Below, piece by piece: positions 1 through 64,000 of a stretch of DNA of 64,000 nt (position 1 is its first letter; the number at the start of each line of letters is the position of its first letter). Source of the stretch: a virus; IMG/VR virus record IMGVR_UViG_3300028840_003271, positions 64,001 to 128,000 of that record. The stretch is one strand, 5' to 3'. The notes under the pieces are model-generated. The model was not told the DNA's origin. It saw only the letters and a list, made by a program, of their open reading frames with translations, and made no database searches. The position numbers were made by a program, and so were the translations under genes.

Positions 1-9
1 AATTTTCTC

Positions 10-315
10 CTAGACGAACCAGTCTTGATATTTCAACGCTTCTTGATAGTTCTCAGTTATAAGACGAAAAGCATATGCTGGTGTTTTTTCTTTCATACAT
101 TCTGTGTGAACAAAGCGGTTTGGAATACCAACTTGATTTGAAATAATAAGATAAACTGAGGTAGTAGTTAGTGTGGTAAAAGCCTTTTTACATAAAGGAC
201 ACACGTCTCTATTACCATATCTTCTTCTTGCTGCAACAAACTTTTTTCCATCTTCCATATATCTAAACGTGACACCTTTACCATCCCACATTATTTTCTT
301 ATCTTGTGGATTCAT
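10..315 (-). CDS. hypothetical protein, CxxC..HxxC Zn-binding motif
   Basis: ORF co-oriented with early array; CPLC and HTEC motifs. Confidence 0.6.
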   Translation of the reverse strand: MNPQDKKIMWDGKGVTFRYMEDGKKFVAARRRYGNRDVCPLCKKAFTTLTTTSVYLIISNQVGIPNRFVHTECMKEKTPAYAFRLITENYQEALKYQDWFV

Positions 316-317
316 TT

Positions 318-503
318 TTAGTAATCCTCATCTATTGGTTCATCACATTCATAACCACAATCGGTAAAAATCTCTGGACGAAATCCTCTTTTGACTTCAT
401 CCTCACATTTTTCACAAACATTAGTTACAAAAATACCTCTGGCATCATAAAGAGGATAAGAAAATTCTTGACTACCACAGCTACAAAGTCTATCATATCC
501 CAT
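318..503 (-). CDS. small Cys-rich hypothetical protein
   Basis: CSCGS...YDARGI...CEKC; tightly packed with neighbours. Confidence 0.65.
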   Translation of the reverse strand: MGYDRLCSCGSQEFSYPLYDARGIFVTNVCEKCEDEVKRGFRPEIFTDCGYECDEPIDEDY

Positions 504-505
504 TT

Positions 506-703
506 TTATTCTTCCGATATTTCAGGTTTATTTATTTGAAATCTAGCAACTCTAAAACAAAACACATAAATATCTAAATAACACATATAACTACTATTCC
601 ATTGATATATGATGTATTCCGAACTAATTGGTGTTAAAATACGGAACCAACTAAAAAACTCAAAAAACATACGTCTTACTTTTTCGTGTCCTTCAATTTT
701 CAT
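506..703 (-). CDS. hypothetical protein
   Basis: AGGA RBS, tight packing. Confidence 0.5.
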   Translation of the reverse strand: MKIEGHEKVRRMFFEFFSWFRILTPISSEYIIYQWNSSYMCYLDIYVFCFRVARFQINKPEISEE

Positions 704-718
704 TTTATTTTCCTGGTT

Positions 719-946
719 TTAGGAGTGTGAACCAGTAATTTTTACAACGTTTTGTGGATTATCAATAAGTCTATCTACTTCAGTTTGTGTTATATAATTT
801 CCAATATGTGGAGTGGTTGTATTAACTAGTTTTAATACTTTATACTTGTACACTGGATATAATTTATATTCGCTTGACCAAGTTTGAATTTTTCTTTTTT
901 CGTTGTGTGAAAATTCTTGTCTTAATTCAATAATTGTTTTACTCAT
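719..946 (-). CDS. hypothetical protein, probable paralog of 2248..2457
   Basis: Start moved to MSKTII (GGAG RBS); YKVLKLVNTTTPHIG resembles YEVVELFNLINPTIG. Confidence 0.6.
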   Translation of the reverse strand: MSKTIIELRQEFSHNEKRKIQTWSSEYKLYPVYKYKVLKLVNTTTPHIGNYITQTEVDRLIDNPQNVVKITGSHS

Positions 947-947
947 T

Positions 948-1160
948 TTATTCTCCAAAAAAAGCGTCTTGACACTTTTGACACAATCCACTCATTCGAT
1001 ATTCTTTGAGAGATATTTCATTTCGAAATTCATTTACAAGAACAGGTTCTCCACATCCAATTGGTGGTTCTACACATCTATCATTTGTAATAGCTTCTGT
1101 TCGGTTTGTAAAAGAATTAAGATAATCTTCAATTTGTGGTGATTTTTTAGTTTGGTTCAT
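948..1160 (-). CDS. small Zn-binding phage protein (SGLCQKCQD family)
   Basis: GGAG RBS before MNQTKK; C..PPIGC...EYRMSGLCQKCQD. Confidence 0.7.
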   Translation of the reverse strand: MNQTKKSPQIEDYLNSFTNRTEAITNDRCVEPPIGCGEPVLVNEFRNEISLKEYRMSGLCQKCQDAFFGE

Positions 1161-1194
1161 GTAAACAATCTCCATTTAGTTATTAGATTTATTA

Positions 1195-2175
1195 TTATTT
1201 AGTAATAGTTGCTAATTCAGTATTTTTAATAGTTGCTGATCCAGCATTTTCAATAGTTGCTGATCCAGCATATATAATAGTTGCTGATCCAGCATTTTCA
1301 ATAGTTGCCGATCCAGCATATTCAATAGTTGCTAATTCAGCATATTTAATAGTTGCTGATCCAGCACATTCAATAGTTGCTGATCCAGCATTTTTAATAG
1401 TTGCTGATCCGGCATATTTAATAATTGCTGATTCAGCATTTTTAATATTTGCTGATTCAGCATTTTTAATAGTTGCTAGTTCAGCATATTCAATAGTTGC
1501 TGATTCAGCATTTTCAATAGTTGCTGATCCAGTATATATAATAGTTGCTGATCCAGCATTTTCAATAGTTGCTGATCCAGCATATATAATAGTTGCTGAT
1601 CCAGCATTTTCAATAGTTGCCGATCCAGCATTTTTAATAGTTGCTAATCTAGCATATTTAATAGTTGCTGATTCGGCATATTCAATAGTTGCTGATTCGG
1701 CATATTCAATAGTTGCTGATCCAGCATATTTGATAATTGCTGATCCAGCATTTTTAATAGTTGCCGATCCAGCATTTTTAATAGTTGCTGATCCAGCATT
1801 TATGATTCTCGAATTGGTACAACGATTAATAGTTACATTTCCAACTAAGATATAGCATCCATTAAAAAGAATTTTTTGATCTTGTGTAACTAGCATTTGA
1901 GAAACACGAGAACGTAATAACTGTTTTACATGATTCTGTTCGTATTCTGTAAACCATTCTGGACATATAGAAGAATCGATTTTTAATTGATATGATTCCA
2001 AATCTGCATAATTTTCTTTTTTTGGAATGTATTCTAATCTCACAAACGAATAGTTTCTATTTTGTTCATCATTAAGATTTGCATAATCAATCAAATCTTC
2101 GTGACTATCTGTAGATTCTGGATGAAAAATTAATTCACGACTTTGTGTGTAAATAGCAGAAAACGTTCGACACAT
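1195..2175 (-). CDS. phage protein with 25 tandem octapeptide repeats (xAGSATIx), probable beta-solenoid
   Basis: AAGGAG RBS before MCRTFS; 24-bp tandem repeat at ~1201-1800. Confidence 0.8.
   Translation of the reverse strand: MCRTFSAIYTQSRELIFHPESTDSHEDLIDYANLNDEQNRNYSFVRLEYIPKKENYADLESYQLKIDSSICPEWFTEYEQNHVKQLLRSRVSQMLVTQDQKILFNGCYILVGNVTINRCTNSRIINAGSATIKNAGSATIKNAGSAIIKYAGSATIEYAESATIEYAESATIKYARLATIKNAGSATIENAGSATIIYAGSATIENAGSATIIYTGSATIENAESATIEYAELATIKNAESANIKNAESAIIKYAGSATIKNAGSATIECAGSATIKYAELATIEYAGSATIENAGSATIIYAGSATIENAGSATIKNTELATITK
1201..1800. repeat. coding 24-bp tandem repeat, 25 units
   Basis: Consensus AATAGTTGCTGATCCAGCAT+4 nt visible directly. Confidence 0.95.
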
Positions 2176-2188
2176 GTGATTGTTCTCC

Positions 2189-2224
2189 TTATTTTCCAAA
2201 AAGTGACTTTTTAGTTGGGTTCAT
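2189..2224 (-). pseudogene. internally deleted ghost copy of gene 948..1160 (MNPTKKSLFGK*)
   Basis: 26 nt match the start region of 948..1160 (2 mismatches), fused to a 14-nt match to its 3' end. Confidence 0.7.
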
Positions 2225-2247
2225 GTAATTTTTTTTCTTTCTATAAC

Positions 2248-2457
2248 TTATTGTACTATTGTAACATTAATTTCTACATTGTGAAGATAGATTTGAAGCT
2301 GTTCAACAGTTAATTTGGTTCCAATCGTTGGGTTAATTAAATTAAAAAGCTCAACCACTTCATAATGAGTAATTTCGTCCACGTATGAATTGCCACCATA
2401 ATCTTTTTTGGTTACGTTGGTTGTAATTTGTCTAACCATGATTTGCTTTTGTTTCAT
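2248..2457 (-). CDS. hypothetical protein
   Basis: ATGA overlap with upstream gene; similar to 719..946. Confidence 0.65.
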   Translation of the reverse strand: MKQKQIMVRQITTNVTKKDYGGNSYVDEITHYEVVELFNLINPTIGTKLTVEQLQIYLHNVEINVTIVQ

Positions 2458-3905
2458 TTTGACCTCACAATATACTTGAGGAAAAACTCTTGTAAATCCC
2501 GACTACCATCTTTTGACTTTGTAATATGGTGAACAACTTCTTCAAAAACAGTCATCCACAAATCATTATTTATTCCTCCTGTAGCATATTCTTTTTCCAC
2601 ATAAACAGTTTCAGTATCAAAATTGTAGACACCTTTTGCTTGACATTCAGCATTAGCCACCTCTGTAAAACAAGCAATTTTTGGTTGATTCAATCCATTA
2701 GTCAAACCAACATTATGAATTTTTGACCAAACATCGTTGAGAACTTTTATCAAAGTGTCTGTAGCTGGAGAAAATTGTTTACCTTTTTTTTCCAAACCAC
2801 TCAGAACACTATCTGCTACTACAACCTCACTTTCTTCAAGATTTTTTAACCATCCATCATTTTCAATTTCTACTACAGTATGTCCTTTTGCTGAAACTAA
2901 ACTACTTAGTGAACTATCTTTTCTACAAAGTACCGAAACACCAACCGCATTTTGCCAAGCCTTTTTCCAGTTGCTTTTTATTCTATTTTTCTGTTCTCGT
3001 GAATAGTTATATTTATTATTGTAGTTTAGATAGTATCCATCAAAATGTTTTTCCCACAATGGATCACATTTAATGAGAGAAGAAAATAGCGTGGTCAAAC
3101 TTTTTTCATTTGCTTCACGAATTGCTTCTGCTGCACGAGCTTGAGCAATATAGTCGCTTGCATTTCGACATTCATCTAACTTAAGTTCATCGCCAAAATT
3201 ATAATCAAATAATGCTGGTCGAGGGTTGTGGCTTTCACTATCAATTTCTCTTACATAAACACCTTTTTTATAAATAACTGCTGTTGGAATTTGACTGATT
3301 AAATTTCGGCTGTTTTTTGTTAGAACTTTTTCATAAACCAGTTCTGGTCGGTCTGAAAAATGCAAAAATCTTCGTGGAAGTTCGCCATAGAATTTTTGAA
3401 TTTCTTCATTTAGAGGAATAAAAATTCGTGTATATTCCTCTCTTGGTTCTAGACTAGATACTATTTCAACACTTAATTCATCTTTTGAAATAGCAGAAAC
3501 AAAATCTCCATCTTGACGAATTGTTCTATCAATAGCGTTTGCTACAAATTCACGCAATGCCATTGATAAATCATTCCAGTCTTTTTCTCCATATTCTACA
3601 ACAAAATTAAGTTCTCGTGACGGAGTATCGTTTATGCAAAATAACACTTGGTTTACTTTGGTTTCTGACAGACCATCGTTCACAATCTTTTCTTTTGTTG
3701 AAAAAGTTAATCTGTCTTTTCCACAATAAATTGTTGGTGACAAGCCTTTACGGAGAAGAAGATTTATAGCATGTTTTGTTCCTGACCCAAATTCTCCAAT
3801 TGTATCTGAACTATTTTCTTCATCATTTCGTGTCATACTCATTCCTAAAAGAGTAAAACCTTCAAGAGGAGCGACGCCTTTATTTTGTATTCTCAGATAC
3901 TTCAT
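2454..3905 (-). CDS. GHKL-type ATPase-like protein with C-terminal zincin-like motif
   Basis: IGEFGSGTK, ALREFVANAID motifs; C-terminal FEEVVHH. Confidence 0.65.
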   Translation of the reverse strand: MKYLRIQNKGVAPLEGFTLLGMSMTRNDEENSSDTIGEFGSGTKHAINLLLRKGLSPTIYCGKDRLTFSTKEKIVNDGLSETKVNQVLFCINDTPSRELNFVVEYGEKDWNDLSMALREFVANAIDRTIRQDGDFVSAISKDELSVEIVSSLEPREEYTRIFIPLNEEIQKFYGELPRRFLHFSDRPELVYEKVLTKNSRNLISQIPTAVIYKKGVYVREIDSESHNPRPALFDYNFGDELKLDECRNASDYIAQARAAEAIREANEKSLTTLFSSLIKCDPLWEKHFDGYYLNYNNKYNYSREQKNRIKSNWKKAWQNAVGVSVLCRKDSSLSSLVSAKGHTVVEIENDGWLKNLEESEVVVADSVLSGLEKKGKQFSPATDTLIKVLNDVWSKIHNVGLTNGLNQPKIACFTEVANAECQAKGVYNFDTETVYVEKEYATGGINNDLWMTVFEEVVHHITKSKDGSRDLQEFFLKYIVRSK

Positions 3906-4089
3906 TTTCTTTTCTCACAACTATAGTGAAAATGTTGAAAAAGCTTAGACAATTGAAAATGCCTTTTCTCACACGAACAATTTTAGCACCGTTTTTTCTC
4001 CATTTTCGAATATAATTTGCTACATCCTTTCTACTCTTAAATGGGTGTCTTAATGGTCCAAAAAAATCAAAAGCACTTATTTGTGTCAT
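3880..4089 (-). CDS. hypothetical basic protein
   Basis: ORF in packed minus-strand array. Confidence 0.55.
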   Translation of the reverse strand: MTQISAFDFFGPLRHPFKSRKDVANYIRKWRKNGAKIVRVRKGIFNCLSFFNIFTIVVRKENEVSENTK

Positions 4090-4111
4090 ATCAGCACCAA
4101 GTTTGTTTAGG

Positions 4112-4312
4112 TTATTGCCCTTCTTTTATAACACAAGAACCATACAATTTTCCATAAATATCTCTATTAATTTCTATCATTGGTCTGTTTTTTTCGTTTA
4201 ATATTGTCTGAATTTGTTCATGAACAGTATTGACGATTTTTATTTCGCCAATAATATCTATTCCACTTACAACAACTATATTTGTTGATGGTTTAACACA
4301 TAATCTATCCAT
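4112..4312 (-). CDS. hypothetical protein
   Basis: AGGAG RBS. Confidence 0.55.
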   Translation of the reverse strand: MDRLCVKPSTNIVVVSGIDIIGEIKIVNTVHEQIQTILNEKNRPMIEINRDIYGKLYGSCVIKEGQ

Positions 4313-4321
4313 TTTCTTCTC

Positions 4322-4561
4322 CTAAATATTTAGTGGAATAACTGATGTAATTTGTTCTTCATCTATCCATTTTCCAGAATCCATATCACTACAATCAGAT
4401 AGAGTATCGACAATTCGATATTTCCATTTTCCAGTTAGTGGACTTTGTAAAACATCAGCAACTATTCCACAACCGTCATAAGTATATTCTATTTCTTGAT
4501 AAGGATTATAATACTGATAATTGTAAACTACTTCATCACCAACTTGATATTTCACGCACAT
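4322..4561 (-). CDS. small SH3/KOW-like hypothetical protein
   Basis: KYQVGDEV...GIV...YRI...WIDEEQI pattern. Confidence 0.55.
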   Translation of the reverse strand: MCVKYQVGDEVVYNYQYYNPYQEIEYTYDGCGIVADVLQSPLTGKWKYRIVDTLSDCSDMDSGKWIDEEQITSVIPLNI

Positions 4562-4827
4562 TTTCTAATCTCCATTATAACAGGAAATTCTGACATACTC
4601 AAATTGTGTTTTACTCCAACTTCCAATGGATAATTGCGTACCAATTTGTCAATTTCTTCTTCAGGAAGAGGATAAGCCCAGTGATAGGCATATCTTATAG
4701 CGTCTTCAAGTGTTTCAAATTTTGAATTTTTCCAATCTTTACAAGACGGATATCCAAAACAATCTGCCGGCTTATCGTCTTGAAAAACTTGAAACATTTT
4801 CTTTTCCTTTTCTGTTAACATCTCCAA
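4552..4827 (-). CDS. hypothetical protein
   Basis: Overlaps next gene start; plausible composition. Confidence 0.55.
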   Translation of the reverse strand: MEMLTEKEKKMFQVFQDDKPADCFGYPSCKDWKNSKFETLEDAIRYAYHWAYPLPEEEIDKLVRNYPLEVGVKHNLSMSEFPVIMEIRKCA

Positions 4828-4890
4828 TTATTCGAAGATATTTAGTCATTTTGACACAACTTGTCTAATATCATAGTAGTAGACGACATT

Positions 4891-5109
4891 TTACTTTCTA
4901 CTATATTTGAGAGCATAAAAAACTGAAGCACCGATGAAGATGCATAGTAGGATTACTAAAGCAATAATTACTGGAATCCAAAGCGGTGATAATACCCACC
5001 ACCACGACCAATTAATTACATTACATAATTTAAGAGTAATGAAGACAATTGTAAGTAAACCTACAAAACCTATTCCACCACTTGATGATGCGTTGTTTTT
5101 GTTAGACAT
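4891..5109 (-). CDS. conserved phage two-TM membrane protein
   Basis: SSSGGIGFxGLLTIVFITLKL..INWSWWWVLSPLW, a motif common in phage membrane proteins. Confidence 0.8.
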   Translation of the reverse strand: MSNKNNASSSGGIGFVGLLTIVFITLKLCNVINWSWWWVLSPLWIPVIIALVILLCIFIGASVFYALKYSRK

Positions 5110-5347
5110 TTTTATTCTCCTTTTTCTTAAATTGGGTGTATACTATATTCACAAGATATATCATATAATAATCGACCATTTCTGGTTTATTTGGAAAAAC
5201 TTTTTTCAGAATATTTTCTGCTTCGTAATATAAACGGTCATCATAGTTCTTACTGTAAGTATAACCAATAAAGTCTAATTCCAAATAACCCAACGCTTGA
5301 ATTAGTGCTTTATAGTATTTAACCATGTGAATTTGTTGTGATGTCAT
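5102..5347 (-). CDS. hypothetical protein
   Basis: AAGGAA RBS before MTSQQ, downstream of terminator. Confidence 0.5.
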   Translation of the reverse strand: MTSQQIHMVKYYKALIQALGYLELDFIGYTYSKNYDDRLYYEAENILKKVFPNKPEMVDYYMIYLVNIVYTQFKKKENKNV

Positions 5348-5375
5348 CTTTTTCTTTCCTTGTTTGTTACAAAAT

Positions 5376-5415
5376 AAAAAGAACCCCACTAGACATTTCT
5401 GCCTAGTGAGGTTTC
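5376..5415 (-). terminator. intrinsic terminator
   Basis: Imperfect inverted repeat CCCCACTAGACA/TGCCTAGTGAGG with minus-strand T tract. Confidence 0.7.
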
Positions 5416-5449
5416 CAAAAAATGGGTATTATCGCCACTGTAACACCCA

Positions 5450-5890
5450 TCAAGGAATTGATAAAACTCGTTTTATTCCTAACATTACAGAATTCCACAC
5501 TTTATATGGGGTTTGTGTTTTTTTCAAAATATCCAAAATCGTTGGACTGTGTTTAATAAATTCTTGAGTAAGAATTTTTAATTGCACATCGATTTGACAC
5601 TGAATATCCACTTTACCATTTCTGAAAACCGTTGCTGTGTTTTCGTCACAATAATCATTAAAATCTGTAACTTCAAATTCGAAATAGGAATCAGGATTAA
5701 TTTCTCGAAATCCATTTTCTCTCAAAAATTGTCTAACCTCTGGACTATCTTGAGTAAAAAAGTCCCAATCAGAATCAGGACGATCTGTTCCAAAAAACCT
5801 TGAACCTGTAAGGTAAAACTTAAATGAGTTTTTTTCCAAAATTTCAAGAATTCGTTGTGTTTCGTTTTTGGTTGAAAAACTGATTAACAT
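5450..5890 (-). CDS. minimal nucleotidyltransferase (pol-beta superfamily)
   Basis: LTGSRFFG...SDWDFF (GS + DxD) and later VDI. Confidence 0.75.
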   Translation of the reverse strand: MLISFSTKNETQRILEILEKNSFKFYLTGSRFFGTDRPDSDWDFFTQDSPEVRQFLRENGFREINPDSYFEFEVTDFNDYCDENTATVFRNGKVDIQCQIDVQLKILTQEFIKHSPTILDILKKTQTPYKVWNSVMLGIKRVLSIP

Positions 5891-5948
5891 TTTACATTCC
5901 TTTTTGGAGAGAGAAAAAGAGTAAATCGGTTTACGCAAAAAAGCGAAC

Positions 5949-6344
5949 TTACGACACAATCATTCTAACTACTTTTGGATTGTTTGTTTGTGTAAATTCA
6001 CCTTTGTAATATTGTTCTAAAATATAATTATAACAAAGCTGACTAATTTTTGGGTTGATAGGAGTTCCTCTTTTTATTAGAATATTAGTTCGTATAAGAA
6101 CCGAACCGTTATTTGACCGAATTCTCATCCAACAAGTCCTACCTTTTTTACAGGGTATCCACATTAGTTTGTTTTGTTTTTTCTTCTCATCATTTTTGCA
6201 CTGTTGTCGTGCTAACTTACTGACTTCTTTACACTTATTACACACATTACGTGTACAGCCAAACAAATCTAAATCATCAATAAGCATAGTGAACTTTTTA
6301 TAACACACGTCACATCTTACTTGTATCGTATCTATGTCGGCCAT
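5949..6344 (-). CDS. Zn-ribbon hypothetical protein
   Basis: CDVC...CNKC. Confidence 0.55.
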   Translation of the reverse strand: MADIDTIQVRCDVCYKKFTMLIDDLDLFGCTRNVCNKCKEVSKLARQQCKNDEKKKQNKLMWIPCKKGRTCWMRIRSNNGSVLIRTNILIKRGTPINPKISQLCYNYILEQYYKGEFTQTNNPKVVRMIVS

Positions 6345-6396
6345 TTTCCACCAAGTTTGTTTGAGTATTTAGAGGTTTAGTTTTTCTTTTTTATAG

Positions 6397-6479
6397 TGAC
6401 CTAGATGGGATTTGAACCCATATGTCATAAAGACACAGCTTTTTAAGAGCTGAGTGTATACCTATTCCACCACTAGGTC
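6397..6479 (-). tRNA. tRNA-Leu(UAA)
   Basis: Acceptor GACCTAG/CTAGGTC, anticodon arm CAGCT-CTTAAAA-AGCTG, long variable arm, GGTTCAAATCC; CCA not encoded. Confidence 0.92.
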
Positions 6480-6647
6480 AACCCTTTTTGTTTTATCCCC
6501 AATGTGTCATGTTTAGTGGAACACAATAATTTTGTCCACGACATTTCAAGACTACATAATCTTTTCCACTACCCACACAAAGATATTCTTGTCCCTTAAG
6601 AAAAGGAAAATAATCTTCAGTCATAAAGACAACTTCGCTCATTTCTT

Positions 6648-7190
6648 TTACTCCTCGGGAAAACATTCTTTGTAAATCTTTTCAACGATTTCTTTGCTAA
6701 TTGTATGTGATTTTTCACCAACATTACCAGCGTAGTGTATCCATTCTCCATCTATATCAATTTTGACATAATTACCTTGAACCTTAATTGGTGTGAGTCT
6801 TTCATAGATTTGTTTTATTGTTTGTTTTGTAATTTGAACACAACCAATTTTTACCACGTCTGATGTGTCACTAATTTCAACGTCGTAATCACCAATTTTA
6901 ATTTTTTCCTTTTGGGGAAAGTTTTGAAGAAGGTTGACAGCTTCTTCAATTGAAATTTGTCGCACATTTCTTGCACTTTTCTGTGGGTTCCATCCAAGAT
7001 TTCGATAGTCAGTTTTATCGTGTACAATAATCAACCAAGGGTATTTGTTATAACTTATTTGGTCCAAATTAAATATATTCCACTTATTTTCTTTTGCAAT
7101 TGCGTAAATAATTTTAGCTATTTCTACACACAAAGGATCAACTTGTAATTCAAATTCATCTGACAGTGTTAGTTCTGTTACGCTTTTCAT
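6648..7190 (-). CDS. hypothetical protein, paralog of 7370..7768 with duplicated C-terminal module
   Basis: AAGGAG RBS before MKSVT; VKIGCVQITKQTIKQIY resembles IKVGCQTIDAETVKKIY. Confidence 0.7.
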   Translation of the reverse strand: MKSVTELTLSDEFELQVDPLCVEIAKIIYAIAKENKWNIFNLDQISYNKYPWLIIVHDKTDYRNLGWNPQKSARNVRQISIEEAVNLLQNFPQKEKIKIGDYDVEISDTSDVVKIGCVQITKQTIKQIYERLTPIKVQGNYVKIDIDGEWIHYAGNVGEKSHTISKEIVEKIYKECFPEE

Positions 7191-7369
7191 TTGTTTTACT
7201 CCTTTAGATAGGAACATTTTCCAGTTATCCAACCCTTGTTACAAAGTAGGAATTGTTAGGAAAATGACATTTCCAAATTTCCGCTTGTTTTTCTGCTTTT
7301 TGTTGGTCAAACCAAGTAGAGAGACTATATTGAAAATCTTCCCACTTGCTATTTCGACGCCATACTATT

Positions 7370-7768
7370 TTATACACTTCTTTTCTCCTGAAATTTCAGG
7401 TAAATTTTCTTAACTGTTTCGGCGTCAATTGTTTGACAACCCACTTTAATATACTTTTCGTGAAAAATAACTGGATAACCATCAATAAAGACTTGTTGAT
7501 CTTCCGTAATTATTGGTATAATTTCATCAATAGTAAATTGTCTCAAATTATCGTATGATTTGTTTGGATTAAATCCCACATGTCTGTCTTGATAAAAGAC
7601 TAACCAACATTCTTGAAAGCGACAATTGCGATAATTGTCAAATATACTTTCTGGTGTAAAATTGATTATCCAGCCGTGTTCTTGAGCAATCTTAACCAAA
7701 GTTTTTGCAACTTCAAGATTTAGCGTGTTAACTTCAACTTTTACTTCGTCAGGTAGAAATTCAGCCAT
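7370..7768 (-). CDS. hypothetical protein, paralog of 6648..7190
   Basis: EVAKTLVKIAQEHGW resembles EIAKIIYAIAKENKW. Confidence 0.7.
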   Translation of the reverse strand: MAEFLPDEVKVEVNTLNLEVAKTLVKIAQEHGWIINFTPESIFDNYRNCRFQECWLVFYQDRHVGFNPNKSYDNLRQFTIDEIIPIITEDQQVFIDGYPVIFHEKYIKVGCQTIDAETVKKIYLKFQEKRSV

Positions 7769-7950
7769 TTTTTCCCTTTCTAATCAACAGTAAAGTTACT
7801 TTTGTTAGTTGCAGTTACTAAATAACGCCCCATAGAATTTCATAAAACACTTTTACCATGTCTTCATAGGACATCATATTTGTATCATATCCCATATCTT
7901 CTAATTCATCTTTTAATTCTCCAGGTGATATGTAACTACAATTGTACATT

Positions 7951-8307
7951 TTATTGTTTCCTTTCTTTTTGAGAAAGATTGCTCGTAAGATAAAATCGAT
8001 TTGCTAATTCCAATTTATACATTTCCTTTTTTTCCCCTTCCCACATTTCCCAAATTTCTTGTATTGAAATGTTATATTTAGTTTGAATTTTTTTAATTAG
8101 TTTGTGCAGATCTTTATTTGCTGTTTCTAGTCCTTTATAAGCAGTTTGAATAGCGTGTAAGTGTTCGTGTGTATTTAGATTTTCAACGTTAGGATATTCT
8201 GGAGCAATTCTTATTGCCATTCTTGCGACGTGTGAGTGTAATTGATTTATTTTATCAATACAGGTTTTAAGACGTTTAACAATAGATTGTATTTTTCTTC
8301 TCCTCAA
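7951..8307 (-). CDS. helical hypothetical protein
   Basis: Overlaps upstream stop codon. Confidence 0.55.
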   Translation of the reverse strand: MRRRKIQSIVKRLKTCIDKINQLHSHVARMAIRIAPEYPNVENLNTHEHLHAIQTAYKGLETANKDLHKLIKKIQTKYNISIQEIWEMWEGEKKEMYKLELANRFYLTSNLSQKERKQ

Positions 8308-8933
8308 AAAAGAATTTTACCCTCTGGACTAAAATCCAAAGTTGACAATTCATTCAAACAAATAAAGCGGGTTCCTTTATACATTAGGATTTTATTGTTG
8401 TGATGATGACCAAATATCCACAAACCTGGTTGATGAAAATGAAAACATGCTGATAACAAACGGGTTGTATTTGAAAAATTTAGTTTTCCATAATGAGTAA
8501 CTACTTTTTTTGCTATTTGAAAAGGACAATCGTGTGATAAGACTATATTTGGTTTTATTTTACAGTATGCGTCATATGCAGCTTTTTGCTGCATAAAATT
8601 TAATTCTTCCTCTGGCCACCAACTTACTCCTTCAATTCTATATTTTTTGTCTACAGAATAAGCTCCACGAATAAAGAAAAAGTCAATTGGTGAGGAAAAA
8701 AAAGGAATAGTGTGTATTCCAAAATTTCCTAAAAAGTGCGGACGATTTATATCGTTATAATTATCATGATTACCAGGAATTATTTTATGTTTTCGACTGT
8801 CTACTTTATCCAACACAGAATAATCAAACCCAAAATCTCCCAATTGGATCGAATATTCTGCATCGGAAATTAGTTGGAGATATTGTTCATATTTTCCATG
8901 AATATCTCCAATAATTTGAAGATATTTAGTCAT
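8304..8933 (-). CDS. calcineurin-like metallophosphoesterase
   Basis: GDIHG, LGDFG, GNHD, SHDCP, FGHHH motifs. Confidence 0.92.
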   Translation of the reverse strand: MTKYLQIIGDIHGKYEQYLQLISDAEYSIQLGDFGFDYSVLDKVDSRKHKIIPGNHDNYNDINRPHFLGNFGIHTIPFFSSPIDFFFIRGAYSVDKKYRIEGVSWWPEEELNFMQQKAAYDAYCKIKPNIVLSHDCPFQIAKKVVTHYGKLNFSNTTRLLSACFHFHQPGLWIFGHHHNNKILMYKGTRFICLNELSTLDFSPEGKILF

Positions 8934-9030
8934 TTCTTTTCTTCTTCTAATTCGTGTTTTATTTGACTAGGTTGGAGGTTGTTTTCAATAAAAAGGCTTC
9001 ATATATTAGGAGAACTAACAGGATAAAACG

Positions 9031-9060
9031 AAAAAAGGGTGCCACATATTGTGACACCCT
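9031..9060 (-). terminator. intrinsic terminator
   Basis: AGGGTGCCAC/GTGACACCCT stem with T6 on minus strand. Confidence 0.75.
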
Positions 9061-9064
9061 ACAT

Positions 9065-9301
9065 TCAGTATGAACCTTCAATATATTTTCCCGCATCAAT
9101 TAGTGCATATACACTGCTTGCGAGAAACATTGCTATTTCGTGTTTATGTCTTTTACTAAATATGTCGGTTGGGTCGTCTGCAATATTCCATTCAAACGGA
9201 TCTTTACAGTCTTCAATTTTACACGTTCCTGTTAAAACGTGCTTATCATAATCAAACTTGACTTTCACTCTATCAAAAGTCTGAGTAATATTGATTATCA
9301 T
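9065..9301 (-). CDS. hypothetical protein
   Basis: AAGGAA RBS, followed by terminator. Confidence 0.6.
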   Translation of the reverse strand: MIINITQTFDRVKVKFDYDKHVLTGTCKIEDCKDPFEWNIADDPTDIFSKRHKHEIAMFLASSVYALIDAGKYIEGSY

Positions 9302-9795
9302 CGTTTCTTTTTTCCTTTTTCTGGTCGGACACCAAGTTACTTTGGGTAATCAAACATTTCTATTTGTATTTTTTATTCTTCCATTTCTTTTCTCCTGAAA
9401 TTTGAAATTTATTCGATTAGATTACAGTTTGTTTTCAATAAAAAGGTTTCACATATTAGGAGAACTAACAGGATAATAAGATATGACAAGGGGTATAGCA
9501 TACTATTTACTATCCATTTTTTTATTTGTGAGAATGAACGTAACACGATAATTACAAACAAGATGATAACTACTTAATAAGAGTAAAAGAAGAATACAAA
9601 CCATACATACTATATATTCAGAAGAGGGGGGGGTGTTTCTGAATTTTTAGATAATAATACCTTTATATTAAAAACAAAAAAACTATTAAAATAACTATGA
9701 CCTTCAAGTCAATAATCTTGATTTTTACTTCAATAAACCATGACTATGACTACACTTATGACTTTTGCAATAATTGACTTTTTTAAGTAGGAAAG

Positions 9796-9867
9796 TAGGA
9801 CTATATGGAATCGAACCATATCCTCGGCCTTATAAGAGTCGCGTGCTTACCATTACACCATAGTCCC
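9796..9867 (-). tRNA. tRNA-Ile(UAU)
   Basis: Acceptor GGGACTA/TAGTCCT, D arm GGTGTAATGGTAAGCAC, loop CT-TAT-AA, GGTTCGATTCC; one mismatch in anticodon stem. Confidence 0.85.
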
Positions 9868-10031
9868 ATACTTTTTATTTGTAGATTTGTTAGATGTGTC
9901 TACCCGACTGAAAAAAAACCTTACTAGTCTTACTGAAAAAAAACTGAAAAAAAACTTTGGCCGATTTCAAAGAAAATGTATGATTTCATATGTCAAAGTG
10001 AAAAAAACACGATACTATTGAAATAGGAGAT

Positions 10032-10295
10032 ATGACTATGACTAAATGTTTATGTTGTGGTTTTCAAACAAATAATCCAAAGTTTTGTTCTTGTTCTTGT
10101 GCCAACTTATATAATTATAGAAAATATCCAAGACGATTAGGGCGGCGAAAAATTAATGAGATAAAAAAAGACATGTCCAAAAAACCAAATCATATTTGTA
10201 AGTTTTGTTCTGCTGAATTTTATAGCCCACATAAAAACGCCAAGTTTTGTTCTCGACTATGTTTTCAACGTCATATGAAAAAGCTTTTTGACTAA
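10032..10295 (+). CDS. Zn-finger protein, probable truncated N-terminus of an HNH homing endonuclease
   Basis: AGGAG RBS; two CxxC...KFCS..C modules; no nuclease motif. Confidence 0.55.
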   Translation: MTMTKCLCCGFQTNNPKFCSCSCANLYNYRKYPRRLGRRKINEIKKDMSKKPNHICKFCSAEFYSPHKNAKFCSRLCFQRHMKKLFD

Positions 10296-10302
10296 TTTTA
10301 AG

Positions 10303-10374
10303 TGGGACCATTGGGAATTGAACCCAAATTGCCGGATTAAAAGTCCGGTGTTCTACCATTTGAACTATAGTCCC
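10303..10374 (-). tRNA. tRNA-Lys(UUU)
   Basis: Acceptor GGGACTA/TGGTCCC, anticodon arm CCGGA-CTTTTAA-TCCGG, GGTTCAATTCC. Confidence 0.93.
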
Positions 10375-10387
10375 GATTTTCCATCAT

Positions 10388-10534
10388 TTTTGTTTGGGTG
10401 TTAAATTTTAAGTTTATCTCAGTCTCAATAAGGACCCTCTCAGTCTCAATAAGATCCGTATAAGGGGGTTTGAAGCGTCTTATTGAGACTACGATTTTCT
10501 TATTGAGACTACGATTTTGTTTGGGTGTTAAATT
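10388..10534. repeat. symmetric element: 2x AGTCTCAATAAG plus 2x inverted CTTATTGAGACT, bracketed by a 20-bp direct repeat
   Basis: 12-mers at 10421, 10442, 10479, 10499; TTTTGTTTGGGTGTTAAATT at 10388 and 10515. Confidence 0.9.
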
Positions 10535-10716
10535 ACTTCTTCTGTAGTGTGAGTTTGTTTTCTATTGACATAATAATATTTACCACCCAAGGGAATTCGA
10601 GTTAGAAAACGACCCCATTCATCTTTATAAATTTGACAATTATAAATGTCTGTTCCGTGTTTAATTTTAGCACATCCAACAGATTTAATTTTTATTTCTA
10701 CTTTTTGGGGTTTCAT
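10528..10716 (-). CDS. hypothetical protein
   Basis: AAGGT RBS, co-oriented. Confidence 0.55.
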   Translation of the reverse strand: MKPQKVEIKIKSVGCAKIKHGTDIYNCQIYKDEWGRFLTRIPLGGKYYYVNRKQTHTTEEVI

Positions 10717-10753
10717 TTTTCTACCTTTTCAAAATTACAGAGAAAAAAAAAGA

Positions 10754-11257
10754 CTACATAACTTCAGACAAAGGTTCCTTGCTTATTGCAGTGATTTTTT
10801 GCCGGCATCTTCGACAATAATACCTTTTTCCCTCCAAAAATCTTTTCTTTTGAGTTGCTCCCAATGTGCAGCCGTTATGACATGCACATTTTCCACGATA
10901 TCTTTTGACTTCCAATTTTTGACAACTTACATTATGACATCTTTGTGGTAATTTTCCACATTTTCGCATATAATATTGCCATTCAGTTCCATGACTAGGT
11001 GGTTGCCATCTACTTTCCTTAAATTTTTCCATGACTACAATATGACATGCTTCATGCACAACCGTATTTTCCCTTTCCTTTTCGGACATATGTTCCATTA
11101 CATGCGGAGAAAGTTCAATATAATACTTTCCATCTTTTCTATTTGCCCGACCAGCAGTGGTTTTCAATGCACAATTGACTACCATATCACATTTGATATT
11201 CGGGTAGCCACATTTAACAAAGGTTTCATTCATTAAAACACGATATTTGCCGGCCAT
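10754..11257 (-). CDS. SprT-like metalloprotease with Zn ribbon
   Basis: TTAGRA, VVHEACH (HExxH), SHGTEW, C-terminal CAC and CRRC. Confidence 0.9.
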   Translation of the reverse strand: MAGKYRVLMNETFVKCGYPNIKCDMVVNCALKTTAGRANRKDGKYYIELSPHVMEHMSEKERENTVVHEACHIVVMEKFKESRWQPPSHGTEWQYYMRKCGKLPQRCHNVSCQKLEVKRYRGKCACHNGCTLGATQKKRFLEGKRYYCRRCRQKITAISKEPLSEVM

Positions 11258-11562
11258 TTTCTTTTCCTTTATTTTAAGGAGAAAAAAACAGACTACTTAA
11301 TTACAATCAATAATAGCACCACCAATCTTTTTCCGTTAGTTCTAGTGCTAAGATAACCGTGTTTTCCGCACTCATTTTTTCTCTCCTTAAATACTGACTA
11401 TGCCTGACTACCGAATTTTCCACCAAATTAGATTGGGTAATCATTTTCACATTTGGTGGCGAATTGTTTCTTTTTTTGTTTTCTCTTTTTTCCTTCTATA
11501 CTACATTTTACCTATTCAGCTTGCCCCACAAGGGGGGGTTGCATAGGCGAGGTGCCGCAACC

Positions 11563-11591
11563 ATTCTAGCATATCGGCAGACCGAATACAA
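11563..11591 (-). promoter_or_regulatory. sigma70-type promoter TTGTAT-N17-TAGAAT with extended TGn
   Basis: minus: ggggTTGTATtcggtctgccgatatgcTAGAAT; A-rich UP-like tract upstream. Confidence 0.8.
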
Positions 11592-11610
11592 CCCCTAGAA
11601 TGTTTTTCTA

Positions 11611-11626
11611 TGGCATAGCTTTTGCT
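11611..11626 (+). promoter_or_regulatory. sigma54 (-24/-12) motif TGGCATAGCTTTTGCT
   Basis: GG-N10-GC, close to consensus TGGCAC-N5-TTGC. Confidence 0.65.
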
Positions 11627-11720
11627 GGAATACCCCCCGATTTGACTAGACAGACGGCTGACACTATATATAGATAATGCCATAGCATTTGTACATCACT
11701 AATGGGAGGGGGGAGCGAAT

Positions 11721-11893
11721 CCCACACCCCCCAAAGGTACCCCCCTAGGTGGAGAATGCTGTGCCCCACACCCCTCGAAGGCACCCCCCTGGTTGGATAG
11801 GGTTGTTCCCCACACCCCCTAGAAGTGCTTCTCCCCTAGGTGGGGGGTAGGGTATCCCTCGCGTGCGAAGCTGGAGTAGGGTATCCCTCGCGT
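11721..11893. repeat. cassette A: three 44-bp units plus GGGTATCCCTCGCGT x2
   Basis: CCCACACCCC at 11721, 11765, 11809; homologous to 12972-13144. Confidence 0.85.
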
Positions 11894-11901
11894 ATGCCCA
11901 C

Positions 11902-11924
11902 AAAAAAAGCCCCCTTGCGGGGGC
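11902..11924 (-). terminator. intrinsic terminator
   Basis: minus: GCCCCC-GCAA-GGGGGC-TTTTTTT (GNRA loop). Confidence 0.9.
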
Positions 11925-11935
11925 GAGCATGTTTC

Positions 11936-12076
11936 CTATCGCTTTGATAGGGTTTTCATGCGTTGTTGGTGGTGCCATCCTGCCTTGTGTCGGTCTAGAT
12001 TGCCTCCTCTGACGCGAAGGCCACATTGAGGGCATTTCTTGGGGCTTTGTTGGGAAGGGTCAGTTTTCGTTGTCAT
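11936..12076 (-). CDS. 46-aa C2H2-like zinc finger mini-protein (below ORF-track cutoff)
   Basis: GGAG RBS; MTTKTDPSQQSPKKCPQCGLRVRGGNLDRHKAGWHHQQRMKTLSKR*; ends just before terminator. Confidence 0.7.
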   Translation of the reverse strand: MTTKTDPSQQSPKKCPQCGLRVRGGNLDRHKAGWHHQQRMKTLSKR

Positions 12077-12113
12077 AACACAGACTCCGTAAAAGGGGAA
12101 GGGAAGCTACAAG

Positions 12114-12329
12114 CTAGTTGATACAATTGGGCGTACGCAAGGGGTGCCCTTTGTCGAACGTGTAACGATAGGGGTCTGCAAGACCATTGTCGATTTGGTG
12201 TTCTTCAGTCTCATATGGTCCTTGGCGAGGACAATCGAGAACTGGGCGGATATGCCACCCTATCGGGGCAATGTGGCGGATTGCTACATAGCCCACTATC
12301 ATATCTTGCGTGCTACCATAAAGGGACAT
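12114..12329 (-). CDS. hypothetical early protein
   Basis: Start MSLYGS; lies between promoter-proximal gene and terminator. Confidence 0.45.
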   Translation of the reverse strand: MSLYGSTQDMIVGYVAIRHIAPIGWHIRPVLDCPRQGPYETEEHQIDNGLADPYRYTFDKGHPLRTPNCIN

Positions 12330-12414
12330 GTTTGATTCTTGGGTTATAGGGTGCAGAGAAGCTGACCTATTCTCCCCCCTCCGGAGAGGGGGGGTGGTAG
12401 GGTAGCTTGCCGTG

Positions 12415-12735
12415 TCACTCTTCAGTGTCTTCAACAAGAAGGGCAGTAAACGCGGTCTTTTTTCCGCTTCCCTTTGCTCGCCCCCTTGGAAGGGAAGGAA
12501 GGATAATCCCCCTTTCCTTCTTCAGGGCATTACGCAGTTCGACGCGAACCTTTTTCGCGTCATCAAGGGACAGTTGAAATTGTTCGGCGAGCTCTTCATT
12601 GGTGAGGGTCGCTTTGCCCTGGGCATCGGTCGCCTGCAATGCAACTACCATAGGGCGGGTACGACGTGCCTTGGCAATCAGTACTTCCCTCGTGTCGCCC
12701 GAAACCGCAACATAATCCTCGTAACTTGCCATCAT
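12415..12735 (-). CDS. putative HTH-like DNA-binding early protein
   Basis: First gene after promoter 12789-12817; LTNEELAEQFQLSLDDAKKVR; basic PRGRAKG. Confidence 0.65.
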   Translation of the reverse strand: MMASYEDYVAVSGDTREVLIAKARRTRPMVVALQATDAQGKATLTNEELAEQFQLSLDDAKKVRVELRNALKKERGIILPSLPRGRAKGSGKKTAFTALLVEDTEE

Positions 12736-12788
12736 TCACCCTTTCGCAAAACAGAGAATAGAATCGGTTGAAACGCACAACACCTCTG

Positions 12789-12817
12789 ATTCTACACTGT
12801 CGACAATCGGAATACAA
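12789..12817 (-). promoter_or_regulatory. sigma70-type promoter TTGTAT-N17-TAGAAT
   Basis: Same hexamers, spacer length and upstream context as 11563-11591. Confidence 0.8.
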
Positions 12818-12846
12818 CCCCTAAAATGTTTTTTTTTGATTCCGTT

Positions 12847-12862
12847 TGGCACAAAATATGCT
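12847..12862 (+). promoter_or_regulatory. sigma54 (-24/-12) motif TGGCACAAAATATGCT
   Basis: GG-N10-GC with perfect TGGCAC. Confidence 0.65.
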
Positions 12863-12971
12863 ATTGGTGACGGACCATCAAGATAGATCGACTGACTGAC
12901 TGACTGACTGACAGACTAACTACTTCGCGTGGGGGGTAACCAGGTCTCCCCCCTGTCGGCAGATACCGTAT

Positions 12972-13144
12972 TCCACACTCCCCAAAGGAGTATCCCCCTT
13001 GTGGAGAGTGTTGTTCCCCACACCCCCCGAAGGTATCCCCCTAGTTGGATAGGGTTGTTCCCCACATCCCCCAGTGGTGTTTATCCCCCGAGTGGGGGGT
13101 GGAGTTCTCCTCGCGTGCGAGATCCAGCAGGGTATCCCTCGTGT
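12972..13144. repeat. cassette B: three ~44-bp units plus GGGTATCCCTCGTGT
   Basis: Units at 12972, 13017, 13061; homologous to 11721-11893. Confidence 0.85.
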
Positions 13145-13145
13145 G

Positions 13146-13397
13146 CTAGGCTAGGCCAAGGGGCAGGAAAAAGTCCCGATCGGCAAGATATTGTTCCATG
13201 CCATGGTACCATGCTGCCCATGCAATAGGATCGTGGGTGAGGGAGAAGGGGTTGTCGGTTGGATGGTCATATCCCCGATTGTACCCCCTCGCATAATGGG
13301 GGTCATACATGAATCTATGCCAATCCCTCTGATTAGGGGGTATGTCGGCAAAATGCCGATCGAGTATTGCAATGTGGCGAAGGGGTTCGGTTAGCAT
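13146..13397 (-). CDS. hypothetical early protein
   Basis: GGGAG RBS; YARGYNRGY...NPF...AWAAWYHG motif. Confidence 0.65.
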   Translation of the reverse strand: MLTEPLRHIAILDRHFADIPPNQRDWHRFMYDPHYARGYNRGYDHPTDNPFSLTHDPIAWAAWYHGMEQYLADRDFFLPLGLA

Positions 13398-13409
13398 GGA
13401 TGATTCTCC

Positions 13410-13715
13410 CTATTCTGAGGGGGCAAGATAGAATCTTATCAAAGCTTGTCTTTCATCTTCCGAAATGGAGGGAAAGACTCCCTTCATATAAGAAGCTTTC
13501 TGTACTCGCGTAAAATGCGGAAGGGGGGTTCCCTTATCGCTCAGTCCGAAAATACGATATAGTAATCGGGGGAGATCACCTTTGAGATGCACACCTTCCC
13601 CCTCATCGAAGGGGGTTTCGCCTTGTGCCCTTCTGCCGAGAGTGTAGAACTGGGCAAGTTCTTCCACCCTTTCGGGAGTAGCTCGCCGAGGGGCATATGG
13701 TATCGGAAGGAACAT
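13410..13715 (-). CDS. hypothetical early protein
   Basis: AGGAGG RBS, TGATG coupling. Confidence 0.7.
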   Translation of the reverse strand: MFLPIPYAPRRATPERVEELAQFYTLGRRAQGETPFDEGEGVHLKGDLPRLLYRIFGLSDKGTPLPHFTRVQKASYMKGVFPSISEDERQALIRFYLAPSE

Positions 13716-14062
13716 CAGGAATCCTCCTTTTGGGGGGTAACTAGATAGGCGAGCATTTTCGCAAACTCATCCGACTTTTGGGGGGTATTGTTCCCTCTCC
13801 TTTTTCTCCCCTGTTTTGAGGTATACTTATACCTCCCCTTGCAATTGTTGGGGTGTTTGCCTACTGCCGTTTTCGGATAGCGGCGAGCTAGGATACCTTC
13901 CGATTCTGCCTGACTTGATATGGCCTTGTCCCTTGTCTTTCTCGCCTCCACTAGTTCCATTGCCTTTTGTGGAGTTAGTTTCTGTATCTCGGCAGAGGAA
14001 AGGTACCGTTTCATAAGAGGCAGCATCATCTCCACCAAAATGGGGGGTGTGTTCTCAGTCAT
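13715..14062 (-). CDS. hypothetical basic early protein
   Basis: Start MTENTPP chosen; upstream extension looks non-coding. Confidence 0.55.
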   Translation of the reverse strand: MTENTPPILVEMMLPLMKRYLSSAEIQKLTPQKAMELVEARKTRDKAISSQAESEGILARRYPKTAVGKHPNNCKGRYKYTSKQGRKRRGNNTPQKSDEFAKMLAYLVTPQKEDS

Positions 14063-14256
14063 CGTATTACTACCTTTTGGGGTGGAAGGGATTGTACTAG
14101 GCCGGTGGTCGAATCGACCACTATAGCTCGTAATCGCTTGCTGTTTGCCTCCCTTACGTAGGCTAGCAGATAGCCCATGCGGGAGGTTCTCAGTCGGTTG
14201 TTTACTGGCGTGCGTCGAATCTCGACTTGCATTGTTCATCCTCCTGCTAGGGGGAA

Positions 14257-14529
14257 CTAGTCCCCCGCTTGCCGAAGTAGTTCCTTTGGGGACAACCCCC
14301 CCGATTGTAGGGCAATCCACTCCGCCCTACTCTGCAATCCCCCCTGCTGGTTGTCGATTCTCCGCCCGATGGTGGGAGAGCTATCGGTATGCAAAGGGGA
14401 TATCGGGGTATTCTGTACAATCCCGAAAAAGGTTCCTTTCGTGCGGGGAGGTTCCTTGCCTCCGATAGGGAAGCACAGTTTCCCTTTGCGGAATTGCCCC
14501 TTGCGTTGACGGGGTTGAATCGTCACCAT
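14257..14529 (-). CDS. hypothetical early protein
   Basis: GAAGGAAG RBS, overlaps upstream stop. Confidence 0.45.
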   Translation of the reverse strand: MVTIQPRQRKGQFRKGKLCFPIGGKEPPRTKGTFFGIVQNTPISPLHTDSSPTIGRRIDNQQGGLQSRAEWIALQSGGLSPKELLRQAGD

Positions 14530-14810
14530 GGTCTTCCTTCATGGAGTATAAAGGTTGCCATTTCATAGGCTAACTTGGCCTGTAATAGACCGAGGTGTGG
14601 CAACACGGACCGAATAACCTTTATCGTGGCAAGTCTTCTCTCATTGCCGCTACTAAGGTTATATTGGCACAATGCCATGATACTTTTGTATTCCTGTTCT
14701 TGCAATTCAAGGGTGGGGTTCGGCTGGTCCATTTGCCACGATCCGTCTGCCTGCTCCCGATACGTTACTACCACGCCATTGTCGCCATGAATTCGGATTA
14801 CGTGTTGCAT
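14523..14810 (-). CDS. protein with ribosomal bL12 (L7/L12) C-terminal-domain-like motif
   Basis: RLATIKVIRSVLPHLGLLQAKLAYE resembles [30 protein letters not shown] RBS. Confidence 0.65.
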   Translation of the reverse strand: MQHVIRIHGDNGVVVTYREQADGSWQMDQPNPTLELQEQEYKSIMALCQYNLSSGNERRLATIKVIRSVLPHLGLLQAKLAYEMATFILHEGRPW

Positions 14811-14841
14811 CGCCGATCCCCTTATGCGAAAGTACAGTTCC

Positions 14842-14887
14842 GATTCTCACCGGATTGTGAGAATCTACCGAAGTATAGCATTGTCAA
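14842..14887 (-). promoter_or_regulatory. probable extended -10 promoter (TGcTATACT) followed by palindrome GATTCTCAC-N6-GTGAGAATC
   Basis: Directly upstream of first island gene; the adjacent TTGACA is too close to serve as -35. Confidence 0.5.
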
Positions 14888-14981
14888 GCCCACCCCCCAA
14901 AAGATATTCGTCGCAAGTCGGTTCATAGTCAATACTTAGGGCAATATTTTTCTCGAAGTGGACACACCGAAAAATGAGACC

Positions 14982-15044
14982 AGCAAACCGTATGCCAATG
15001 GTTCGGTATGGCATTTGCTGTCGGGTTTTGGTACGAAAGTTGCT
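14982..15044. promoter_or_regulatory. cluster of three sigma54-type motifs (14982-14997 minus, 15004-15019 plus, 15029-15044 plus)
   Basis: TGGCATACGGTTTGCT, CGGTATGGCATTTGCT, TGGTACGAAAGTTGCT; all GG-N10-GC. Confidence 0.65.
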
Positions 15045-15243
15045 GTGAGTCCAGGTGGGGGGGATGCCGGCACCCGTAGGATATAGTAGGATTTGGGGCT
15101 GTGGGGCATAGGTTCGCAGAGAAGGGGGAGAACAAACGTTCATACCCCATATGGGTGGGTGGTATTTTCTGATTTTGGGTTGTGGGGGATATTATACCCC
15201 CCAAAAACGGAAGGCATGTATTCTAAATATAGACCAAACAATA

Positions 15244-16188
15244 TCAAACGGACACCTTTTTGTTTCCGTTTCTTACTAATCTTAATCTATCGTTCATATT
15301 ATCTTTATCACTTCCAAGTTCCAAATGGTAAGGATTACAGCATAATTTATTATCACATTTATGACGAACAACCAATCCGTTAAAAGGTTTATTAGAGAAA
15401 AGAAAATACATTAAACGGTGAGCGGGCCATGTACGTCCTGTTAATTTAATTTGTCCATATCCATCTTTACACGTCTTTCTTGTCCACAATAAACATTCTT
15501 CTTTGTCTCTTATAATAATTGATGCTTTATCTCGACCTTTATATTTTAAGTTTTTCAATAATGGATCAAATTTAAACTCAACTCTTGTTTTATCAAAAAA
15601 AGATAAAAAATATTCAACTTGTCGATACGTTAAATTTAATATTTGATGTTTAATAGTAGTATTATATAACATGGTTGAATCAAGCCCATATAAATATCTT
15701 GCTTCTAATTTCATCGCTTCGTGTTCTGTATTCGTATATTTCAAAACACCATATCCAAAATTATCACGTCCTAACTTATTATAATCTTGTTGTAGGTTTC
15801 TATTTTCGTGTTTGTTTTGATTAAGAAATCTAACATGTGTTTGAAATCTATAACCCAAATTTGAAGTATATCCAATATAAAATTTATTATTAATCAAACA
15901 CTGAATAAAATACAACCCACACAAATTTTCCAAACTTGTATTATTGATAATTTGTTTCTCATTATAGTGTGCTACAGTACCAATTTTAATCAACTTGAAC
16001 TCTCGTGCTTTATTATAAATAGCATATTGTGATTTATTAAAATGTTTTTGTAACTCTTTATTTGACATTTTGTGATACAACTTTTTAAATTCTTGTTCGT
16101 CTTTTGCTGTCCAGTGTGAGCGATATTTTTTATTTGGTCCACAAGAACCTTTTGGTCTACCTACTTTCTTTTTTTTCAACATGTACAT
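15244..16188 (-). CDS. homing-endonuclease-like fusion: HTH + GIY-YIG + HNH
   Basis: WTAKDEQ HTH; GLYFIQ..FYIG..RF..H; GYG..AHR..VRHKCDNKLCCNPYHL..N; AGGAGG RBS. Confidence 0.85.
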   Translation of the reverse strand: MYMLKKKKVGRPKGSCGPNKKYRSHWTAKDEQEFKKLYHKMSNKELQKHFNKSQYAIYNKAREFKLIKIGTVAHYNEKQIINNTSLENLCGLYFIQCLINNKFYIGYTSNLGYRFQTHVRFLNQNKHENRNLQQDYNKLGRDNFGYGVLKYTNTEHEAMKLEARYLYGLDSTMLYNTTIKHQILNLTYRQVEYFLSFFDKTRVEFKFDPLLKNLKYKGRDKASIIIRDKEECLLWTRKTCKDGYGQIKLTGRTWPAHRLMYFLFSNKPFNGLVVRHKCDNKLCCNPYHLELGSDKDNMNDRLRLVRNGNKKVSV

Positions 16189-16399
16189 GTATATTATCCT
16201 CCTGTTTTTCTATACACCAAAAAATCCCCCTATGTCCATGTTTAATAATTCCCAACTTCCTCCTCTGTTTACGTAAAGCTTGCAAACTAATTTTTCGCCC
16301 ACTCAAATTCTCCAATTTCCGACATAACTCCTCATCTTTCATGGTGGGAGCTAACTTTTTAATAAGTGCGTGTTCTGCTGGCGTCCACACTATATTCAC
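16157..16399 (-). CDS. small HTH protein, RpoN-box-like; paralog of 19181..19384
   Basis: AAGGAG RBS, GTG start; TMKDEELCRKL...GRKISLQALRKQRRKLGI. Confidence 0.7.
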   Translation of the reverse strand: MNIVWTPAEHALIKKLAPTMKDEELCRKLENLSGRKISLQALRKQRRKLGIIKHGHRGIFWCIEKQEDNIHVHVEKKESR

Positions 16400-16483
16400 T
16401 TTTTTTCTCCTTAATTTGTTAATTTGTTAATTTGTTAATTTGTTTTTGTGTTTATGTGCTTATGTAGTAGTAATGTGACTAAT

Positions 16484-16492
16484 GGTGTATAA
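16484..16492 (+). promoter_or_regulatory. putative late promoter GGTGTATAA
   Basis: Motif recurs upstream of structural genes. Confidence 0.7.
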
Positions 16493-16577
16493 TTACATAA
16501 GAAAACTTACAAAGTACAAAAAGTACAAAAAGTACAAAAAGTACAAGGCACAAGGTACAAGGTACAAGGTCTTTATT

Positions 16578-17072
16578 ATGGCAAACGATATATTTTCATG
16601 TAAAGGAACGGGCAATACTACACTTAACCATGCCGTAATTGTAACAAATATTCCTGGAACTGGTTATGCTCGAAATGATGATTTTAGAACTCAAAACCCC
16701 ACTTTAACTAAAATTCAAGACAAATGGGACGCGAGATTTGATGACGTGGGCGTTATAACCTCTACATCTGGAACCACGGGTGATCTTACTGGAAGTGGTG
16801 GAACTTACAAGAATACGGGAGCAACGGCTCTTACAGAATACAACCTACCTTCTGCGTCCGAGGGTTTAAATTACTCTTTTCTTGTAACAAATTCCAATGG
16901 AATTCGTGTAAATGCGAATACAAGTGATCGAATTCTCGTTGGAGAGGTTACGGGCGTAATTGGTGGTTATGTCGAATCGTCTGGTGTTGGTTCAGTTTTG
17001 AAGCTTCTAGCCGTTGACAGTCAAGATTGGTATAGTCAAGAATTTGAGGGTGGGTGGTTTCTAAAACAATAA
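16578..17072 (+). CDS. putative virion protein: 55-aa module plus fibre-type beta-sandwich domain
   Basis: N-terminus paralogous to 17108..17293; C-terminus similar to those of 41200 and 41673 proteins. Confidence 0.7.
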   Translation: MANDIFSCKGTGNTTLNHAVIVTNIPGTGYARNDDFRTQNPTLTKIQDKWDARFDDVGVITSTSGTTGDLTGSGGTYKNTGATALTEYNLPSASEGLNYSFLVTNSNGIRVNANTSDRILVGEVTGVIGGYVESSGVGSVLKLLAVDSQDWYSQEFEGGWFLKQ

Positions 17073-17107
17073 GTTAGCAAGCTAACAAAAAGATAAAGAG
17101 AGAAAAA

Positions 17108-17293
17108 ATGACAAATGATATTCACGCGGCTAAAGGGGCGGGAAACACACAATTAAATCATGCCGTTGTTGTGACCAACACTCCAGGAACCGGCTACATG
17201 GCAGGTCGTGATGACATTACAAACAGTCCCACGCTCACAAAAATTCAAGATAAGTGGGACGCGAGATTTGATGATTACGACGCATACGACTAG
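17108..17293 (+). CDS. small putative virion protein (stand-alone module)
   Basis: LNHAV.VTN.PGTGY...PTLTKIQDKWDARFDD shared with upstream gene. Confidence 0.75.
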   Translation: MTNDIHAAKGAGNTQLNHAVVVTNTPGTGYMAGRDDITNSPTLTKIQDKWDARFDDYDAYD

Positions 17294-17326
17294 CGGCAAA
17301 AACTCAAATTAAAAACAAAAACAAAA

Positions 17327-17361
17327 GAAGGTCGGAATTTAATGTTTTTTTCCGACCCTTT
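17327..17361. terminator. probable bidirectional terminator between convergent genes
   Basis: GGTCGGAA/TTCCGACC stem flanked by A-rich and T-rich tracts. Confidence 0.7.
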
Positions 17362-17392
17362 CCATTTATTTTTTTATTTTTTATTTTTTTCT

Positions 17393-17632
17393 CTATAAAA
17401 TTACGTCGTCGTCTGGATCAGGTGTTACGGCTTCTTCAGCAATTTGGCGATTTCCAATATGTACCTGAACCACAACCCATTTTCGCACTCGTTCTTTAAA
17501 CCAAGCTGCTTCACCCATTGTGGGTTCGCCCGTTTCTTCGTCAAGTGGAACCGGATGAACTTTTAAAAATCCAGCCCGAAACGATGGAACTTTTGCTTCG
17601 GGAATCGTAAAAGTAATGTTAACATCGGCCAT
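17393..17632 (-). CDS. small protein downstream of fibre-like gene (possible chaperone)
   Basis: AAGGAG RBS; gene position. Confidence 0.65.
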   Translation of the reverse strand: MADVNITFTIPEAKVPSFRAGFLKVHPVPLDEETGEPTMGEAAWFKERVRKWVVVQVHIGNRQIAEEAVTPDPDDDVIL

Positions 17633-17689
17633 TTATTTTTTTCTCCTTAATTTTTATTTTTTTTTATTTTTATTGTTATTGTTATTTAA

Positions 17690-19048
17690 TTAGTGTGCTG
17701 AAATTCCTAAACAATAAATTGTAACTGCCTCGGAACTTTCTGTAACATTTGTAACCACAGCCATAAAAGTACCCGTTTCTCCTTCTCCAATTGCGTTACT
17801 TGGATCGTTTGGAGAGATGGTTACACCTGTTCCTCCGTCGAGGGTGAGATCTTGGTCGTCATCGGTATTATGAATATAAAATGTAAATCCGTCACCAACT
17901 TGACAATTTGGAATGGCGGCTACAATATTTGCTGCTGTGTCTGTATCGTCTTCTTTTGCTCCAGCCGTCATGCCTGAACGAATAATCATTTTTCCTAACA
18001 TTTCTGCTGCTGTGTGCGTTCCAGCTCCATCCGTTGTGTCGGTTGTGACTACATATTTTTCAGTTAATGCTCCATGAATAGTAACGTTTTGCCCAAAAAT
18101 GGCATTGCCCGAGCTGTCAATCTTAAACCAGTCTCCATCCGTGTTGTCGTCACTCGATACCATAAACGGGGCTGTTGCTCCACCCGAGGCAGAGACTTCC
18201 AGAATGGCGTCGGGGTCGTCATCTCCAATTCCAAGCTCACCAGCACCAGTGAAGTATGCTACTTGAGTATCGCCGACAGTAAAGACCATCTCATCATTGG
18301 CGTCTGTTTCCGTATGATCGTACAAAATGCCGCCTTCTAGCGAATCATTGTTGTCGCCAAAGATGAGATATGCGTTCTTGTTATTTGGACAAAGTATACT
18401 GATTGCAACATTGTCATTCTTCTCAACTGACAAGGCCGAATAGCTATGGCTGCTTACCGAAGCATCGGAAGCCATGAAATGTCCCAAGGTGTCAGGCGAA
18501 GTTGTACCAATGCCGACGTTGCCGTCATGATCTATTCTCAGTGCTTCAAAAACAGCACCACTATTAGCTACAGAAAATACTAATTCGGTACTATTATTGT
18601 CTGCTGCAAAAGTATCATCTGCTTCAGCCCAAATTGATGCACCAACAACAATAGCATCTGTTCCATCAGATTCTAATGGAGCTTGAAAATCAATTTGTCC
18701 CAATTTATCTCCATCGACAACAGTAAGTTCTTTTGTTGATAAAGTTATAGTACCAGCAGCAGCGGCAGCGGCACGCAATTCTAACATTGATCCTGGAGAC
18801 GGTGTTCCTAAACCAATTCTAGCAGTTGAAGCGTCATAAAAAAAGTCATTAGCAGAAGTATCTCCACTAAAACTTAAATCCACGTTTTCTTGTTTTTCAT
18901 TAAATGTCCAAGTTCGATTATTTAAAGAAAATGGTCCTATTGAATTTAAAGTTGCTCCAGATTGAGCAGAAATTATATCTACAATAGAAAAAGTTATTAT
19001 TGAGAAGAAAAATAAGGATAAAAACAAACCTATAATTTTAGGTGGCAT
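17690..19048 (-). CDS. tail-fibre-like protein with N-terminal signal peptide/TM
   Basis: RIGLGTPSP, GNVGIGTTSP, GELGIGDDDP repeats; hydrophobic N-terminus ending ISA-Q; late motif upstream. Confidence 0.75.
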   Translation of the reverse strand: MPPKIIGLFLSLFFFSIITFSIVDIISAQSGATLNSIGPFSLNNRTWTFNEKQENVDLSFSGDTSANDFFYDASTARIGLGTPSPGSMLELRAAAAAAGTITLSTKELTVVDGDKLGQIDFQAPLESDGTDAIVVGASIWAEADDTFAADNNSTELVFSVANSGAVFEALRIDHDGNVGIGTTSPDTLGHFMASDASVSSHSYSALSVEKNDNVAISILCPNNKNAYLIFGDNNDSLEGGILYDHTETDANDEMVFTVGDTQVAYFTGAGELGIGDDDPDAILEVSASGGATAPFMVSSDDNTDGDWFKIDSSGNAIFGQNVTIHGALTEKYVVTTDTTDGAGTHTAAEMLGKMIIRSGMTAGAKEDDTDTAANIVAAIPNCQVGDGFTFYIHNTDDDQDLTLDGGTGVTISPNDPSNAIGEGETGTFMAVVTNVTESSEAVTIYCLGISAH

Positions 19049-19078
19049 GATAAATCTCCGTTTTCGTAATTATATATA

Positions 19079-19087
19079 TTATACACC
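19079..19087 (-). promoter_or_regulatory. putative late promoter GGTGTATAA
   Basis: About 30 bp upstream of 19048 start. Confidence 0.7.
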
Positions 19088-19180
19088 AATTCACAAATTA
19101 CGAAAATAAAAAACTGCCGAGAAAAAAATTTCCCGACAGTTAACAGTTAACAGTTAAAATCAGCTTATTAATTTACTAGT

Positions 19181-19384
19181 TTACTGACTTACTACCGTAC
19201 AACCTCGCCCACGAGCCTTTTTAATACCTAATTCTCGACGAACAGCACGCACATCAGACACGGTAAATACTGACCCGTTTTTTTCACTTAATGTTTGAGA
19301 CAGCCTTTTATCTGTCATAGTCGAGGCGTTTTCCTGCACATAAGTCTTAACGTCCTCATTCCACACTTTCTTTACTCTTGCCAT
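19181..19384 (-). CDS. small HTH protein, RpoN-box-like
   Basis: GAGGA RBS before MARVKK; TMTDKRLSQTLSEKNGSVFTVSDVRAVRRELGI. Confidence 0.7.
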   Translation of the reverse strand: MARVKKVWNEDVKTYVQENASTMTDKRLSQTLSEKNGSVFTVSDVRAVRRELGIKKARGRGCTVVSQ

Positions 19385-19505
19385 TTTTTTGTCCTCTCTA
19401 AACTTTTTTTGAGCACTTGTGTTTTTTGAATGACAAACTACTTCGTTTATCATATTATATAATACAGTTCGAAACTTTTTTTTCACAAACAAAAAGGAAA
19501 TTTTC

Positions 19506-19694
19506 ATGACTTTTTTGAAATCAACGCTCGAAGTTAAGGCTGTGGGCGGACTTACGGAGCAAATCGGTGGTGAAATTAATTTACCAGATCCACCAAAAGA
19601 GGTTGCTCAGGCAATGTTAATGTCTATCGACGAAATAGACGAAGACGATGAAGAAGAAAACAAAAAAAATGCAAATTCCAAACGGAATGACTGA
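19506..19694 (+). CDS. small acidic hypothetical protein
   Basis: AAGGA RBS; leads the sigma-factor operon. Confidence 0.6.
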   Translation: MTFLKSTLEVKAVGGLTEQIGGEINLPDPPKEVAQAMLMSIDEIDEDDEEENKKNANSKRND

Positions 19695-20253
19695 AAATGA
19701 AGTTGTTGAAATTATTAATAAAATAGCTCGACGACTTTCTACAATTTTTCGATTTGGATATTATAGTGCGGACGATATATTTCAAGAGGCATGGATTATT
19801 GCTATCGAGGGTTTAAACCGATATTCTGTTCAAAAGGGTCCTCTTGAAAACTTTCTTTGGATACATGTTCGTAATCGTTTGTGTAATTTTAAAAGAAATA
19901 AATATGAAAGATTGGAAAAACCTTGTAAAAGATGCATATACGACTGTGAAGAATCACCGTTGTGTGAAATTTATAATAAATGGTTAAAAAGACGAGATAG
20001 TAAAAAAAATTTGGTAGATATGATCGACTTGAATTGCGTAGATGATAAATATGAAAAAAATATGAAAATTGTTAATGAATATGGAGATATTGATCATTTG
20101 TCTGAAATTATTGATAAATTTTTACCTCCACAATATCGTCGTGACTATTTACAGATGATTGGTGGTATATATGTGCCCAAAAAAAGACGAATTGAAATTC
20201 AGAATATAATTCGTGAAATTCTAGAAGAACATGGATATGATATTGATTTTTAA
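19648..20253 (+). CDS. phage RNA polymerase sigma factor (sigma70 region-2 type), probable late sigma
   Basis: DDIFQEAWIIAIEGLNRY...LENFLWIHVRNRL; start may be 19669. Confidence 0.8.
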   Translation: MKKKTKKMQIPNGMTENEVVEIINKIARRLSTIFRFGYYSADDIFQEAWIIAIEGLNRYSVQKGPLENFLWIHVRNRLCNFKRNKYERLEKPCKRCIYDCEESPLCEIYNKWLKRRDSKKNLVDMIDLNCVDDKYEKNMKIVNEYGDIDHLSEIIDKFLPPQYRRDYLQMIGGIYVPKKRRIEIQNIIREILEEHGYDIDF

Positions 20254-21143
20254 TGGTTAAAAAAATATCTCAAGAACAATTAGATCGAGAAAATAAGCGT
20301 GGTCGATGGTCTACTAAAGCCACCGAACTTATTATGAATTGTATGAATTTGGGTGAGGATGCTCATACAATTAAAGAAAAATTGGAAAATATGAAGCCAC
20401 CATGTAAAAGAAATTTAAACACTTTGGTAAAATATATGACAAAATTGAGAATGAAGGTTGGATTAAAACAAGCAACGGATAAAATTGAAGGATTAAGTTT
20501 GGGTTTACGAGCAAAAACTTTTTATCCACGACTTAAATCTCAATTTTCAGCAGACGAGTTAGAATATTTTGAAGAGTTGTGGGTGCGTTATATGGAACAG
20601 TTTCGAGAAGACGTATTACCTTCTGAAGAAATGCAATTAAAACAACTTTTGACTTTGGAAATTTTTATTACTCGGGCTGTTGAAGATAAAAGAAAGTTGA
20701 CTCGTAGAATAGAAAAATTACAAAAAATATTAGATGCGGAATATGAAAAAAAAGATCCAGATTTAAAAGTTATAGGTAATTTACAAACAGATATTGATAC
20801 AATTAGAGACAGTTTAGCAACACATAATAAAGATTATCTAAACTTAATTCAAGAACACCGAACACTAAATAAAGAACTTAAAGCAGATCGTAATCAACGA
20901 ATAAAAAGAATTGATGACTCAAAAAGTCATTGGGCTGGACTTTTGAGATTATTAGATGATGCTGAAATTCGTTCACGAGTTGGAGAACATATTGAGTTAC
21001 GACGGGTAGCTAAAGATAAAGCTAAAGAAAAATTGTCTGAATTACATATTTATGAAGACGAACGGGCTGATTACCCATTATTAAATGCAGATACAATATT
21101 ACAAGTACAAGGAGATGAAAATGACGAAGAGGATTCCAATTAG
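20253..21143 (+). CDS. coiled-coil protein, candidate terminase small subunit
   Basis: Helical coiled coil, upstream of TerL in same operon; function inferred from position. Confidence 0.45.
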   Translation: MVKKISQEQLDRENKRGRWSTKATELIMNCMNLGEDAHTIKEKLENMKPPCKRNLNTLVKYMTKLRMKVGLKQATDKIEGLSLGLRAKTFYPRLKSQFSADELEYFEELWVRYMEQFREDVLPSEEMQLKQLLTLEIFITRAVEDKRKLTRRIEKLQKILDAEYEKKDPDLKVIGNLQTDIDTIRDSLATHNKDYLNLIQEHRTLNKELKADRNQRIKRIDDSKSHWAGLLRLLDDAEIRSRVGEHIELRRVAKDKAKEKLSELHIYEDERADYPLLNADTILQVQGDENDEEDSN

Positions 21144-21363
21144 TTTAATGGAACCAAGTAGCTTGGTTAAACCAAGTCGAGATAGTGTAAAAAAAGTTAG
21201 ATTAAGTGAGAAAGAAAAGGCAAAACGAAAACAGGAAGAAGAAGAAAAGAAAATTGAGCGTGAAAAATTAAAAAAACCCAAGGATTATTTTGTAATAAAA
21301 GAAGGTGAAGTGGAATGTCAAGGAACCGTTTTTACCGGAGGAAAATATGTCAAGCATAAGTGA
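21085..21363 (+). CDS. hypothetical charged protein
   Basis: Overlaps neighbours; true start probably near 21115-21121. Confidence 0.5.
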   Translation: MQIQYYKYKEMKMTKRIPISLMEPSSLVKPSRDSVKKVRLSEKEKAKRKQEEEEKKIEREKLKKPKDYFVIKEGEVECQGTVFTGGKYVKHK

Positions 21364-22471
21364 GGAACCACTTATTATACACACTGAAGATTATAAAACT
21401 GAACTAAATCCTAAATGGAATTTAATACCAATATTACCAAAAGTAGCAATGGTTTGGGGTGTAACAGGACAAGACGGGTCATATTTGTCAGAATTTTTAC
21501 TTAAAAAAGGATATACCGTTATTGGTGTTAAAAGACGGACAAGTTATGATAATACCGAAAGATTAAAAGAGGTAAAAAACAACTCTAATTTTACTCTTGT
21601 TGAAGGCGATATTTGTGATTCGGGCAATGTTTTTTCTCTCATTAAAAAATATCAACCAACAGAATGTTATAATTTAGCTGCTCAATCTCATGTTCATACG
21701 TCGTTTGAACAACCATCCTACACATTTCAAGTAAATACTTTGGGTGAACTAAATATTTTAGAAGGAATACGACAATTTAGTCCACACACCAAACATTATT
21801 TTGCTGGAACATCAGAAGAATTTGGTAACAATTATAGTGTTGATCAGTTTGGAAAAAAATATCAAGATGAAGATTGTGAATTTGATCCAAGTTCTCCATA
21901 TGCTGTAAGTAAAGTTGCCGCTCATAATTTGGTTAATCTTTATCGAGATGCTTATAATTTACACGCTAATGTGGGAATATTATTTAATCACGGAAGTCCA
22001 CGACGAGGAGAAGAATTTGTAACACGAAAAATATCAAAATATGTTGCCCAACTAAATTGTTGGATGAAGAAATATGGGCAAAGTAAGTCTGTTATGAAGT
22101 GTTTGAAAGAAGTTGGACACCTACATTTAGGTAATTTAGACGCTTGTCGAGATTGGAGTCATGCTAAGGATATGGTTAGAGGTATGTGGTTAATGCTACA
22201 ACAAGAAAAACCACGAGATTATGTGTTGGCATCGGAACGCACACATTCTGTTCGACAATTTTTAGACGAAGCGTTTAATTATATTGATGTTAATTGGAAA
22301 CCTTTTGTAAAAATAGATGATAAATTTAAACGACCAAAAGATGTAGAATATTTATGTGGTCGAGCAACACGAGCAAAAGAAGAATTGGACTGGAAACCTC
22401 AAATTTGTTTTTCTTTTCTCGTTAAAAATATGGTTCAAGCAGATATTGATTTATTAGGAGATAAAAGATGA
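21347..22471 (+). CDS. gmd: GDP-mannose 4,6-dehydratase
   Basis: GVTGQDGSYL, YNLAAQSHV, SPYAVSK, FNHGSPRRGEEFVTRKI, LGNLDACRDW. Confidence 0.95.
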   Translation: MSSISEEPLIIHTEDYKTELNPKWNLIPILPKVAMVWGVTGQDGSYLSEFLLKKGYTVIGVKRRTSYDNTERLKEVKNNSNFTLVEGDICDSGNVFSLIKKYQPTECYNLAAQSHVHTSFEQPSYTFQVNTLGELNILEGIRQFSPHTKHYFAGTSEEFGNNYSVDQFGKKYQDEDCEFDPSSPYAVSKVAAHNLVNLYRDAYNLHANVGILFNHGSPRRGEEFVTRKISKYVAQLNCWMKKYGQSKSVMKCLKEVGHLHLGNLDACRDWSHAKDMVRGMWLMLQQEKPRDYVLASERTHSVRQFLDEAFNYIDVNWKPFVKIDDKFKRPKDVEYLCGRATRAKEELDWKPQICFSFLVKNMVQADIDLLGDKR

Positions 22472-22670
22472 CAATTACGAAAAGCCAAACTAATAAAGAC
22501 GATATTTTATGGTATATATTTAAAGTAATTTCTCGTTATGGAGTATGTGTAACTGAAGAACAACCAATAAAATGTTTATCTTTTTTGTAATACAGAAGAT
22601 GGTGGGGTTCTCAAATTAAAATATAATAATGGGTTTTATATAGTAGGTTCTGATGGTGTGAAGGAAGTTA

Positions 22671-22895
22671 ATGATGATACAAAATAATAAATCATATAAT
22701 AATGGGACCGTTTTATTCAAAATTTTGAAAGTTTTAATAGAACATTCGTGTGAGTTTTTAGATTTTAATTATTGGATAACAAATGATAGTAATATAGTTA
22801 TTAAGTTTAAAGACAAACATAATAACCAAACCTATGAAATAAATTCTAGGAATATTAAGAATTTAAGTACGGAGAAGAAAAGTGTCAATCAATAA
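22671..22895 (+). CDS. hypothetical protein
   Basis: ORF in operon. Confidence 0.4.
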   Translation: MMIQNNKSYNNGTVLFKILKVLIEHSCEFLDFNYWITNDSNIVIKFKDKHNNQTYEINSRNIKNLSTEKKSVNQ

Positions 22896-23247
22896 ATCAT
22901 ATGGTAAAGAATTAATTTTAGATTTAGCAGATTGTAATACTGAATTGTTTAATGAAGACAAACTTACAGAATATGTTGAGAAGGTGACGGATTTGGTAGA
23001 AATGAAAAGGGTTGGCAATCCGTTTTTTTGGGCCGATTGGCTAACTAAAGAAAAACATTTACATGGAATTTCGTGTTTTCAATTTATTGAAACGAGTAAT
23101 ATTGTAATTCATGCTTTAGATTTATTAGGCAAGGTTTGTGTAAATTTATTTGCTTGTAAAGATTTTGATAGTCAAGATGCTATAGATTTTACTAGAGATT
23201 TTTTTGGAGGTAAAATTATTAATGTGGCTGTACTCGTTAGGGGTTAA
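22882..23247 (+). CDS. speD: S-adenosylmethionine decarboxylase proenzyme-like (SpeD/SpeH family)
   Basis: YGKELILDL..C, GISCFQFIETSNIVIH, VNLFACKDFD; GTG start. Confidence 0.85.
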   Translation: MSINKSYGKELILDLADCNTELFNEDKLTEYVEKVTDLVEMKRVGNPFFWADWLTKEKHLHGISCFQFIETSNIVIHALDLLGKVCVNLFACKDFDSQDAIDFTRDFFGGKIINVAVLVRG

Positions 23248-23540
23248 TGAGTAAACATAACGGTAACGGTAGTCGAAATTATCGTTCTTTAGCATATCGA
23301 AAGTGGCGAAAAGCTGTTCGGAATAGGGATGGTGGTCGATGTCAGTGGCCAGGATGTAAACATAAAGGTAGAGTGTATGCTCATCATATTCGTAAATGGG
23401 AAGATTATCCGTCATTAAGATATGATGTGGATAATGGAATTTGTTTATGTTATCGTCATCATAAGCAAGTTACTGGACGAGAGGAGGAATATGTGAAATT
23501 TTTTAAGATGATTCTTAGGAGAAATGAAAATGCAGATTGA
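23247..23540 (+). CDS. small HNH endonuclease
   Basis: WRKAVRNRD..RCQWPGC...HHI...NGICLCYRHH. Confidence 0.9.
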   Translation: MSKHNGNGSRNYRSLAYRKWRKAVRNRDGGRCQWPGCKHKGRVYAHHIRKWEDYPSLRYDVDNGICLCYRHHKQVTGREEEYVKFFKMILRRNENAD

Positions 23541-23880
23541 AGATCAAAAATATATTTATTGTTGGAAGTGTGGAAACAAAATACCTGAACCCGGTCGTTT
23601 AGATTGGTCTAATAAAGCTTGTAATGAATGTAGTCAAGAAGTCTATAAAATTTTTAATAAATATGGTCCATGGGAGTATATACCGGTTACTGGTTGTGTA
23701 ACACAGGTTGGTTTAACAGATAGACCAAATTGGTCAAACTATGAAGAAATGAAAGATATTATTACATTAAAAGCTTTTGGGTTTGATGAGCAATACGATT
23801 CTTATCTTTTGAAAAAAAAGAAGTATTCTCATATTAATGTAATTTTTTGTGGTCCTATAATTCACTATAATAAGGAATAA
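23524..23880 (+). CDS. Zn-ribbon hypothetical protein
   Basis: CWKC...CNEC. Confidence 0.55.
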   Translation: MKMQIEDQKYIYCWKCGNKIPEPGRLDWSNKACNECSQEVYKIFNKYGPWEYIPVTGCVTQVGLTDRPNWSNYEEMKDIITLKAFGFDEQYDSYLLKKKKYSHINVIFCGPIIHYNKE

Positions 23881-23882
23881 AA

Positions 23883-24260
23883 ATGTATCCAGAAATAGGA
23901 AGCGAAATAACGATTAAATGGGATGGGTTGAGTTATGTGGATGACAAGGGTTTTGCGTTTTTAAAATTTATACCTGTTGATGATATCAATAAGAAATTTC
24001 CAGATTTTTGGAAACATTTACCTACTGGTAGTGTTGATAATGTTACTCAACCTACTTATTATAGTAAGTTTAATGGTTTTGGTGATGGATGTGTGAATAG
24101 AAAATATTGTCCAAATTGTGATATTTGGTATGTTTGCGACAGTTCTGGTACAAAAAATCGAGATAATATTGTTTATATTGATGGGCCGTGTTGTTGTGGA
24201 ATGTGGAGATGTGATAGGTGTGGAGGTAATTTAAAATTAACAAATGAAAATATTAATTGA
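23883..24260 (+). CDS. Cys-rich hypothetical protein
   Basis: CPNC...CDRCGG; AAGGA RBS. Confidence 0.55.
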   Translation: MYPEIGSEITIKWDGLSYVDDKGFAFLKFIPVDDINKKFPDFWKHLPTGSVDNVTQPTYYSKFNGFGDGCVNRKYCPNCDIWYVCDSSGTKNRDNIVYIDGPCCCGMWRCDRCGGNLKLTNENIN

Positions 24261-24327
24261 TACAAGAGAAAAAATTCCATGGAAATTTGAGTCAACTTCT
24301 GCTTCATATGAAAAAATTTTATGAGAA
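24244..24327 (+). pseudogene. internally deleted ghost copy of ERCC4 gene
   Basis: 24244-24306 nearly identical to 25161-25223; 24307-24327 identical to 25574-25594. Confidence 0.85.
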
Positions 24328-24346
24328 TTTTAGTAAGAAATAAAAA

Positions 24347-25177
24347 ATGAAAGCCGTACATATAAACGATTATACATGTGGTACTGGTTATCCATTATTA
24401 ATTATGGCTGGTCCTTGTGTTATTGAGAGTGAAGAATTAACTTTAGAGATAGCACAATATCTTAAAAAAATTACTGATAGATTAGGGTTGCAATTAGTAT
24501 TTAAGGCATCTTTTTGTAAAGATAATCGTACAAGTATTCAATCGTATCGTGGAGTTGAATTATCGAGTGCTATTAAGATTTTTCAGCGTATTAAAAGTGA
24601 AATTAAATTACCTATTGTTACGGATATTCATCAACCTTATCATGCAGAAGCTCTTAAAAATGTTATAGATATTATACAAATTCCTGCTTTTTTATGTCGT
24701 CAGACAAGTTTGTTGTTAGCTGCTGGTTTGACCGGTTTACCTGTACATGTTAAAAAAAGCCAAATGATGTCTCCTAATGATATGAAATATGTTATTGAAA
24801 AATTAAAGCATGTTGATTGTAAGCAGATTTTACTTTGTGAACGAGGTACTTTTTTTGGTTATGGTAATTTGGTAAACGATATGACTTCTATTCTTAAAAT
24901 GCAGCAATTGGGAGTTCCTGTGATATTTGATGCTACTCATAGTGTGCAAAACAGACATAATAGTAATCAAATAAGTGGTGGTAATATTGAAATGATTGTT
25001 CCGTTAGCTAAAGCAGCGGTAGCTATAGGAGTAAATGGTTTATTTTTTGAAGTACATCCAACACCTCAATTAGCTTTAAGTGATAGTGCAAGTATGTTGT
25101 CGCTTGATAATTTTGAGGATTTATTACAGCGATTATTATTAATTCGTAAAGTTGTTGATAATGAAAATAATAATTGA
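24347..25177 (+). CDS. kdsA: KDO-8-phosphate synthase
   Basis: AGPCVIES, FKASF.K.NRTS, IQIPAFLCRQT, ERG..FGY.NLV.D, FDATHSVQ, EVHP.P..ALSD. Confidence 0.95.
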   Translation: MKAVHINDYTCGTGYPLLIMAGPCVIESEELTLEIAQYLKKITDRLGLQLVFKASFCKDNRTSIQSYRGVELSSAIKIFQRIKSEIKLPIVTDIHQPYHAEALKNVIDIIQIPAFLCRQTSLLLAAGLTGLPVHVKKSQMMSPNDMKYVIEKLKHVDCKQILLCERGTFFGYGNLVNDMTSILKMQQLGVPVIFDATHSVQNRHNSNQISGGNIEMIVPLAKAAVAIGVNGLFFEVHPTPQLALSDSASMLSLDNFEDLLQRLLLIRKVVDNENNN

Positions 25178-25604
25178 TACAAGAGAAAAAATTCCATGGA
25201 AATTTGAGTCAACTTCTGCTTCAACTGAAGTGTGTAAGCTTGATACTGGTGATTATAGTTTAGAAGGATTTGAAAAACAATTTATTATTGAGAGAAAAAA
25301 GAGCGTGTCGGAACTTGCTGGTAATATCACCCAAAAAAGATTTGTACGCGAATTACAAAGAATGAGTGAATATGAATGCCCGTTTATGATTTTAGAATTT
25401 GATTTTCGTCACATTGACGATTTTCCTAACGAACTTCCATATCCAGTTAGAAAGAAAATTAAAATTAGTGGAAATTTTATTATTAGCAAGCTGTCTGAAT
25501 ATATGGTAAAATATAATGTGAAAATTTTACCTTGTAGTTGTACAGTATATGCTGAACATGTAGCATATTCTATTATGAAAAAATTTTATGAGAAAAATAG
25601 ATAA
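25161..25604 (+). CDS. ERCC4-domain nuclease (possible Holliday junction resolvase)
   Basis: IIIDTRE, LDTGDYS, IERK motifs. Confidence 0.9.
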   Translation: MKIIIDTREKIPWKFESTSASTEVCKLDTGDYSLEGFEKQFIIERKKSVSELAGNITQKRFVRELQRMSEYECPFMILEFDFRHIDDFPNELPYPVRKKIKISGNFIISKLSEYMVKYNVKILPCSCTVYAEHVAYSIMKKFYEKNR

Positions 25605-26208
25605 TTATATTAATAAAATTATTTTAGGTGATTGTTTACAGGTAATGAAAGAAATTCCGTCTTCATCTATAGACTTAATTATTACAGATCCACCATATGA
25701 AGAAAAATATAATTATTTATGGGAACCTTTTGCCGAGCAATCTTCACGATTATTAAAAGTTGGTGGTTCGTTAGTTACTTTGTGTGGACACTATCAATTA
25801 CCGTATGTTATTTCTTCTCTCAATAAATATTTGAGATATTGGTGGATTGGTTGGTTATATCATCCTGGAAATTTTAATAGATTTCCTGGTAAATGGGTGT
25901 GTATAACAGGTAAACCTTTTTTATGGTATGTAAAAGAAAAAAGAAAAAAGAAAGACTATAGGTGTCCCGAAGATACTATTTTTAGTGATTTACAACAATC
26001 TAAAATAGCAAAACTAAAACATAAATGGGGACAGTCAGAAAATTTGTTCAGTAAGTATATTAAAGAATTATCAAACGAAAACGATGTTATATTAGATCCT
26101 TTTATTGGTTCTGGTACAACTATTAGAGTTGCTAAGAAATTAAATAGAAAATTTATTGGTATTGAAATTGATAAGAAATATTATGAATTATGTAAGGAAA
26201 TTGAATGA
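25588..26208 (+). CDS. N6A/N4C DNA methyltransferase (beta class)
   Basis: ITDPPY precedes LDPFIGSGTT; GIEID. Confidence 0.92.
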   Translation: MRKIDNYINKIILGDCLQVMKEIPSSSIDLIITDPPYEEKYNYLWEPFAEQSSRLLKVGGSLVTLCGHYQLPYVISSLNKYLRYWWIGWLYHPGNFNRFPGKWVCITGKPFLWYVKEKRKKKDYRCPEDTIFSDLQQSKIAKLKHKWGQSENLFSKYIKELSNENDVILDPFIGSGTTIRVAKKLNRKFIGIEIDKKYYELCKEIE

Positions 26209-28313
26209 GCAATTTTGAAGAAATTTTAAAACCAATAAATCAAAGTAAACACGGTTGGGTAGATGATGCTTGGTTAGGATTGGGTGATACGTCTAATTTA
26301 CGATTTCGTAATCCACTTATAAAAACAACTCCATTAGAACGAGAAAATATTGGTTTAAAAGAGTTGAAGTTGATGAGAGATCCAGAATATTTATATTTTG
26401 CTGCTCGTTTATTGTTGAATGTCGAACTTATTCCAATGCAATGTGCTGTTATGGAAGAACTTTGGACAAGACCTTTTCCTATGATGATATGTTCTCGTGG
26501 ATTTTCAAAAACGTTTTTACTTGCTGTTTATTCTCTTTTAAAATGTGCTTTATATCCTGATCAAAAAATTATTGTTGTTGGTGCTGCTTTTCGTCAATCA
26601 AGATTAGTATGGGAATATATGATTAAAATTTGGGATAATGCTCCAATTTTACAATCTATTGCTGTAAAAGGTACAAGATTTGGTCCAAAAAGAGAAGTAG
26701 ATAGATGTAGCTTTTTTATTAATAGTAGTGTGACGCATTGTATTCCGCTGGGTACGGGAGAAAAAATTCGTGGTATGAGAGCTACAACTATTTTAGTTGA
26801 TGAATTTAGTTCTGTTAGTCCTGAAATTTATGAAACTGTTGTTGCTGGTTTTGCTGCCGTGTCTTCAGATCCAGTTACTAATATAAAAGAAGCAGCAAGA
26901 CGAAAAGAAATGAACAAACTGGGAATTTGGACGGCCGATGCTGAGAAAAAATATCAAACCAAAGGTGGTAATCAAGCAATTATTTCTGGAACAGCTTCTT
27001 ATGATTTTAATCATTTTGCTGATTATTGGAAAAGATATAAATCAATTATTGAAAGCAAAGGAAATTTAGAAAGATTAAAAGATATTGTTGGTGAAGACGC
27101 TTTATCTGATAATTTTAATTGGAGAGATTATTCAATTATTCGTATTCCATACGAACTCATACCTGAAGGATTTATGGATGATCGTCAAGTTATACGAGCA
27201 AAAGCTACTGTTCATAGTGGTGTTTATATGACTGAATATAGTGCTGTTTTTGCTTTAGATTCAACTGGTTTTTTTAAACGGTCTCTAATAGAAAAATGTG
27301 TAACTTCAGATGTTGAACCTGTTGTTTTACCTTCTGGAAAAATTTGGTTTGACGCTATATTAAGGGGAGATGAAAAATATAAATACGTTATTGGAGTAGA
27401 CCCTGCTGTAGGTAGTGATGCTAAAACTGGTGGTGACAATTTTTCAATTGTGGTTTTAGAACTTCGTCAAGATCATACTCGAATTGTATATTGTTGGTCA
27501 ACTAACCGAAAAGAGTTTAAACGACGATTAAAAGAAGGATTGTCAGATAAGTATGATTTTTATGGTTTTTGTTCTCGTAAAATTCGTGATTTAGTAAGTG
27601 CGTTTCCTTGTGTTGGTATTGCACTTGATACTCAGGGTGGTGGTCGAGCTATTTTGGAAGCATTACAAGATCCAGATAAAATGAAAGAGGGTGAAATTGC
27701 TATTCTACCAGTAATTGATGATGATCATCCTGCCGATACTGACAATTTGCCCGGTAAACATATTATTCATTTATGTCAATTTGCTAGTTCTGATTGGACT
27801 GCTGAGGCTAATCATGGTCTGAGAAAAGATTTTGAAGACCGAGTTTTATTGTTTCCAAGATTTGATCCATTAAGTTTAGAAATATCTAGTGAAGATGATG
27901 AGAGAAGAAGATTAGCGTGGGAAAAACGACATCCTGGTAAAAAGTTTAATATTTATGATACACTGGAAGATTGTGTAATGGAAATTGAAGAATTAAAAAA
28001 TGAGTTATGTACGATTGTTCAAACTCGTACAGGAACAGGTGTACAGGCTCGTGATCGTTGGGACACTCCAGAAACAAAATTGCCTAATGGAAGAAAAGGT
28101 CGTCTCCGTAAAGATAGATATTCTGCTTTAGTTATGGCAAATATGATTGCTCGTAATATTCAAAGATATGTTCCACCACCCGAATACGAAGTGATTGGTG
28201 GAAACACTAAAATTCTTAAAGGTAAACATGCTTCTGGAAAATTATATCATGGTCCAGAATGGTTTACAAAAGAAGTAAATCGTGGTTTTATTGGTCGAGC
28301 AATTTCTAAATAG
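26205..28313 (+). CDS. terminase large subunit
   Basis: SRGFSKT Walker A, IRGMRA..ILVDE Walker B, IGVDPA and KDRYSA nuclease motifs; precedes portal. Confidence 0.92.
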   Translation: MSNFEEILKPINQSKHGWVDDAWLGLGDTSNLRFRNPLIKTTPLERENIGLKELKLMRDPEYLYFAARLLLNVELIPMQCAVMEELWTRPFPMMICSRGFSKTFLLAVYSLLKCALYPDQKIIVVGAAFRQSRLVWEYMIKIWDNAPILQSIAVKGTRFGPKREVDRCSFFINSSVTHCIPLGTGEKIRGMRATTILVDEFSSVSPEIYETVVAGFAAVSSDPVTNIKEAARRKEMNKLGIWTADAEKKYQTKGGNQAIISGTASYDFNHFADYWKRYKSIIESKGNLERLKDIVGEDALSDNFNWRDYSIIRIPYELIPEGFMDDRQVIRAKATVHSGVYMTEYSAVFALDSTGFFKRSLIEKCVTSDVEPVVLPSGKIWFDAILRGDEKYKYVIGVDPAVGSDAKTGGDNFSIVVLELRQDHTRIVYCWSTNRKEFKRRLKEGLSDKYDFYGFCSRKIRDLVSAFPCVGIALDTQGGGRAILEALQDPDKMKEGEIAILPVIDDDHPADTDNLPGKHIIHLCQFASSDWTAEANHGLRKDFEDRVLLFPRFDPLSLEISSEDDERRRLAWEKRHPGKKFNIYDTLEDCVMEIEELKNELCTIVQTRTGTGVQARDRWDTPETKLPNGRKGRLRKDRYSALVMANMIARNIQRYVPPPEYEVIGGNTKILKGKHASGKLYHGPEWFTKEVNRGFIGRAISK

Positions 28314-28321
28314 GTGTATAA
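28313..28321 (+). promoter_or_regulatory. putative late promoter GGTGTATAA
   Basis: Directly upstream of portal. Confidence 0.75.
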
Positions 28322-28344
28322 TTCTATTATAATAGGATTGTAAT

Positions 28345-30483
28345 ATGACTAATCAAAGAAAATATAAATCTGGTGTTGATTTAGCTAATATGGGTGGGTC
28401 GAAAGCGGCATATGTTACTTGGACTGGTGAAAAAATTAGTCCAGAAGCTTTGAATGCTTGGTCTAAGACTATTGATGATCTTAATCCAATTCAACGCAAT
28501 CGTGGAGTTACACGGGGTCGGTGGAATCAAGATTTATCAGATTTACAAACCGATGTGTCTGGTCGTCCTGGTCTTTCGCCCAATGATTATTATGCATTTC
28601 GTCCAGAACTTCGTCCACCTACAAAATTTGCTGATATTTTATCTTCAGTAAACGATATTTATTATTCTATTGGTCTTATTCGTAATATTATTGACTTGAT
28701 GAGCGATTTTGCCTGTTCGGGCATTGATATTGTTCATCCTAATAAAAGAATTGAAAAGTTTTATCAACGATGGTTCCAAAAAGTTAATGGTCCTGAAAGA
28801 AGTGAAAGATTTCTCAATAATTTATATCGGTTGGGCAATATTGTTATTCGAAAACAAACAGCAATAATTAAGAAAAAGAAAAAGCAAACATTATATAAAA
28901 CGTTAGGTAAAGAAGATATTGAACTTGAAAAAGAAACCGTAAATAAGGGTGAAATTCCATGGAGATATTCATTTTTATATCCTGGTTATGTTGAAAATAT
29001 TGGTGGCCCGTTATCTTCTTTTCTCAATAAACCTATTTTGGCTGTAAAACTTTCAAATAAATTATCTCAGGCTCTTAAAGGAGCAGATTCTAAAATACTT
29101 TCGTCTTTACCTACAGAAGTTCGTCAAGCTGTAAAATCAAATAGACCAGTTCCATTACCTCCAGAAAAAACACGAGTATTTTATTACAAAAAGGACGATT
29201 GGCAATCTTGGGCTTATCCCTTTCTTTATTCTATTTATGATGATATTAATATGCTTCGTCAATTAAGATTAGCTGATATGGCTGCTCTTGATGGAGCAAT
29301 ATCAAATATTCGTATTTTTAGAATTGGCAATCTTGAACATAAAATTGCTCCAACATCAGTAGCTGCTGCTCGACTAAGTAGCATTCTTGAAGCTAATGTT
29401 GGTGGTGGAACTATTGATATTGTGTGGGGGCCAGATATTGACTTATTGGAAAGTAAAACCAATGTTCATGAGTTTTTGGGAGAAGACAAATATATTCCAC
29501 ACTTAAACGCAATTTATGCCGGTGTGGGTATACCTCCTACTTTAGCTGGACAAGTTGGACAAGGTGGAACTACAAATAATTTAATTAGTTTAAAAACTTT
29601 AATTGCTCGTTTAGAATATGGTCGTAAACTTCTTACACAATTTTGGGAGGAAGAAATTGAAAGTGTGCAAAAAGCTATGGGTTTTCGTCTTCCAGCACGA
29701 ATTGAATTTACAATAACAAATTTAGGAGAAGAAGCTGCTGAACGAGCTTTGTTAGTACAATTAGCTGATCGTAATCTTATTAGTGACGAATTGTTACAAC
29801 GACTTTTCCGACACGATCCTGATATTGAAAGAATACGAATTAAACGAGAAAATCGTGATAAAGAAGATGGTAAAATGGTTCCTAAAGCTGGTCCTTTTCA
29901 TGATCCACAATTTGGTTTGGCTCTTAAGAAAATAGCTTTACAGAGTGGATTATTATCACCTGAGCAATTGGGATTAAGCGAGGATAGTAGTGTTCCATCA
30001 TTAAAAGTTTCTCCAGGAAAACCTCTTCCAAAGGATAATAAAACCGGAGTTCCTGGACGACCTAAAAATGCTAAAGATAAAACAAAGAGAAAAACTAAAA
30101 CATTTGTTCCGAAAACTAAGGCGTCATTAGGATTGTGGGTAAATTCTGTTCAAGAAGAAATTAATAAAATATTATCTCCGTTAATTTTAGCACATTACAA
30201 TAAGAATAATATGAGACAATTAACGAGAAAAGAAATGTTGAATTTTGAACAAATTAAATTTGGAGTTTTGTGTAATTTAGTTCCGTTTGAAAAAATAAAC
30301 AATAATAAAATACAAACCGCATTACAACACTCATTACCTAAAAATGTAAATGGGGTGTATAAAGATATGTGTAGTCAAGCAAGTTACGAAGTCGGACGGA
30401 CTTTGACGCTTGATGAAATGCGGTATTTACAAGCATATACTTATATTTTAGTTCATAAAGGAGAGGAAGATGTCCAAGATTAA
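28345..30483 (+). CDS. portal protein
   Basis: Follows TerL; LIRNIIDLMSDF, helical core, GVGIPPTL; size and position. Confidence 0.85.
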   Translation: MTNQRKYKSGVDLANMGGSKAAYVTWTGEKISPEALNAWSKTIDDLNPIQRNRGVTRGRWNQDLSDLQTDVSGRPGLSPNDYYAFRPELRPPTKFADILSSVNDIYYSIGLIRNIIDLMSDFACSGIDIVHPNKRIEKFYQRWFQKVNGPERSERFLNNLYRLGNIVIRKQTAIIKKKKKQTLYKTLGKEDIELEKETVNKGEIPWRYSFLYPGYVENIGGPLSSFLNKPILAVKLSNKLSQALKGADSKILSSLPTEVRQAVKSNRPVPLPPEKTRVFYYKKDDWQSWAYPFLYSIYDDINMLRQLRLADMAALDGAISNIRIFRIGNLEHKIAPTSVAAARLSSILEANVGGGTIDIVWGPDIDLLESKTNVHEFLGEDKYIPHLNAIYAGVGIPPTLAGQVGQGGTTNNLISLKTLIARLEYGRKLLTQFWEEEIESVQKAMGFRLPARIEFTITNLGEEAAERALLVQLADRNLISDELLQRLFRHDPDIERIRIKRENRDKEDGKMVPKAGPFHDPQFGLALKKIALQSGLLSPEQLGLSEDSSVPSLKVSPGKPLPKDNKTGVPGRPKNAKDKTKRKTKTFVPKTKASLGLWVNSVQEEINKILSPLILAHYNKNNMRQLTRKEMLNFEQIKFGVLCNLVPFEKINNNKIQTALQHSLPKNVNGVYKDMCSQASYEVGRTLTLDEMRYLQAYTYILVHKGEEDVQD

Positions 30484-30706
30484 TGTTGAATTTGATACAA
30501 AAGAAAAATCTTTATCAGTAAAAAAGGATGGTAAAGATGTTGCTAGTGTGAGCGAAGTTATGTTTTATAATTATATGTATGATGATAAGCCACAAGCAGA
30601 AATGTCAATCTATACACGAGAAAAAGTTGATGATGAAGACATGTATGTTGTAACCAAACTTTATGCTTCTGAAGATGGACGAATTTCTAGTAAAAAAATT
30701 AAATAG
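30470..30706 (+). CDS. small head-module protein
   Basis: GGAGAGGA RBS; late motif at 30354. Confidence 0.65.
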   Translation: MSKINVEFDTKEKSLSVKKDGKDVASVSEVMFYNYMYDDKPQAEMSIYTREKVDDEDMYVVTKLYASEDGRISSKKIK

Positions 30707-30715
30707 GGTTTATTT

Positions 30716-32218
30716 ATGTTTAATTCTAAAATAAAAATATATCGTGCTGAAGCAGAATTAGCAGAGAAAATTGAGCAAAGTGCGTCTGTTGCGTGTTGTT
30801 CTTTATTAGAAACTGCTGATGATAAGTTGAAAAAGCAAATTTTTGGTAATGTGGATAAATTGGGAAAAACCTTTGCTTCTGCTCAAGATAGCGATTTATA
30901 TTTTACGAAATCTTTACTTGTAACTACTTGTTGGAATAAAAATGATGATGTTTTTGCTCCAGAAGAAGTTTGGGCAGCTCGTCATACTCCTTCACATAAA
31001 CGAACAAATTTGGAACATAACGAACATGAGGTTGTTGGTCATATTGTAGATGGATGGCCAATTGATGATGAAGGTAATTTTATTGCTGAAAATACTGTTA
31101 TTGAAGATTTACCACAGAAATTTCATGTGGTTGTTGGTTCAGTAATTTATTTAGTTTGGGAAGATGAAAATTTACAAAAAAGAACAGACGATTTAATTAC
31201 GCAAATTGAAGCAAATGAAAAATATGTGAGTATGGAAGCGTTGTTTACGAGCTTTGATTATGCTGTTCAAAATAAGGATGGAAAATCTAAAGTAATTTCA
31301 CGAGATGAAAATTCAGCATGGATGACAAAATATTTAAGAGCATATGGTGGTTCTGGAGAGTATGAAGGTAATAAAATTGGAAGATTGTTAAGAAATATCA
31401 CTTTTTGCGGTAAAGGGTATGTAGATAAGCCAGCAAATCCAGAAAGTATTATTTTTACTTCTGCTGAAAATTTACCTTTTATTTTGGATAAAGACGAGAA
31501 AAATGAAAATAATACAAATGCTGATATAAGTGGTGTATATATTTTACAGAGTGACGTAAACTCAAATATAACAAAGGGAGAGGATAACATGGCTGATGAA
31601 AAAGAGAAGCAAATTGCTGATCTACAGAAAGAATTGGCTGAAGTTCGAGATCAATTAGCCAAGGCTGATATTGATAAGTATACCTCTCAAATTAGTGATC
31701 TTGAAGATCAGGTTAAAACTTCAACTGAAAAAATTGAAGGTCTAAATAAGCAATTAAAAGAATCGAAAGATAAGTTGGTTGCTATGGAAACCGAACTTAA
31801 AGATCTTAATGAGAGTAAGGCTCAGGTAGAAACTCAATTAGCTGAAGCTAAAAGGGAAAAAATGGTAACTGATCGAATTTCGATGCTAGTTGATGCTGGT
31901 ATTGAAAAAAACGATGCCGAAAAGAAAGTTGAAGTTTTTGCAGATCTTTCTGATGAGCAATTTCAAGTTGTTGCTAAAGAATTAATTGAAGCTAAAAAAA
32001 GTATGAAAGTTGAGGGTGAGAGTTCTGAGGATCAGGATGATGATGTAGACGATACTCCTGCTGATTCTACTGACCTCGATAAAACTCAAGCTGAAAACGA
32101 TGTTGATTTAACTTCTGCAACTGAAGTTGAAAATGAAGACGATGAAGTTACAAAAGTTCGTAATGAAATGGCTACGGCTTTTGCTGCTTTGAATCCAAAA
32201 GAGAAGGGAGATAAATAA
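30716..32218 (+). CDS. prohead protease fused to scaffold
   Basis: NKNDD.F, NLEH, VSME, G..DKPANPES; coiled-coil acidic C-half. Confidence 0.85.
   Translation: MFNSKIKIYRAEAELAEKIEQSASVACCSLLETADDKLKKQIFGNVDKLGKTFASAQDSDLYFTKSLLVTTCWNKNDDVFAPEEVWAARHTPSHKRTNLEHNEHEVVGHIVDGWPIDDEGNFIAENTVIEDLPQKFHVVVGSVIYLVWEDENLQKRTDDLITQIEANEKYVSMEALFTSFDYAVQNKDGKSKVISRDENSAWMTKYLRAYGGSGEYEGNKIGRLLRNITFCGKGYVDKPANPESIIFTSAENLPFILDKDEKNENNTNADISGVYILQSDVNSNITKGEDNMADEKEKQIADLQKELAEVRDQLAKADIDKYTSQISDLEDQVKTSTEKIEGLNKQLKESKDKLVAMETELKDLNESKAQVETQLAEAKREKMVTDRISMLVDAGIEKNDAEKKVEVFADLSDEQFQVVAKELIEAKKSMKVEGESSEDQDDDVDDTPADSTDLDKTQAENDVDLTSATEVENEDDEVTKVRNEMATAFAALNPKEKGDK
31589..32218 (+). CDS. nested in-frame scaffolding protein
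   Basis: Internal GGGAGAGGA RBS before MADEKEK; GGTGTATAT at 31532. Confidence 0.7.
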   Translation: MADEKEKQIADLQKELAEVRDQLAKADIDKYTSQISDLEDQVKTSTEKIEGLNKQLKESKDKLVAMETELKDLNESKAQVETQLAEAKREKMVTDRISMLVDAGIEKNDAEKKVEVFADLSDEQFQVVAKELIEAKKSMKVEGESSEDQDDDVDDTPADSTDLDKTQAENDVDLTSATEVENEDDEVTKVRNEMATAFAALNPKEKGDK

Positions 32219-32799
32219 TGGCGATTAAAACTAATCGAAGTTACATGCCTCACGGAACTGATATCTCCTTTTTCATGAATGAGACTGGTGAAAAAGGTGA
32301 AGTTCTCGTATTTAACACTGGTGGTTCCGGTGCTTCAATGGATGACGCTAATGCTGTTGTGAAAACTCCTGCTACTCTTTCTGGTTCAATTCCTGCTGGT
32401 ATTTTAATGAATGATGTGGTTAATCTTGATTTAACTCGTCAGCATTTAAATCAGCATAAAGACGAAGTACAGCTAGGTGGTAAAGTTACGCTAATGCGTC
32501 ATGGTGTGGTTGTTACGAACGTAATTCATACTGGTGCTGGTGGAGCTTGTAAGGAGAACGGTGTTAGTGTTCCTGCTGTTACAATCGGTGCTCCAGCATA
32601 TCTAGGTCGTGGTGCAATTACGTCTGGTGGAACTGTCCAGGGGTGGCTTTCTACTCTACCCCCGCTTGACCACCGTTGGGAAGGTGCTGACGGAACTAGT
32701 CCAAATGCTACCGATGTTGATCTATTGTATCGTGTTGGAACGTTTTTGAGCGTAAAAGATAGTGATGGTTACGCTAAAGTAGAAGTTAATATACCATAA
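32218..32799 (+). CDS. capsid decoration/cement protein
   Basis: Between scaffold and MCP; Gly-rich beta composition. Confidence 0.7.
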   Translation: MAIKTNRSYMPHGTDISFFMNETGEKGEVLVFNTGGSGASMDDANAVVKTPATLSGSIPAGILMNDVVNLDLTRQHLNQHKDEVQLGGKVTLMRHGVVVTNVIHTGAGGACKENGVSVPAVTIGAPAYLGRGAITSGGTVQGWLSTLPPLDHRWEGADGTSPNATDVDLLYRVGTFLSVKDSDGYAKVEVNIP

Positions 32800-32810
32800 G
32801 GAGGTTTATA

Positions 32811-33812
32811 ATGAAGATTAAAGCTACTGAAAAAATGCGAAAGCTCTTAAAAACCTCCGGTAATAGTAATCCTGATATCGCATTAGCTGCTTTTCGTGAA
32901 ATCGTAAAAGCTCTACAAACACCCCTTCGTCAGGGTGTGTTAGATGGTGATATTATTGGAGGTTTGTTCGAAGTCGAGGAGCTTCCTCCGGGTCACGGTT
33001 CAACCGTTGAATATCCGTTGGATTTTATTGCTCCTGGAACTGAAAAAGATTATGTGGCATACACGCTTCCTAATCATGGTGCAATTCCTCACCAAACCGT
33101 TGAGGGTGATTATGTAATGATCCCCACGTACGATATTGGTGCTGCACTTGATTGGAATCTAAAATATGCTAAAAATGCTCGTTGGGGTGTTGTTGAGCGT
33201 GCATATAATGTGCTTCGTTCACAGTTTGTTAAGAAAATGAACGATGATGGTTTTCATACTATTATCACTGCTGGTGTAGACCGTAACTTGGTGGTTGCTG
33301 ATAGTGATGCTGCTGCTGGTCAATTTACGAAGAGACTTGTTTCTCTAACTAAAACCGTTATGCGTCGAAATGGTGGTGGAAATAGCTCGTCTGTAAATCG
33401 TGGTAAACTTACTGATTTATGCGTGAGTCCAGAAGCGGTAGAAGATATTCGTAACTGGAATGTAGATCAGGTTGACGAAATTACTCGACGTGAGATTTAT
33501 GTTGCCGAAGACGGTACTTTAAATCGTGTTTTCCAAGTCAATTTACGTGATCTTGATGAACTTGGTGAGGGTCAGGAGTATAATAAATTTTATACTAATA
33601 CTCTTTCTGCAAGTATTCCAACTGGTGACGTGGAGATTGGTGTGGGTCTCGATCTTTCTAAGGGTGACACTTTTGTGATGCCTGTTCAGGAAGAACTTGA
33701 GATTTATGAAGACTCAAATCTGCATCGCCAAAGAATGCAGGGAATCTACGGTTGGCAGACACAAGGATTTGGAGTTCTTGATAACCGGCGTGTAGTTCTT
33801 GTTTCAATGTAA
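32811..33812 (+). CDS. major capsid protein (HK97 fold)
   Basis: Position, AAGGAGGT RBS, 333 aa, biased codon use, downstream terminator. Confidence 0.88.
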   Translation: MKIKATEKMRKLLKTSGNSNPDIALAAFREIVKALQTPLRQGVLDGDIIGGLFEVEELPPGHGSTVEYPLDFIAPGTEKDYVAYTLPNHGAIPHQTVEGDYVMIPTYDIGAALDWNLKYAKNARWGVVERAYNVLRSQFVKKMNDDGFHTIITAGVDRNLVVADSDAAAGQFTKRLVSLTKTVMRRNGGGNSSSVNRGKLTDLCVSPEAVEDIRNWNVDQVDEITRREIYVAEDGTLNRVFQVNLRDLDELGEGQEYNKFYTNTLSASIPTGDVEIGVGLDLSKGDTFVMPVQEELEIYEDSNLHRQRMQGIYGWQTQGFGVLDNRRVVLVSM

Positions 33813-33826
33813 AAAATAAAAATATT

Positions 33827-33872
33827 ATCCCCAAGGACAAAATCGGTGCTTTGCTCTTTGGGGATTTTTTTT
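33827..33872 (+). terminator. intrinsic terminator after MCP
   Basis: ATCCCCAA...TTGGGGAT followed by T tract. Confidence 0.75.
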
Positions 33873-33936
33873 GGATTTTTTTGGTGTAGATGGATGACAG
33901 AACCATAAATATATGGATAGACTACTTACAACATAA

Positions 33937-35361
33937 ATGGAGAATAAAATGCTACTTATGTCGGAAACTTTAGAAAAATATGGTTATTCTTATGACGAAC
34001 TTAGTTATGGTTCTAAAAAACCAATCATTGTTCAGTGTGATTATTGTAATAAAATTTATGAAACAAATAAAAAACGACGACTTAAAGCAAACGAATTAGT
34101 AGATAAAGACGCTTGTATAAATTGTAAATTCAAAAAGCGTGCTGATATAAGTATGTGTAAATATGGAGTAGATAATATATCAAAATTAGAGAGTGTGAAA
34201 AATAAAATACGAAACAAAAATCAAGATAGATTGAAATCTGAAGAATATAAACAACAGCACAAGAAAATTATGTTAGAAAAATATGGTGTAGAATCAGCAT
34301 TTCAAAATAAAGATTTAAAGGAGAAACAAAAGAAAACAATGTTAGAAAGATACGGTGTTGAACATTTTGCTCAAAATAAAGAACGACATAAATTAACTAC
34401 AAAAAAAATGATTGAAACAAAAATAAAGCGTGGAAAAATCAAACTATATGATGGTAAAACACGACCGACCATTGCTAAAGAACTTGGATTTTCTCGTTCT
34501 CATTTTGGTAAAATGGTAAATAAATATGGATATGATAAAGCAAAATTGATGACACATTATGAAACCAGTTTAGAAAAAATGTTTAGAGAATGGGTAGACA
34601 CTTTAGAAATAGATTATCAAAAGCAATTTCGGGTAGAAAATAAAGTGGCCGACCTATATTTTTCTTCTCATAAAATAATTGTTGAATTGGATGGTTTATA
34701 TTGGCATTGCGAATTAACCACACCAGATTATCTTTATCATTATAATAAATACGAGTGCTATATTAAAAACGGTTATTATCCATTATTTTTCCGTGAAGAT
34801 GAACTTACAAATCCAATTAAATTTAAGATAATTCAATCTATGGTTTTGAACAAGTTGGGACGAAGTAAAAAATTAGGAGCAAGGAAATGTGATATTTTAA
34901 TGTTAGATAATAAAAAAGATATTGAAGAATGTAGAAAATTTGTTAACGAAAACCACTTAATGGGAGTTGGGGCTGGACAATATTTTATACTCAAATACTC
35001 TGGACAAATTATGTCTGTATTATGTTTAAAGAGAAAAAAAGAAGATGAATATGAAATTTCACGCTTTTGTTCTCGTCGAGACTATTCTATAACCGGAGCT
35101 TTTTCTCGTCTTTTAAATTTTGCTGAAAATCGTGTAAAAATGTCGTCGTTGTCTACTTTTATTGATCGAAGATATGGAAGTGGAAATTATTTACCAAATT
35201 TGGGTTTTATAAAAAAGACAAATTATCCAAGTTTTAAATGGACTGATGGGTTGGAGACTTTTCATCGAATGAAATTTCCAAAAAACACTGGCTATGATAA
35301 AGGATTGGTAAAATTATGGGATTGTGGACAGGTAAGGTGGACCAAAGAATATGGTGTATAA
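33937..35361 (+). CDS. Hef-like homing endonuclease (Zn ribbon, KYGV repeats, DUF559/Vsr-like nuclease, GNAT-like C-terminus)
   Basis: KYGV/RYGV repeats; ADLY...IVELDGLYWH; ENHLMG, YEISRFC, WDCG. Confidence 0.8.
   Translation: MENKMLLMSETLEKYGYSYDELSYGSKKPIIVQCDYCNKIYETNKKRRLKANELVDKDACINCKFKKRADISMCKYGVDNISKLESVKNKIRNKNQDRLKSEEYKQQHKKIMLEKYGVESAFQNKDLKEKQKKTMLERYGVEHFAQNKERHKLTTKKMIETKIKRGKIKLYDGKTRPTIAKELGFSRSHFGKMVNKYGYDKAKLMTHYETSLEKMFREWVDTLEIDYQKQFRVENKVADLYFSSHKIIVELDGLYWHCELTTPDYLYHYNKYECYIKNGYYPLFFREDELTNPIKFKIIQSMVLNKLGRSKKLGARKCDILMLDNKKDIEECRKFVNENHLMGVGAGQYFILKYSGQIMSVLCLKRKKEDEYEISRFCSRRDYSITGAFSRLLNFAENRVKMSSLSTFIDRRYGSGNYLPNLGFIKKTNYPSFKWTDGLETFHRMKFPKNTGYDKGLVKLWDCGQVRWTKEYGV
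35353..35361 (+). promoter_or_regulatory. putative late promoter GGTGTATAA
   Basis: Upstream of 35406 gene. Confidence 0.7.
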
Positions 35362-35405
35362 TTTAATATAATATGACGATATAACACTTTTATAGGACTA
35401 GAATT

Positions 35406-36125
35406 ATGACCCCTTTTTTTCTCTATAAATATAAGTATGGATTATTTATTTTGTTGTTTTTAACATTATTATTACCTTCTTTTGGTTTTACGCAAGGTAT
35501 TACTCCATTACCAAGCTTAGATCGTTCTTATCGTGGAGGTGGTACGGTTACGGTAGATATTTCTAATGTGGTTTGGAATATGACGAGTACATATGATTTT
35601 TTGGTTCAAGATGATGGAACAACTTTTTTTAGAATTATTGATACTGGTGATATTGAAATTCCTTTAGATGATGCTGAAATTCGATTTGGTACTGGTTCTG
35701 ATGCTTATATAACTTTTGATGGTGATAGTTTAAATATTGTTGCTAATAATGTTACTGCTACTGATGATTTTAGTATAACTGCTGATACAATGGTAGTAAA
35801 TTCGGAAGTGGCATACACTCCTTCAAGTGATCAATCTCAAGCTAATGATTCAGCTATTACTGTAACTAAACGAGTTATGAGAGTTGTGGGAGACGGTGGT
35901 GCTGTAGTTTTAGACACTTCTCCTTCTGTAAATGATGGTGAATATGATGGACAAGAGGTGGTTATTCAAGGAACTTCAGATGTAAATACAGTTCAGATTA
36001 CGGATAATACTAATGTTCAATTAGATGAAGACACGGCAGTTACATTAGGTAAGGGTGATACGTTACATTTACTATGGGATTCTGGTGATTCTGATTGGTA
36101 CGAGTTGGGTCGTTCGGACCCTTAA
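35406..36125 (+). CDS. acidic beta-rich fibre-like protein with signal peptide
   Basis: KYKY plus hydrophobic stretch; C-terminal DGQEVVIQG...LGKGDTLHLLWD...WYE domain. Confidence 0.65.
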   Translation: MTPFFLYKYKYGLFILLFLTLLLPSFGFTQGITPLPSLDRSYRGGGTVTVDISNVVWNMTSTYDFLVQDDGTTFFRIIDTGDIEIPLDDAEIRFGTGSDAYITFDGDSLNIVANNVTATDDFSITADTMVVNSEVAYTPSSDQSQANDSAITVTKRVMRVVGDGGAVVLDTSPSVNDGEYDGQEVVIQGTSDVNTVQITDNTNVQLDEDTAVTLGKGDTLHLLWDSGDSDWYELGRSDP

Positions 36126-36186
36126 ATACCCCCCCGGCTTTTCCTGGAGCTGAGGGGGTTGGAGCAATAACAGGAGATGGTGATTC

Positions 36187-39153
36187 ATGATAAATAGAAT
36201 AGTTATATTTATTGTTATGTTATTAGTTCCGACAGTTGCTGTTGCTGGTTGGCGAAATTCATCTTGTACTGTATATCATGTTACGAGTTTATCTGGAGAT
36301 GGAACAGGAAGTGGTACATTTCGAGATGCTGTTGCTGCTGATGGAGACGATATTGATACACCAAGAATTGTAGTTTTTGATATTGGTGGAATGATTCGGC
36401 CGACTAGTAGAATTAGTATTACGCGAAACAATTTGTATATCGCAGGTCAGACTGCACCAGGTGGAATTACGATTGCTGGAGCGGAAGTAAGGATACCTGG
36501 TACGTTTCATGCCGATGGAGAGCGGGATGAAGGAGATAATACTTATCACGATATTTGTATTCGTCATGTTCGGTTCTATTGTAATCACCTCGATACATCT
36601 TCTCAGCGGGGTAGTCTCCGCAGTTTTTCAGCAATCAACGCAGACCGGTTGATTCTTGACCATTGTTCGTTTATGGGGTCGTCGGATGAGTCGCCTGGAT
36701 TCTATCTCTGCGACGACGTTACGCTGAGTCATTGTGTCATCTTCGATCCGGCTCTTTGTGGTCAGGGCGGGGGATACCATGACGAGGGCAATCACCACTT
36801 TGGTCCTCTGTTCTCGTATTCCGACTTTGGCCAGTATGACGTACATCATTGCCTGCTCGCCAACGTCTACTACAGGATGCCTAATATCGCGGTGCCTGAT
36901 GGTTTGGGCTGCGAAATGATTAACAACGTGTTCTTCAACTGGGAGGCACTTGGTCCTTGGGTGATGTGTAATCATGCTGAGGCTTATTGCAACTACGAAG
37001 GCAACTCGATGATTGCTGGGGCCAGTAGTGTTGCCGCAGGCAAGAAGAAGTTCATGTTCTCGCCAGACGGATCGTATGATCTTTTACTTTATCGTAATGA
37101 TAATGATTATCATATCGACGGGAGCTGGGAGGATTGGACTGCTACACACAGTGTTGATATGTATGATCCCGATGGTGATAAAAATGAACAGGAATCGCGA
37201 TGGACAAGTCCAACATTATGGCCTATTACAAGATCTGCTAGAGCAACTGCTTATACGAACGTACTAGCAAATGCTGGGGCTTGGCCGAGAGATGCGGCTG
37301 TGCGAAAATTGGTTGCTGATGTAGCTAATCTTCAATCTGGTGGTTCAATGGGATTAAAGTATCCAATTGAACATTTTTCGAGTGATAGTGATGGGCCAAC
37401 TGCTGCTGCCAATGACGATGATCGTGATGGAATGAACGATACTTGGGAAGACGAAAATGGGTACGATAAAACCGATGCAACTGATTTTAAAGAATTTGTT
37501 ACTAGTGGTGAGTATGATGGTTTTATGGCAATCGAGTGGTATCTTGAGACGCTGCACGATGCGAAAGAGGCGGTTGATGGTACGCTGCGTACCCTGACGC
37601 TTTCCAAGACCGGAACCGGGGCCATCTGTCCATCATATGGTCGCATTACCCAGGATGGTCTATTCGCCTGGGGTGGACGCGACATGGGGCAGTGGTATGG
37701 GCAGATTGATCTCGTCACCAACTCTCCCTACAGTTACAACGATGGCTCGATTGTTGTGTTACGGGCACGTCCGACTCGCAAGCCGGGTTACGATGATAGT
37801 GTTGCTGGTACGGTCTTTAGCAAATGGGACTGTGACGGCGAGGACATAGATGAACAGACCGCACCTCACATCGAATTCCCGATTGGAAAAGATCTGACAA
37901 TTGATGCCGTTTTTACCAACGCTACTCAACGAACTATTACTACGACTGTTGATGGGACTGGGACTGTATGGGGTGGTGGTGATTATGATGATGGTGAAGT
38001 GGTAACACTTATTGCTTATAGTACTGGTGGTACACACGACTTTAAACAATGGAACCAAACGGCTGGAGATGCTCATGCAATGGATGGGCATGACGGACCA
38101 ATTCTTCAATTTCATGCAGATGGTGATTATACGTGGGAAGCCGAATTTGAGGCAGGTTCGGCCGATGACGTGTTGATCGACGACTTTGACGACCAAGACC
38201 TAAGCGATACGGAATGGGGTAGTTTGACATGGATTCTTGGAGGTGTGCCTGGTGCATTTGGGGCTTCTTCCGGTTTAGAGCATTATGACTTCGGCGGCGG
38301 TGACTATGGCATTCGATACTATCAGCAGTCAGGCGGGATTGCCAATCTGATCCTGCGAAGGGACACGGCCGAACCTCCGAACGGACTTGGGGTAGACCCA
38401 TACTACGAGATTCCCGATGGCACGGTCGCCTTGGCATTTGACATCCACAACAAAGATGACGGGGCCGATGTGGCTAAGCTCGATCCCCAGTTGTCGCCAT
38501 ATGGTAGAAGTTGTCCGTTTGAATATGCAGACAGATTTTATGTGGCATGGAAAGTCGGCGATAGTAGTTGGGGTTGGGACGACCGCGAGGACAATCGGTT
38601 TTGGCACCACTTCAGCGACAGATGGAGGGTGCCAGAGATTGCAGTAGACGCCAGCCATACTGTGGTGATCCCGCTGATTTTCTTAAATGGGCACACTTAC
38701 GATACCGATCATCAGGTCACAGATCAATCCAAGTTTGGCGTATTCTGGGCGGAGTATTTTCTGCATGCCCGCGTTTGGGATGATGCCTGGGTAGTCATGG
38801 ATGATATTCGGTGGTTGCGGGCTGATACGGCCGCGTTGAGTTGGTCGGACGTGACGCCCGTTGCTCACGCGGGAGCTGACCAGACCACAAAGGACTTTGA
38901 TTCATCCGGCGGTGAGACTATTCTTTTGGATGGCACGAAGTCGATTTGCCCAGATGGCGAGATGATTGCTGAGGCAAACTACGATTGGAGTTGGACGGAC
39001 GAAGGTGGGGAGAAGACAGCGGAAGGACCAACTGCACTGGTGACAATTGAGGAAGATGACGGTGACACGGTAACTGTTACTCTTACAATTACGGATGGAG
39101 ATAACGATACGGATACAGATACCGTAGATATTACAATAGCGGCTCCGCCATAA
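36187..39153 (+). CDS. secreted pectate lyase (PL1-like) with Ig-like repeats and C-terminal PKD-like domain
   Basis: Signal peptide AVA; VTSL..G.GTFRDAV, PRIVVFD.GG.I, IAGQTAPGG, DHCSF..SSDE, RMP, DxDxDGM.D.WE; PVAHAGADQT. Confidence 0.85.
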   Translation: MINRIVIFIVMLLVPTVAVAGWRNSSCTVYHVTSLSGDGTGSGTFRDAVAADGDDIDTPRIVVFDIGGMIRPTSRISITRNNLYIAGQTAPGGITIAGAEVRIPGTFHADGERDEGDNTYHDICIRHVRFYCNHLDTSSQRGSLRSFSAINADRLILDHCSFMGSSDESPGFYLCDDVTLSHCVIFDPALCGQGGGYHDEGNHHFGPLFSYSDFGQYDVHHCLLANVYYRMPNIAVPDGLGCEMINNVFFNWEALGPWVMCNHAEAYCNYEGNSMIAGASSVAAGKKKFMFSPDGSYDLLLYRNDNDYHIDGSWEDWTATHSVDMYDPDGDKNEQESRWTSPTLWPITRSARATAYTNVLANAGAWPRDAAVRKLVADVANLQSGGSMGLKYPIEHFSSDSDGPTAAANDDDRDGMNDTWEDENGYDKTDATDFKEFVTSGEYDGFMAIEWYLETLHDAKEAVDGTLRTLTLSKTGTGAICPSYGRITQDGLFAWGGRDMGQWYGQIDLVTNSPYSYNDGSIVVLRARPTRKPGYDDSVAGTVFSKWDCDGEDIDEQTAPHIEFPIGKDLTIDAVFTNATQRTITTTVDGTGTVWGGGDYDDGEVVTLIAYSTGGTHDFKQWNQTAGDAHAMDGHDGPILQFHADGDYTWEAEFEAGSADDVLIDDFDDQDLSDTEWGSLTWILGGVPGAFGASSGLEHYDFGGGDYGIRYYQQSGGIANLILRRDTAEPPNGLGVDPYYEIPDGTVALAFDIHNKDDGADVAKLDPQLSPYGRSCPFEYADRFYVAWKVGDSSWGWDDREDNRFWHHFSDRWRVPEIAVDASHTVVIPLIFLNGHTYDTDHQVTDQSKFGVFWAEYFLHARVWDDAWVVMDDIRWLRADTAALSWSDVTPVAHAGADQTTKDFDSSGGETILLDGTKSICPDGEMIAEANYDWSWTDEGGEKTAEGPTALVTIEEDDGDTVTVTLTITDGDNDTDTDTVDITIAAPP

Positions 39154-39212
39154 TGATAAGATATATTATGAGAAAAAAACAGCAGTTTTGTTATTATATG
39201 GTATTTAACAAT

Positions 39213-41198
39213 TTATGCTGTTTGTGGTATAGCCCATTTATTTCCATCTGTATTCATACAAATCAAGTTTGCACCATATCCAGATGTTAGCACTAAGTTT
39301 CCAGCTCCGACATCTAAATTAGCACTATCATTTAATGTACAACTTCCGCTAAAAGCTACTAAACGAACTTGTTGTCCACGCCAACCATTAGTAAGAGTAT
39401 TAATACTACCACTACCAGTTAAATATATTAAATAATTTGGACCCATAGCAGTTTTTACAGACACGGTTGATGATATTGGAATTTTAATACCGTCGCTATA
39501 AAGATAATTTTGATATCTTAATTTACTAGCATCGAAAATGTGTGGATTAATGTATGTTGTATACGAACCAGAATTTATAACATCTTGTATTGGTCTTGGA
39601 TAATAGACCCACCAATTTTCTGCCAAATTAGCACCGTCTGTTTTTGCATATATGGATTCTACATAAGTGTAGAGACAATTAGTATCAATAGAAACAAAAC
39701 ACTCATAAAAATTTCGACCTCTTACATTTTTAACAGAACAAGCATTGCAATCTATTAATTCGACACATCTTCTTGGTGCTCGTCTTTTTACTGCACTGAT
39801 AGCATATAATCTGGCTGTACCACCATTATCACCACCTGGATCTTCGTTTAATGTTACAACACCACCAGTAACACCAGATATAGTATAAATTCCTGGTGTA
39901 ACACCAGTAGCAATACTATCCCAAAGATAGACTTCGTCTCCATTTTCTAACATAGTAGATGCCCAACTAGATCCAACATCTTGCACTGTTTGATCAATTT
40001 GGTCTACTTTTAGGCTTGGTTTAGAGGCTGCTGTACCTATCGTAATTGTTGTACTTACGTTTTCTATTGAACAATTTTCTGCTTTTTCCATACGTATAAA
40101 TGTATCAGCCAATGTTAATACGTCCGCTTCTTCATATCGTATGTCACGCAAAGTTACGTTGTCTCCATGTATAATAGATAGTGGATAATAATTTGTTGTT
40201 AAACCAGAAGAATTAAAATTAACTTCTTCAAAATGTAAGCTGTTTACACTCATTGAATCGCAATTGAAATATGTTCCACATCGTAAATCGTATTTAGGAT
40301 CAGAAGCTAAATCAATGTCTAAAGTATGTGTTGAAGATTCACCAGTAATAGTTTCATTTTCATCAAAATCACCACTACCGCTTGGATGATGTACAACAAT
40401 TTGGGTACTGGCAGGATGAGCACTCCATCCTAGAAAGATACCCGCATTACCACTATTTCCAGAAAGTTTTTCTAATGGCCAAAAAGTGGTTTGAAAAGCA
40501 CTTTCACTCCAATTATCAACATTATAACTTTTAATAACAGGTACTTGTGTTGCAGATTTACCAAATACAGATAATTGTTCAGTTTTACAACCATTTGCTC
40601 GTAAAAACATTGTTCCCATACCGTTAGCGTTTGAAATATTAATGTGTTTATAGTTACCAAACCATGCATCATTAGCTATTAAACCACAAAATTTAGAATT
40701 ATGTATATAAACTCGATATAACATTCCTTTATTTAAACGATTGGTATATATTCCAGCAATTTTACCATTACAATTTAACATAATATTGGATAACACACGA
40801 CCAACATATTCGGCGTCTGGAGAAAAGTTTATAAAAAACGTGTTCATATGTGGTTGATCGGCTCCACCCCAATTTAACCACACATTGCCTTCACCACGTA
40901 ATGTACAACCTGTTTTTTGATTTGGTCTCCAGTGTCCATTACTTTGTGAATATCCAATGTATAAAGGTGAGCCTATAGCATATTGTCCTGCTGATAATAT
41001 TATTTCTGGAGAAAAGAATCCTTCATTGGCTCCCCAATCATAAATAGACGATTGAGCCTCGTTAATAGCTGCTTGAATTTCAATATGATCATTTACATTG
41101 TCACAAACATAATCAGCACCACATTTAATACGATCACTAGCATTATTAGCTGCAATATAAATTTGACCAGTTTTTTGTTTTGTTGATTTTAAACCCAT
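39213..41198 (-). CDS. tailspike-like right-handed beta-helix protein
   Basis: ADYVCDNVNDHIEIQAAI...IILSAGQYAI pectate-lyase-3-like N-terminus. Confidence 0.75.
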   Translation of the reverse strand: MGLKSTKQKTGQIYIAANNASDRIKCGADYVCDNVNDHIEIQAAINEAQSSIYDWGANEGFFSPEIILSAGQYAIGSPLYIGYSQSNGHWRPNQKTGCTLRGEGNVWLNWGGADQPHMNTFFINFSPDAEYVGRVLSNIMLNCNGKIAGIYTNRLNKGMLYRVYIHNSKFCGLIANDAWFGNYKHINISNANGMGTMFLRANGCKTEQLSVFGKSATQVPVIKSYNVDNWSESAFQTTFWPLEKLSGNSGNAGIFLGWSAHPASTQIVVHHPSGSGDFDENETITGESSTHTLDIDLASDPKYDLRCGTYFNCDSMSVNSLHFEEVNFNSSGLTTNYYPLSIIHGDNVTLRDIRYEEADVLTLADTFIRMEKAENCSIENVSTTITIGTAASKPSLKVDQIDQTVQDVGSSWASTMLENGDEVYLWDSIATGVTPGIYTISGVTGGVVTLNEDPGGDNGGTARLYAISAVKRRAPRRCVELIDCNACSVKNVRGRNFYECFVSIDTNCLYTYVESIYAKTDGANLAENWWVYYPRPIQDVINSGSYTTYINPHIFDASKLRYQNYLYSDGIKIPISSTVSVKTAMGPNYLIYLTGSGSINTLTNGWRGQQVRLVAFSGSCTLNDSANLDVGAGNLVLTSGYGANLICMNTDGNKWAIPQTA

Positions 41199-41199
41199 T

Positions 41200-41673
41200 T
41201 TATACCTCTATTAACCATGTTCCTTCTTGTGATAATGTATACCAACAACCGGTTGTAGCAGCAAATAAAGTGATAATAGATCCTATTCCAGTAGAACTGA
41301 TATATCCACCTTTAATACCAGAAATGGTTCCTACCCATATATGATCTACATCATTAGCTGTAACTTTTAAACCGTGTGTTGTATTAACAATAAAAGACAT
41401 TTCTACTCCACCAGATGCTACTGGTAAATTAAATAAAACATGTTCAATAGCATTATTAGTATTAAACATATAATTTTGATGAGTATAATTTAATGCATGT
41501 GTTCCAGATGCTATACCAGAAATTGGAATTGAATGCATAGAACCCGTACTGGCAAGATGATCACCAATTAATTGAAAATTATCAGTTAAAGCTTGACCAC
41601 CATCTCCTTCTAATGGTTCTGGACGAACAATTTTTATACCAGTATGATTATATGTAACTAATATAACACTCAT
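41200..41673 (-). CDS. putative virion fibre/decoration protein
   Basis: TAATG coupling at 41673; homologous to C-terminal part of 41673..42878. Confidence 0.7.
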   Translation of the reverse strand: MSVILVTYNHTGIKIVRPEPLEGDGGQALTDNFQLIGDHLASTGSMHSIPISGIASGTHALNYTHQNYMFNTNNAIEHVLFNLPVASGGVEMSFIVNTTHGLKVTANDVDHIWVGTISGIKGGYISSTGIGSIITLFAATTGCWYTLSQEGTWLIEV

Positions 41674-42878
41674 TATGTTGATATACTCCAATGACCTAAT
41701 GATTTTCTTACTATCCAAGTGGTGGTATCTATAGCAACCAATCTAATAACAGACCCTTTATTAGATGATTCTATATATCCATTACTATTACTTACTATTG
41801 TACCACTTCTAATTATGCTATTATTAGTAGCTGTTGCTCGTAATGTTTGACTATTTTTTTCAACTAAAAAAATAAATTCGTCTCCTATTACGGGTGTTGG
41901 TAAATTTAAATTAATAGATGTTGTAGCATTTCGATTGGAAAATATTTGTTGGCGTTGATTACTAACTAAATTAGTATTGTTTGCTAATACATGCGTTTTT
42001 CTATAATGTGGATTATTAGTTGTAACCATATGATCGGCTATTAAAATAAAATTATCATTTAATGCCATGCCAACATCGGTAGTTGTTCTACCACGAACAT
42101 ATTTAATACCACTATTATTATATCTATCCAAAGTCGGTTCATCGATAGATCTAAAACTTTGTAGAGGATAAAAAAGTATGTGTGGATTTGTGGAGTGTTG
42201 AATTATTTCAGATTGTGATAATGTACGATTATATATAGCTAAAAACAATAAACCACCATTTAAACAATAAGAAGCATTATTACCATGTTTACCTATTTTC
42301 CAACTTTCAGTAGAAGTGGCCACGCTTTTTGTTTTGGTTTTTATACCATATTGTTTTCCATCTCGATAAAAAACTACACGATTATTAGAATTAATTGTTA
42401 CACCAATACATATCCATTTATTAGTTGTATAATTTAAACATACATTTGAAGATCTTAAATCGTCAGCCGCACTACCATCACCTAAGATTAATTTTAAATT
42501 GGCTGGGGTGGCTGTTGATAAATTTAATCTATGTGTAGCGGCTGTAGCACCCTGGCTATTACTTATAATGCCATAATTACTGGCAAATGTATTCCATTTT
42601 ATCCAAGCAACAATACTAAGATTAAAATTACCTACAGCTAAAGTGTCTAAAATAGGAAATTGGTCTAAATCAATCCAACCATTAGAATTTGGTATATTAA
42701 TAAAAGGACCATATTGATGAGTATTCCAATTAATTCCAGTAGAACCTTTTTCTATGCCGTGGTTATCATATCCAGAATAGTCTCGAATGAATTTATGAGT
42801 ATTGCATAAAAACGGAGCATAACATGCTACTAAACCTTTCCATAAATTAGATTTTGGATAATGATAGGTTGTTAACAT
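41673..42878 (-). CDS. LamG/concanavalin-A-like domain virion protein
   Basis: GLVACY, DYSG..NHG, SIVAWIK, W.CIGVT, FYRDGK, IYNRTLS.SEI. Confidence 0.85.
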   Translation of the reverse strand: MLTTYHYPKSNLWKGLVACYAPFLCNTHKFIRDYSGYDNHGIEKGSTGINWNTHQYGPFINIPNSNGWIDLDQFPILDTLAVGNFNLSIVAWIKWNTFASNYGIISNSQGATAATHRLNLSTATPANLKLILGDGSAADDLRSSNVCLNYTTNKWICIGVTINSNNRVVFYRDGKQYGIKTKTKSVATSTESWKIGKHGNNASYCLNGGLLFLAIYNRTLSQSEIIQHSTNPHILFYPLQSFRSIDEPTLDRYNNSGIKYVRGRTTTDVGMALNDNFILIADHMVTTNNPHYRKTHVLANNTNLVSNQRQQIFSNRNATTSINLNLPTPVIGDEFIFLVEKNSQTLRATATNNSIIRSGTIVSNSNGYIESSNKGSVIRLVAIDTTTWIVRKSLGHWSIST

Positions 42879-42884
42879 TATACA

Positions 42885-43325
42885 TTATATGCTAAATGGT
42901 GTAGATTTTTGGCCAGAAGCACTATTAAATACTATTGCTGTTACGAAATCGGCGTCTTTTTGTATGTCAGATTCAGCTTTGTCGTTTGGCCATGTTGTTC
43001 CAGCATCGATTGAGTGTTCTATATATAATTCTACGGTTCCGTTAGCAGTACCACTAGTATGTGTTACATCAAAAATTCCGTGTAGACCTAAATCTACTTC
43101 AGATGAATTATCTTGAGACGATCCTTTTTCAGATCCACTAATTGCTAAAATGTCACCACCACCAAACGTATTTAATGCTCCAGTTATAGCGGTTCCATAA
43201 ACTAGTTGACCATTACTATTAAATCTCCAAGGCATGTAGCTTACACCTATAGAACATCCTGTATTACGATGCATATCTACGCCACTATTATTAAAAGCTA
43301 TAAAACGAAAAGTTTGTGGTAACAT
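42885..43325 (-). CDS. putative virion protein
   Basis: G/S/T-rich beta composition within structural block. Confidence 0.6.
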   Translation of the reverse strand: MLPQTFRFIAFNNSGVDMHRNTGCSIGVSYMPWRFNSNGQLVYGTAITGALNTFGGGDILAISGSEKGSSQDNSSEVDLGLHGIFDVTHTSGTANGTVELYIEHSIDAGTTWPNDKAESDIQKDADFVTAIVFNSASGQKSTPFSI

Positions 43326-43334
43326 TTTAATTTC

Positions 43335-43871
43335 CTATAATCGAGTAGTAGAACCATAATTTGTTCGACTTCTATTATTTTCTGTAATTCCAGACAAATT
43401 AGTTGGATCAAAGTCGTTAGAAACAAACGGTGACATAACGGCTTTAACAATTTCAGCATTACCAAATATCCACGATTGTTTTAATTGTTCATAAGCAGCA
43501 CACGGACCTCTTTCTAATAAAGTATTAAATCCATCTAAATGTTTCAAAGTGTCAAGCTGTGTTGGTCCACATTTTGCTTTAATTCCAGCTAAAAGTGCTT
43601 TTGAACGATACGTACTCCAGTCCGTAAGACATGCGGCTTTTAAACAAGTAAAATTAACAAATGCATCGTCATCAAGTGATACTGGATCTGGAGAAATTGT
43701 AGGAGGAGCAAAAGTAATAGTATATGTATTAGCAAAATCCATTTCAAGGTCAACATATTGTGCAGCAACTACAAGAATTTGTTCTAAGCGTCGATCAGAA
43801 TATGTAGGAGTAGTTCCTAAATCACTAATTAAAACTCGTAAAATTTCAATCATAGAGTCTTTCCAAGCCAT
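43335..43871 (-). CDS. putative head-tail adaptor/connector
   Basis: Helical N-terminus LRVLISD...YSD.RL typical of head-tail connectors. Confidence 0.6.
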   Translation of the reverse strand: MAWKDSMIEILRVLISDLGTTPTYSDRRLEQILVVAAQYVDLEMDFANTYTITFAPPTISPDPVSLDDDAFVNFTCLKAACLTDWSTYRSKALLAGIKAKCGPTQLDTLKHLDGFNTLLERGPCAAYEQLKQSWIFGNAEIVKAVMSPFVSNDFDPTNLSGITENNRSRTNYGSTTRL

Positions 43872-43880
43872 TGTTTTCTC

Positions 43881-44186
43881 CTAAGTGTCGCTTACTTGTA
43901 ATAAACCGTCGCCTTCTAATATTTGACTATTACTTGTAACTATTAAAATCTCAATTCTATAAACTCGTCCGTGTGTACCACCAGCGATATTAAAAGTAAC
44001 GGTTTGTGATGATATTGATTCTCCACTAATAGTTAGATTTCCTGTGCCACCACCGCGATATTCGTTTGTAATACTAGTAATACTTGAAATTGTTTCTCCG
44101 GTAGACATTTTTCCACCAAAATTCATGGAAAAAGATTTGGTTTCACTAGGTTGTTTTTCTAAAATTCTTGGAGCGGTTTCAGACAT
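43881..44186 (-). CDS. small Ig-like phage virion protein
   Basis: KQPSE..SFSMNF...GETI...IAGGT.G.VYRI pattern. Confidence 0.65.
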   Translation of the reverse strand: MSETAPRILEKQPSETKSFSMNFGGKMSTGETISSITSITNEYRGGGTGNLTISGESISSQTVTFNIAGGTHGRVYRIEILIVTSNSQILEGDGLLQVSDT

Positions 44187-44968
44187 TATATTGTTGATCC
44201 ACTAACTGTTAATGTATATGTTGATTTTGTAGCAGCCGTTCCAGCAGCTAATGTTAGTTTAAGCCATACACCAATAGCTTCTTCAGTATCTAAATCAGTA
44301 TCATTATTTAAGCTTTTAGTATTACTATCAAATGTTGGACTTCCTTGCATGCCGCTTGCTGCCGGAGCTGTTCGACGATTTGTACTTGTAGTACTTCCGT
44401 CTACATTAGCATCTAAATCAAAAGTAATATATCCAGTTGGATCTGCATTTTCACTAATTTGTGCTGATAATAGAGCATTAGTAGCATTATTATTTTTAAT
44501 AAACACTTTTTCATAATAATCGCGGCTACTACCACCAGATGCTTCTGCTGACACATTATAAAATGGACGACGTACTGTTGTTACACCTGTTTCAATATCA
44601 ACTAAAGTTGTATTTGTATCAGTATCTAAAACACGAACTGTTCCTGTAGGTGATCCGCTTGTAACTACACATTTTAATATTCTTTCAAAAGTAGAATTGC
44701 CATTTTTTTGTACTTTATTTGCTAAAAGTTCAATATCTTCACTGATAATTGAACCAGCAGAATTTCTTCCCGTCACTCTTATATTTCCAGTGTCAGCAGT
44801 ACCAAATCCGCTTACAGAAATTGCACCTGGACCAGGATCGTTTGCGATTGTTGAACTATCAAATATTACCCGAGTAGTTGTATCAATAGTTCCACCTTGA
44901 GTACCACTATCGGATTCTTGCATATTAGCACTGCCATATACTACAATATCGCTTGATGTAACTGACAT
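44186..44968 (-). CDS. putative virion protein
   Basis: T/S/G-rich; YEKVFIKNNN, GVWLKLT. Confidence 0.65.
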   Translation of the reverse strand: MSVTSSDIVVYGSANMQESDSGTQGGTIDTTTRVIFDSSTIANDPGPGAISVSGFGTADTGNIRVTGRNSAGSIISEDIELLANKVQKNGNSTFERILKCVVTSGSPTGTVRVLDTDTNTTLVDIETGVTTVRRPFYNVSAEASGGSSRDYYEKVFIKNNNATNALLSAQISENADPTGYITFDLDANVDGSTTSTNRRTAPAASGMQGSPTFDSNTKSLNNDTDLDTEEAIGVWLKLTLAAGTAATKSTYTLTVSGSTI

Positions 44969-44993
44969 TTATTTTTTTCCTCTATAATTAATT

Positions 44994-45542
44994 TTATGGA
45001 TCATATGATATATTAGTACGATTTCCATCATTATCTACTGTAATAGTGATTCGATCTGTACTTCCATCTAAACCTTTAAATGTTTCTGTACTTGTACCAG
45101 CTCCAGATGGAATTTTTCCAGCAATTACAGCACCCAAATATCTTAAAGTTTGTCTAACTGTTTTTGTATCAATAGTTCCTGCTAAATCTAATAATGCCGT
45201 TCCAACATCGTTTTTTTCTTCTGGAGTTAAATTTACAATTCCAGTACCGTCCCAATTTATATTAGATTGACCAATTGGAGGAAAATCTCCTTCTCCCAAA
45301 TTTGTTCCAGTTTGATTAAGCATATATGCTTGATATTTACCAGCTTTAACTGTAGGTACTGTAAAACTGTATATTGCTGTATTACCAATTTCTGAACCAG
45401 TAATAGCATATTTTGACACATTTCCTACTGAATAACTTTCAAAACTTGTACTATCTGTATTATACCAATTTGTATTTTCATCTAAAACAACTATTACTAA
45501 ATTTAGTCCAGTTGTTAATACTCCTGTTAATTTATTTCCCAT
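44994..45542 (-). CDS. putative virion protein
   Basis: Late motif upstream at 45576; C-terminal TVRQTLR..AGK...RIT.TVD.DGNRT. Confidence 0.65.
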   Translation of the reverse strand: MGNKLTGVLTTGLNLVIVVLDENTNWYNTDSTSFESYSVGNVSKYAITGSEIGNTAIYSFTVPTVKAGKYQAYMLNQTGTNLGEGDFPPIGQSNINWDGTGIVNLTPEEKNDVGTALLDLAGTIDTKTVRQTLRYLGAVIAGKIPSGAGTSTETFKGLDGSTDRITITVDNDGNRTNISYDP

Positions 45543-45575
45543 TTTTTCTGCTTATTTGTATTGTAAGTTGTAATA

Positions 45576-45584
45576 TTATACACC
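45576..45584 (-). promoter_or_regulatory. putative late promoter GGTGTATAA
   Basis: Intergenic, upstream of 45542. Confidence 0.7.
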
Positions 45585-45592
45585 GAAATTGT

Positions 45593-47092
45593 TTATTCAA
45601 GTATCCAAGTTGTAGGATGGTTTGACAATGTCCATTGTGTTGGTTGAGTGTTTAAAGTCCATTTACTTGAATTAGGTAATTTTGGTACGACATTAATTTC
45701 ATAAACTAAGATTTCATTAAAAGTGGTTGGTGGTATAGTGACTGATTTTAGTTCTATATTTAATTGTTTATTTTCTTTAATAATATTTTTAAAACTAGTT
45801 GGTAAAACTTTATTTTGTTCGATTATTTGTGGAAAAGAAAATGTAAAATTGTGTGTAGATAATGATGCTAGTTCTTGTATAAAAGAAAGATTATGTATTT
45901 TTGATGTAGATAATATTTCTATCCAAGAATAATTTAAAATTGTTGTTTTGAGCAAGGTACATAACCAAGATAAATTATAAATTTTTGATGTTGATAGGGT
46001 TTTAGTAAATGATATTGGTAATATATTTAAAGATGATAAAGTTTGTGTCCAAGAAAAATTTTTAATTTTATTAATCGATATAGTATTAATAAGATCCAAA
46101 TTAAGTTGTTTGTTTAATGTTGGTAATGGTGTAGATATTCCACGAAGAGTTTTTGTTCTAAAAGTTAGTGGTTTGAATGTTGTTGGAGCAAAAGTAAGTT
46201 TGTTTTGTCCTATACCATATATTATATTTTGTAGATTTTCAATATTAGATGTTTTGTTTGATATTAAGTTAGAATACCAACTTACATTAGGAACTTTATT
46301 TTCTGATAATGTAGATGACCAACAAACATTATAAATATGTGATTTTGAAACCGGAGTTGATGAAGTACCACCACACAAATTAATTGGTCGAGAAGGATAA
46401 ATTATAGGTGGATGATCGGCTGTTGATGGAGTGTTATAGGGAGTCATATTATAACCACCTATTATATCATGGTCTCCATCATTTTTATCATAAATTCCAC
46501 CTAATGGCCAATATCCAACTAGACCTTGTCGAAAAAATAATGGTGAATAACCAGCAGCTAATGCTGGAACGGCTAATCTTTCAAATTCATCTGCTTTATC
46601 TGATGCTGTATTACCTGGCCAATTACTTAAGTTCCAAATTGCTGTTTCTGCAACACGACCAGAAAAATAATATGATACACCTCCATTCCAACGAGAAGCT
46701 CCTATTGTTGTATTATCTAAACCACCTGGTGTTTTATCTGTATTGTTTGTTCCTTTTGATCCACCATTTAATAAAACGCGACGATCAGTACCAGAAACAA
46801 ATAATCCAATAGCATGGTGCCACTTGTTTGTTGTATATGCAATACTAGAATCTGCTGCTCCTGCTCCTGCTGCTTCCCATGTCCAAGCTCGAACGGGATC
46901 GTTTGTTACACCGCCCATTATAGAAAGAGAGTGAACATTAGTCCATGAAGCATCTCCAATACTAAGAATTGTTTGACTAACTATTAAAGTATCAGTATAA
47001 AACCAGCCACATAATACAAACGGTGGTGATGATATTACAGCAGCATTATGATGTAAATATTCGTTACTACTATCATTAAATAGTCGTGCCAT
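45593..47092 (-). CDS. LamG-domain virion protein with repetitive C-terminal stalk
   Basis: CGWF, WHHAIG, FSGRVAETAIWN, GLVGYWPL; ~16-aa SW...L..SKI.N repeats. Confidence 0.8.
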   Translation of the reverse strand: MARLFNDSSNEYLHHNAAVISSPPFVLCGWFYTDTLIVSQTILSIGDASWTNVHSLSIMGGVTNDPVRAWTWEAAGAGAADSSIAYTTNKWHHAIGLFVSGTDRRVLLNGGSKGTNNTDKTPGGLDNTTIGASRWNGGVSYYFSGRVAETAIWNLSNWPGNTASDKADEFERLAVPALAAGYSPLFFRQGLVGYWPLGGIYDKNDGDHDIIGGYNMTPYNTPSTADHPPIIYPSRPINLCGGTSSTPVSKSHIYNVCWSSTLSENKVPNVSWYSNLISNKTSNIENLQNIIYGIGQNKLTFAPTTFKPLTFRTKTLRGISTPLPTLNKQLNLDLINTISINKIKNFSWTQTLSSLNILPISFTKTLSTSKIYNLSWLCTLLKTTILNYSWIEILSTSKIHNLSFIQELASLSTHNFTFSFPQIIEQNKVLPTSFKNIIKENKQLNIELKSVTIPPTTFNEILVYEINVVPKLPNSSKWTLNTQPTQWTLSNHPTTWILE

Positions 47093-47101
47093 ATTTAAGT
47101 T

Positions 47102-47617
47102 TTATCCATCGTCTTGAATTTCTAAACAACTAATAAAAAGGTCGCCAGACGCAGTATCTCCTGGAGAATCGGTATCTCGTCGAAGACCAAATCTTACCAA
47201 ATCTCCAACAGCCATACTATCGTTGTTATTTAAATCAATTTCTAAAGTTAAAGGATTAGTACCATCACTACTTAAATCTTTAATTCCACTATTAACAGAA
47301 TCCCAAGAAGTAGCAATATTCATATTTAAAGTATCAGAATTGGGAGTTTTGGATTCTACAAACACATCTAAAACAACTCCATTACCATCGTTTTTATATT
47401 CACTGTATAGATATATTACAGCCTTTGGTCCGCTTCCAGTATATTGAGTGGGTACAGCTACCTCTGGAGTAAGAGCTGCTTCTTCATTTGTAGCATCAAA
47501 TGCTAATGCTGGTCGTCCACTATGAGATACGAAATTTGCTCCAGCGTCTTCATTTACTAATTGTTCATTTATATCTGGAATAAAACTTGAGGCTGGAAAT
47601 TCTAATATTGTAGCCAT
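47102..47617 (-). CDS. putative virion jelly-roll protein
   Basis: LAFD...E, GDLVRF.L.RD...DT..GD pattern; first gene of inverted block. Confidence 0.65.
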   Translation of the reverse strand: MATILEFPASSFIPDINEQLVNEDAGANFVSHSGRPALAFDATNEEAALTPEVAVPTQYTGSGPKAVIYLYSEYKNDGNGVVLDVFVESKTPNSDTLNMNIATSWDSVNSGIKDLSSDGTNPLTLEIDLNNNDSMAVGDLVRFGLRRDTDSPGDTASGDLFISCLEIQDDG

Positions 47618-47645
47618 TTAAAGTTCATTTTCCTTATTTTATTGT

Positions 47646-47673
47646 GGTGTATAATCTATATATATTATACACT
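47646..47673. promoter_or_regulatory. overlapping opposite late promoters (GGTGTATAA plus; AGTGTATAA minus)
   Basis: GTGTATAAT-CTATATAT-ATTATACAC palindrome at strand switch. Confidence 0.75.
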
Positions 47674-47683
47674 ATGGAGATGT

Positions 47684-48220
47684 ATGGTGACTAATCCTTT
47701 TTCTGGAATAATTACGTCGGACTTAAAAGCTTTATTTACTAATGCTATTGATGCTTTATTGGAAGACGATGCCTGCATGATAAAATGTAAATTAATTTAC
47801 GGAGATACAAAATGGTCTAATTGTTGTAATTGTATTTTTGACGCTACTAAAAATCGTTCATCAAATAAATATAAATCCGGTGGGCCGACTCCTTTTTATC
47901 ATGGTGTGTGTCCACATTGTAAGGGAGTTGGTAGAGTGGCTACAGAATCTACAGAAGATATTTATTTATTACCTTTATGGAATTATCGAGATTGGATTAC
48001 GTGGGCTGGGTCGGCGGAAAAAAGTCGTTATCCAGAAGGTTCTGTACAAACAATGAGTAAAATGAATACTTTAGCACAATTATCGAGAGCAAAAGAAGTA
48101 ATAATTAACACGGATATTACACATTATGAGCACCACAAATTTACACGAGCAGGAAAACCAACACCAATTGGATTTGGAAATGATGCTTATATTTTTACTA
48201 TGTGGGAACATTTAAAATAA
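47684..48220 (+). CDS. putative head-closure/neck protein with Zn-binding insert
   Basis: GGAG RBS; C..C and CPHCKG.G; position before tail genes. Confidence 0.6.
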   Translation: MVTNPFSGIITSDLKALFTNAIDALLEDDACMIKCKLIYGDTKWSNCCNCIFDATKNRSSNKYKSGGPTPFYHGVCPHCKGVGRVATESTEDIYLLPLWNYRDWITWAGSAEKSRYPEGSVQTMSKMNTLAQLSRAKEVIINTDITHYEHHKFTRAGKPTPIGFGNDAYIFTMWEHLK

Positions 48221-48879
48221 TGTCAGAAGTTACAGCAGCACAATTAGAAATTAAATTTAATGTAAAGTCGATGAAAAATTCGGTTATTTTGAAGATGTTG
48301 GCTCAAAAAATTAAACCAAAATTAGATACAATTGCTTATAAATTGTCTGAAGAAATTAAAACTCAATTTAAACATTTAATTTTTACTCATCCAGTAATTA
48401 CAGCAATAATGAATGATAGATTGGGTGGTGAAGTGGGCGTGGATTATGCTGAAAGTAGAATGGATTATATTATTCACGTTTGGACTAATGGTTTAAAATT
48501 AACTACAAAATCCGTAACGACCGGACATAATGAATTAAGAGGTGGTTTTACACTTCAAATGGTTCGTTCAAATTATGATGAAGTTTTAACTATTCGAGAT
48601 GCTATAATTAAAGAAAGAACGGTGAGACCTTTACCATGGTTACAATGGTTATTGACTGAAGGAGATAGGGCTGTTGTTCAAAATTATGATTTTGTTTTAC
48701 AACATGGAACCGGTCGAACTGGATGGGGGCATATGAGAAAAAATTGGAATCGTAAACAGTGGAGCGTTCCTACAAACGCGGCTGGTACGTCTGACAATAA
48801 TTTTGTGACTGATGTTATTTCTGTTCTCCATAAAGATTTATATAAAATGATAAAACAGGAATTCAAACGAGTGTTTTAA
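48220..48879 (+). CDS. putative neck/tail completion protein
   Basis: TAATG coupling; position; AGT..NNFV tail. Confidence 0.55.
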   Translation: MSEVTAAQLEIKFNVKSMKNSVILKMLAQKIKPKLDTIAYKLSEEIKTQFKHLIFTHPVITAIMNDRLGGEVGVDYAESRMDYIIHVWTNGLKLTTKSVTTGHNELRGGFTLQMVRSNYDEVLTIRDAIIKERTVRPLPWLQWLLTEGDRAVVQNYDFVLQHGTGRTGWGHMRKNWNRKQWSVPTNAAGTSDNNFVTDVISVLHKDLYKMIKQEFKRVF

Positions 48880-49862
48880 TGGCTACGAGCTACGATTATA
48901 CTGAATTTCAAGGAGTTACGAATTTTGGTGAGACCCAACTTTTAACAGAATTGGAAAATAATTTAAAAGCATATTTAGATTGGTCTTTTTTGAGAATTGG
49001 TGCTTGGACTAATGTAAATATTTCTTCGACTGGTGGATTGGATTTATATGGTGGTTCGCCAGAGACTCTAAGGTGGGTTGATAATCCAGCTTATGCTGAT
49101 GGACAGGTTTGGCAAGGATTTCGTAAAGACTGGATTTATGAAACTGGAGTTAATTTTTCTTATAGTGGGCAAGATTATGACCCAATTAATGTGATGACTT
49201 CTGGTGTGGAAATTAATGGTACTTTTCAAACAACTGGTTTTTTTGTAAATTATCCACAAGGTCAAATAGTTTTTAATGATAGAATTCCTACTGGAAGTAC
49301 TGTAAAAGCACAATTTAGTTATCGAAATGTACAAGTAAATATTGCTGATGATGTGCCGTGGTGGAAAGAAATTCAATTACAATCATGGAGATCTGATGAT
49401 ATTCATTTTACTCAAGACCATCGTACTGGAGATTGGTCTTTAGGAGGACATCATAGAATTCAATTGCCGACTATTGTGATTGAAGCTGTTCCACGAGGTA
49501 GGTCGTTGGGTTATGAATTAGGAAATTCGGCTTTAACTGTTGAACAAGATGTTTTATGTCATATTTTGGCTGATAGTCGTGAAATGAGAAATAAATTAGT
49601 AAGTATTTTAGAAACTCAAAACGAACATACAATTTGGCTTTGGGATAGTGATGCCGTAGCTGCTGCTGAAATTACACCATTGGATTATCGTGGTGAAAGA
49701 GTACATACAAATGTTTATCCAGATATTGTTGCAGATTCCACTTATCGGTGGAAAAAATGTAGATTAAAAAATATTATGGTATCAGAAGTTGGAGTAATTA
49801 ATCCACTTTTATATGAAGGAACTGTAAGAATCACTTGTGAAGTGGTTTTTGGAACAATTTAG
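48879..49862 (+). CDS. putative tail terminator
   Basis: Immediately before tail tube; LPTIVIE...YELG. Confidence 0.6.
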   Translation: MATSYDYTEFQGVTNFGETQLLTELENNLKAYLDWSFLRIGAWTNVNISSTGGLDLYGGSPETLRWVDNPAYADGQVWQGFRKDWIYETGVNFSYSGQDYDPINVMTSGVEINGTFQTTGFFVNYPQGQIVFNDRIPTGSTVKAQFSYRNVQVNIADDVPWWKEIQLQSWRSDDIHFTQDHRTGDWSLGGHHRIQLPTIVIEAVPRGRSLGYELGNSALTVEQDVLCHILADSREMRNKLVSILETQNEHTIWLWDSDAVAAAEITPLDYRGERVHTNVYPDIVADSTYRWKKCRLKNIMVSEVGVINPLLYEGTVRITCEVVFGTI

Positions 49863-49868
49863 CAAAAT

Positions 49869-49877
49869 GGTGTATAA
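49869..49877 (+). promoter_or_regulatory. putative late promoter GGTGTATAA
   Basis: About 30 bp upstream of tail tube gene. Confidence 0.75.
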
Positions 49878-49906
49878 ATTAATGGTGAATTTAGGAGAAT
49901 ATCTAA

Positions 49907-51076
49907 ATGGCTAATGATAGAATATGGTACGCCGTTCAACAAGTTGGAATGAAGGCTTTGAACGGCGATAGTTATACTGCTGCTCACGGTGTCCAAAGTT
50001 TTGGAATGACTACAAATTTTAATTTAGATCAAGTATTCGAATTAGGACAACAGGAAATTTATGAAAATATTGAAGAAATTCCAGATGTTGAAATTACAAT
50101 GAGTAAAGTTTTGGATGGTTATCCGTTACTTTACCATTTAGCAACTAAAGGTGCTGCTACTACCGCTCCTACTTTAGCGGGTCGTCAAAATACAAAAACT
50201 TTTGTTGCTGCTGCAATTTTTCCTGACACAAATACATCGTGCGACGGTGTTGCAGATTCAATCGTAGAATGTTCTGGAATGCGAATTGGTAGTGTGGGAT
50301 ATAATTTTCCAGTTGATGGCAATTTTTCTGAAGACGTAACTCTTGTTGGAAATGATAAAATTTGGAAGGGTGATTCGAACATTTTACATACCGCTACACA
50401 AACTCGTCGAAATGCTATTAGTTTTGATGGTGCTTTTGGTAGTGAAGATTCACCTCTTGCACCTAATGTTGGAGTTAATCGTAGGCAAGATTTAATTTTT
50501 GGTGCTGGTAATGGTGAAGCAGATACAAACGGTTCATTAGATGATCCAGATGTAACGGTTTTACCACAAGAGGTTTATGGTATCACAAGTAGTGGTACTA
50601 ATGAAAAAACTAATGATGTTTATGGTGCTCACGTTTCTAACATTTCTGTTTCAGTGGATTTTGGTCGTGAACAAATTAATGAATTGGGTCGTCGTGCTCC
50701 TTATCACCGATTCGTAAACTTTCCTGTAGAAGTAACAACTGAAATTGAAGTAGTTTCAAGTAGTGGTGATATGGTATCAGCAACAGAAGATGGTATTTTG
50801 ACTGTTGGTGCTGGTGGATGTTTAGATGCTGGTAATTTGAGCCACAGAACAATTCGTATTGCTGTTTGTGAAGGAACTCGAATTTATCTTGGACGAAAAA
50901 ATAAATTGTCTTCAGTGAATTATGGTGGTGGTGATGCTGGAGGAGGAAGTGTTTCTGTATCTTATACCTATACAACTTATAGTGATTTTACAGTGATGCA
51001 TTCTGGTGATCCACATGCTAATGGTTCAACGTGGTGGGCAAATCGTGAAACTAATACTTACTTAGTTGAAGATTAG
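49907..51076 (+). CDS. major tail (tube) protein
   Basis: Duplicated motif GVQS....F.L.QVFELG / VSNISVS.DF.REQINELG; own promoter; precedes chaperones and TMP. Confidence 0.78.
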   Translation: MANDRIWYAVQQVGMKALNGDSYTAAHGVQSFGMTTNFNLDQVFELGQQEIYENIEEIPDVEITMSKVLDGYPLLYHLATKGAATTAPTLAGRQNTKTFVAAAIFPDTNTSCDGVADSIVECSGMRIGSVGYNFPVDGNFSEDVTLVGNDKIWKGDSNILHTATQTRRNAISFDGAFGSEDSPLAPNVGVNRRQDLIFGAGNGEADTNGSLDDPDVTVLPQEVYGITSSGTNEKTNDVYGAHVSNISVSVDFGREQINELGRRAPYHRFVNFPVEVTTEIEVVSSSGDMVSATEDGILTVGAGGCLDAGNLSHRTIRIAVCEGTRIYLGRKNKLSSVNYGGGDAGGGSVSVSYTYTTYSDFTVMHSGDPHANGSTWWANRETNTYLVED

Positions 51077-51111
51077 TTTATATATAAATTAGGATTTTTT
51101 AGGAGAAAAAA

Positions 51112-51324
51112 ATGGACGAAACACAGGAACTTTATGCTCTAATTGGACGATTATATACCGAAAATTATCGTTTAAGAATGGTTTTGAAACAGTCTCAGGA
51201 CCATATTAACAAACAAAACGAAGAATTGGAAAAGTCGAGAAGTACGATTAAGGATTTTCATCAAAGGGTTGTGGTAGAGGATCATGCAGGACCAACAAAC
51301 CTTAATTCCAAGTCTAATAAATAG
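51112..51324 (+). CDS. small coiled-coil protein
   Basis: AGGAG RBS. Confidence 0.6.
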   Translation: MDETQELYALIGRLYTENYRLRMVLKQSQDHINKQNEELEKSRSTIKDFHQRVVVEDHAGPTNLNSKSNK

Positions 51325-52309
51325 AATTATGTCTGGTCAATATTATTTGACTAGGTGTGGTTCTAAATATCTTATTAAACAACCCCCTCCTGCTTTACGA
51401 GCAAAAGCTCAGGTTTATTACGAAGAAATTTTGGATAAAAATAGGTTTTCAAATTGGATTACTCAACCACAGTGTCTTGCTAAATTAATTAATATGGGTG
51501 TTTTATCACCTACATATTCACAAGAATTATCCAACCTTAATAAAACTTTAGACAATCTTAAGCTCGATTTGTATCATAGTGGTTTTAATGAAAAAAAAAT
51601 GAAAAATTTAAAAAGATTAATTGGTCAAACTAAAAATAAACTTGAACGACTTTATAGTAATATGTCTTTATTAAGACCATTTACTTTAGAAGGCTATGCT
51701 TCTTTGTGTAGGCAGGAATTTTTGTGGTTAAATAGTGTTTACACATTAGACGACAGGCTTGTTTTTAATTCTTTAAATGTAGATTCAGCATTGGCTTATC
51801 GTATTTTTTCTTCTATTGCAGACCATACATTATCTATGGAACAATATCGTACAATTGCTAAACATCCAGAGTGGTATAATTATTGGAAAATTGTTCAAAT
51901 GAATTCAACTTTTCCCCTCTGTAAAGATTTAACAGAAGAACAAATTTATTTATTGAATTTTAGTAAAATGTATGATAGTGTTTATGAAAGTTATGATTGT
52001 CCATCAAGCGAAATAATTCAAGATGATGACATGTTAGATGGTTGGTTTGTTGAACAATCACGTAAGCGAGAAAAAGAAAAACGAGAAAGTATGGCTTCAA
52101 AATTAAGTGCAAAACATAGTAATGCTGATGAAATTTTTGTTGTAGCAAATTCTGAGCAGGATCGTCAAAGAATTGCTGCTATGAACAGTGCTGCTGCTAG
52201 AGCAACTAAACAAGAGAGAACTAGGTTATTAAAACAAAAAGGTGAAGCTAAGGATTCTGAATTATTACGAAACAAATTAAAGAGGAAAAATACATATGGA
52301 CGACCATGA
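51284..52309 (+). CDS. tail-module helical protein (possible assembly chaperone)
   Basis: Between tube and TMP. Confidence 0.55.
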   Translation: MQDQQTLIPSLINRIMSGQYYLTRCGSKYLIKQPPPALRAKAQVYYEEILDKNRFSNWITQPQCLAKLINMGVLSPTYSQELSNLNKTLDNLKLDLYHSGFNEKKMKNLKRLIGQTKNKLERLYSNMSLLRPFTLEGYASLCRQEFLWLNSVYTLDDRLVFNSLNVDSALAYRIFSSIADHTLSMEQYRTIAKHPEWYNYWKIVQMNSTFPLCKDLTEEQIYLLNFSKMYDSVYESYDCPSSEIIQDDDMLDGWFVEQSRKREKEKRESMASKLSAKHSNADEIFVVANSEQDRQRIAAMNSAAARATKQERTRLLKQKGEAKDSELLRNKLKRKNTYGRP

Positions 52310-52682
52310 AACTTTACAAAGACGATATAATGCTTATAAAAAATTACAAGAAGATAGATATCTTGAAAGTTGTAAAAAGCGTCTGACTACTCTTATACAG
52401 AAAAAAATTCAAACAACAATGATTGGTGCTTTAGCAGAATTTGAACAATTGTTTGGATATTTATGGGGTATGGGTAAGGATGATATTGATTTAGACGAGG
52501 ATGAATTGAATTTTCGTCGTCAATGGGATAAGGCGAGAACAGAAATTTTAAACAATGGAAATAGTCAAATACGAGCATGTGTAGAAGAAATTGCTCAATA
52601 TACTATTAAATGGAACCGTTATCATACTGAATTTATTGTAAAACCTAAAGAAATGAAAGATAAAGAGGAAAAAAATGGATAA
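52296..52682 (+). CDS. hypothetical tail-module protein
   Basis: GAGGA RBS, overlapping neighbours. Confidence 0.6.
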   Translation: MDDHETLQRRYNAYKKLQEDRYLESCKKRLTTLIQKKIQTTMIGALAEFEQLFGYLWGMGKDDIDLDEDELNFRRQWDKARTEILNNGNSQIRACVEEIAQYTIKWNRYHTEFIVKPKEMKDKEEKNG

Positions 52683-53544
52683 CACAAAAGAACAGAAATT
52701 TGAGGAATTTAAAATTACTCTGGATGATAAAGAAGTGGAATTTCGAGTCAATCGACCAAGTTTGGCTGACCAACGAGAAGCAAATAAGGTTCGTAATAGA
52801 ACTTTTACTGAAATGTTAAAATCTGGTGCTCCATTACGCCGTGAGTTACAAAATGAGTTAAAAAAGAGAGGAACTTGGAATGATGTTGTAGATAAACAAT
52901 TGAACGAATTAATTGAAAAAATAAATAATGGTGAAAAAAGATTGGCTCAGGGTGGATTTGATTTAGACGATGCTAAAGAACTTGCTTTACAAATGCGACG
53001 TTGGAGGCGTCAACAACGAGAATTGTTATTTGAGTTAAGTGAGCTTACAGACGCTACTGTTGAGGGGCAATCTGATAATATGGCGTTTAATTATCTTGTT
53101 TCAGTATGTACGGTGTATAATATAGATGGAAAATGGAAAAAATATTTTAAAGATTTAGATGATTATTTGGAAAAAATTACGACAGAAGTTGCTTTTACAT
53201 CAGCAAGTAAGTTAGCAGTTTTAACACAGCAAATTAGTTATGAGACAGATGCAGATTTAGCAGAAAATAAATTTTTGGTAGATTTTGATTTTGCTGATGA
53301 AAATTTAAGATTGGTAAACGAGGATGGAAAATTGGTTGATGAAAATGGTAGTTTGGTTGATGAATTTGGTAGGTTGATAGATGAAGAAGGTAATTTAGTG
53401 GACGACGAAAAAACACCAATAACTGAAAGTGGAGATTTTAAGGTTGAAAATAAGGGATTTTTGAAAGGCGGAAAAGTTGTGTTTGGAAAATCTCATAAAG
53501 AAAAAGTAGAAAAAGTAGAAAAAACCAAAAAAGAAAAAGATTAA
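52675..53544 (+). CDS. putative tail assembly chaperone with LVDExG repeats
   Basis: Directly upstream of TMP; LVNEDGKLVDENGSLVDEFGRLIDEEGNLVD. Confidence 0.6.
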   Translation: MDNTKEQKFEEFKITLDDKEVEFRVNRPSLADQREANKVRNRTFTEMLKSGAPLRRELQNELKKRGTWNDVVDKQLNELIEKINNGEKRLAQGGFDLDDAKELALQMRRWRRQQRELLFELSELTDATVEGQSDNMAFNYLVSVCTVYNIDGKWKKYFKDLDDYLEKITTEVAFTSASKLAVLTQQISYETDADLAENKFLVDFDFADENLRLVNEDGKLVDENGSLVDEFGRLIDEEGNLVDDEKTPITESGDFKVENKGFLKGGKVVFGKSHKEKVEKVEKTKKEKD

Positions 53545-53643
53545 TAAACGGATAGGCGTGTTCGGATAGTGTTATTTTTATAATAATTTTACGGACACGC
53601 TATATTTATATATTTTTTTTTCTCAATAAAAATTTAAGATAAA

Positions 53644-56600
53644 ATGGCTGAAGCATTTCAATTAACGGCACAGGTGGTTCTTAAAGGACCAGATGTAAAT
53701 AAATTAAAGGGAGATTTGGAAAGAAAACTTAAAGGTAAGTTGGTATATCCTATTCGATTTAAATTGCCCGCCGCTGCTGATTTGAGAAAAGCTATAAAAA
53801 AGAAGTTGGGTTCTCTTCAGTATAATGTTCGACTAACCTTTCCTAAAAATGTAAAAACAGATGTTGATGCTGTTACCGGCAGTTTTGAAAAATTAACAAA
53901 GCAAATTAGTAATACTGCTTTGACTAAAGACAAGTTTATAAATAACTTAAAGACTCTTCAGAAGAATCTTAATTTAACTGTTCGTCAACAACAAAAAGCT
54001 ACGACATCTACGCAGAAAAACGCAAAATCTATGAAGGAGGGTGAAAAGGCCGCTCAAAGTTTTGCTCATGGCATTTTTCTTGCAGGTTCTCGTTATGCGA
54101 AATTCGTAATTGCTACTGGTGGTGCTGTTATTGCATTACGAGAATTAAAGGAGGGGTTGTCTCAAGCAGTAGAATTTGAAAGATCATTATTAAGAGTTGC
54201 TCAAGTTGGTGGGGTTTCACTAAAAACTATTCGTGGATTAGGAAGTGAAATTCGTGACGTTGCTATTCAATATGGTGTGGCTGGTCAAGAATTAGCTGAA
54301 ATTGGTTTGATTTTAAAACAATCTGGTTTTTCAATGGAAAAGGTTGGTCAGCTTCTTCCTGTTTTTGCTAAGGCTAAATTGTCTCCAACTATTTCAAATC
54401 TACAAGACGTAGCTAATGCTGTTATTTTGTTACAAAGATTTGGTCAGACAGATGTGGGTGAATTAGAGCGAAGTTTGTCTGCAATTAACACTATTGCTGG
54501 ACAGTTTCCGGTTGAAGCTCAAGACCTGATTACTGGACTATCTCGTGCTGGTGGTGCATTTTTAAACACGAGTGATAGGGTGAGAGAACTTTTATCTCTA
54601 CTTGGAACTCTTCGGGCCACTACTCGTGAAAGTGCTCAGGCTTTGGGTGTTTCTTTACGTACTGTTATTACTCGACTACAAAGATTAAGGTCTATTCAAA
54701 CCGCTCGTAAGTTAGGTGTGGAATTTGTTGAAGGTGGGCAATTTGTTGGTGTTTTTGAAGCGTTTAAACGGTTGTCAGAAGCTCAGAAGCGTTTTCAAGG
54801 TCGTGGACAGAATCTTTTCTTTACTCAACAATTAGAGCAAATTGTAGGTTTAAGACAAGTTTCTCGAATGTCATCGCTTATTCAAAATATGGCGATGGCT
54901 CAAGAAATGTTAATTGCTTCACAAAAAGAAGGTAATACTCTTGCTAAAGATGCTGCGACTGCTCAAGAGGCTTTAGCTGTTCAATTAACAAAGGTTCGTG
55001 AACGGTTGTCGAAGGTTTTTGATGAATTTTTGGCTAGTGATAGGGTGAGAGAATTCACACGAAGTATTATTGATGGTGGTAATGCTTTAATTAGTTTTGT
55101 TTCTAAGTTAGATAATGTTGCTGGTAGTTTAGCTGATGTTGCTCCACTATTGGCTGTTTTGTTTGCTAGTAATAGATTAGGTGGATTTATTCAGGCTGGT
55201 AAATTGCCTGGTGGTAAGTTACCAAGTGCTTCTGCAAATTGGGCTGGAGTTGGTGGTAAAACTGGATTTTTTAAAAATACAGTTAAAACTTTTGGTCCTC
55301 GTGTAGACACTCCTCGTAATTTGAGACTTTCACAGCCTTTGATGGGTCATATGGGTATGAGTTTTGTAAATCAACCTCGTATTTTACAACGTCGTTTTAC
55401 ACCTTGGCGTGGTATAAAAGGTTTAGCTGGTAGAATGGGAGAAGGTTTAGGTCAAGCAGGACAGGCTTTAGGTCGGTTAGGTCCAGGAGCAATGGTTGGT
55501 GGTGCTGTTGGTGCTCAAGTAATTGCTCAACAATTTGAAAAATTAGAACATCCGATTGCTCATGGTATTTTAACTGGAGTTACGAATGGATTGTTGGTAG
55601 GCATGGTGAATCCATTAGCTGGAGCTGCCGTTGGTGTAACTTCAGCTTTTAATGAGTTAATTGATACTCTTGCTGATAAAGACATTGCTAAATTATTTGC
55701 TGGTATGGAGCAAGAGTTAATTAACTTTAAATTTGGATTACGTGAAGCTGGTGGTAGCAAGGAAGAAATTAGAAATCTTGTTTTAGGTCGTATTAGAAGT
55801 ATTCGAACTCGTTTGGGTCGTGCTGAAAGTTTTGAACCAAGTACAGCATCTTTTGTAAAAGCCTATCGTCAGAGTGGTGGGTGGGCAAGAAAATGGTTAA
55901 CTCCAATACAAATGATTAATGAATTTGCAAGAGGTGAAGGCGGAGGTATTAGTAGAGATATTAGACAACAAATTAGATTGCAGGCAAGGGAGAAGATAGT
56001 GGGACAAACATTATCTACTCCAGAGGGTCGTCAATTATTAACGGAAACCCGTGACACTTTTGCTACTTTGTTTAAGAGTTTTAAAGAATTTGAAGCTGAT
56101 GAACTTGGTAGTCAATTAATTTCATTAGCTGTAGAAGCTGGTATTAATGAACAAGCGTTTATTAAAAATACTAAAGAAATTATTGCTAATGCACAAACAG
56201 TACGAGATAATACTAAAATACTACAAACTTCACAACAGTTTTTATCTGCTGGAACTTTTGCTTTACGTAGTCGTTTAAATAGACAACCTAGATTAAGAGA
56301 TATTACTAATCCACAAGGTTCTACAGCAGCGTTGTTTGGTAATGTTGGTAATACTTCTCAAATACGTGAGGGTTTAAATAGATTAGGAGTTAATAGAGGA
56401 CAGAGAAGCTGGGGTATAGGTATTTCTAGTGTAATACAAGGTTTGACAGCCAGAGGAACTGTTGGAGACGATGTAACAAATGCAAATATTCAAAAAGATA
56501 TATCTAATCGACTTATAAATAGTTTATATCTTGAAGGAATCGATAAAGAAGTTCGTGAATCTTTAAATTCTTTAGTAACGGAAGCATTTGAGGGTGCGTC

Positions 56601-57750
56601 TTCAATGGAAAATGTTATAAAGAAATTTGAAACTTTAACTTCTGGTAGAATTGAGGCTTTAAGAAAAACAGCACAACGAGAGGATGAAGAACGACAAAAT
56701 ATTATTCGTAATTTACGTAGTTATTATTCACAAGCACAAACAACAAGAGGAGCTATTTCTGCTGCTCGTGGAGCTGAATTTGCTTTAGAAGAAACACGAA
56801 GTAGATTTGCTAATCGGTTTGCATTGCCTAAAATGGGATTTAGAGGTGTAGATGTTGGTAATATAGACGATATTATTATGCAATTACGACGAGTGACTGC
56901 TGAATATGTGAGAACACAAGATCAAGAACTTCTTCCAGTAGTGGATGATTTGAAAAATAGGTTAAGACTTTTAGCAGATACATCTACACGATTAAAAAAT
57001 GCTCAAGAAATATTATCTAAACTTGAAGAGAGGAGACAGGCTCGATTGTCGTTACGAGGAAGCTATTTTGGTGCTGATATTCAACAACGACAGCAAATGT
57101 TAAGAAATGCTATGATGGCAAGGTTGGCTGTGAAAGTTGGCGATTTAAGAAAATTGAGTCCGTGGCAACAACAAGGAGCAATGAGAGGATTTCAATCTTT
57201 GGGTAATATACAAAATCTATTTGGAACAGGTAAATCACGAGATCAATTATTAGATGAACTTTTGTCTAAATCTGGTGGAAGATTACCAGAGGATATGCAA
57301 ATTAAAAGAGCACAAGAAAAAGTGTTGGCGGCTATGACTGAGGCTGCTAAAGCACAACGAGAATTGGCCGAACAAGAAAAACAAATGCAAGCACTCTTTT
57401 TTAATAATTTAGCACAACAACATGGAAGTTTTTTACAACGGCTTGAAGCAATTTTGAAAGGTTTTGGAGGAGGAAAAGTAGCAGGTAATGGACCGTTTGT
57501 ACCTGAAAATGTTCAGCATAAATTTAATGGTCAGGTAGCCGTAAACATAAATGGTCATCAAGTAATGGGTGAATTACAGGATGCTATTGGAGATATTGTG
57601 AATAAGGCTGTAGCTCAAGCGGTAAAAGATACGGTTAATCCCGTTACTGGAGAAACGAAAGAGCAAAATCCAGTAGGTAATTGGCGTGGTCATAGATCTA
57701 GACCGTGGTGGGAATTACAACCACACACAACGTGGAAACCAAACGTGTAG
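53644..57750 (+). CDS. tape measure protein (TP901-family core)
   Basis: 1368 aa, Ala/Gly/Leu-rich; AVEFERSL...TRESAQALGVSLRTVITRL core. Confidence 0.92.
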   Translation: MAEAFQLTAQVVLKGPDVNKLKGDLERKLKGKLVYPIRFKLPAAADLRKAIKKKLGSLQYNVRLTFPKNVKTDVDAVTGSFEKLTKQISNTALTKDKFINNLKTLQKNLNLTVRQQQKATTSTQKNAKSMKEGEKAAQSFAHGIFLAGSRYAKFVIATGGAVIALRELKEGLSQAVEFERSLLRVAQVGGVSLKTIRGLGSEIRDVAIQYGVAGQELAEIGLILKQSGFSMEKVGQLLPVFAKAKLSPTISNLQDVANAVILLQRFGQTDVGELERSLSAINTIAGQFPVEAQDLITGLSRAGGAFLNTSDRVRELLSLLGTLRATTRESAQALGVSLRTVITRLQRLRSIQTARKLGVEFVEGGQFVGVFEAFKRLSEAQKRFQGRGQNLFFTQQLEQIVGLRQVSRMSSLIQNMAMAQEMLIASQKEGNTLAKDAATAQEALAVQLTKVRERLSKVFDEFLASDRVREFTRSIIDGGNALISFVSKLDNVAGSLADVAPLLAVLFASNRLGGFIQAGKLPGGKLPSASANWAGVGGKTGFFKNTVKTFGPRVDTPRNLRLSQPLMGHMGMSFVNQPRILQRRFTPWRGIKGLAGRMGEGLGQAGQALGRLGPGAMVGGAVGAQVIAQQFEKLEHPIAHGILTGVTNGLLVGMVNPLAGAAVGVTSAFNELIDTLADKDIAKLFAGMEQELINFKFGLREAGGSKEEIRNLVLGRIRSIRTRLGRAESFEPSTASFVKAYRQSGGWARKWLTPIQMINEFARGEGGGISRDIRQQIRLQAREKIVGQTLSTPEGRQLLTETRDTFATLFKSFKEFEADELGSQLISLAVEAGINEQAFIKNTKEIIANAQTVRDNTKILQTSQQFLSAGTFALRSRLNRQPRLRDITNPQGSTAALFGNVGNTSQIREGLNRLGVNRGQRSWGIGISSVIQGLTARGTVGDDVTNANIQKDISNRLINSLYLEGIDKEVRESLNSLVTEAFEGASSMENVIKKFETLTSGRIEALRKTAQREDEERQNIIRNLRSYYSQAQTTRGAISAARGAEFALEETRSRFANRFALPKMGFRGVDVGNIDDIIMQLRRVTAEYVRTQDQELLPVVDDLKNRLRLLADTSTRLKNAQEILSKLEERRQARLSLRGSYFGADIQQRQQMLRNAMMARLAVKVGDLRKLSPWQQQGAMRGFQSLGNIQNLFGTGKSRDQLLDELLSKSGGRLPEDMQIKRAQEKVLAAMTEAAKAQRELAEQEKQMQALFFNNLAQQHGSFLQRLEAILKGFGGGKVAGNGPFVPENVQHKFNGQVAVNINGHQVMGELQDAIGDIVNKAVAQAVKDTVNPVTGETKEQNPVGNWRGHRSRPWWELQPHTTWKPNV

Positions 57751-57759
57751 GATAATTTA

Positions 57760-59280
57760 ATGTCTACTACAATGACGTATGGAACTTATAGTTTTTCACC
57801 AGTTCCTATGGTGAATATTGCTAAAGTATATCATAAAACAGAAGATGGAACTCAAATTGGAACGACATTTAATATGGATTTGAATGGAGTGTTGACTCCA
57901 TTACCTACTGGTACGGCTGGTATTACTGAAACCATGCATTATATGGATGTTTTAAGACATGCTTTTGCTACTGATGGATGCCCGTTTGTAATTTCTTGTA
58001 ATGACGATGTTTTGTGGAGTGGAAATCCAAGAGTAAATGATATTAGTTTTGAAGAGAATGGAAATAATTGGGTGAACACAATTGATTATACGGTTTCTTT
58101 AAGCTTTGATACTGAAGACAGTGAAGAAGACGACAGTTTAGCACCTCCACATATTGAAAACGCAAGTGAGACGTGGAGTGTAGAGTTTGCCGATGGAATT
58201 AATCGGTTTTCTATTGATTTACCTACTGCTGGTGTAGATGCTAGTCCATATGTTTTAAATATGTCCCATACCATTAGTGCTAAAGGTAAAAAACACTTTA
58301 TTAGTTGTAATACTACAGATAAAGAACCGTGGGAATATGCTCGACAATATGTAATAACAAAATTAAGTACTGGAGCTGATTCAGCTTTTAATACACAATT
58401 GGAGGGATCGGGCGTTATCAATCTTCGCTATGATCTTTATTCCTCCTATAATCATATGAGAGTTCAAAATACAGATAAATTGGGTGGGTCTTATTCTGTA
58501 ACAGAAAATTGGTTAGTAATGAATACTGGTTTAGGTATTCCTGGAAACAGTTTAGAAGATTTTACAATAAATGTAGATAAAAGACATGATTCAGCTTTTA
58601 CTACTGTTACGGTTGATGGTACAATTCGTGGAGTGGAAACAAGGTCATATGGTTCAGATCCACGAGATTTTACAACTACTGAAACAAAATATGATGCAGC
58701 TTCGGGATATTGGAATACGGTTAAGGATCGTATTTTTTATCGAGCACAACTTATTCATCGAGATCAAAATGCTGGTGAGATTAATGTTTTATCTTTAAAT
58801 ACAGATACGGTGTCGGAAAGAGTAGGTCATAGTCCATCTCAGGGTGTAATTACATATAGTTATACTTATAATAATCGACCGTCGAATTGTATTACTGGTG
58901 CTTTAACTGAAAATATTAGTATTGTAGACAACAATCCCGCTGATGTTTTTGCTTCGGTTATGGTATTGGGTCGTGCTAATGGACCTGTGCTTCAGAATCT
59001 TAATACTCAAACTGTTGCTTCAAGAGAAATTTCTATAGAATTGTTATGTCGTCCTTCTACAGCTTGTACGGCAGTGGATTTACGAGTACCTAGTCATTTT
59101 GTACAAGACGATGTTCGGCATTTATTGTGTGAATTTCAAAATGATCTAACAGATAATTACGATCAAGTATTTAAAACAGCAGATTCGGAATCGTGGAATC
59201 CAAAAACTGGTCAATATTCACGTCGAGTGGGCTATACATATCAAAGTTGTACTGCTATGAGTGGAACTACAGTCTGCTAG
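57760..59280 (+). CDS. minor tail / distal tail protein
   Basis: Follows TMP; beta-rich, acidic. Confidence 0.65.
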   Translation: MSTTMTYGTYSFSPVPMVNIAKVYHKTEDGTQIGTTFNMDLNGVLTPLPTGTAGITETMHYMDVLRHAFATDGCPFVISCNDDVLWSGNPRVNDISFEENGNNWVNTIDYTVSLSFDTEDSEEDDSLAPPHIENASETWSVEFADGINRFSIDLPTAGVDASPYVLNMSHTISAKGKKHFISCNTTDKEPWEYARQYVITKLSTGADSAFNTQLEGSGVINLRYDLYSSYNHMRVQNTDKLGGSYSVTENWLVMNTGLGIPGNSLEDFTINVDKRHDSAFTTVTVDGTIRGVETRSYGSDPRDFTTTETKYDAASGYWNTVKDRIFYRAQLIHRDQNAGEINVLSLNTDTVSERVGHSPSQGVITYSYTYNNRPSNCITGALTENISIVDNNPADVFASVMVLGRANGPVLQNLNTQTVASREISIELLCRPSTACTAVDLRVPSHFVQDDVRHLLCEFQNDLTDNYDQVFKTADSESWNPKTGQYSRRVGYTYQSCTAMSGTTVC

Positions 59281-59302
59281 GAAAATTAATGAGGAAAAAA
59301 AT

Positions 59303-62300
59303 ATGGGTAATCAAGTAAGTCGAGGAAGTTTCTGGGACGCTCAAAGTTTTGCAAATTGGGCAGGACTTACCAGTAATGAATGGAATTTACTCAAAGCAGA
59401 TAACTGTCTTCCCACATCTGTTTTCGGTCCTTTTCCTCAATCTTTATTTTTAGGATGTAGTGTTTCTAATTTTTCATGTTCTGTTGGTTGGAATGAGCAA
59501 GTTAGTGAATTAACAGTTAATCTTGTTCAAGATCCTTGTGAAGGTACAAAAGTATATTGGGATGATAAGCTTTTTATTCGTGTGTTAACCGGAGCTGATC
59601 CTGGTTTTATTGGTGAGTCTATTGATATTATTGGGTCACCTGCTTATTTTCGCGTAGGTAATTTTGAATATACTGGAATAATTCAGTCTTGGGAAAAGAT
59701 TTCAAGTTCAAGTATTTATCCTGGATACACTGTTAAATTGGTTGATCCACGAGATATTTTAAGAGGAACGCAAATTATTATTGGTGAATATGCTGGTGGA
59801 ATTGGATGTACTGGATTTGCTACCGGTATGGGTCCGTATAACTTATTTAATGTTTACGGTTATCTTGAGTCTTTAGGTTCATCGTGTCCTCAACGCTCTT
59901 TGACTACTCTTACTGCTGGTAATCCTTATCCTAATAATACAGATTATGTAACGAGCAATAGTGGTCCAGACGGGTCGATGTTTGGAGCACCAGCTAATGG
60001 ATTTGGTGGTGCTGGAGTAAATAATAATGGAATGAGTTGGAATAATATTTTAAGTGGGGTTAATTCTCTTGTAAATAAAGTTCCGTGCGTGTCTAATGTT
60101 TTTTCTCCTCATGGAAGGGTTTTGTTTCGTGCAACAAATAGTTCTTTTGGATATGGACTTCTTCCTGGAGATCGTTTAGATGTATTGGGTCCATTTACGA
60201 GTTTGGCAAGTTCGAGATGGTTGGCTGAGTATTTTATAGATTTATCTGAAATTCCCATTACTCCTACATATTGGAGATTAAGTGGAAGCAATACTTCATT
60301 ACTTGATGTTATTACTCAAGTTTGTGAAGATGCTGGATATGATTATTATATTGAATTAATTCCGGTAAGGGGGGTGTCGTCTTTAGTTGCTCCAAGTGGA
60401 ACTGCAAAATTTATTAAAATTAGAACCGTTAAAAGACTATTACAACCCGTATTAGGACAATTAGCCAATTTTATTGATAGTTCTGAAGGTGTGGTGAGTA
60501 AAAGAGTAGGTACTGAGCTTCGTAACGAGCCGACTACTTCATTTTTGATTGGAGGTAAAAAGAACACATATTATCAAATTGAAGAAGAAGATGTTAGTGG
60601 TGATGATGCTGAAGGAAATAATTTTAGTGACAATACTATTATTCCGTATTTTGGAGTGGATAGTAATGAAGATGTAATTATACCTACTAAAGTTGAGGGT
60701 GGAGATGGAACTTTATGGTGGCATTTTGATGCTGATGCAACTTTTCTTGATGAGACCTTACAGAGTATTGATATTTCAGCAACGTTAGGTAGTTTAACCG
60801 TGAATATTGGAGAGAGGGAGCTTCAAGCTGCTTTGGGTGGATTTGATTCGTGGGTAATGTATGTTGATACGATGGAAACTGATACTGGACAAGTGTTGAA
60901 TGATAATGATATTGGAGCAATGTGGGATTGGGATAAATTTGAGGCTTTTGTTAATGGAGAAGATGCAGATAAATTATTTGCTCCTGATATGATTAATCAA
61001 GCATTTGCTGCAAATCCATTTTGTGGTTTGGCAAATGATGATGAAGGTACGAAACTTATGGAAGATGCCCAAGCTATTTTTGATTGGGTATATCAATTTG
61101 CAACTGAATTTTATGGAAAACAGTATCAGGTAAGAGTGCCATATGTTTGTGCAAGAGTGGATAGTGAAAGTGGACAAATTCTTACGAGCGAATCTCCTAC
61201 GTCTACAGGATGGACCGACCAAACTTATATTTTAGGAATGGTTAATGGTTCGACTATTCATAGTTATTTTCAAGATGAAGACGGTCGAACTTTGGCAATG
61301 GTTCGTATGGATGATTTAGATATACTTAATGTGTCCCAACTTGATCCAGATGATTTTGCTGTTTTGGGTGATAGTTATTTTATCAAATGTGATGTTGCAG
61401 ACGAATATGTTTATACCGATAAATCTACACGAACAAGTCCACGAGGAGTAATTTCATTACCCGCACCAGTATTTGAGATTTTGAGTTCTGCACAGCCCGC
61501 TCAAAGTAATTCTCTTATGGAAAGACTGGTAATCGAAAAAATTGATGCTGGAAAACAGGCCGATGCTAATGCTGCTTTAGCTGAAATGCAAAAAAATATT
61601 GGTAATAAAGAAATTTTTGCTCCTATGGCTTTTCCATTTCATATGCCTGATGCTGCTGGATTTGGAGTACAAAGTGACGTTTTAACGTATGGACCTTGGG
61701 TAACAATGGGGCCTGCTGGAACAGTAAGAGTAGACCATGATCCAGGGCTTGTGCCTTGGGAATATGGTGGTGTAACGACAATGAATTTGGCTGGAATGTC
61801 TAAAGCAAATGCTGGTATTACTTATCAACAAGTAAGTGAAAAAGGTAATATTGTGATGCCGGGACATCCAATACTTCCATTGGGTGCTGAAATTGGAGCT
61901 ATTGGAGGTAATTTTTATGGTACGGCCGGTGTTCATTTAGTTGAAAATCGAACAACAGGATCAGCAGGTAATATAACTGTTGGTATTGGAGGATGGGTTG
62001 GAACATACGGACCAAATGTAACAAGTATTGATGTAAGCGTTGGTAGTGATGGTATTGAAACTACTTATGATTTTCGTACACACACTCCTAAATTTGGAAA
62101 CTTTGCTAAATATAATGCTAATCGATTAAGAGAAATTGGAAAACATCGATTAAGATTCAATCGTGATTTAAGAGCTTTGCAATTTAGATTACGAAGTCGA
62201 AAAGTTTTACACGATTTAAGAAAGAATCCTAAACAATTTCAATTTATTGGTAGTGGTCCAAATGTAAGTAAAGTTGTAGATCATAAAACGTGTCCACACC

Positions 62301-63931
62301 ATTTATTAGTTGGATCTTTAACAGATTGGCAGGGTGATTCTAAACGAACTCAAATTGCTACATTAGAAGTTAAAGAAATTACAACTCAATATGAGAATTT
62401 TGGTACAACAGCTTTTGCAGGATGGGAAACATTAATTCGTCCAGTGTCAATGGATGGAGACGGTAATCTTCCACAATATGCTACTGCTTTATCTGGTATT
62501 TGTAATAATTATACTCCACAGGGTGCCCACCCTGTTATTTATAAAGATAAAAATTTAACACAGTCTGCTTATGAAATTAGTGTGCATAATAATTATTTAA
62601 ATCCATTTTCAAATCCTGCTGGTAAAGAAAGAGATGATGTTAGTGAGAAAGCACCTAGTTCGAGTGATTATGTTGGACACGATATGGATTGGTTGGGAGC
62701 CGAAAGCGAACCACCACAAGGAACTGATGGTGATGGAATTAATATGCGAATTGCTGGATATAACGATTCCGATTTAGCCAATTATTCTGATGACTATCGA
62801 ATGTTTGCTTTACGAGGACCTCTTTTATTACAGAGTTGGGGTTATGATTTGGATGGTAAACCCGTGCCTAATGAAGTAGATACTGATAGTGCAGCAGAAA
62901 ATGGTACTTTTGAGTCTACTTCACTTACGAAAAAATTTCTATCAAAATGGTTACATAAACCTCATACGTGGCCAGTTGCTCCAGTAGATTTGAGATTTGA
63001 TCGTGAGCGAGGAGTGTGGGTATCTCCACCACCATATCGATTATTATATGTGAGTTTGTTGGAGGATTTGTGTGCTGCTTCATCTGCAAAAGCTCAAGTT
63101 TCTACATCTTTGACAGAAGTGCAGTCATATGATGACGAAGGTAATAATATCGACGATGGATTTATTCGAGTATATGATCACACTCTTAATAATTGGGCTT
63201 CAGGAACATTTTTAACAGTATATTATGATCCATATAAATGTGAATATGTTCCACTTGAAGGACCAGGATTAGGTGTTTATAATATTAGTTGTCGTGGTAA
63301 TGAACATTCACCAAGTCCAATTAAATATGCAACACAAATTGTTTTTGGTACTGGTATTTATGCACGAGCAGCAAAAGAAAATTGTGCTCGTGTTTTAGTA
63401 GATAGTAATCAATGGATTGGAAGTGGAAACGATGGACCGGCAGATGCTAAACCTTGGGAAACACTTATTTTTCGTAAAAATCTTAAAGTAGAAGGTAACG
63501 AAAGTACTTGTACTTATTATGTTGATGCGTCTGGTGGTGATGGTAGTGGTGTAAATTTATTAAATATGACAGGATGCCCAAACATTGACACACCGGTTGA
63601 TGGTGATAGTTATAATACAATATGGATTGGTGGCGGATTACATGGAACACATATTAGTGACGATATTGCTCAAATTGATTTAAGTTTTAGTTTTGGTGGA
63701 GTTGATAATATTACTAATGTTGCTGTAGATCATCCATTTGAAGCGGTACCAACCGGAAATTGTGGAGCATTATTGAAATTTGATGACGATTTTCTACCTA
63801 CTGGTACTGGATGTCCAGATAAAATTTGGTATGTAACTGATGTTTATTGTAGTGGTTCGGCTTTAGTGGTTGAAAAATCGTGGTTAGAATTTAATAAATA
63901 TGGAATGTTACAAGATTGTGGTGACGATTAA
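59303..63931 (+). CDS. large tail tip / baseplate hub protein
   Basis: FLG.SV..FS.SVGW...SELTV.LV.D and SLLDVI.QVC..AG.D hub-like motifs; about 1540 aa. Confidence 0.7.
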   Translation: MGNQVSRGSFWDAQSFANWAGLTSNEWNLLKADNCLPTSVFGPFPQSLFLGCSVSNFSCSVGWNEQVSELTVNLVQDPCEGTKVYWDDKLFIRVLTGADPGFIGESIDIIGSPAYFRVGNFEYTGIIQSWEKISSSSIYPGYTVKLVDPRDILRGTQIIIGEYAGGIGCTGFATGMGPYNLFNVYGYLESLGSSCPQRSLTTLTAGNPYPNNTDYVTSNSGPDGSMFGAPANGFGGAGVNNNGMSWNNILSGVNSLVNKVPCVSNVFSPHGRVLFRATNSSFGYGLLPGDRLDVLGPFTSLASSRWLAEYFIDLSEIPITPTYWRLSGSNTSLLDVITQVCEDAGYDYYIELIPVRGVSSLVAPSGTAKFIKIRTVKRLLQPVLGQLANFIDSSEGVVSKRVGTELRNEPTTSFLIGGKKNTYYQIEEEDVSGDDAEGNNFSDNTIIPYFGVDSNEDVIIPTKVEGGDGTLWWHFDADATFLDETLQSIDISATLGSLTVNIGERELQAALGGFDSWVMYVDTMETDTGQVLNDNDIGAMWDWDKFEAFVNGEDADKLFAPDMINQAFAANPFCGLANDDEGTKLMEDAQAIFDWVYQFATEFYGKQYQVRVPYVCARVDSESGQILTSESPTSTGWTDQTYILGMVNGSTIHSYFQDEDGRTLAMVRMDDLDILNVSQLDPDDFAVLGDSYFIKCDVADEYVYTDKSTRTSPRGVISLPAPVFEILSSAQPAQSNSLMERLVIEKIDAGKQADANAALAEMQKNIGNKEIFAPMAFPFHMPDAAGFGVQSDVLTYGPWVTMGPAGTVRVDHDPGLVPWEYGGVTTMNLAGMSKANAGITYQQVSEKGNIVMPGHPILPLGAEIGAIGGNFYGTAGVHLVENRTTGSAGNITVGIGGWVGTYGPNVTSIDVSVGSDGIETTYDFRTHTPKFGNFAKYNANRLREIGKHRLRFNRDLRALQFRLRSRKVLHDLRKNPKQFQFIGSGPNVSKVVDHKTCPHHLLVGSLTDWQGDSKRTQIATLEVKEITTQYENFGTTAFAGWETLIRPVSMDGDGNLPQYATALSGICNNYTPQGAHPVIYKDKNLTQSAYEISVHNNYLNPFSNPAGKERDDVSEKAPSSSDYVGHDMDWLGAESEPPQGTDGDGINMRIAGYNDSDLANYSDDYRMFALRGPLLLQSWGYDLDGKPVPNEVDTDSAAENGTFESTSLTKKFLSKWLHKPHTWPVAPVDLRFDRERGVWVSPPPYRLLYVSLLEDLCAASSAKAQVSTSLTEVQSYDDEGNNIDDGFIRVYDHTLNNWASGTFLTVYYDPYKCEYVPLEGPGLGVYNISCRGNEHSPSPIKYATQIVFGTGIYARAAKENCARVLVDSNQWIGSGNDGPADAKPWETLIFRKNLKVEGNESTCTYYVDASGGDGSGVNLLNMTGCPNIDTPVDGDSYNTIWIGGGLHGTHISDDIAQIDLSFSFGGVDNITNVAVDHPFEAVPTGNCGALLKFDDDFLPTGTGCPDKIWYVTDVYCSGSALVVEKSWLEFNKYGMLQDCGDD

Positions 63932-63979
63932 CATAAAAACATAAAAACACAAAAACACAAAAATACTAAAACACTAAAA
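63931..63979. repeat. 8-bp tandem repeat (ACAYAAAA-like) x6
   Basis: acataaaaacataaaaacacaaaaacacaaaaatactaaaacactaaaa. Confidence 0.8.
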
Positions 63980-64000
63980 CGGGATAATGTAGGATATGGT

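Follow-up and report, generated by a model that had tools for sequence, protein, structure and literature searches.

Two paralogous non-coding cassettes in a GC-rich island of an uncultured phage as candidate control elements of orphan-gene modules

What could be the role of two related non-coding sequences, ~340 bp each, that bracket a small gene module in an uncultured phage and separate modules of orphan genes, all encoded on the minus strand? The phage has an AT-rich genome of 170 kb (~32% GC), and the nearest terminases, from Bacillus, Clostridioides and Microcystis phages, are only 20-25% identical to its own. The window analyzed here is a stretch of 64,000 nucleotides (positions 64,001 to 128,000 of the IMG/VR record IMGVR_UViG_3300028840_003271), and all coordinates refer to it. 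An earlier note on this DNA had described the two sequences as copies of a regulatory cassette, in which a minus-strand sigma70 promoter stands back-to-back with a plus-strand sigma54 site next to GACT repeats and three 44-bp units. All the listed features were found where the note had placed them (Table 1), including the minus-strand TTGTAT-N17-TAGAAT sequence in both copies.

The duplication is real and non-random, and the similarity between the copies far exceeds chance. It is, however, concentrated in two blocks, namely, the promoter block (36 of 45 positions identical, z = 12.7) and the block of three 44-bp and two 29-bp repeats (145 of 176, z = 27). The duplicated architecture proposed in the earlier note stands, but conservation does not extend evenly over the ~340 bp: the spacer between the blocks, about 108 nt in one copy and 133 nt in the other, is no more similar than shuffled sequences (z = 0.6), and the flanks of the two cassettes are unrelated to each other. 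The bipartite sigma54-like box was nevertheless retained within this randomized spacer, the chance of which we estimate from the shuffle rate at about 2e-6, in agreement with the claim that motifs were kept while spacers diverged. One 23-nt stretch is perfectly identical between the copies. Within the promoter block, the hexamers are identical at 12 of 12 positions, the 17-nt spacer at 9 of 17 and the upstream A-tract side at 18 of 21. The distance from the promoter to the array differs by 25 bp, a difference that does not correspond to complete helical turns. The combination of conserved blocks with a random spacer and unrelated flanks argues for constraint or portability rather than for a recent plain duplication, as far as can be judged from two copies in one genome.

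Table 1. Positions of the cassettes, their parts and the surrounding features in the window
Feature	Position	Strand	Description
GC-rich island	11515-15215	-	50.6% GC vs 32%; minus-strand orphan genes; houses cassettes A and B
Cassette A	11563-11893 (331 bp)		Viewed on the minus strand, just downstream of a terminator, with the promoter aimed leftwards out of the island at the SprT-like gene
Promoter block A	11563-11610	-	-10 TAGAAT 11568-11563, 17-nt spacer, -35 TTGTAT 11591-11586 (plus-strand reading ATTCTA 11563-11568, ATACAA 11586-11591); A-rich UP-like tract
Alternative sigma70-like promoter, copy A	11574-11601	+	TCGGCA-16-TAGAAT; overlaps the promoter block
Box A, sigma54 -24/-12-like	11611-11626	+	TGGCATAGCTTTTGCT; centered at about -62 from the predicted minus-strand start
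Degenerate (GACT)n, copy A	~11639-11663		Counterpart of the copy B microsatellite, seen in the sequence
44-bp units x3, cassette A	11716-11847		C-rich on the plus strand, G-rich on the sense (minus) strand
29-bp units x2, cassette A	11849-11893		GGGTATCCCTCG core
Intrinsic terminator	11902-11924	-	GCCCCCGCAAGGGGGC followed by T7; ends the module between the cassettes
Terminator-like hairpin	11934-11952	+	Could end a plus-strand RNA of copy A
Module between the cassettes	11936-12735	-	Small orphan genes
46-aa ORF	11936-12076	-	C-x2-C-x12-H-x4-H pattern
Possible 71-aa ORF	12114-12329	-	Module between the cassettes
105/106-aa HTH-like protein	12415-12735	-	Module between the cassettes
Cassette B	12789-13144 (356 bp)		Begins 2 bp past the stop codon of the 83-aa gene; precedes the 105/106-aa gene
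Promoter block B	12789-12838	-	-10 TAGAAT 12794-12789, 17-nt spacer, -35 TTGTAT 12817-12812 (plus-strand reading ATTCTA 12789-12794, ATACAA 12812-12817); A9 tract
Alternative sigma70-like promoter, copy B	12800-12827	+	TCGACA-16-TAAAAT; 10/12 match
Box B, sigma54 -24/-12-like	12847-12862	+	TGGCACAAAATATGCT; centered at about -72 from the predicted minus-strand start
(GACT)8 microsatellite, copy B	12890-12921		TRF period 4 x 8
44-bp units x3, cassette B	12967-13099		Counterparts of the units of cassette A
29-bp units, cassette B	13100-13144		One degenerate, one intact
Third box	14982-14997	-	Right-hand leader of the island; score 19/20.5
Fourth box, weaker	15004-15019	+	Right-hand leader; score 17/20.5
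Fifth box	15029-15044	+	Right-hand leader; score 19/20.5
Sigma70-like promoter	15220-15247	-	TTGATA-16-TAGAAT; exactly on the AT-to-GC boundary

The 44-bp units form tandem arrays at 11721-11843 (2.7 copies) and 12973-13073 (2.3 copies) and are the strongest G-cluster sequences of the genome on the sense strand (G4Hunter up to 2.1). Units of cassette B are closest to their positional counterparts in A, with the exception of the first, U1B, which ties with U1A and stays closer to U2B. The core of the 29-bp units, GGGTATCCCTCG, occurs at 11850, 11879 and 13130 (3 occurrences against 0.06 expected), and hairpins of C-runs with G-runs recur at the ends of both arrays and after the 105-aa gene. A CRISPR-like array was rejected by inspection: the entire unit is conserved, with no variable spacers.

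Coding-type codon-position bias and ribosome-binding sites, along with one start/stop overlap, characterize six minus-strand ORFs, whereas the plus-strand frames of the cassettes lack these features. One such frame, of 99 aa, over copy B (12929-13228), is not credible because the 44-bp period is not divisible by 3, the copies differ in frame owing to a 1-nt indel, and copy A has frames of only 32-33 aa. The period and the indel, together with the non-coding codon-position profile, also led us to reject coding repeats. On the minus strand, the module between the cassettes ends in an intrinsic terminator ahead of copy A, and no terminator was found beside copy B. The structure model of the 106-aa protein is of low confidence (pLDDT 53); its resemblance to the HTH of sigma70 region 4, GerE and excisionases (Atlas, TM 0.4-0.5) offers only a lead.

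Both cassettes lie in an island of ~3.7 kb whose base composition is foreign to the phage and which contains 26 of the 38 C6/G6 runs of the entire genome, so some of the motif recurrence reflects the composition of the donor. Our best reading is that this island was acquired laterally and sits in a hypervariable, or at least variable, left arm of the phage: synteny with the relatives from the same family begins at the sigma-factor gene and extends rightwards only, and the contigs of the relatives break 1.7-3.4 kb ahead of this gene, which points to a variable left arm. The promoter on the AT-to-GC boundary probably serves as the entry promoter of the island. A chimeric assembly is unlikely because an independently assembled Logan contig, which may come from the same source sample, is 100% identical across both island junctions. 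The phage is contained in sequencing run SRR6963591. A search for the marks of a mobile element at the island detected neither significant terminal repeats, inverted or direct, nor a target duplication. Searches for relatives returned nothing for three conserved cassette patterns in IMG/VR, for two in the JGI metagenomes, for the cassette in GenBank phages (blastn) or for the whole island in 11 related phage records. One pattern gave a single match in the GTDB genomes, inside a Streptomyces ORF, which we judged to be due to chance. The 106/78-aa, 95-aa and 101-aa island proteins retrieved only themselves among 5.8 billion and 1.84 billion proteins, and a synteny search based on the SprT-like gene found no close relatives.

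In both promoter blocks, a T/A-tract adjoins the promoter, and minus-strand transcription would start near 11556 in copy A and near 12782 in copy B, the latter 47 nt ahead of the ATG at 12735, which is preceded by the ribosome-binding site AAGGGTG. The -35 hexamer TTGTAT agrees with TTGACA at only 3 of 6 positions, and a simple consensus promoter scan did not include the minus-strand TTGTAT-17-TAGAAT among its matches. The overlapping plus-strand promoter (TCGRCA-16-TARAAT) matches the consensus as well as or better than the minus-strand one.

The box between the promoter and the microsatellite, with the consensus TGGCAY-N5-WTGCT in the two cassettes, is also real and non-random. In the four best boxes of the island, at 11611(+), 12847(+), 14982(-) and 15029(+), the GG and the GC are exactly 10 nt apart within TGGCAC-N5-TTGCW (score 19/20.5). 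The comparison of an RpoN weight matrix with a composition-matched background, which had been proposed as a check, came out in favor of the box: at a score of at least 19, four were observed in the island against 0.048 expected (1000 dinucleotide shuffles). Only one more was found in the other 166 kb of the genome and none in its other GC-rich region; related phages contain 0.012 per kb (852 kb), for a ~100-fold (90-180-fold) higher density in the island. All island boxes are confined to its three non-coding stretches, and the -24 and -12 halves are kept although the N5 and the surroundings diverged. Counting of k-mers for a late-promoter consensus revealed nothing like this box. The distance between the -35 hexamer and the box, given earlier as 20 and 30 bp, is actually 19 and 29 nt, but the difference of 10 bp, that is, the displacement by one helical turn in copy B relative to A, is correct.

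Taken together, these observations lead us to a tentative interpretation of the two sequences as paralogous PeSL/moron-like intergenic control cassettes that punctuate a laterally acquired island of orphan genes. Read along the sense strand, each cassette would consist of a G-rich array of 2x29 and 3x44 bp, the most quadruplex-prone DNA of the genome; a spacer that evolves fast and contains a slippage-prone (AGTC)n tract; the conserved bipartite box; and an A-tract followed by the sigma70-type promoter, which would fire into the next module. The host RNA polymerase with its main sigma factor would use this leftward promoter, directing transcription from copy B into the 105-aa HTH-like gene and from copy A into the SprT-like operon outside the island, which needs a new promoter given that copy A immediately follows a strong minus-strand terminator (11909-11924 plus T7). 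The box, located on the same face of the helix in both copies (about -62 and -72), might dock a regulator, either a dimeric factor or the sigma54 holoenzyme, and the array might provide auxiliary binding sites or form a structure. Because the cassettes are direct repeats on both sides of a unit of promoter, genes and terminator, they would offer homology for the gain, loss or swap of the bracketed module, similarly to the PeSL cassettes in T4-type phages. Several observations count against this interpretation: the 3/6 match of the -35 hexamer, the rival plus-strand promoter, the missing terminator at copy B, the restriction to two copies in a single genome without relatives, the size and complexity of the cassettes compared with PeSLs, the 25-bp difference in the distance from promoter to array and the dependence of the -62 and -72 positions on predicted start sites. 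Nor does this interpretation give the array a definite function.

A different, possible but rather doubtful explanation is that sigma54 indeed binds the boxes or initiates transcription at them. The agreement of the four best boxes with TGGCAC-N5-TTGCW is on a par with that of textbook promoters, and the excess of such boxes, their confinement to non-coding DNA, the preservation of both halves and the 10-bp offset between the copies all fit such sites. In one version, the host holoenzyme and a host enhancer-binding ATPase would produce plus-strand, C-rich non-coding RNAs of ~270-320 nt, antisense to the 3' end of the upstream module; the plus-strand hairpin next to copy A could terminate one of these RNAs, and the box at 14982(-) would drive the island operon. 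The other version, that of the earlier note, invokes a stable closed complex back-to-back with the sigma70 promoter, which would gate that promoter. The sigma54 holoenzyme is known to bind DNA while inactive, and numerous conserved non-canonical sites for it exist in E. coli (PMC4591121). For Pseudomonas phage YuA, the use of a sigma54-like promoter has been reported (PMC10914365), a precedent that also weakens the claim of novelty made for such a phage switch.

However, nothing found so far connects the box with sigma54 itself. The phage encodes neither a Sigma54_DBD domain nor an enhancer-binding ATPase; its sole PF00158 match is a RuvB homologue, and a phage-encoded activator was rejected on these grounds. 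Upstream of the two cassette boxes, there is no conserved inverted-repeat enhancer. Furthermore, four of the five boxes are directed away from every credible gene, and the plus-strand boxes face non-coding repeats with non-conserved reading frames; the exception is the box at 14982(-), which is oriented towards a 95-aa ORF ~160 nt away. The putative plus-strand transcripts fold no better than shuffled sequences in copy A (z = +0.7) and only weakly better in copy B (z = -0.9), and Rfam yields no match. Two "RpoN-box mini-proteins" encoded beside the island proved to be paralogous (33% identity, E = 1e-8), with no Sigma54_DBD signal and no PDB relatives. The fullest form of the sigma54 scenario, which we consider unlikely, is that the accessory island of a virulent-type phage is wired with four or five sites for the host sigma54 holoenzyme with no activator of its own, the sites being back-to-back with sigma70 promoters, in helical-turn register, and facing the 3' ends of neighboring modules, so that occupancy or a stress-sensing host ATPase would gate the divergent promoters or fire C-rich antisense or non-coding RNAs.

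It is improbable that the cassettes are replication elements, either iteron-like arrays or R-loop origins. In the latter case, RNA transcribed in the sense direction from the G-rich units would stay hybridized to the DNA and prime its synthesis beside an easily melted tract. Paired replication elements are familiar from P4 (ori/crr) and SPP1 (oriL/oriR), and here, too, three phased direct repeats and two more lie beside an AT-rich or microsatellite tract and a promoter, with the strongest G-clusters of the genome on the sense strand and a gene for a small HTH-like protein flanked by the arrays. However, Pfam and PHROG searches detected no Rep, initiator, helicase-loader or primase family among the island ORFs, the cassettes contain no DnaA boxes (TTWTNCACA), and the 44-bp period is about twice that usual for iterons. 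Moreover, the island is accessory and missing in all relatives compared, an unlikely place for an essential origin.

Equally little speaks for the array acting as RNA within a sense polycistronic message, as an intercistronic processing, stabilizing or quadruplex element that uncouples modules, in the manner of the RNase III sites between the early genes of T7. Copy B would be transcribed together with the upstream genes given the lack of an intervening terminator, its minus-strand RNA folds into a much more stable structure than shuffled sequences (z = -3.7), and the C-run/G-run hairpins recur; but copy A, which lies behind a terminator, shows no such excess (z = +0.2). Folding of the two-sequence alignment revealed only 2-4 double changes, with no statistical power, and the cassettes had no Rfam match even at E <= 1. 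With Rfam empty and the fold statistics inconsistent between the copies, a structured RNA was rejected.

Finally, it is also improbable that the copies are similar only because they go back to a segmental duplication, or to repeated illegitimate recombination, in the donor genome and are now decaying, functionless except for the promoter: there are only two copies, ~80% identical, in an orphan island without relatives and with a donor composition that accounts for part of the recurrence, but conservation is sharply bounded and block-wise, the flanks and spacer are at the random level, and the perfect 23-nt stretch and the box within the randomized spacer were retained.

If the cassettes work as we tentatively propose, that is, as portable control elements of orphan-gene modules, they would widen the concept of portable cassettes that both express and shuffle accessory genes. 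This concept has so far been based on T4-type coliphages; here, an unrelated, uncultured phage family would possess a far more elaborate version with a repeat array, a microsatellite spacer and a phased bipartite box. Should the box be a sigma54 site, the locus would provide a compact natural test case for the holoenzyme as a phage regulator or driver of antisense transcription, a role that is little documented, the nearest precedents found being the phage YuA promoter and the unexplained E. coli sites; gating by sigma54, if true, would couple accessory phage gene expression to the physiological state of the host. With a single genome as its basis, the present value of the claim is that of a precise hypothesis, not of a result.

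Among the known systems, the two-cluster iteron systems (P4 ori/crr, and the ori plus inc arrays of P1 or F) are similar in comprising two arrays of three direct repeats, here ~1.25 kb apart, that flank a gene for a small DNA-binding-like protein, with a promoter adjacent, but differ from the present locus, which combines a 44-bp period and a location in an accessory island with the lack of a detectable initiator family and of DnaA boxes. Sigma54 promoters share the GG-N10-GC spacing, the TGGCAY and TTGCT halves and the clustering of boxes in non-coding DNA, and the known holoenzyme can occupy such sites without transcribing; unlike at such promoters, there is no phage activator gene, no recognizable enhancer and, for four of the five putative boxes, no gene downstream. 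The stretch 12817-11902 resembles a phage moron, with a predicted promoter, two or three small genes, a terminator and a foreign base composition, although the island around this module extends over 3.7 kb with the same composition, and morons lack a duplicated upstream array.

The closest likeness is to the PeSL cassettes, which consist of sigma70-like promoters and stem-loop terminators and mediate the shuffling of modules (Arbiol et al. 2010, PMC2839356). In both cases, non-coding cassettes are repeated among small orphan genes in a variable region; a host-type promoter, here a putative one, is joined to a terminator, in copy A; and a module is bracketed by direct repeats, such that recombination could delete, circularize or swap it. 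There are, however, two copies here as opposed to dozens of PeSLs, and the cassettes are more complex, ~340 bp compared to a few tens of bases, with the 44-bp and 29-bp arrays, the microsatellite and the sigma54-like box, and with no terminator in copy B.

Direct reading of the sequence recovered, in place, every feature that the earlier note had listed for the two cassettes, A and B. A similarity search of the window and the genome found these two copies and no further similar sequence, and TRF independently delineated both 44-bp arrays and a (GACT)8 run. Segment-wise alignment with shuffle controls narrows the proposed duplication of a ~340-bp architecture to two conserved blocks, the promoter block (36 of 45 positions identical, z = 12.7) and the 3x44 plus 2x29-bp repeat block (145/176, z = 27). 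The spacer between them (108 vs 133 nt) is at random level (z = 0.6), and the 150 bp flanking either side are unrelated. The second and third 44-bp units each find their best match in the positional counterpart, and the first unit of A is slightly closer to the second unit of B than to the first (34 vs 32 of 44). Because the units align colinearly, the sequences indicate that unit triplication would have preceded cassette duplication, despite this cross-match. The absence of a credible plus-strand ORF was borne out: a repeat period of 44 bp is not divisible by three and the two copies are out of frame with each other through a 1-nt indel, so that the region is non-coding, and the ORFs overlapping the cassettes have a codon-position profile of non-coding type.

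The array holds the most quadruplex/i-motif-prone sequences of the genome (G4Hunter up to 2.1), with the G-rich strand being the sense (minus) strand, and ends in a C-run/G-run hairpin of a type that recurs after the 105-aa gene. No DnaA boxes were found in the array, and no initiator gene near it. RNA fold statistics disagree between the copies, and covariation was assessed on two sequences only, without statistical power.

In the promoter block, the minus strand of both copies carries an A-tract, TTGTAT, 17 nt and TAGAAT. The hexamers are identical (12/12) and the A-tract side nearly so (18/21), with 9/17 matches in the 17-nt spacer, the pattern expected of a promoter in use. The distance from copy B to an ATG that has its own ribosome-binding site is 47 nt; copy A comes after a terminator, so the operon downstream of it needs a promoter. 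The -35 hexamer matches the consensus at just 3/6 positions, and a consensus promoter scan did not list the minus-strand promoter, listing instead an overlapping plus-strand one in the same block, TCGGCA-16-TAGAAT in A and TCGACA-16-TAAAAT (10/12) in B. The two candidates would be divergent and mutually exclusive, and either could be the one used.

The sigma54-like box (TGGCAY-N5-WTGCT) was sought genome-wide by scoring against TGGCACG-N4-TTGCW, in which GG and GC were obligatory, at a cut-off score of at least 19. Both strands of the 170-kb genome yielded five hits, four of them in the island, the GC-rich stretch with both cassettes, and none in the other GC-rich region; a fifth island box, at 15004 on the plus strand, is weaker. 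In the comparison with background that the earlier note had proposed, 1000 dinucleotide shuffles of the island averaged 0.048 hits and none reached four, leaving the claim unrefuted. The density is 1.08 per kb in the island vs 0.012 per kb in 852 kb of related phage DNA, and a pattern scan of 11 related records gave 0-2 scattered hits each. In both cassettes the box sits in spacer otherwise decayed to random similarity; the two boxes have the TGGCA and TGCT halves in common but not the N5. This enrichment, together with halves kept inside a randomised spacer, argues for a real bipartite element, probably under selection. The box centres lie near -62 and -72 from the minus-strand starts, on one helix face, in two cases only and with both starts inferred. 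Such distances are typical of upstream activators.

Of the sigma54 reading in the earlier note, the enrichment and selection of the motif stand, but the expected partners, activator, sigma54 and enhancer, are lacking in the phage, and we regard sigma54 involvement as doubtful. The phage encodes no Sigma54_DBD, its only PF00158 match is a RuvB homologue (full-length; RuvB_N, E = 4e-49), and a shared enhancer-like inverted repeat upstream of the cassette boxes was not found. Of the five island boxes, the weaker one included, four are directed away from every gene. The plus-strand RNAs postulated for the cassettes fold no better than shuffles and have no match in Rfam. In favour of sigma54, its holoenzyme is known to sit inactive on DNA, with many conserved non-canonical sites (PMC4591121), and a sigma54-like promoter was reported in phage YuA (PMC10914365).

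Several observations touch on this subject. The island's 400-nt leader has three of the boxes clustered in 63 bp. The minus-strand one is directed at the 95-aa gene, the two plus-strand ones towards the homing-endonuclease gene's 3' end; beside them, degenerate motifs of the CCCCACA type have the orientation opposite to those in the cassettes. Two small proteins near the homing endonuclease are mutual paralogues (33% identity, E = 1e-8) that resemble, by eye, its N-terminal HTH-like region and carry no sigma54 RpoN-box signal. The phage also encodes a sigma70-family sigma factor (Sigma70_r2, 29 bits), retained at 41-49% identity in family relatives.

Features of the island and its surroundings (window positions unless marked)
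Feature	Position	Strand	Remark
SprT-like gene	10754-11257	minus	left neighbour of island
16-nt inverted repeat	11273-11391		
22-codon leader ORF	ATG 11376	minus	
15-bp hairpin	11414-11465		
Island	~11515-15215		
Cassette A	11563-11893		
Box A	11611-11626	plus	score at least 19
44-bp array, A	11721-11843		TRF
Intrinsic terminator	11924-11909 plus T7	minus	predicted, strong
46-aa ORF	11936-12076		
Cassette B	12789-13144		
Box B	12847-12862	plus	score at least 19
(GACT)8	12890-12921		TRF
44-bp array, B	12973-13073		TRF
9-bp inverted repeat	14842-14865		perfect
Leader box cluster	14982-15044		three boxes
Leader box	14982	minus	score at least 19
Leader box	15004	plus	weaker
Leader box	15029	plus	score at least 19
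Probable entry promoter TTGATA-16-TAGAAT	15247-15220	minus	sequence match; exactly on AT/GC boundary
Homing-endonuclease gene	15244-16188	minus	GIY-YIG and HNH combined; right neighbour of island
80-aa paralogue	16157-16399		
8-bp tandem array	16411-16440		
90-aa paralogue	19181-19453		
Phage sigma-factor gene	19648-20253	plus	head of structural arm
Tail-fibre-like gene	36187-39153		988 aa
RuvB homologue	genome 49218-50114		outside window

In gene direction, the island begins with the probable entry promoter and the 400-nt leader, continues with four genes and cassette B, then with the genes for 105, (71) and 46 aa, and closes with the terminator and cassette A; beyond it, the SprT-like gene follows after an AT-rich leader. 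In this order, the cassettes enclose, as direct repeats, a promoter-genes-terminator unit. The minus strand carries every credible gene in 1-19.5 kb. Six minus-strand island ORFs (95, 114 (or 201), 101, 83, 105/106 and ~71 aa) show coding-type position bias (G1 > G2, high A2, low GC2) and purine-rich ribosome-binding sites, with a start/stop overlap in one case. The island holds six or seven small minus-strand orphan genes, and three of these had no homologue among the 5.8 billion and 1.84 billion proteins searched. The 105/106-aa protein of the bracketed module has weak HTH-like structural neighbours, and the 46-aa ORF displays a C-x2-C-x12-H-x4-H pattern as in classical C2H2 zinc fingers (weak Pfam match, E = 0.009); both products are candidates for binding the array.

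Other small elements accompany these genes. Copies of the motif CTTTTGGGGGGT / ACCCCCCAAAAG occur in the island in either orientation, and within one of the genes the motif codes for a repeated TPQK peptide. The start of the 95-aa gene is preceded, at a distance of ~30 nt, by the inverted repeat GATTCTCAC-N6-GTGAGAATC, a possible operator or hairpin of the 5' leader. Outside the island, one arm of the 16-nt inverted repeat is the ribosome-binding region of the 22-codon leader ORF and the other just precedes that of the SprT-like gene; together with the 15-bp hairpin, it looks like a leader-peptide or translational-coupling device. The 8-bp tandem unit is TAACAAAT, upstream of a plus-strand gene at 16482.

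The phage record (170,004 bp, 32% GC, 144-bp terminal repeats; the window is its bases 64001-128000) has two large compositional outliers, the sharp-edged 3.7-kb island (50.6% GC, with 26 of the genome's 38 C6/G6 runs) and the tail-fibre gene (36.3-39.2 kb). The latter encodes PKD and InlB B-repeat domains at 45-52% GC, which suggests that it too came from a source richer in GC; in the phage database, only contigs from human faeces are related to it. A chimera confined to IMG/VR is unlikely because an independent Logan assembly matches the record at 100% identity across 20.3 kb, both island junctions included. As a transposon, the island was rejected: its ends have no terminal repeats and no target duplication.

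The island is absent from the IMG/VR relatives of the phage family (50-57% terminase identity); identity to the terminases of Bacillus, Clostridioides and Microcystis phages is only 20-25%. Synteny with the family relatives extends only rightwards from the phage sigma-factor gene, and the contigs of four relatives end 1.7-3.4 kb before it, which identifies the left arm as hypervariable. In T4-type phages, it is in regions of this type that the promoter-early stem-loop (PeSL) cassettes operate (PMC2839356). The best-supported reading of the duplication is an unusually elaborate intergenic control cassette, present in one genome and carrying a conserved regulator box, of the same kind as PeSL cassettes and morons, the promoter-gene-terminator units.

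Follow-up and report, generated by a model that had tools for sequence, protein, structure and literature searches.

Organization of the locus

The viral record is a complete genome of 170,004 bp with direct terminal repeats and a GC content of 32%, and the window (the whole stretch of DNA analysed here, 64,000 nucleotides in length) corresponds to its bases 64001-128000. Between positions ~11500 and 15230 of the window lies a GC-rich island of 3.7 kb, with 51% GC and sharp edges. All of the credible island genes are carried on the minus strand. Six of them, small and ORFan, form an operon with Shine-Dalgarno sites and overlapping stop and start codons, the first ATG being at position 14810; a 106-aa ORF and a clear terminator follow (Table 1). 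Shine-Dalgarno usage in the phage was intermediate (37% of the ORFs, versus a background of 4%).

At the right-hand head of the island, three motifs of 16 nucleotides, here termed boxes A, B and C, occupy the gap between the 95-aa ORF (14523-14810, minus strand) and the GIY-YIG/HNH gene. A first-pass annotation of the sequence had picked them out as sigma-54-type motifs, and they were found at exactly the positions and on the strands given there. Its placing of the motifs in non-coding DNA at the head of the island also held, the gap extending over positions 14811-15243 at the right end of the island.

Table 1. Positions of the boxes and neighbouring features (window coordinates, except for the second sigma-70-family factor)
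Feature	Position	Strand	Remarks
Cassette 1 box	11611..11626	+	leftward promoter-like TTGTAT-17-TAGAAT nearby, its -35 at a distance of 19 nt
Terminator, clear	11924-11909		beyond the 106-aa ORF
106-aa ORF (78 aa in another call)	12735-12415	-	after the six-gene operon
Cassette 2 box	12847..12862	+	cores kept; spacer unlike that of cassette 1 at 4 of 5 positions; ~29 nt from a leftward promoter-like site
Island operon, six small ORFan genes (95, 90, 57, ~116, 101, 83 aa)	13146..14810	-	sequence read directly
Candidate weak sigma-70 promoter, TTGACT-17-GAATAT	14904..14932	-	8 of 12 positions, below the scan threshold; read from the sequence
Box A, TGGCATACGGTTTGCT	14982-14997	-	1 mismatch to TGGCAC-N5-TTGC; faces the island operon
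Box B, CGGTATGGCATTTGCT	15004-15019	+	degenerate: -24 half CGGTAT, 3 mismatches to TGGCAC; intact TTGCT
Box C, TGGTACGAAAGTTGCT	15029-15044	+	1 mismatch; faces right into the G-rich non-coding stretch
G-rich stretch	15050..15215	+	C-rich unit core in inverted copies; G5/C6 palindromes
Sigma-70-like promoter, TTGATA-16-TAGAAT	15220..15247	-	10 of 12 positions; right edge of the island
Endonuclease ORF, GIY-YIG and HNH domains	15244-16188	-	Pfam E 5e-9 and 8e-8
Mini-protein, 80 aa, three-helix HTH-like fold	16157..16399	-	predicted model
Mini-protein paralogue	19181..19507	-	
Sigma-70-family factor gene, region 2	19648..20253	+	synteny anchor; start of the rightward late arm
Second sigma-70-family factor, region 2	G000:C1:143127-143336	-	

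None of the island ORFs could be assigned to a Pfam or PHROG family. No homologues were detected for the 106-aa and 95-aa ORFs in a word-index search of a 5.8-billion-cluster protein collection, nor for the 101-aa ORF in an exhaustive search of the 1.84 billion representatives of that collection, and two of the island ORFs were searched in the viral contigs, again without homologues. Comparison of the island with a phage collection yielded no match besides the HNH gene. The 106-aa ORF has no Pfam match; its sequence pattern and its Atlas model, which is of low confidence, are reminiscent of sigma-70 region 4 or of GerE-type HTH domains. Immediately ahead of the first gene of the operon, the leader contains two overlapping and mutually exclusive hairpins (14839-14862; TTCTCAC...GTGAGAA and TCCG...CGGA), which have the appearance of an operator or attenuator.

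A cassette of 340 bp is duplicated within the island (11563-11900 and 12789-13150). It contains a palindromic ATTCTAG...CTAGAAT stretch, which provides promoter-like hexamers on both strands, one sigma-54-type box, three C-rich units of 44 nt and GGGTATCCCTCG repeats, together with (GACT)n tetranucleotide repeats that interrupt each of the three plus-strand frames with a TGA stop. The 16-mer of the repeat unit gave chance matches only in the viral contigs, and the stretch from 14811 to 15243 has short words alone in common with the cassettes. Structured RNA and rRNA were considered as the content of the island and rejected, Rfam and tRNA scans having found nothing there. The flanking transcripts did not fold clearly better than shuffled sequences (z -0.7 to -1.4); the one exception was cassette 1 on its minus strand, where terminator hairpins are present (z -2.9). 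A second GC-rich stretch of the window (36187-39153, plus strand) is coding and lies inside a 988-aa ORF, the N-terminal part of which is pectate-lyase-like; no sigma-54-type box with one mismatch or fewer was found in it.

The boxes and what they face

The bacterial sigma-54 (RpoN) promoter consensus was reportedly defined by Barrios et al. in 1999 as YTGGCACGrNNNTTGCW. All three boxes at the head of the island have the exact GG-N10-GC spacing and the TTGCT ending ascribed to them in the first-pass annotation, although box B has a poor -24 half, and the count of five island sites given there was reproduced, since further boxes with the same exact spacing occur at 11611 and 12847 (both on the plus strand). 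Boxes A and B are placed back-to-back, 6 bp apart. Boxes A and C and the two cassette boxes each deviate from the core at a single one of 10 positions. TGG-A and TGCT are common to all five island boxes, and the spacers all differ from one another, those of the paralogous cassettes included; such retention of the cores while the spacers diverge is what selection on a bipartite recognition site would be expected to produce. Positions of the extended consensus also agree: a pyrimidine and then a purine follow TGGCA in all five, a T or A follows the GC in all five, and a T precedes TGG in four.

The whole 170-kb genome was scanned with the core TGGCAC-N5-TTGC (GG and GC fixed, at most one mismatch). 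Five matches were obtained, four of which (11611+, 12847+, 14983- and 15029+) lie in the island. The fifth, at 54069 on the plus strand, is situated outside the island, within an ORF. Motif density along the genome and in shuffled sequence, the comparison that this annotation had proposed, agreed with its view of the island, as the four matches observed there compare with a mean of 0.12 in 3000 dinucleotide shuffles, none of which reached four. With the looser pattern of the first-pass annotation, four island matches were found versus 0.54 expected (P=0.003), and three matches within 50 bp were encountered in none of the 3000 shuffles. Enrichment, exact spacing, confinement to the island and agreement at extended-consensus positions thus support, at the level of sequence, the designation of the motifs as genuine sigma-54-type boxes.

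The boxes had been described as having no genes to drive. This applies to boxes B and C, which point right into the G-rich non-coding stretch and then at the 3' end of the convergent endonuclease gene, and no credible plus-strand ORF was found downstream of these two or of the cassette boxes. Box A, by contrast, faces the six-gene operon; if the usual -12 geometry applies, transcription from it would start near position 14971, ~160 nt before the operon ATG. The candidate promoter TTGACT-17-GAATAT is located 49 nt downstream of box A, a position that resembles the 47-nt class of the related phages described below, and the promoter at 15247-15220 is upstream of the whole cluster and fires leftwards across the boxes.

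A module conserved in related phages

Viral contigs were scanned for opposed boxes, in the form AGCAA-N6-TGCCA followed after 0-30 nt by TGGCA-N6-TTGCT. At least 120 contigs carried such pairs, versus a single one for a symmetric, composition-matched control pattern, which contains CG dinucleotides and is perhaps itself somewhat depleted. Among 226 distinct half-sites from the viral contigs listed, the positions left free by the pattern again followed the extended consensus: TGGCA is followed by a pyrimidine in 91% and then by a purine in 91% (G in 66%), and TGG is preceded by T in 57%.

Twelve of the contigs among the matches listed belong to relatives of the window phage. They are syntenic with positions 19.6-33 kb of the window, a span that runs from the sigma-factor gene up to and including the terminase gene, with identities of 34-45% for the sigma-70-family factor and 50-55% for the large terminase. 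All twelve carry a (-)(+) pair or a (-)(+)(+) triple of boxes beyond the sigma-factor gene, and this cluster heads a GC-rich early region. With the relatives oriented so that the sigma gene is rightmost, the box order of the window phage recurs in L026 (3952-, 3996+, 4031+) and in L086 (7648-, 7680+, 7707+), and ACGGT, the spacer of box A, is found again in boxes of the relatives. The first-pass annotation had treated the three motifs as a stand-alone array; they are instead the counterpart of a module conserved in the 12 related contigs, at recurring distances from sigma-70 promoters. Most likely, to judge from these sequence comparisons, they represent the window phage's version of a conserved control module in a family of phages of ~150-170 kb.

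Exact TGGCAY-N5-TTGC boxes number 9, 4, 12 and 10 in the records of four relatives, in which the reversed control pattern has no match, and all are concentrated in one part of each record, the GC-rich early part. This part has a GC content of 0.41-0.55, beside a late region of ~0.29-0.40. In every case the GC-rich region lies beyond the sigma-factor gene (window 11500-15230; L086:1-7500; L026:1-4500; L093:4500-8441), and its small ORFs show no similarity between the relatives, nor to the island ORFs. Since a GC-rich early region is common to the relatives, the island is a trait of the family, and a recent foreign insert or plasmid is unlikely as its origin; it appears to be an early region that evolves fast and is unusual in its composition. 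Units of G6/C6 palindromes comparable to those of the G-rich stretch of the window phage are present at the matching position in the relatives.

Within this region of the relatives, opposed pairs of boxes recur at intervals of ~1.1-1.2 kb. In most of the relatives, the co-oriented box is followed by a near-consensus sigma-70 promoter (TTGACA or TTGACT, 16 nt, TATAAT), at a distance of 25 nt (4 cases), 36-37 nt (6 cases) or 47 nt (2 cases), and the partner box points the opposite way, against the direction of the early genes. These steps of ~11 nt suggest helical phasing; they are suggestive only, as some of the modules may be paralogous copies. The gap between opposed boxes is variable (8, 9, 15, 16, 17 and 29 nt within the family), and about half of the family's boxes face away from genes. 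The boxes of the window phage are weaker and fewer than those of its relatives, and the layout of boxes and promoters is looser. In L026 (3900-3945), L132 (1790-1835) and L065 (145-190), three to four direct repeats of TTAGGATT, with a period of 11 nt, are located between the leftward box and the sigma-70 promoter. These repeats are probably binding sites of some other protein, possibly the AT-hook mini-protein considered below.

Opposed boxes in other phages and in bacteria

The largest other groups of viral contigs with opposed boxes have different terminase and portal families and contain none of the top protein families of the relatives. No box-to-promoter distance common to these non-related viral loci was found. 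Opposed pairs also occur in bacterial genomes (at least 120 loci), where they usually stand alone: among the matches listed, five or more boxes were counted in 74 of 120 viral loci, partly non-independent (83 of 119 fall into one cluster by single linkage), versus 7 of 120 bacterial ones. None of the bacterial loci among the matches listed was related to the phage.

A second, unrelated phage group (L083, L099, L106 and ~22 further loci) is characterized by a 420-aa T4-type terminase and an SU10-like portal. Its opposed boxes are located at a median of 276 bp from the gene of an AT-hook protein of 147-189 aa, which accompanies the terminase gene in 22 of 25 loci and may be a small terminase subunit.

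Candidate readers of the boxes

No sigma-54 DNA-binding domain is encoded in the complete phage genome, nor was an activator ATPase (bEBP) detected in it; the lone weak PF00158 signal belongs to RuvB. A phage-encoded sigma-54 or activator was accordingly set aside as reader, and neither was found in the fragments of five relatives. A k-mer search for a shared enhancer upstream of the boxes returned only C6/G6 words that occur island-wide. The two phage sigma-70-type factors were likewise rejected, by inference from the half-sites, as their gap of 6 nt misfits a -35/-10 geometry.

In 11 of the 12 relatives, the mini-protein gene has the sigma-factor gene on one side and the box cluster on the other, and the mini-protein family (72-108 aa) is the only one conserved beside the box clusters. 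The predicted model is a three-helix bundle (mean pLDDT 71), and in the relatives the helices are followed by an RGRP AT-hook-like tail; two members of the family gave a weak match to the AT-hook family. Sequence and fold searches returned generic HTH matches only (the GcrA DNA-binding domain, small-terminase HTH, FapR and SANT, with fold E>0.5), and a sigma-N chain ranked 35th in the fold search (E 2.2). Neither Pfam nor the PDB sequence search connected the mini-protein with PF04552 or a sigma-54 C-terminal domain, so that the RpoN-box-like phage protein put forward in the first-pass annotation drew no support from Pfam, PDB sequence or fold searches. On the strength of its model, the mini-protein may be regarded as a fair candidate for a DNA binder. 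In the relatives, the box cluster adjoins the mini-protein gene. In the window phage the two are separated by the GIY-YIG/HNH ORF, which therefore looks like a homing-endonuclease insertion; this ORF also has an AT-hook and Myb-like stretch at its N-terminus.

The mini-protein was found in none of the 108 other viral opposed-box loci listed, in flanks of ~5-7 kb. As opposed boxes thus occur in phage groups that lack it, the simplest reader is a host factor common to many bacteria. The recognition of DNA by sigma-54 is conserved. An rpoN-containing host, as the first-pass annotation had supposed, is plausible.

Interpretation of the boxes

In our estimation there is about an even chance that the boxes are docking sites for the host sigma-54 RNA polymerase and form part of the early-promoter cassettes of the family, the polymerase being the presumptive binder. 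The module would then consist of sigma-54-type -24/-12 boxes at the head of the GC-rich early region, repeated within that region and bound by the host sigma-54 polymerase. Box A could serve the island operon as a tandem promoter that depends on an activator, and boxes B and C would be its back-to-back partners, facing away from genes. The outward-facing boxes may give rise to antisense transcripts, or may merely hold closed complexes. Bound polymerase may gate or supplement the adjacent early sigma-70 promoters. Since the phage has no activator ATPase of its own, such a polymerase would either stay in a closed complex or depend on an active host activator for firing. Two features sit awkwardly with ordinary promoters: that about half of the family's boxes face away from genes is odd, and with strong sigma-70 promoters adjoining, a sigma-54 promoter seems redundant.

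The boxes might instead be operators for a phage-encoded DNA-binding protein, which would turn the early sigma-70 promoters on or off together, their likeness to sigma-54 sites being incidental or a mimicry; this we consider a serious possibility, if on balance an unlikely one. The protein could be the mini-protein, its paralogue, or an HTH protein of the island, for instance the 106-aa ORF with its likeness to sigma-70 region 4 or GerE. The persistence of the mini-protein gene beside the cluster, its HTH-like model, and the RGRP tails and AT-hook matches of its family all speak for such a binder, as do the boxes themselves, which are clustered in both orientations in the manner of operators and precede early promoters at positions like those of activator sites, with increments of roughly one helical turn. 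However, the sigma-54 consensus is matched at more than 12 positions, some of which were not used for detection, and the mini-protein has no sequence likeness to the sigma-54 DNA-binding domain. Opposed boxes are moreover present in phage groups without the mini-protein in the flanks covered, and the variable gap (8-29 nt) misfits one dimer bound across both boxes.

Alternatively, the boxes may trap the host sigma-54 holoenzyme in dead-end closed complexes, no transcription being intended, and replication of the phage would then titrate sigma-54 and blunt the sigma-54-dependent responses of the host. Such a decoy, close to what the first-pass annotation had envisaged, appears improbable to us. 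The missing activator in the complete genome, the many boxes that face no gene, the 4-12 near-perfect boxes per relative's fragment and the excess of box-rich loci among the viral matches listed are in its favour. A sink, however, needs no fixed place, whereas the boxes of the relatives keep recurring promoter distances at the same syntenic spot; their conserved place next to sigma-70 promoters points to an effect in cis and away from a free-standing sink. The window phage, with just 4-5 boxes, two of them imperfect, would in addition make a poor sink, and box A is correctly placed for driving the operon. That the motifs are functionless products of GC-rich composition or of duplication has scarcely any probability left, in spite of the paralogy of the cassette copies at 11611 and 12847 and the degenerate state of box B, and is refuted for practical purposes by the shuffles, none of which reached the observed count, by cores that are kept while spacers diverge, and by the conservation of the cluster in relatives whose surrounding ORFs have no similarity to those of the island.

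Comparison with known systems and significance

Enhancer-dependent sigma-54 promoters of bacteria include glnAp2, pspA and nifH. Like the bacterial promoters, the phage boxes have GG and GC one helical turn apart and conform to the extended consensus, and box A is upstream of an operon and points at it. Unlike them, the boxes occur in a phage genome, clustered, opposed and partly gene-less, neither an activator gene nor an enhancer site was found, and those of the relatives are immediately upstream of strong sigma-70 promoters.

Class I activator sites, such as those of CRP, are centred at -61.5, -72.5 and -82.5. The phage boxes share with these sites, and with the operators of phage early promoters, a location upstream of sigma-70 promoters and steps of about one turn; they differ from class I sites in that their sequence is that of a sigma-54 site and that no binding protein is known for them.

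To our knowledge, sigma-54 transcription in phages is almost unstudied. In the literature, no description of such box arrays was found, only single phage promoters, as in YuA. Pseudomonas phage YuA has a sigma-54-like promoter with a mapped transcription start (Ceyssens et al. 2008, as cited in PMC10914365); here too a phage without a sigma-54 of its own carries a sigma-54-type promoter, as does the phage described here. A single such promoter is described for YuA in that paper (PMC10914365), in contrast to the back-to-back arrays found here in each early cassette and conserved across the family. A recent preprint presents a phage protein that is activator-like but lacks the sigma-54 contact motif.

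More broadly, activator-less box arrays within early-promoter cassettes could form a general takeover device in several unrelated lineages of large uncultured phages, parking host sigma-54 polymerase as closed complexes that gate the neighbouring early sigma-70 promoters in cis and draw sigma-54 away from host stress and defence regulons in trans; we offer this as a doubtful extension, with a small chance of being right. The significance of the module lies in a whole phage family that keeps near-perfect sigma-54 boxes at each early cassette without an activator. If the host sigma-54 polymerase docks there, early expression would be coupled to the stress or nutrient signalling of the host, or the closed complex would serve as a regulatory or titrating device. 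Either outcome, if true, would represent a new mode of host-polymerase use.

Follow-up and report, generated by a model that had tools for sequence, protein, structure and literature searches.

Small helix-turn-helix (HTH) proteins are common in phages. Among the described domains closest to the two proteins analyzed here, GcrA sequences start with W-T-x-x-E and end in ...LG, as do those of the family to which these proteins belong, while the nearest families from cultured phages are the N-terminal HTH of HNH endonucleases (phrog_1891) and the small "transcriptional regulators" of phrog_14101 and phrog_323. The sigma-54 RpoN domain (last ~57 positions of PF04552; PDB 2AHQ, 2O8K and 5UI5) shares with the family a three-helix HTH and a scaffold formed by a D at the helix-2 cap, L...L, G and V.K.R..LGI. 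In E. coli sigma-54, R455 and R456 are essential, and the AC455/456 mutant is inactive (PMC2715252). Single-domain sigma-like proteins are, in turn, common in phages (bioRxiv 10.64898/2026.10.08.757525).

Two paralogous small proteins and their family

The window (the whole stretch of 64,000 nucleotides analyzed, from an uncultured phage with a genome of 170,004 bp) contained two small ORFs, mini1 and mini2, located at the coordinates below together with the signals flanking mini2:

16157..16399, minus strand: mini1, 80-aa family member (ORF with SD; 86.8 bits on a family HMM built without mini1; AF2 model)
19181..19384, minus strand: mini2, 67-aa family member, strongly diverged (75.4 bits; synteny; longest tree branch)
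19459..19488, minus strand: sigma70-like promoter match (TTGTGA-18-TATTAT) upstream of mini2 (consensus match only; layout repeated in relatives)
19112..19141, minus strand: intrinsic terminator-like hairpin, 13-bp stem and T run, just 3' of mini2

The residues quoted for both ORFs in the original prediction were found at these positions. The start codon of mini1 is a GTG located 7 nt after AAGGAG, and that of mini2 an ATG preceded by GAGAGGA; a 108-aa reading of mini2 was considered unlikely, because family members begin 2-4 residues ahead of a conserved Trp. As originally proposed, the two proteins are paralogs, i.e. diverged copies of one family: they shared 33% identity over 55 aa (BLASTP, E 2e-8), and their scores against an HMM built without both window proteins (86.8 and 75.4 bits for mini1 and mini2, respectively) indicated similarity far beyond chance. 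No further full copies were found in the phage genome, and weaker mini-like HTH copies were located at the N-termini of a 296-aa protein (20253) and of an endonuclease (15244-16188). The recognition helix of mini2 carries the changes K44A and Q45V, G56 is replaced by H in mini1, and the conserved Cys is shifted in both. Both copies have long branches (2.0, and about 4 for mini2, vs. a median of 0.25), as would fit a duplication followed by divergence, and mini1 grouped in the tree with syntenic copies from loci L005 and L007.

The mini proteins are members of a widespread, unnamed family of small phage proteins (at least 414 representative clusters at 50% identity, E<=1e-3), which are predicted to bind DNA. 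Nearly all members came from uncultured viruses, most were 60-120 aa long with the domain at residues 2-62, and about 140 of the 150 best matches were stand-alone proteins. No Pfam or PHROG family exists for the stand-alone family with its GRG-x-C hairpin. In an alignment of 127 members, W5, D22, R43, R46, K53, G56, R57 and G58 were invariant or nearly so; mini1 and mini2 retain W5, D22, R43, R46, K53, R57 and G58 and match the independent family HMM over its full length (alignment A3). Each member consists of a three-helix HTH of ~50 residues, a nearly invariant basic hairpin or "wing" (K-x-x-G-R-G-x-C) and a variable tail. In mini1 the HTH spans residues 7-48, followed by the basic hairpin and the tail, and the AF2 model showed three helices and a hairpin (pLDDT 90-96 across residues 1-50). 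The structural neighbours of this fold were all DNA-binding HTH or winged-helix domains.

The PHROG matches among the 127 members (best E-value only 1.5e-8) were distributed among phrog_1891 (HNH endonuclease N-terminal domain; 30 members), phrog_14101 (14) and phrog_323 (7). The latter two are labelled "transcriptional regulator", and their votes were counted on the regulatory side, while the predominance of phrog_1891 indicates that the domain is not specific to regulators. The full mini domain was also found fused to the N-terminus of HNH (P0057) and LAGLIDADG (P0123) endonucleases, and an HNH_3 family in the Atlas structure data shared the mini-type N-terminal fold. The originally considered possibility of a generic phage HTH was thus partly right, as far as this sharing of the domain with endonucleases goes.

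Synteny and promoter-like elements of the divergent region

In 35 out of 37 related IMG/VR loci, a single mini gene was divergent from a sigma-factor operon with the order acidic protein, sigma factor, HTH/coiled-coil protein, Gmd, HNH, ERCC4 nuclease and TerL. Homologs of the sigma factor, every time divergent from the mini gene, and of the 296-aa protein were each present in 35 related loci. The operon order at mini2 matched that of the relatives, so that mini2 holds the conserved syntenic position, while mini1 is found at a distance of 2.8 kb, where its divergent neighbour is another gene and a homing endonuclease adjoins it. The neighbouring features were:

19506..19694, plus strand: small acidic protein, 62 aa, family F8, first gene of the divergent operon (BLASTP to F8 in 4 related loci; same position in relatives)
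19648..20253, plus strand: phage sigma factor, 201 aa, only region 2 detected (Pfam Sigma70_r2, E 9.5e-7; TIGR02937)
20253..21143, plus strand: 296-aa protein, a candidate small terminase or else a regulator, combining an N-terminal mini-like HTH with long coiled coils (hhalign; AF2 model)
15244..16188, minus strand: GIY-YIG and HNH homing endonuclease (Pfam and PHROG matches)
16484..16492, plus strand: GGTGTATAA motif, a candidate promoter for the phage sigma, directed away from mini1 as is also seen in the intergenic regions of relatives (motif match)

The HTH of the 296-aa protein (residues about 18-68, nt 20304-20456) matched the mini family with a probability of 96% (hhalign, E 2.5e-9); fold searches with this protein were uninformative. 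The endonuclease also carries an N-terminal HTH (residues 26-74, nt 15967-16113), weakly similar to mini1 (BLASTP E 0.006).

Promoter-like elements were called by consensus matching only. In the relatives, the ~100-bp region between the mini gene and the operon contained overlapping, oppositely oriented elements of this kind: a TATAAT/TATATA hexamer overlapped a TATACAC conserved upstream of the mini gene, which is the reverse complement of the GTGTATA motif preceding late genes, and a conserved element AAAGT[GT]G[TA]C partly overlapped the SD/5'UTR of the acidic-protein gene. The GGTGTATAA motif, a single extended -10-like element, was found 10 times in the window (1.36 expected), and no shared element was found upstream of its occurrences. 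In weighing a regulatory role, the sigma70-like promoter and terminator of mini2 and the absence of GGTGTATAW in its own orientation at this gene were counted in favour, while the upstream region of mini2 lacking the TATACAC of relatives, the absence of AAAGTKGWC enrichment in the window (3 found vs. 3.3 expected) and the coincidence of that element with the SD/5'UTR were counted against.

Our best reading of the mini family, a tentative one, is that its members are HTH regulators acting early on the divergent control region. The mini gene would be read early by host sigma70, and its product would bind in a sequence-specific manner to the divergent control region, and possibly also to sites in the variable early region downstream; such binding would time the expression of the phage sigma/packaging operon. 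As no cultured relative carries the gene (no match among 50,697 GenBank phage records), we infer its early timing. In this phage the gene has been duplicated and both copies have evolved fast, mini2 retaining the position with an altered recognition helix, and mini1 the sequence type, at a site that now adjoins the homing endonuclease and a GC-rich island. The head-to-head synteny with the phage sigma-factor operon suggests a gene-timing regulator rather than a sigma-54 mimic.

Sigma-54 resemblance and competing explanations

The original prediction had proposed stand-alone mimics of the sigma-54 DNA-binding domain, acting at -24 sites next to the mini genes. The resemblance itself was statistically real: when the family was compared with 120 genuine sigma-54 C-termini, hhalign gave probabilities of 91.5-95.5% (E 8.6e-7 to 1.4e-8) and a score of 34.7, vs. 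10.1 ± 2.0 for column shuffles (about 12 sd higher), and an HMM built from real sigma-54 C-termini alone retrieved only family members among 733 proteins (best 23 bits). The top PDB sequence match of the family was also an RpoN domain, with a non-significant E of 0.12, and two members scored 19.9 and 16.1 bits on Pfam Sigma54_DBD, below the cut-off of 22.8. Neither mini1 nor mini2 matched this Pfam family (PF04552) at E<=1, no hit to it was obtained at E<=10 in a six-frame search of the whole phage, and no phage-encoded sigma-54 gene was found. Both ORFs are stand-alone genes (80 and 67 aa) with their own SDs and, in mini2, its own terminator, and are not part of a sigma-54 polypeptide.

The predicted specificity for RpoN gained no support from the structure search, in which Z values were 6.8 for a terminase HTH (TerS-HTH), 6.7 for GcrA, and 5.5 and 5.2 for the RpoN domains 5UI5 and 8RE4, the latter two tied with Myb and Tc3; all of the terminase-HTH, GcrA, Myb and RpoN matches fell within Z 5-7. 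This lack of preference was the structural outcome that the original prediction had itself named as contrary to it. In sequence, too, the RpoN likeness was non-exclusive, since hhalign to Myb-type repeats reached 85%. Mimicry as a function was likewise not supported by the RpoN box (ARRTVAKYR), of which the family keeps only the K and the last R: the essential arginine pair was absent in 127 of 127 members, the aligned columns being L/V/I and Q/H/S.

The proposed sites of action are:

14982..15044, no strand assigned: sigma-54-type boxes ("island head"), 1.1 kb downstream of mini1 (TGGYAY-N5-TTGCW matches; given as context and not as an established target)

This motif occurred 4 times in the window (0.27 expected). 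In relatives, boxes of this type were enriched downstream of the mini gene (4 exact vs. 0.12 expected; 9 vs. 2.2 with one mismatch), with none above expectation upstream, but the distance from the gene ranged from 40 bp to 5.5 kb on either strand, and most loci with enough flank had no box. The -24 and -12 halves were both kept at an exact distance from each other, a pattern that speaks for the host holoenzyme rather than a single HTH, and the co-location of gene and boxes may be plain synteny.

Against this background, stand-alone RpoN homologs binding the -24 half of the boxes in the adjacent early island, where they would obstruct host sigma-54 RNA polymerase or compete with it, are very unlikely, even though the profile relation, the lack of a phage sigma-54, the downstream boxes and the matches of the family profile to proteins with 6-9 tandem RpoN-type repeats speak for them. 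The wider version, in which free-standing RpoN-domain descendants would occupy or hand over the boxes clustered in the variable early region beside the gene and control the access of host sigma-54 holoenzyme, is just as improbable. If a functional link to these boxes were true, it would constitute a new phage way of handling host sigma-54, and with RpoN descendants acting there the phage would encode its own trans factor for DNA resembling sigma-54 promoters. Less improbable, but still unlikely, is that the mini protein provides the adjacent sigma with a region-4-like DNA-binding or co-activator function at GGTGTATAA promoters. The original prediction had also raised this link, and the head-to-head synteny in 35 of the 37 related contigs supports it; only region 2 was detected in the phage sigma, and single-domain sigma-like proteins are frequent in phages. 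The mini gene is, however, divergent, with its own sigma70-like promoter, and is not co-transcribed with sigma; the GGTGTATAA motif has no common upstream element needing a second DNA reader, hhalign showed no relation between the family and the phage sigma, and none of the 127 members matched Sigma70_r4.

Two further explanations, both quite unlikely, are based on the neighbouring genes. The start of the endonuclease and the 3' end of mini1 share 32 nt that include an A8 run, the endonuclease being read in the +1 frame, so mini1 could be a detached or frameshifted targeting domain of this GIY-YIG/HNH enzyme and the family endonuclease baggage, as the P0057 and P0123 fusions, the phrog_1891 matches and the Atlas HNH_3 fold would allow. 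Yet most of the best matches are stand-alone, the position is fixed with no adjacent endonuclease in 35 of 37 loci, none is found beside mini2, mini1 clusters with the syntenic L005 and L007 copies, and an AGGAGG SD, an AT-hook and an HTH belong to the endonuclease itself. Alternatively, the mini protein could be an independent version of the HTH found in the 296-aa protein, binding the packaging-initiation region. Its best structural match was the N-terminal HTH of the small terminase of phage G20C (Z 6.8), and in sequence the family closely resembles the N-terminus of the 296-aa protein (E 2.5e-9 to 4e-11). The mini gene is also situated where the terminase operon begins, and in 18 of the 37 contigs the sequence stops no more than 1.6 kb downstream of this gene. 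The 296-aa protein is, however, only a candidate TerS (HK97 TerS match at E about 1), and unrelated helical structures can give Z values of about 6.8 as well. In addition, two contigs (L012 and L039) are interrupted within the mini gene itself, a finding better explained by assembly breaks in a variable region than by physical ends of the genome.

Comparison with known DNA-binding domains

An HTH protein of this size is ordinary in kind, but the family is large, absent from Pfam, PHROGs and cultured phages, and, within one lineage of large uncultured phages, fixed beside the sigma-factor/terminase operon; this makes it a good candidate for the switch from early to late expression in these phages. 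Among the families tested here, no other links the isolated RpoN domain to Myb-like HTHs by profile comparison, a link that bears on the origin of the sigma-54 DNA-binding domain.

With respect to the sigma-54 RpoN domain (Z 5.5, 23% identity), the mini family differs in its N-terminal conserved Trp and its conserved GRG hairpin. The tandem RpoN-repeat proteins P0003 (603 aa) and P0076 (400 aa) reached up to 25 bits per repeat on the family HMM, with almost the full domain aligned, and share V-R-K-x-R-x-x-LGI with it, the RR pair being missing in both; unlike the mini proteins, they carry 6-9 repeats after a signal-peptide-like N-terminus, match Sigma54_DBD clearly (E 1e-85 and 3e-55) and are 54-55% identical to Chloroflexota sigma-54 C-termini. 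Myb/SANT repeats share the N-terminal Trp and the three-helix layout (Myb-type repeats of P0095, hhalign 85%; Myb structures, Z 5.0-5.4), but they scored 4 bits or less on the family HMM, and of the three Myb tryptophans only the first (W5) is conserved. Membership in Myb/SANT was rejected on this single Trp and on the absence of PF00249 from the 25 Pfam families most often matched by the 127 members (E<=1). The best-fitting small structure was the GcrA DNA-binding domain (PDB 5YIU; Z 6.7, rmsd 1.4 A over 46 residues, 22% identity). PF07750 (GcrA) was likewise outside those 25 families, and GcrA headed the named clusters of the Atlas feature search (score 0.85), which is to be taken as a lead only; GcrA has a sigma70-binding C-terminal domain, whereas the mini family consists of the DNA-binding-type fold without it.

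The two small HTH proteins and their family

Both small HTH ORFs of the original prediction, here called mini1 and mini2, were confirmed in the window. The window spans bases 64001-128000 of an IMG/VR phage that is complete (170,004 bp) and carries direct terminal repeats; it is AT-rich (~31% GC), except for a GC-rich patch at 12-15 kb.

16157-16399 (-): mini1, 80 aa, GTG start 7 bases after AAGGAG
19181-19384 (-): mini2, 67 aa in the preferred reading, ATG start after GAGAGGA
19488-19459: sigma70-like promoter match of mini2 (consensus match)
19141-19112: strong terminator hairpin of mini2

The paralogy proposed for the two proteins was borne out (33% identity in a 55-residue alignment, E 2e-8), and no third full copy was found anywhere in the 170,004-bp genome. 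Four perfect tandem copies of CAAATTAA (16411-16442, (-)) immediately precede the mini1 Shine-Dalgarno and are missing from the corresponding regions of relatives. Between mini1 and mini2 there is another duplicated pair, formed by ORFs of 196 aa (16482-17072, (+)) and 61 aa (17108-17293, (+)). The shorter shares 71% identity with residues 33-88 of the longer (E 2e-27), whose real start is probably the internal Met33, and no homologs of either were found among related loci.

A homolog search by word index with mini1 as query recovered mini1 alone; an exhaustive HMMER search of 1.84 billion proteins with a two-sequence profile yielded 414 representative clusters at E<=1e-3, 80 of them at E<=1e-10. 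Nearly all matches were stand-alone proteins of 60-120 aa, with the domain starting at residue 2 and followed by a variable tail, and with the consensus MN.VWT..E..FI..NA.TM.D.ELA..L....GR.VS.QAVRKQRQKLGI.K..GRG.C. Residues W5, D22, R43, R46, K53, G56, R57 and G58 were invariant or nearly so, and Cys60 was present in 96 of 127 members. Against a family HMM built without both proteins, mini1 and mini2 scored 86.8 and 75.4 bits, respectively. In a maximum-likelihood tree, mini1 clustered with the copies of two related loci (L005 and L007, support 84-87), which were also the closest by their sigma and 296-aa proteins, while mini2 stood alone. Terminal branches were long (2.0 for mini1 and about 4 for mini2, vs. 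a median of 0.25), and therefore both copies evolved fast after duplication or acquisition. Changes at family-conserved residues affected the recognition helix of mini2 (K44 to A, Q45 to V), and the hairpin of mini1 was also altered (G56 to H).

No Pfam family was found for the mini proteins, and no PHROG entry is dedicated to them. The best PHROG votes among the 127 members corresponded to phrog_1891 'HNH endonuclease' (30/127, N-terminal part only), with further votes for phrog_14101 (14) and phrog_323 (7), both 'transcriptional regulator'; Atlas neighbours were viral hypothetical clusters. Pfam RTC matches in 19 members were rejected, being a short motif (residues 26-63) at <=18.6 bits vs. 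a 27-bit cut-off. No match was obtained in 50,697 GenBank phage records by tblastn with one family member and with mini2, and the closest cultured-phage TerL showed 23-25% identity. Among 185,579 species genomes, the sole family match was on locus L044 (JAZFSF010000202.1), a 10.5-kb contig of a Bathyarchaeia MAG and probably a viral contig binned into it; this single match therefore gives no clue to the host. The family is thus far unnamed, and is a new variety of small phage HTH protein, a known class.

Predicted fold and resemblance to sigma-54

The AlphaFold2 model built with the 127-sequence alignment consisted of helices at residues 7-16, 22-33 and 39-48 (pLDDT 90-96), and a hairpin of lower confidence at residues 52-63 bearing the conserved K..GRG.C. 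Foldseek searches of the PDB gave no match below E 0.2, the top rows (all E >= 0.2) being winged-helix domains of Fur and ArgR/AhrC. In an exhaustive VIA structure search, the N-terminal HTH of the G20C small terminase ranked first (Z 6.8) and the GcrA DNA-binding domain second (Z 6.7, with an rmsd of 1.4 A at 22% identity). Next came a Timeless Myb-like repeat and ArgR (both Z 6.0), the transposase of Tc3 (Z 5.6), sigma-54 (Z 5.5 for 5UI5, 23% identity; Z 5.2 for 8RE4) and several Myb domains (Z 5.0-5.4). Since these values are tied, and fall where the tool cautions that matches are common among helical domains, the fold is described as tri-helical or winged HTH. RpoN was not preferred, and a specific relation to RpoN was not supported at the structural level.

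The original prediction had also claimed an RpoN-box-like scaffold. The two-sequence profile gave nothing but noise when searched against PDB sequences; the best matches of the family profile, although non-significant (E 0.12-0.35), were to the Aquifex RpoN C-terminal domain (2AHQ, 2O8K), and the aligned stretch comprised helix 2, helix 3 and LGI. Comparison by hhalign with an alignment of 120 genuine sigma-54 proteins, all of Chloroflexota-like origin, resulted in 91.5% (E 8.6e-7, score 34.7; 95.5% in the reverse direction), vs. scores of 10.1 ± 2.0 (maximum 15.6) for 40 column shuffles and 9.1 for the reversed alignment. The top 40 matches of an HMM of the sigma-54 C-terminal domain only, in a background of 733 proteins (~580 of them other proteins of related phages), were all mini-family members (best 23 bits). 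Two members matched positions 118-158 of Pfam Sigma54_DBD at 19.9 and 16.1 bits, below the 22.8 cut-off, and the Pfam sigma-54 model matched neither mini1, mini2 nor any frame of the phage. The scaffold resemblance is real in sequence but not exclusive, and its RpoN specificity was not supported: hhalign also related the family to Myb-type repeats of protein P0095 (85%), HTH repeats of protein P0116 (98%) and the N-terminal end of the 296-aa neighbour (97%). In the all-against-all hhalign matrix, sigma-54 and Myb did not detect each other (0.2-0.5%), and at the level of these profiles the mini family forms the link between them: its N-terminal half (W5, helices 1-2) is Myb-like and helices 2-3 are RpoN-like.

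The third-best match of the mini profile in the 1.84 billion proteins was P0003, followed by P0076, metagenome proteins of 603 and 400 aa from ENA contigs of 55 and 96 kb. Pfam resolves them into nine and six tandem copies, respectively, each corresponding to the ~57 C-terminal positions of Sigma54_DBD (E 1e-85, 3e-55). Single repeats reached up to 25 bits on the mini family HMM, and shared 54-55% identity with genuine Chloroflexota sigma-54 C-termini. In both proteins a hydrophobic, signal-peptide-like N-terminus precedes the repeats, in which the RpoN box has lost its ARRT part. To our knowledge, no such architecture has been described.

The conserved locus, its control region and the sigma-54-type boxes

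An IMG/VR locus scan with a 12-sequence alignment resulted in 37 loci, whose ORFs were called crudely and then clustered. In 35 of them the mini gene was head-to-head with a conserved operon, ordered in relatives as small acidic protein, sigma factor (~205 aa), HTH/coiled-coil protein (~270 aa), sometimes a 360-aa protein, GDP-mannose dehydratase, HNH protein, ERCC4-type nuclease and large terminase. The window keeps this order from mini2 onward, with identities to relatives of 39-56%.

19506: acidic 62-aa ORF
19648: sigma
20253-21143 (+): 296-aa protein, N-terminal mini-like HTH and very long coiled coils (helices 123-165, 171-262)
21305: Gmd
26205: TerL

The region downstream of the mini gene had little in common among relatives. 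Contigs ended within 1.6 kb downstream of the gene in 18 of the 37 loci (L008, L009, L012, L013, L017, L019, L021-L023, L025-L027, L029, L032, L033, L039-L041), and in none within 5 kb upstream. These ends are probably points where assembly broke off in strain-variable or repeat-rich sequence; two contigs break inside the variable tail of the mini gene itself, which makes physical genome ends the less likely cause.

The ~100-bp region upstream of the mini gene showed a conserved layout among relatives (L005-L041). Besides an AAAGT[GT]G[TA]C element, it contains an AT-rich hexamer that resembles a -10 when read toward the mini gene and is usable as such both ways. The hexamer shares bases with TATACAC; on the complementary strand this is the GTGTATA motif, which faces the acidic-protein/sigma operon. 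Several loci have an inverted copy (G.CAACTTTTT) immediately ahead of the mini Shine-Dalgarno. In the window, the AAAGTKGWC element was not enriched; GGTGTATAW was found 10 times (vs. 1.36 expected), standing before late genes. One motif of this late-gene type (16484-16492) is directed away from mini1, and none was found in the region upstream of mini2.

As candidate DNA sites, the original prediction had named 14982-15044, 44-bp units and GGTGTATAA sites. Sigma-54-type boxes of the pattern TGGYAY-N5-TTGCW were present four times in the window (vs. 0.27 expected), two of them at 14982-15044; a sigma-54-type box also lies at 11611. Non-redundant related loci had no exact box in 179 kb of sequence upstream of the mini gene and 4 in 90 kb of downstream sequence, where 0.12 were expected. 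When one mismatch was allowed, the counts were 3 upstream of the gene (vs. 4.3 expected) and 9 downstream of it (vs. 2.2 expected, shuffle maximum 6). Near-consensus boxes were confined to the variable downstream region, mostly on the strand opposite the mini gene.

Near-consensus boxes (TGGCAC-N5-TTGC) in related loci, bases after the mini stop
L014: +1109
L020: +5525
L030: +40
L031: +432, +2745, +3244
L036: +4887

The box-bearing region does lie next to the mini gene in several lineages, but distance (40 bp-5.5 kb) and strand are not constant, and most of the loci whose flank was long enough were box-free. This neighbourhood is compatible with plain synteny. No phage-encoded sigma-54 was found in any frame of the whole phage. 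The sole candidate for an activator (PF00158, Sigma54_activat) was a 299-aa AAA+ ORF outside the window (G000:C1:49734-50060, (-)) with a weak match (23 bits summed), rejected because the control matched in 14/14 genomes, archaea included; its likeliest identity is a generic AAA+ ATPase.

Proposed role of the mini proteins

The analysis establishes the fold, the family, the synteny and the promoter-like layout. As our preferred reading, we tentatively propose that the mini protein is a small HTH regulator. It would be expressed early, and would bind sequence-specifically at the overlapping divergent promoters common to the mini gene and the sigma/packaging operon, possibly acting on the adjacent variable region as well. 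Some unforeseen role accounts for the probability left by this reading and the alternatives below. A partnership with the adjacent phage sigma, raised in the original prediction, gained positional support from the head-to-head arrangement; hhalign did not relate the family to that sigma factor (0.2%), and we consider this role unlikely.

A function as endonuclease targeting module, which we regard as slightly less probable still, is suggested by complete mini domains fused to HNH (protein P0057) and to LAGLIDADG (protein P0123). In the window, the last 32 nt of mini1 (16157-16188) are shared with the beginning of a gene for a GIY-YIG + HNH endonuclease; this endonuclease has its own AGGAGG, an AT-hook and an HTH weakly similar to mini1. 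Judging from these fusions and the neighbouring endonuclease, endonucleases seem to insert readily at the site downstream of the mini gene. The shared stretch spans an A8 run and the endonuclease occupies the +1 frame; slippage there could in principle produce a fusion resembling P0057. A packaging helper related to a candidate small terminase is equally improbable; the candidate, the 296-aa protein, is conserved in 35 related loci and is a possible small terminase, and AF2 with Foldseek (PDB and viral) was uninformative on that identity.

Least probable among these alternatives is sigma-54 mimicry, which was not supported by a fold without RpoN preference or by the RpoN-box residues. The recognition residues have diverged, as had been claimed: the columns opposite E. 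coli R455 and R456 hold L/V/I and Q/H/S in 127/127 members, and joint replacement of both arginines abolishes sigma-54 activity (PMC2715252). Of the RpoN box, a defining feature of sigma-54, the family conserves the K and the final R and nothing else.
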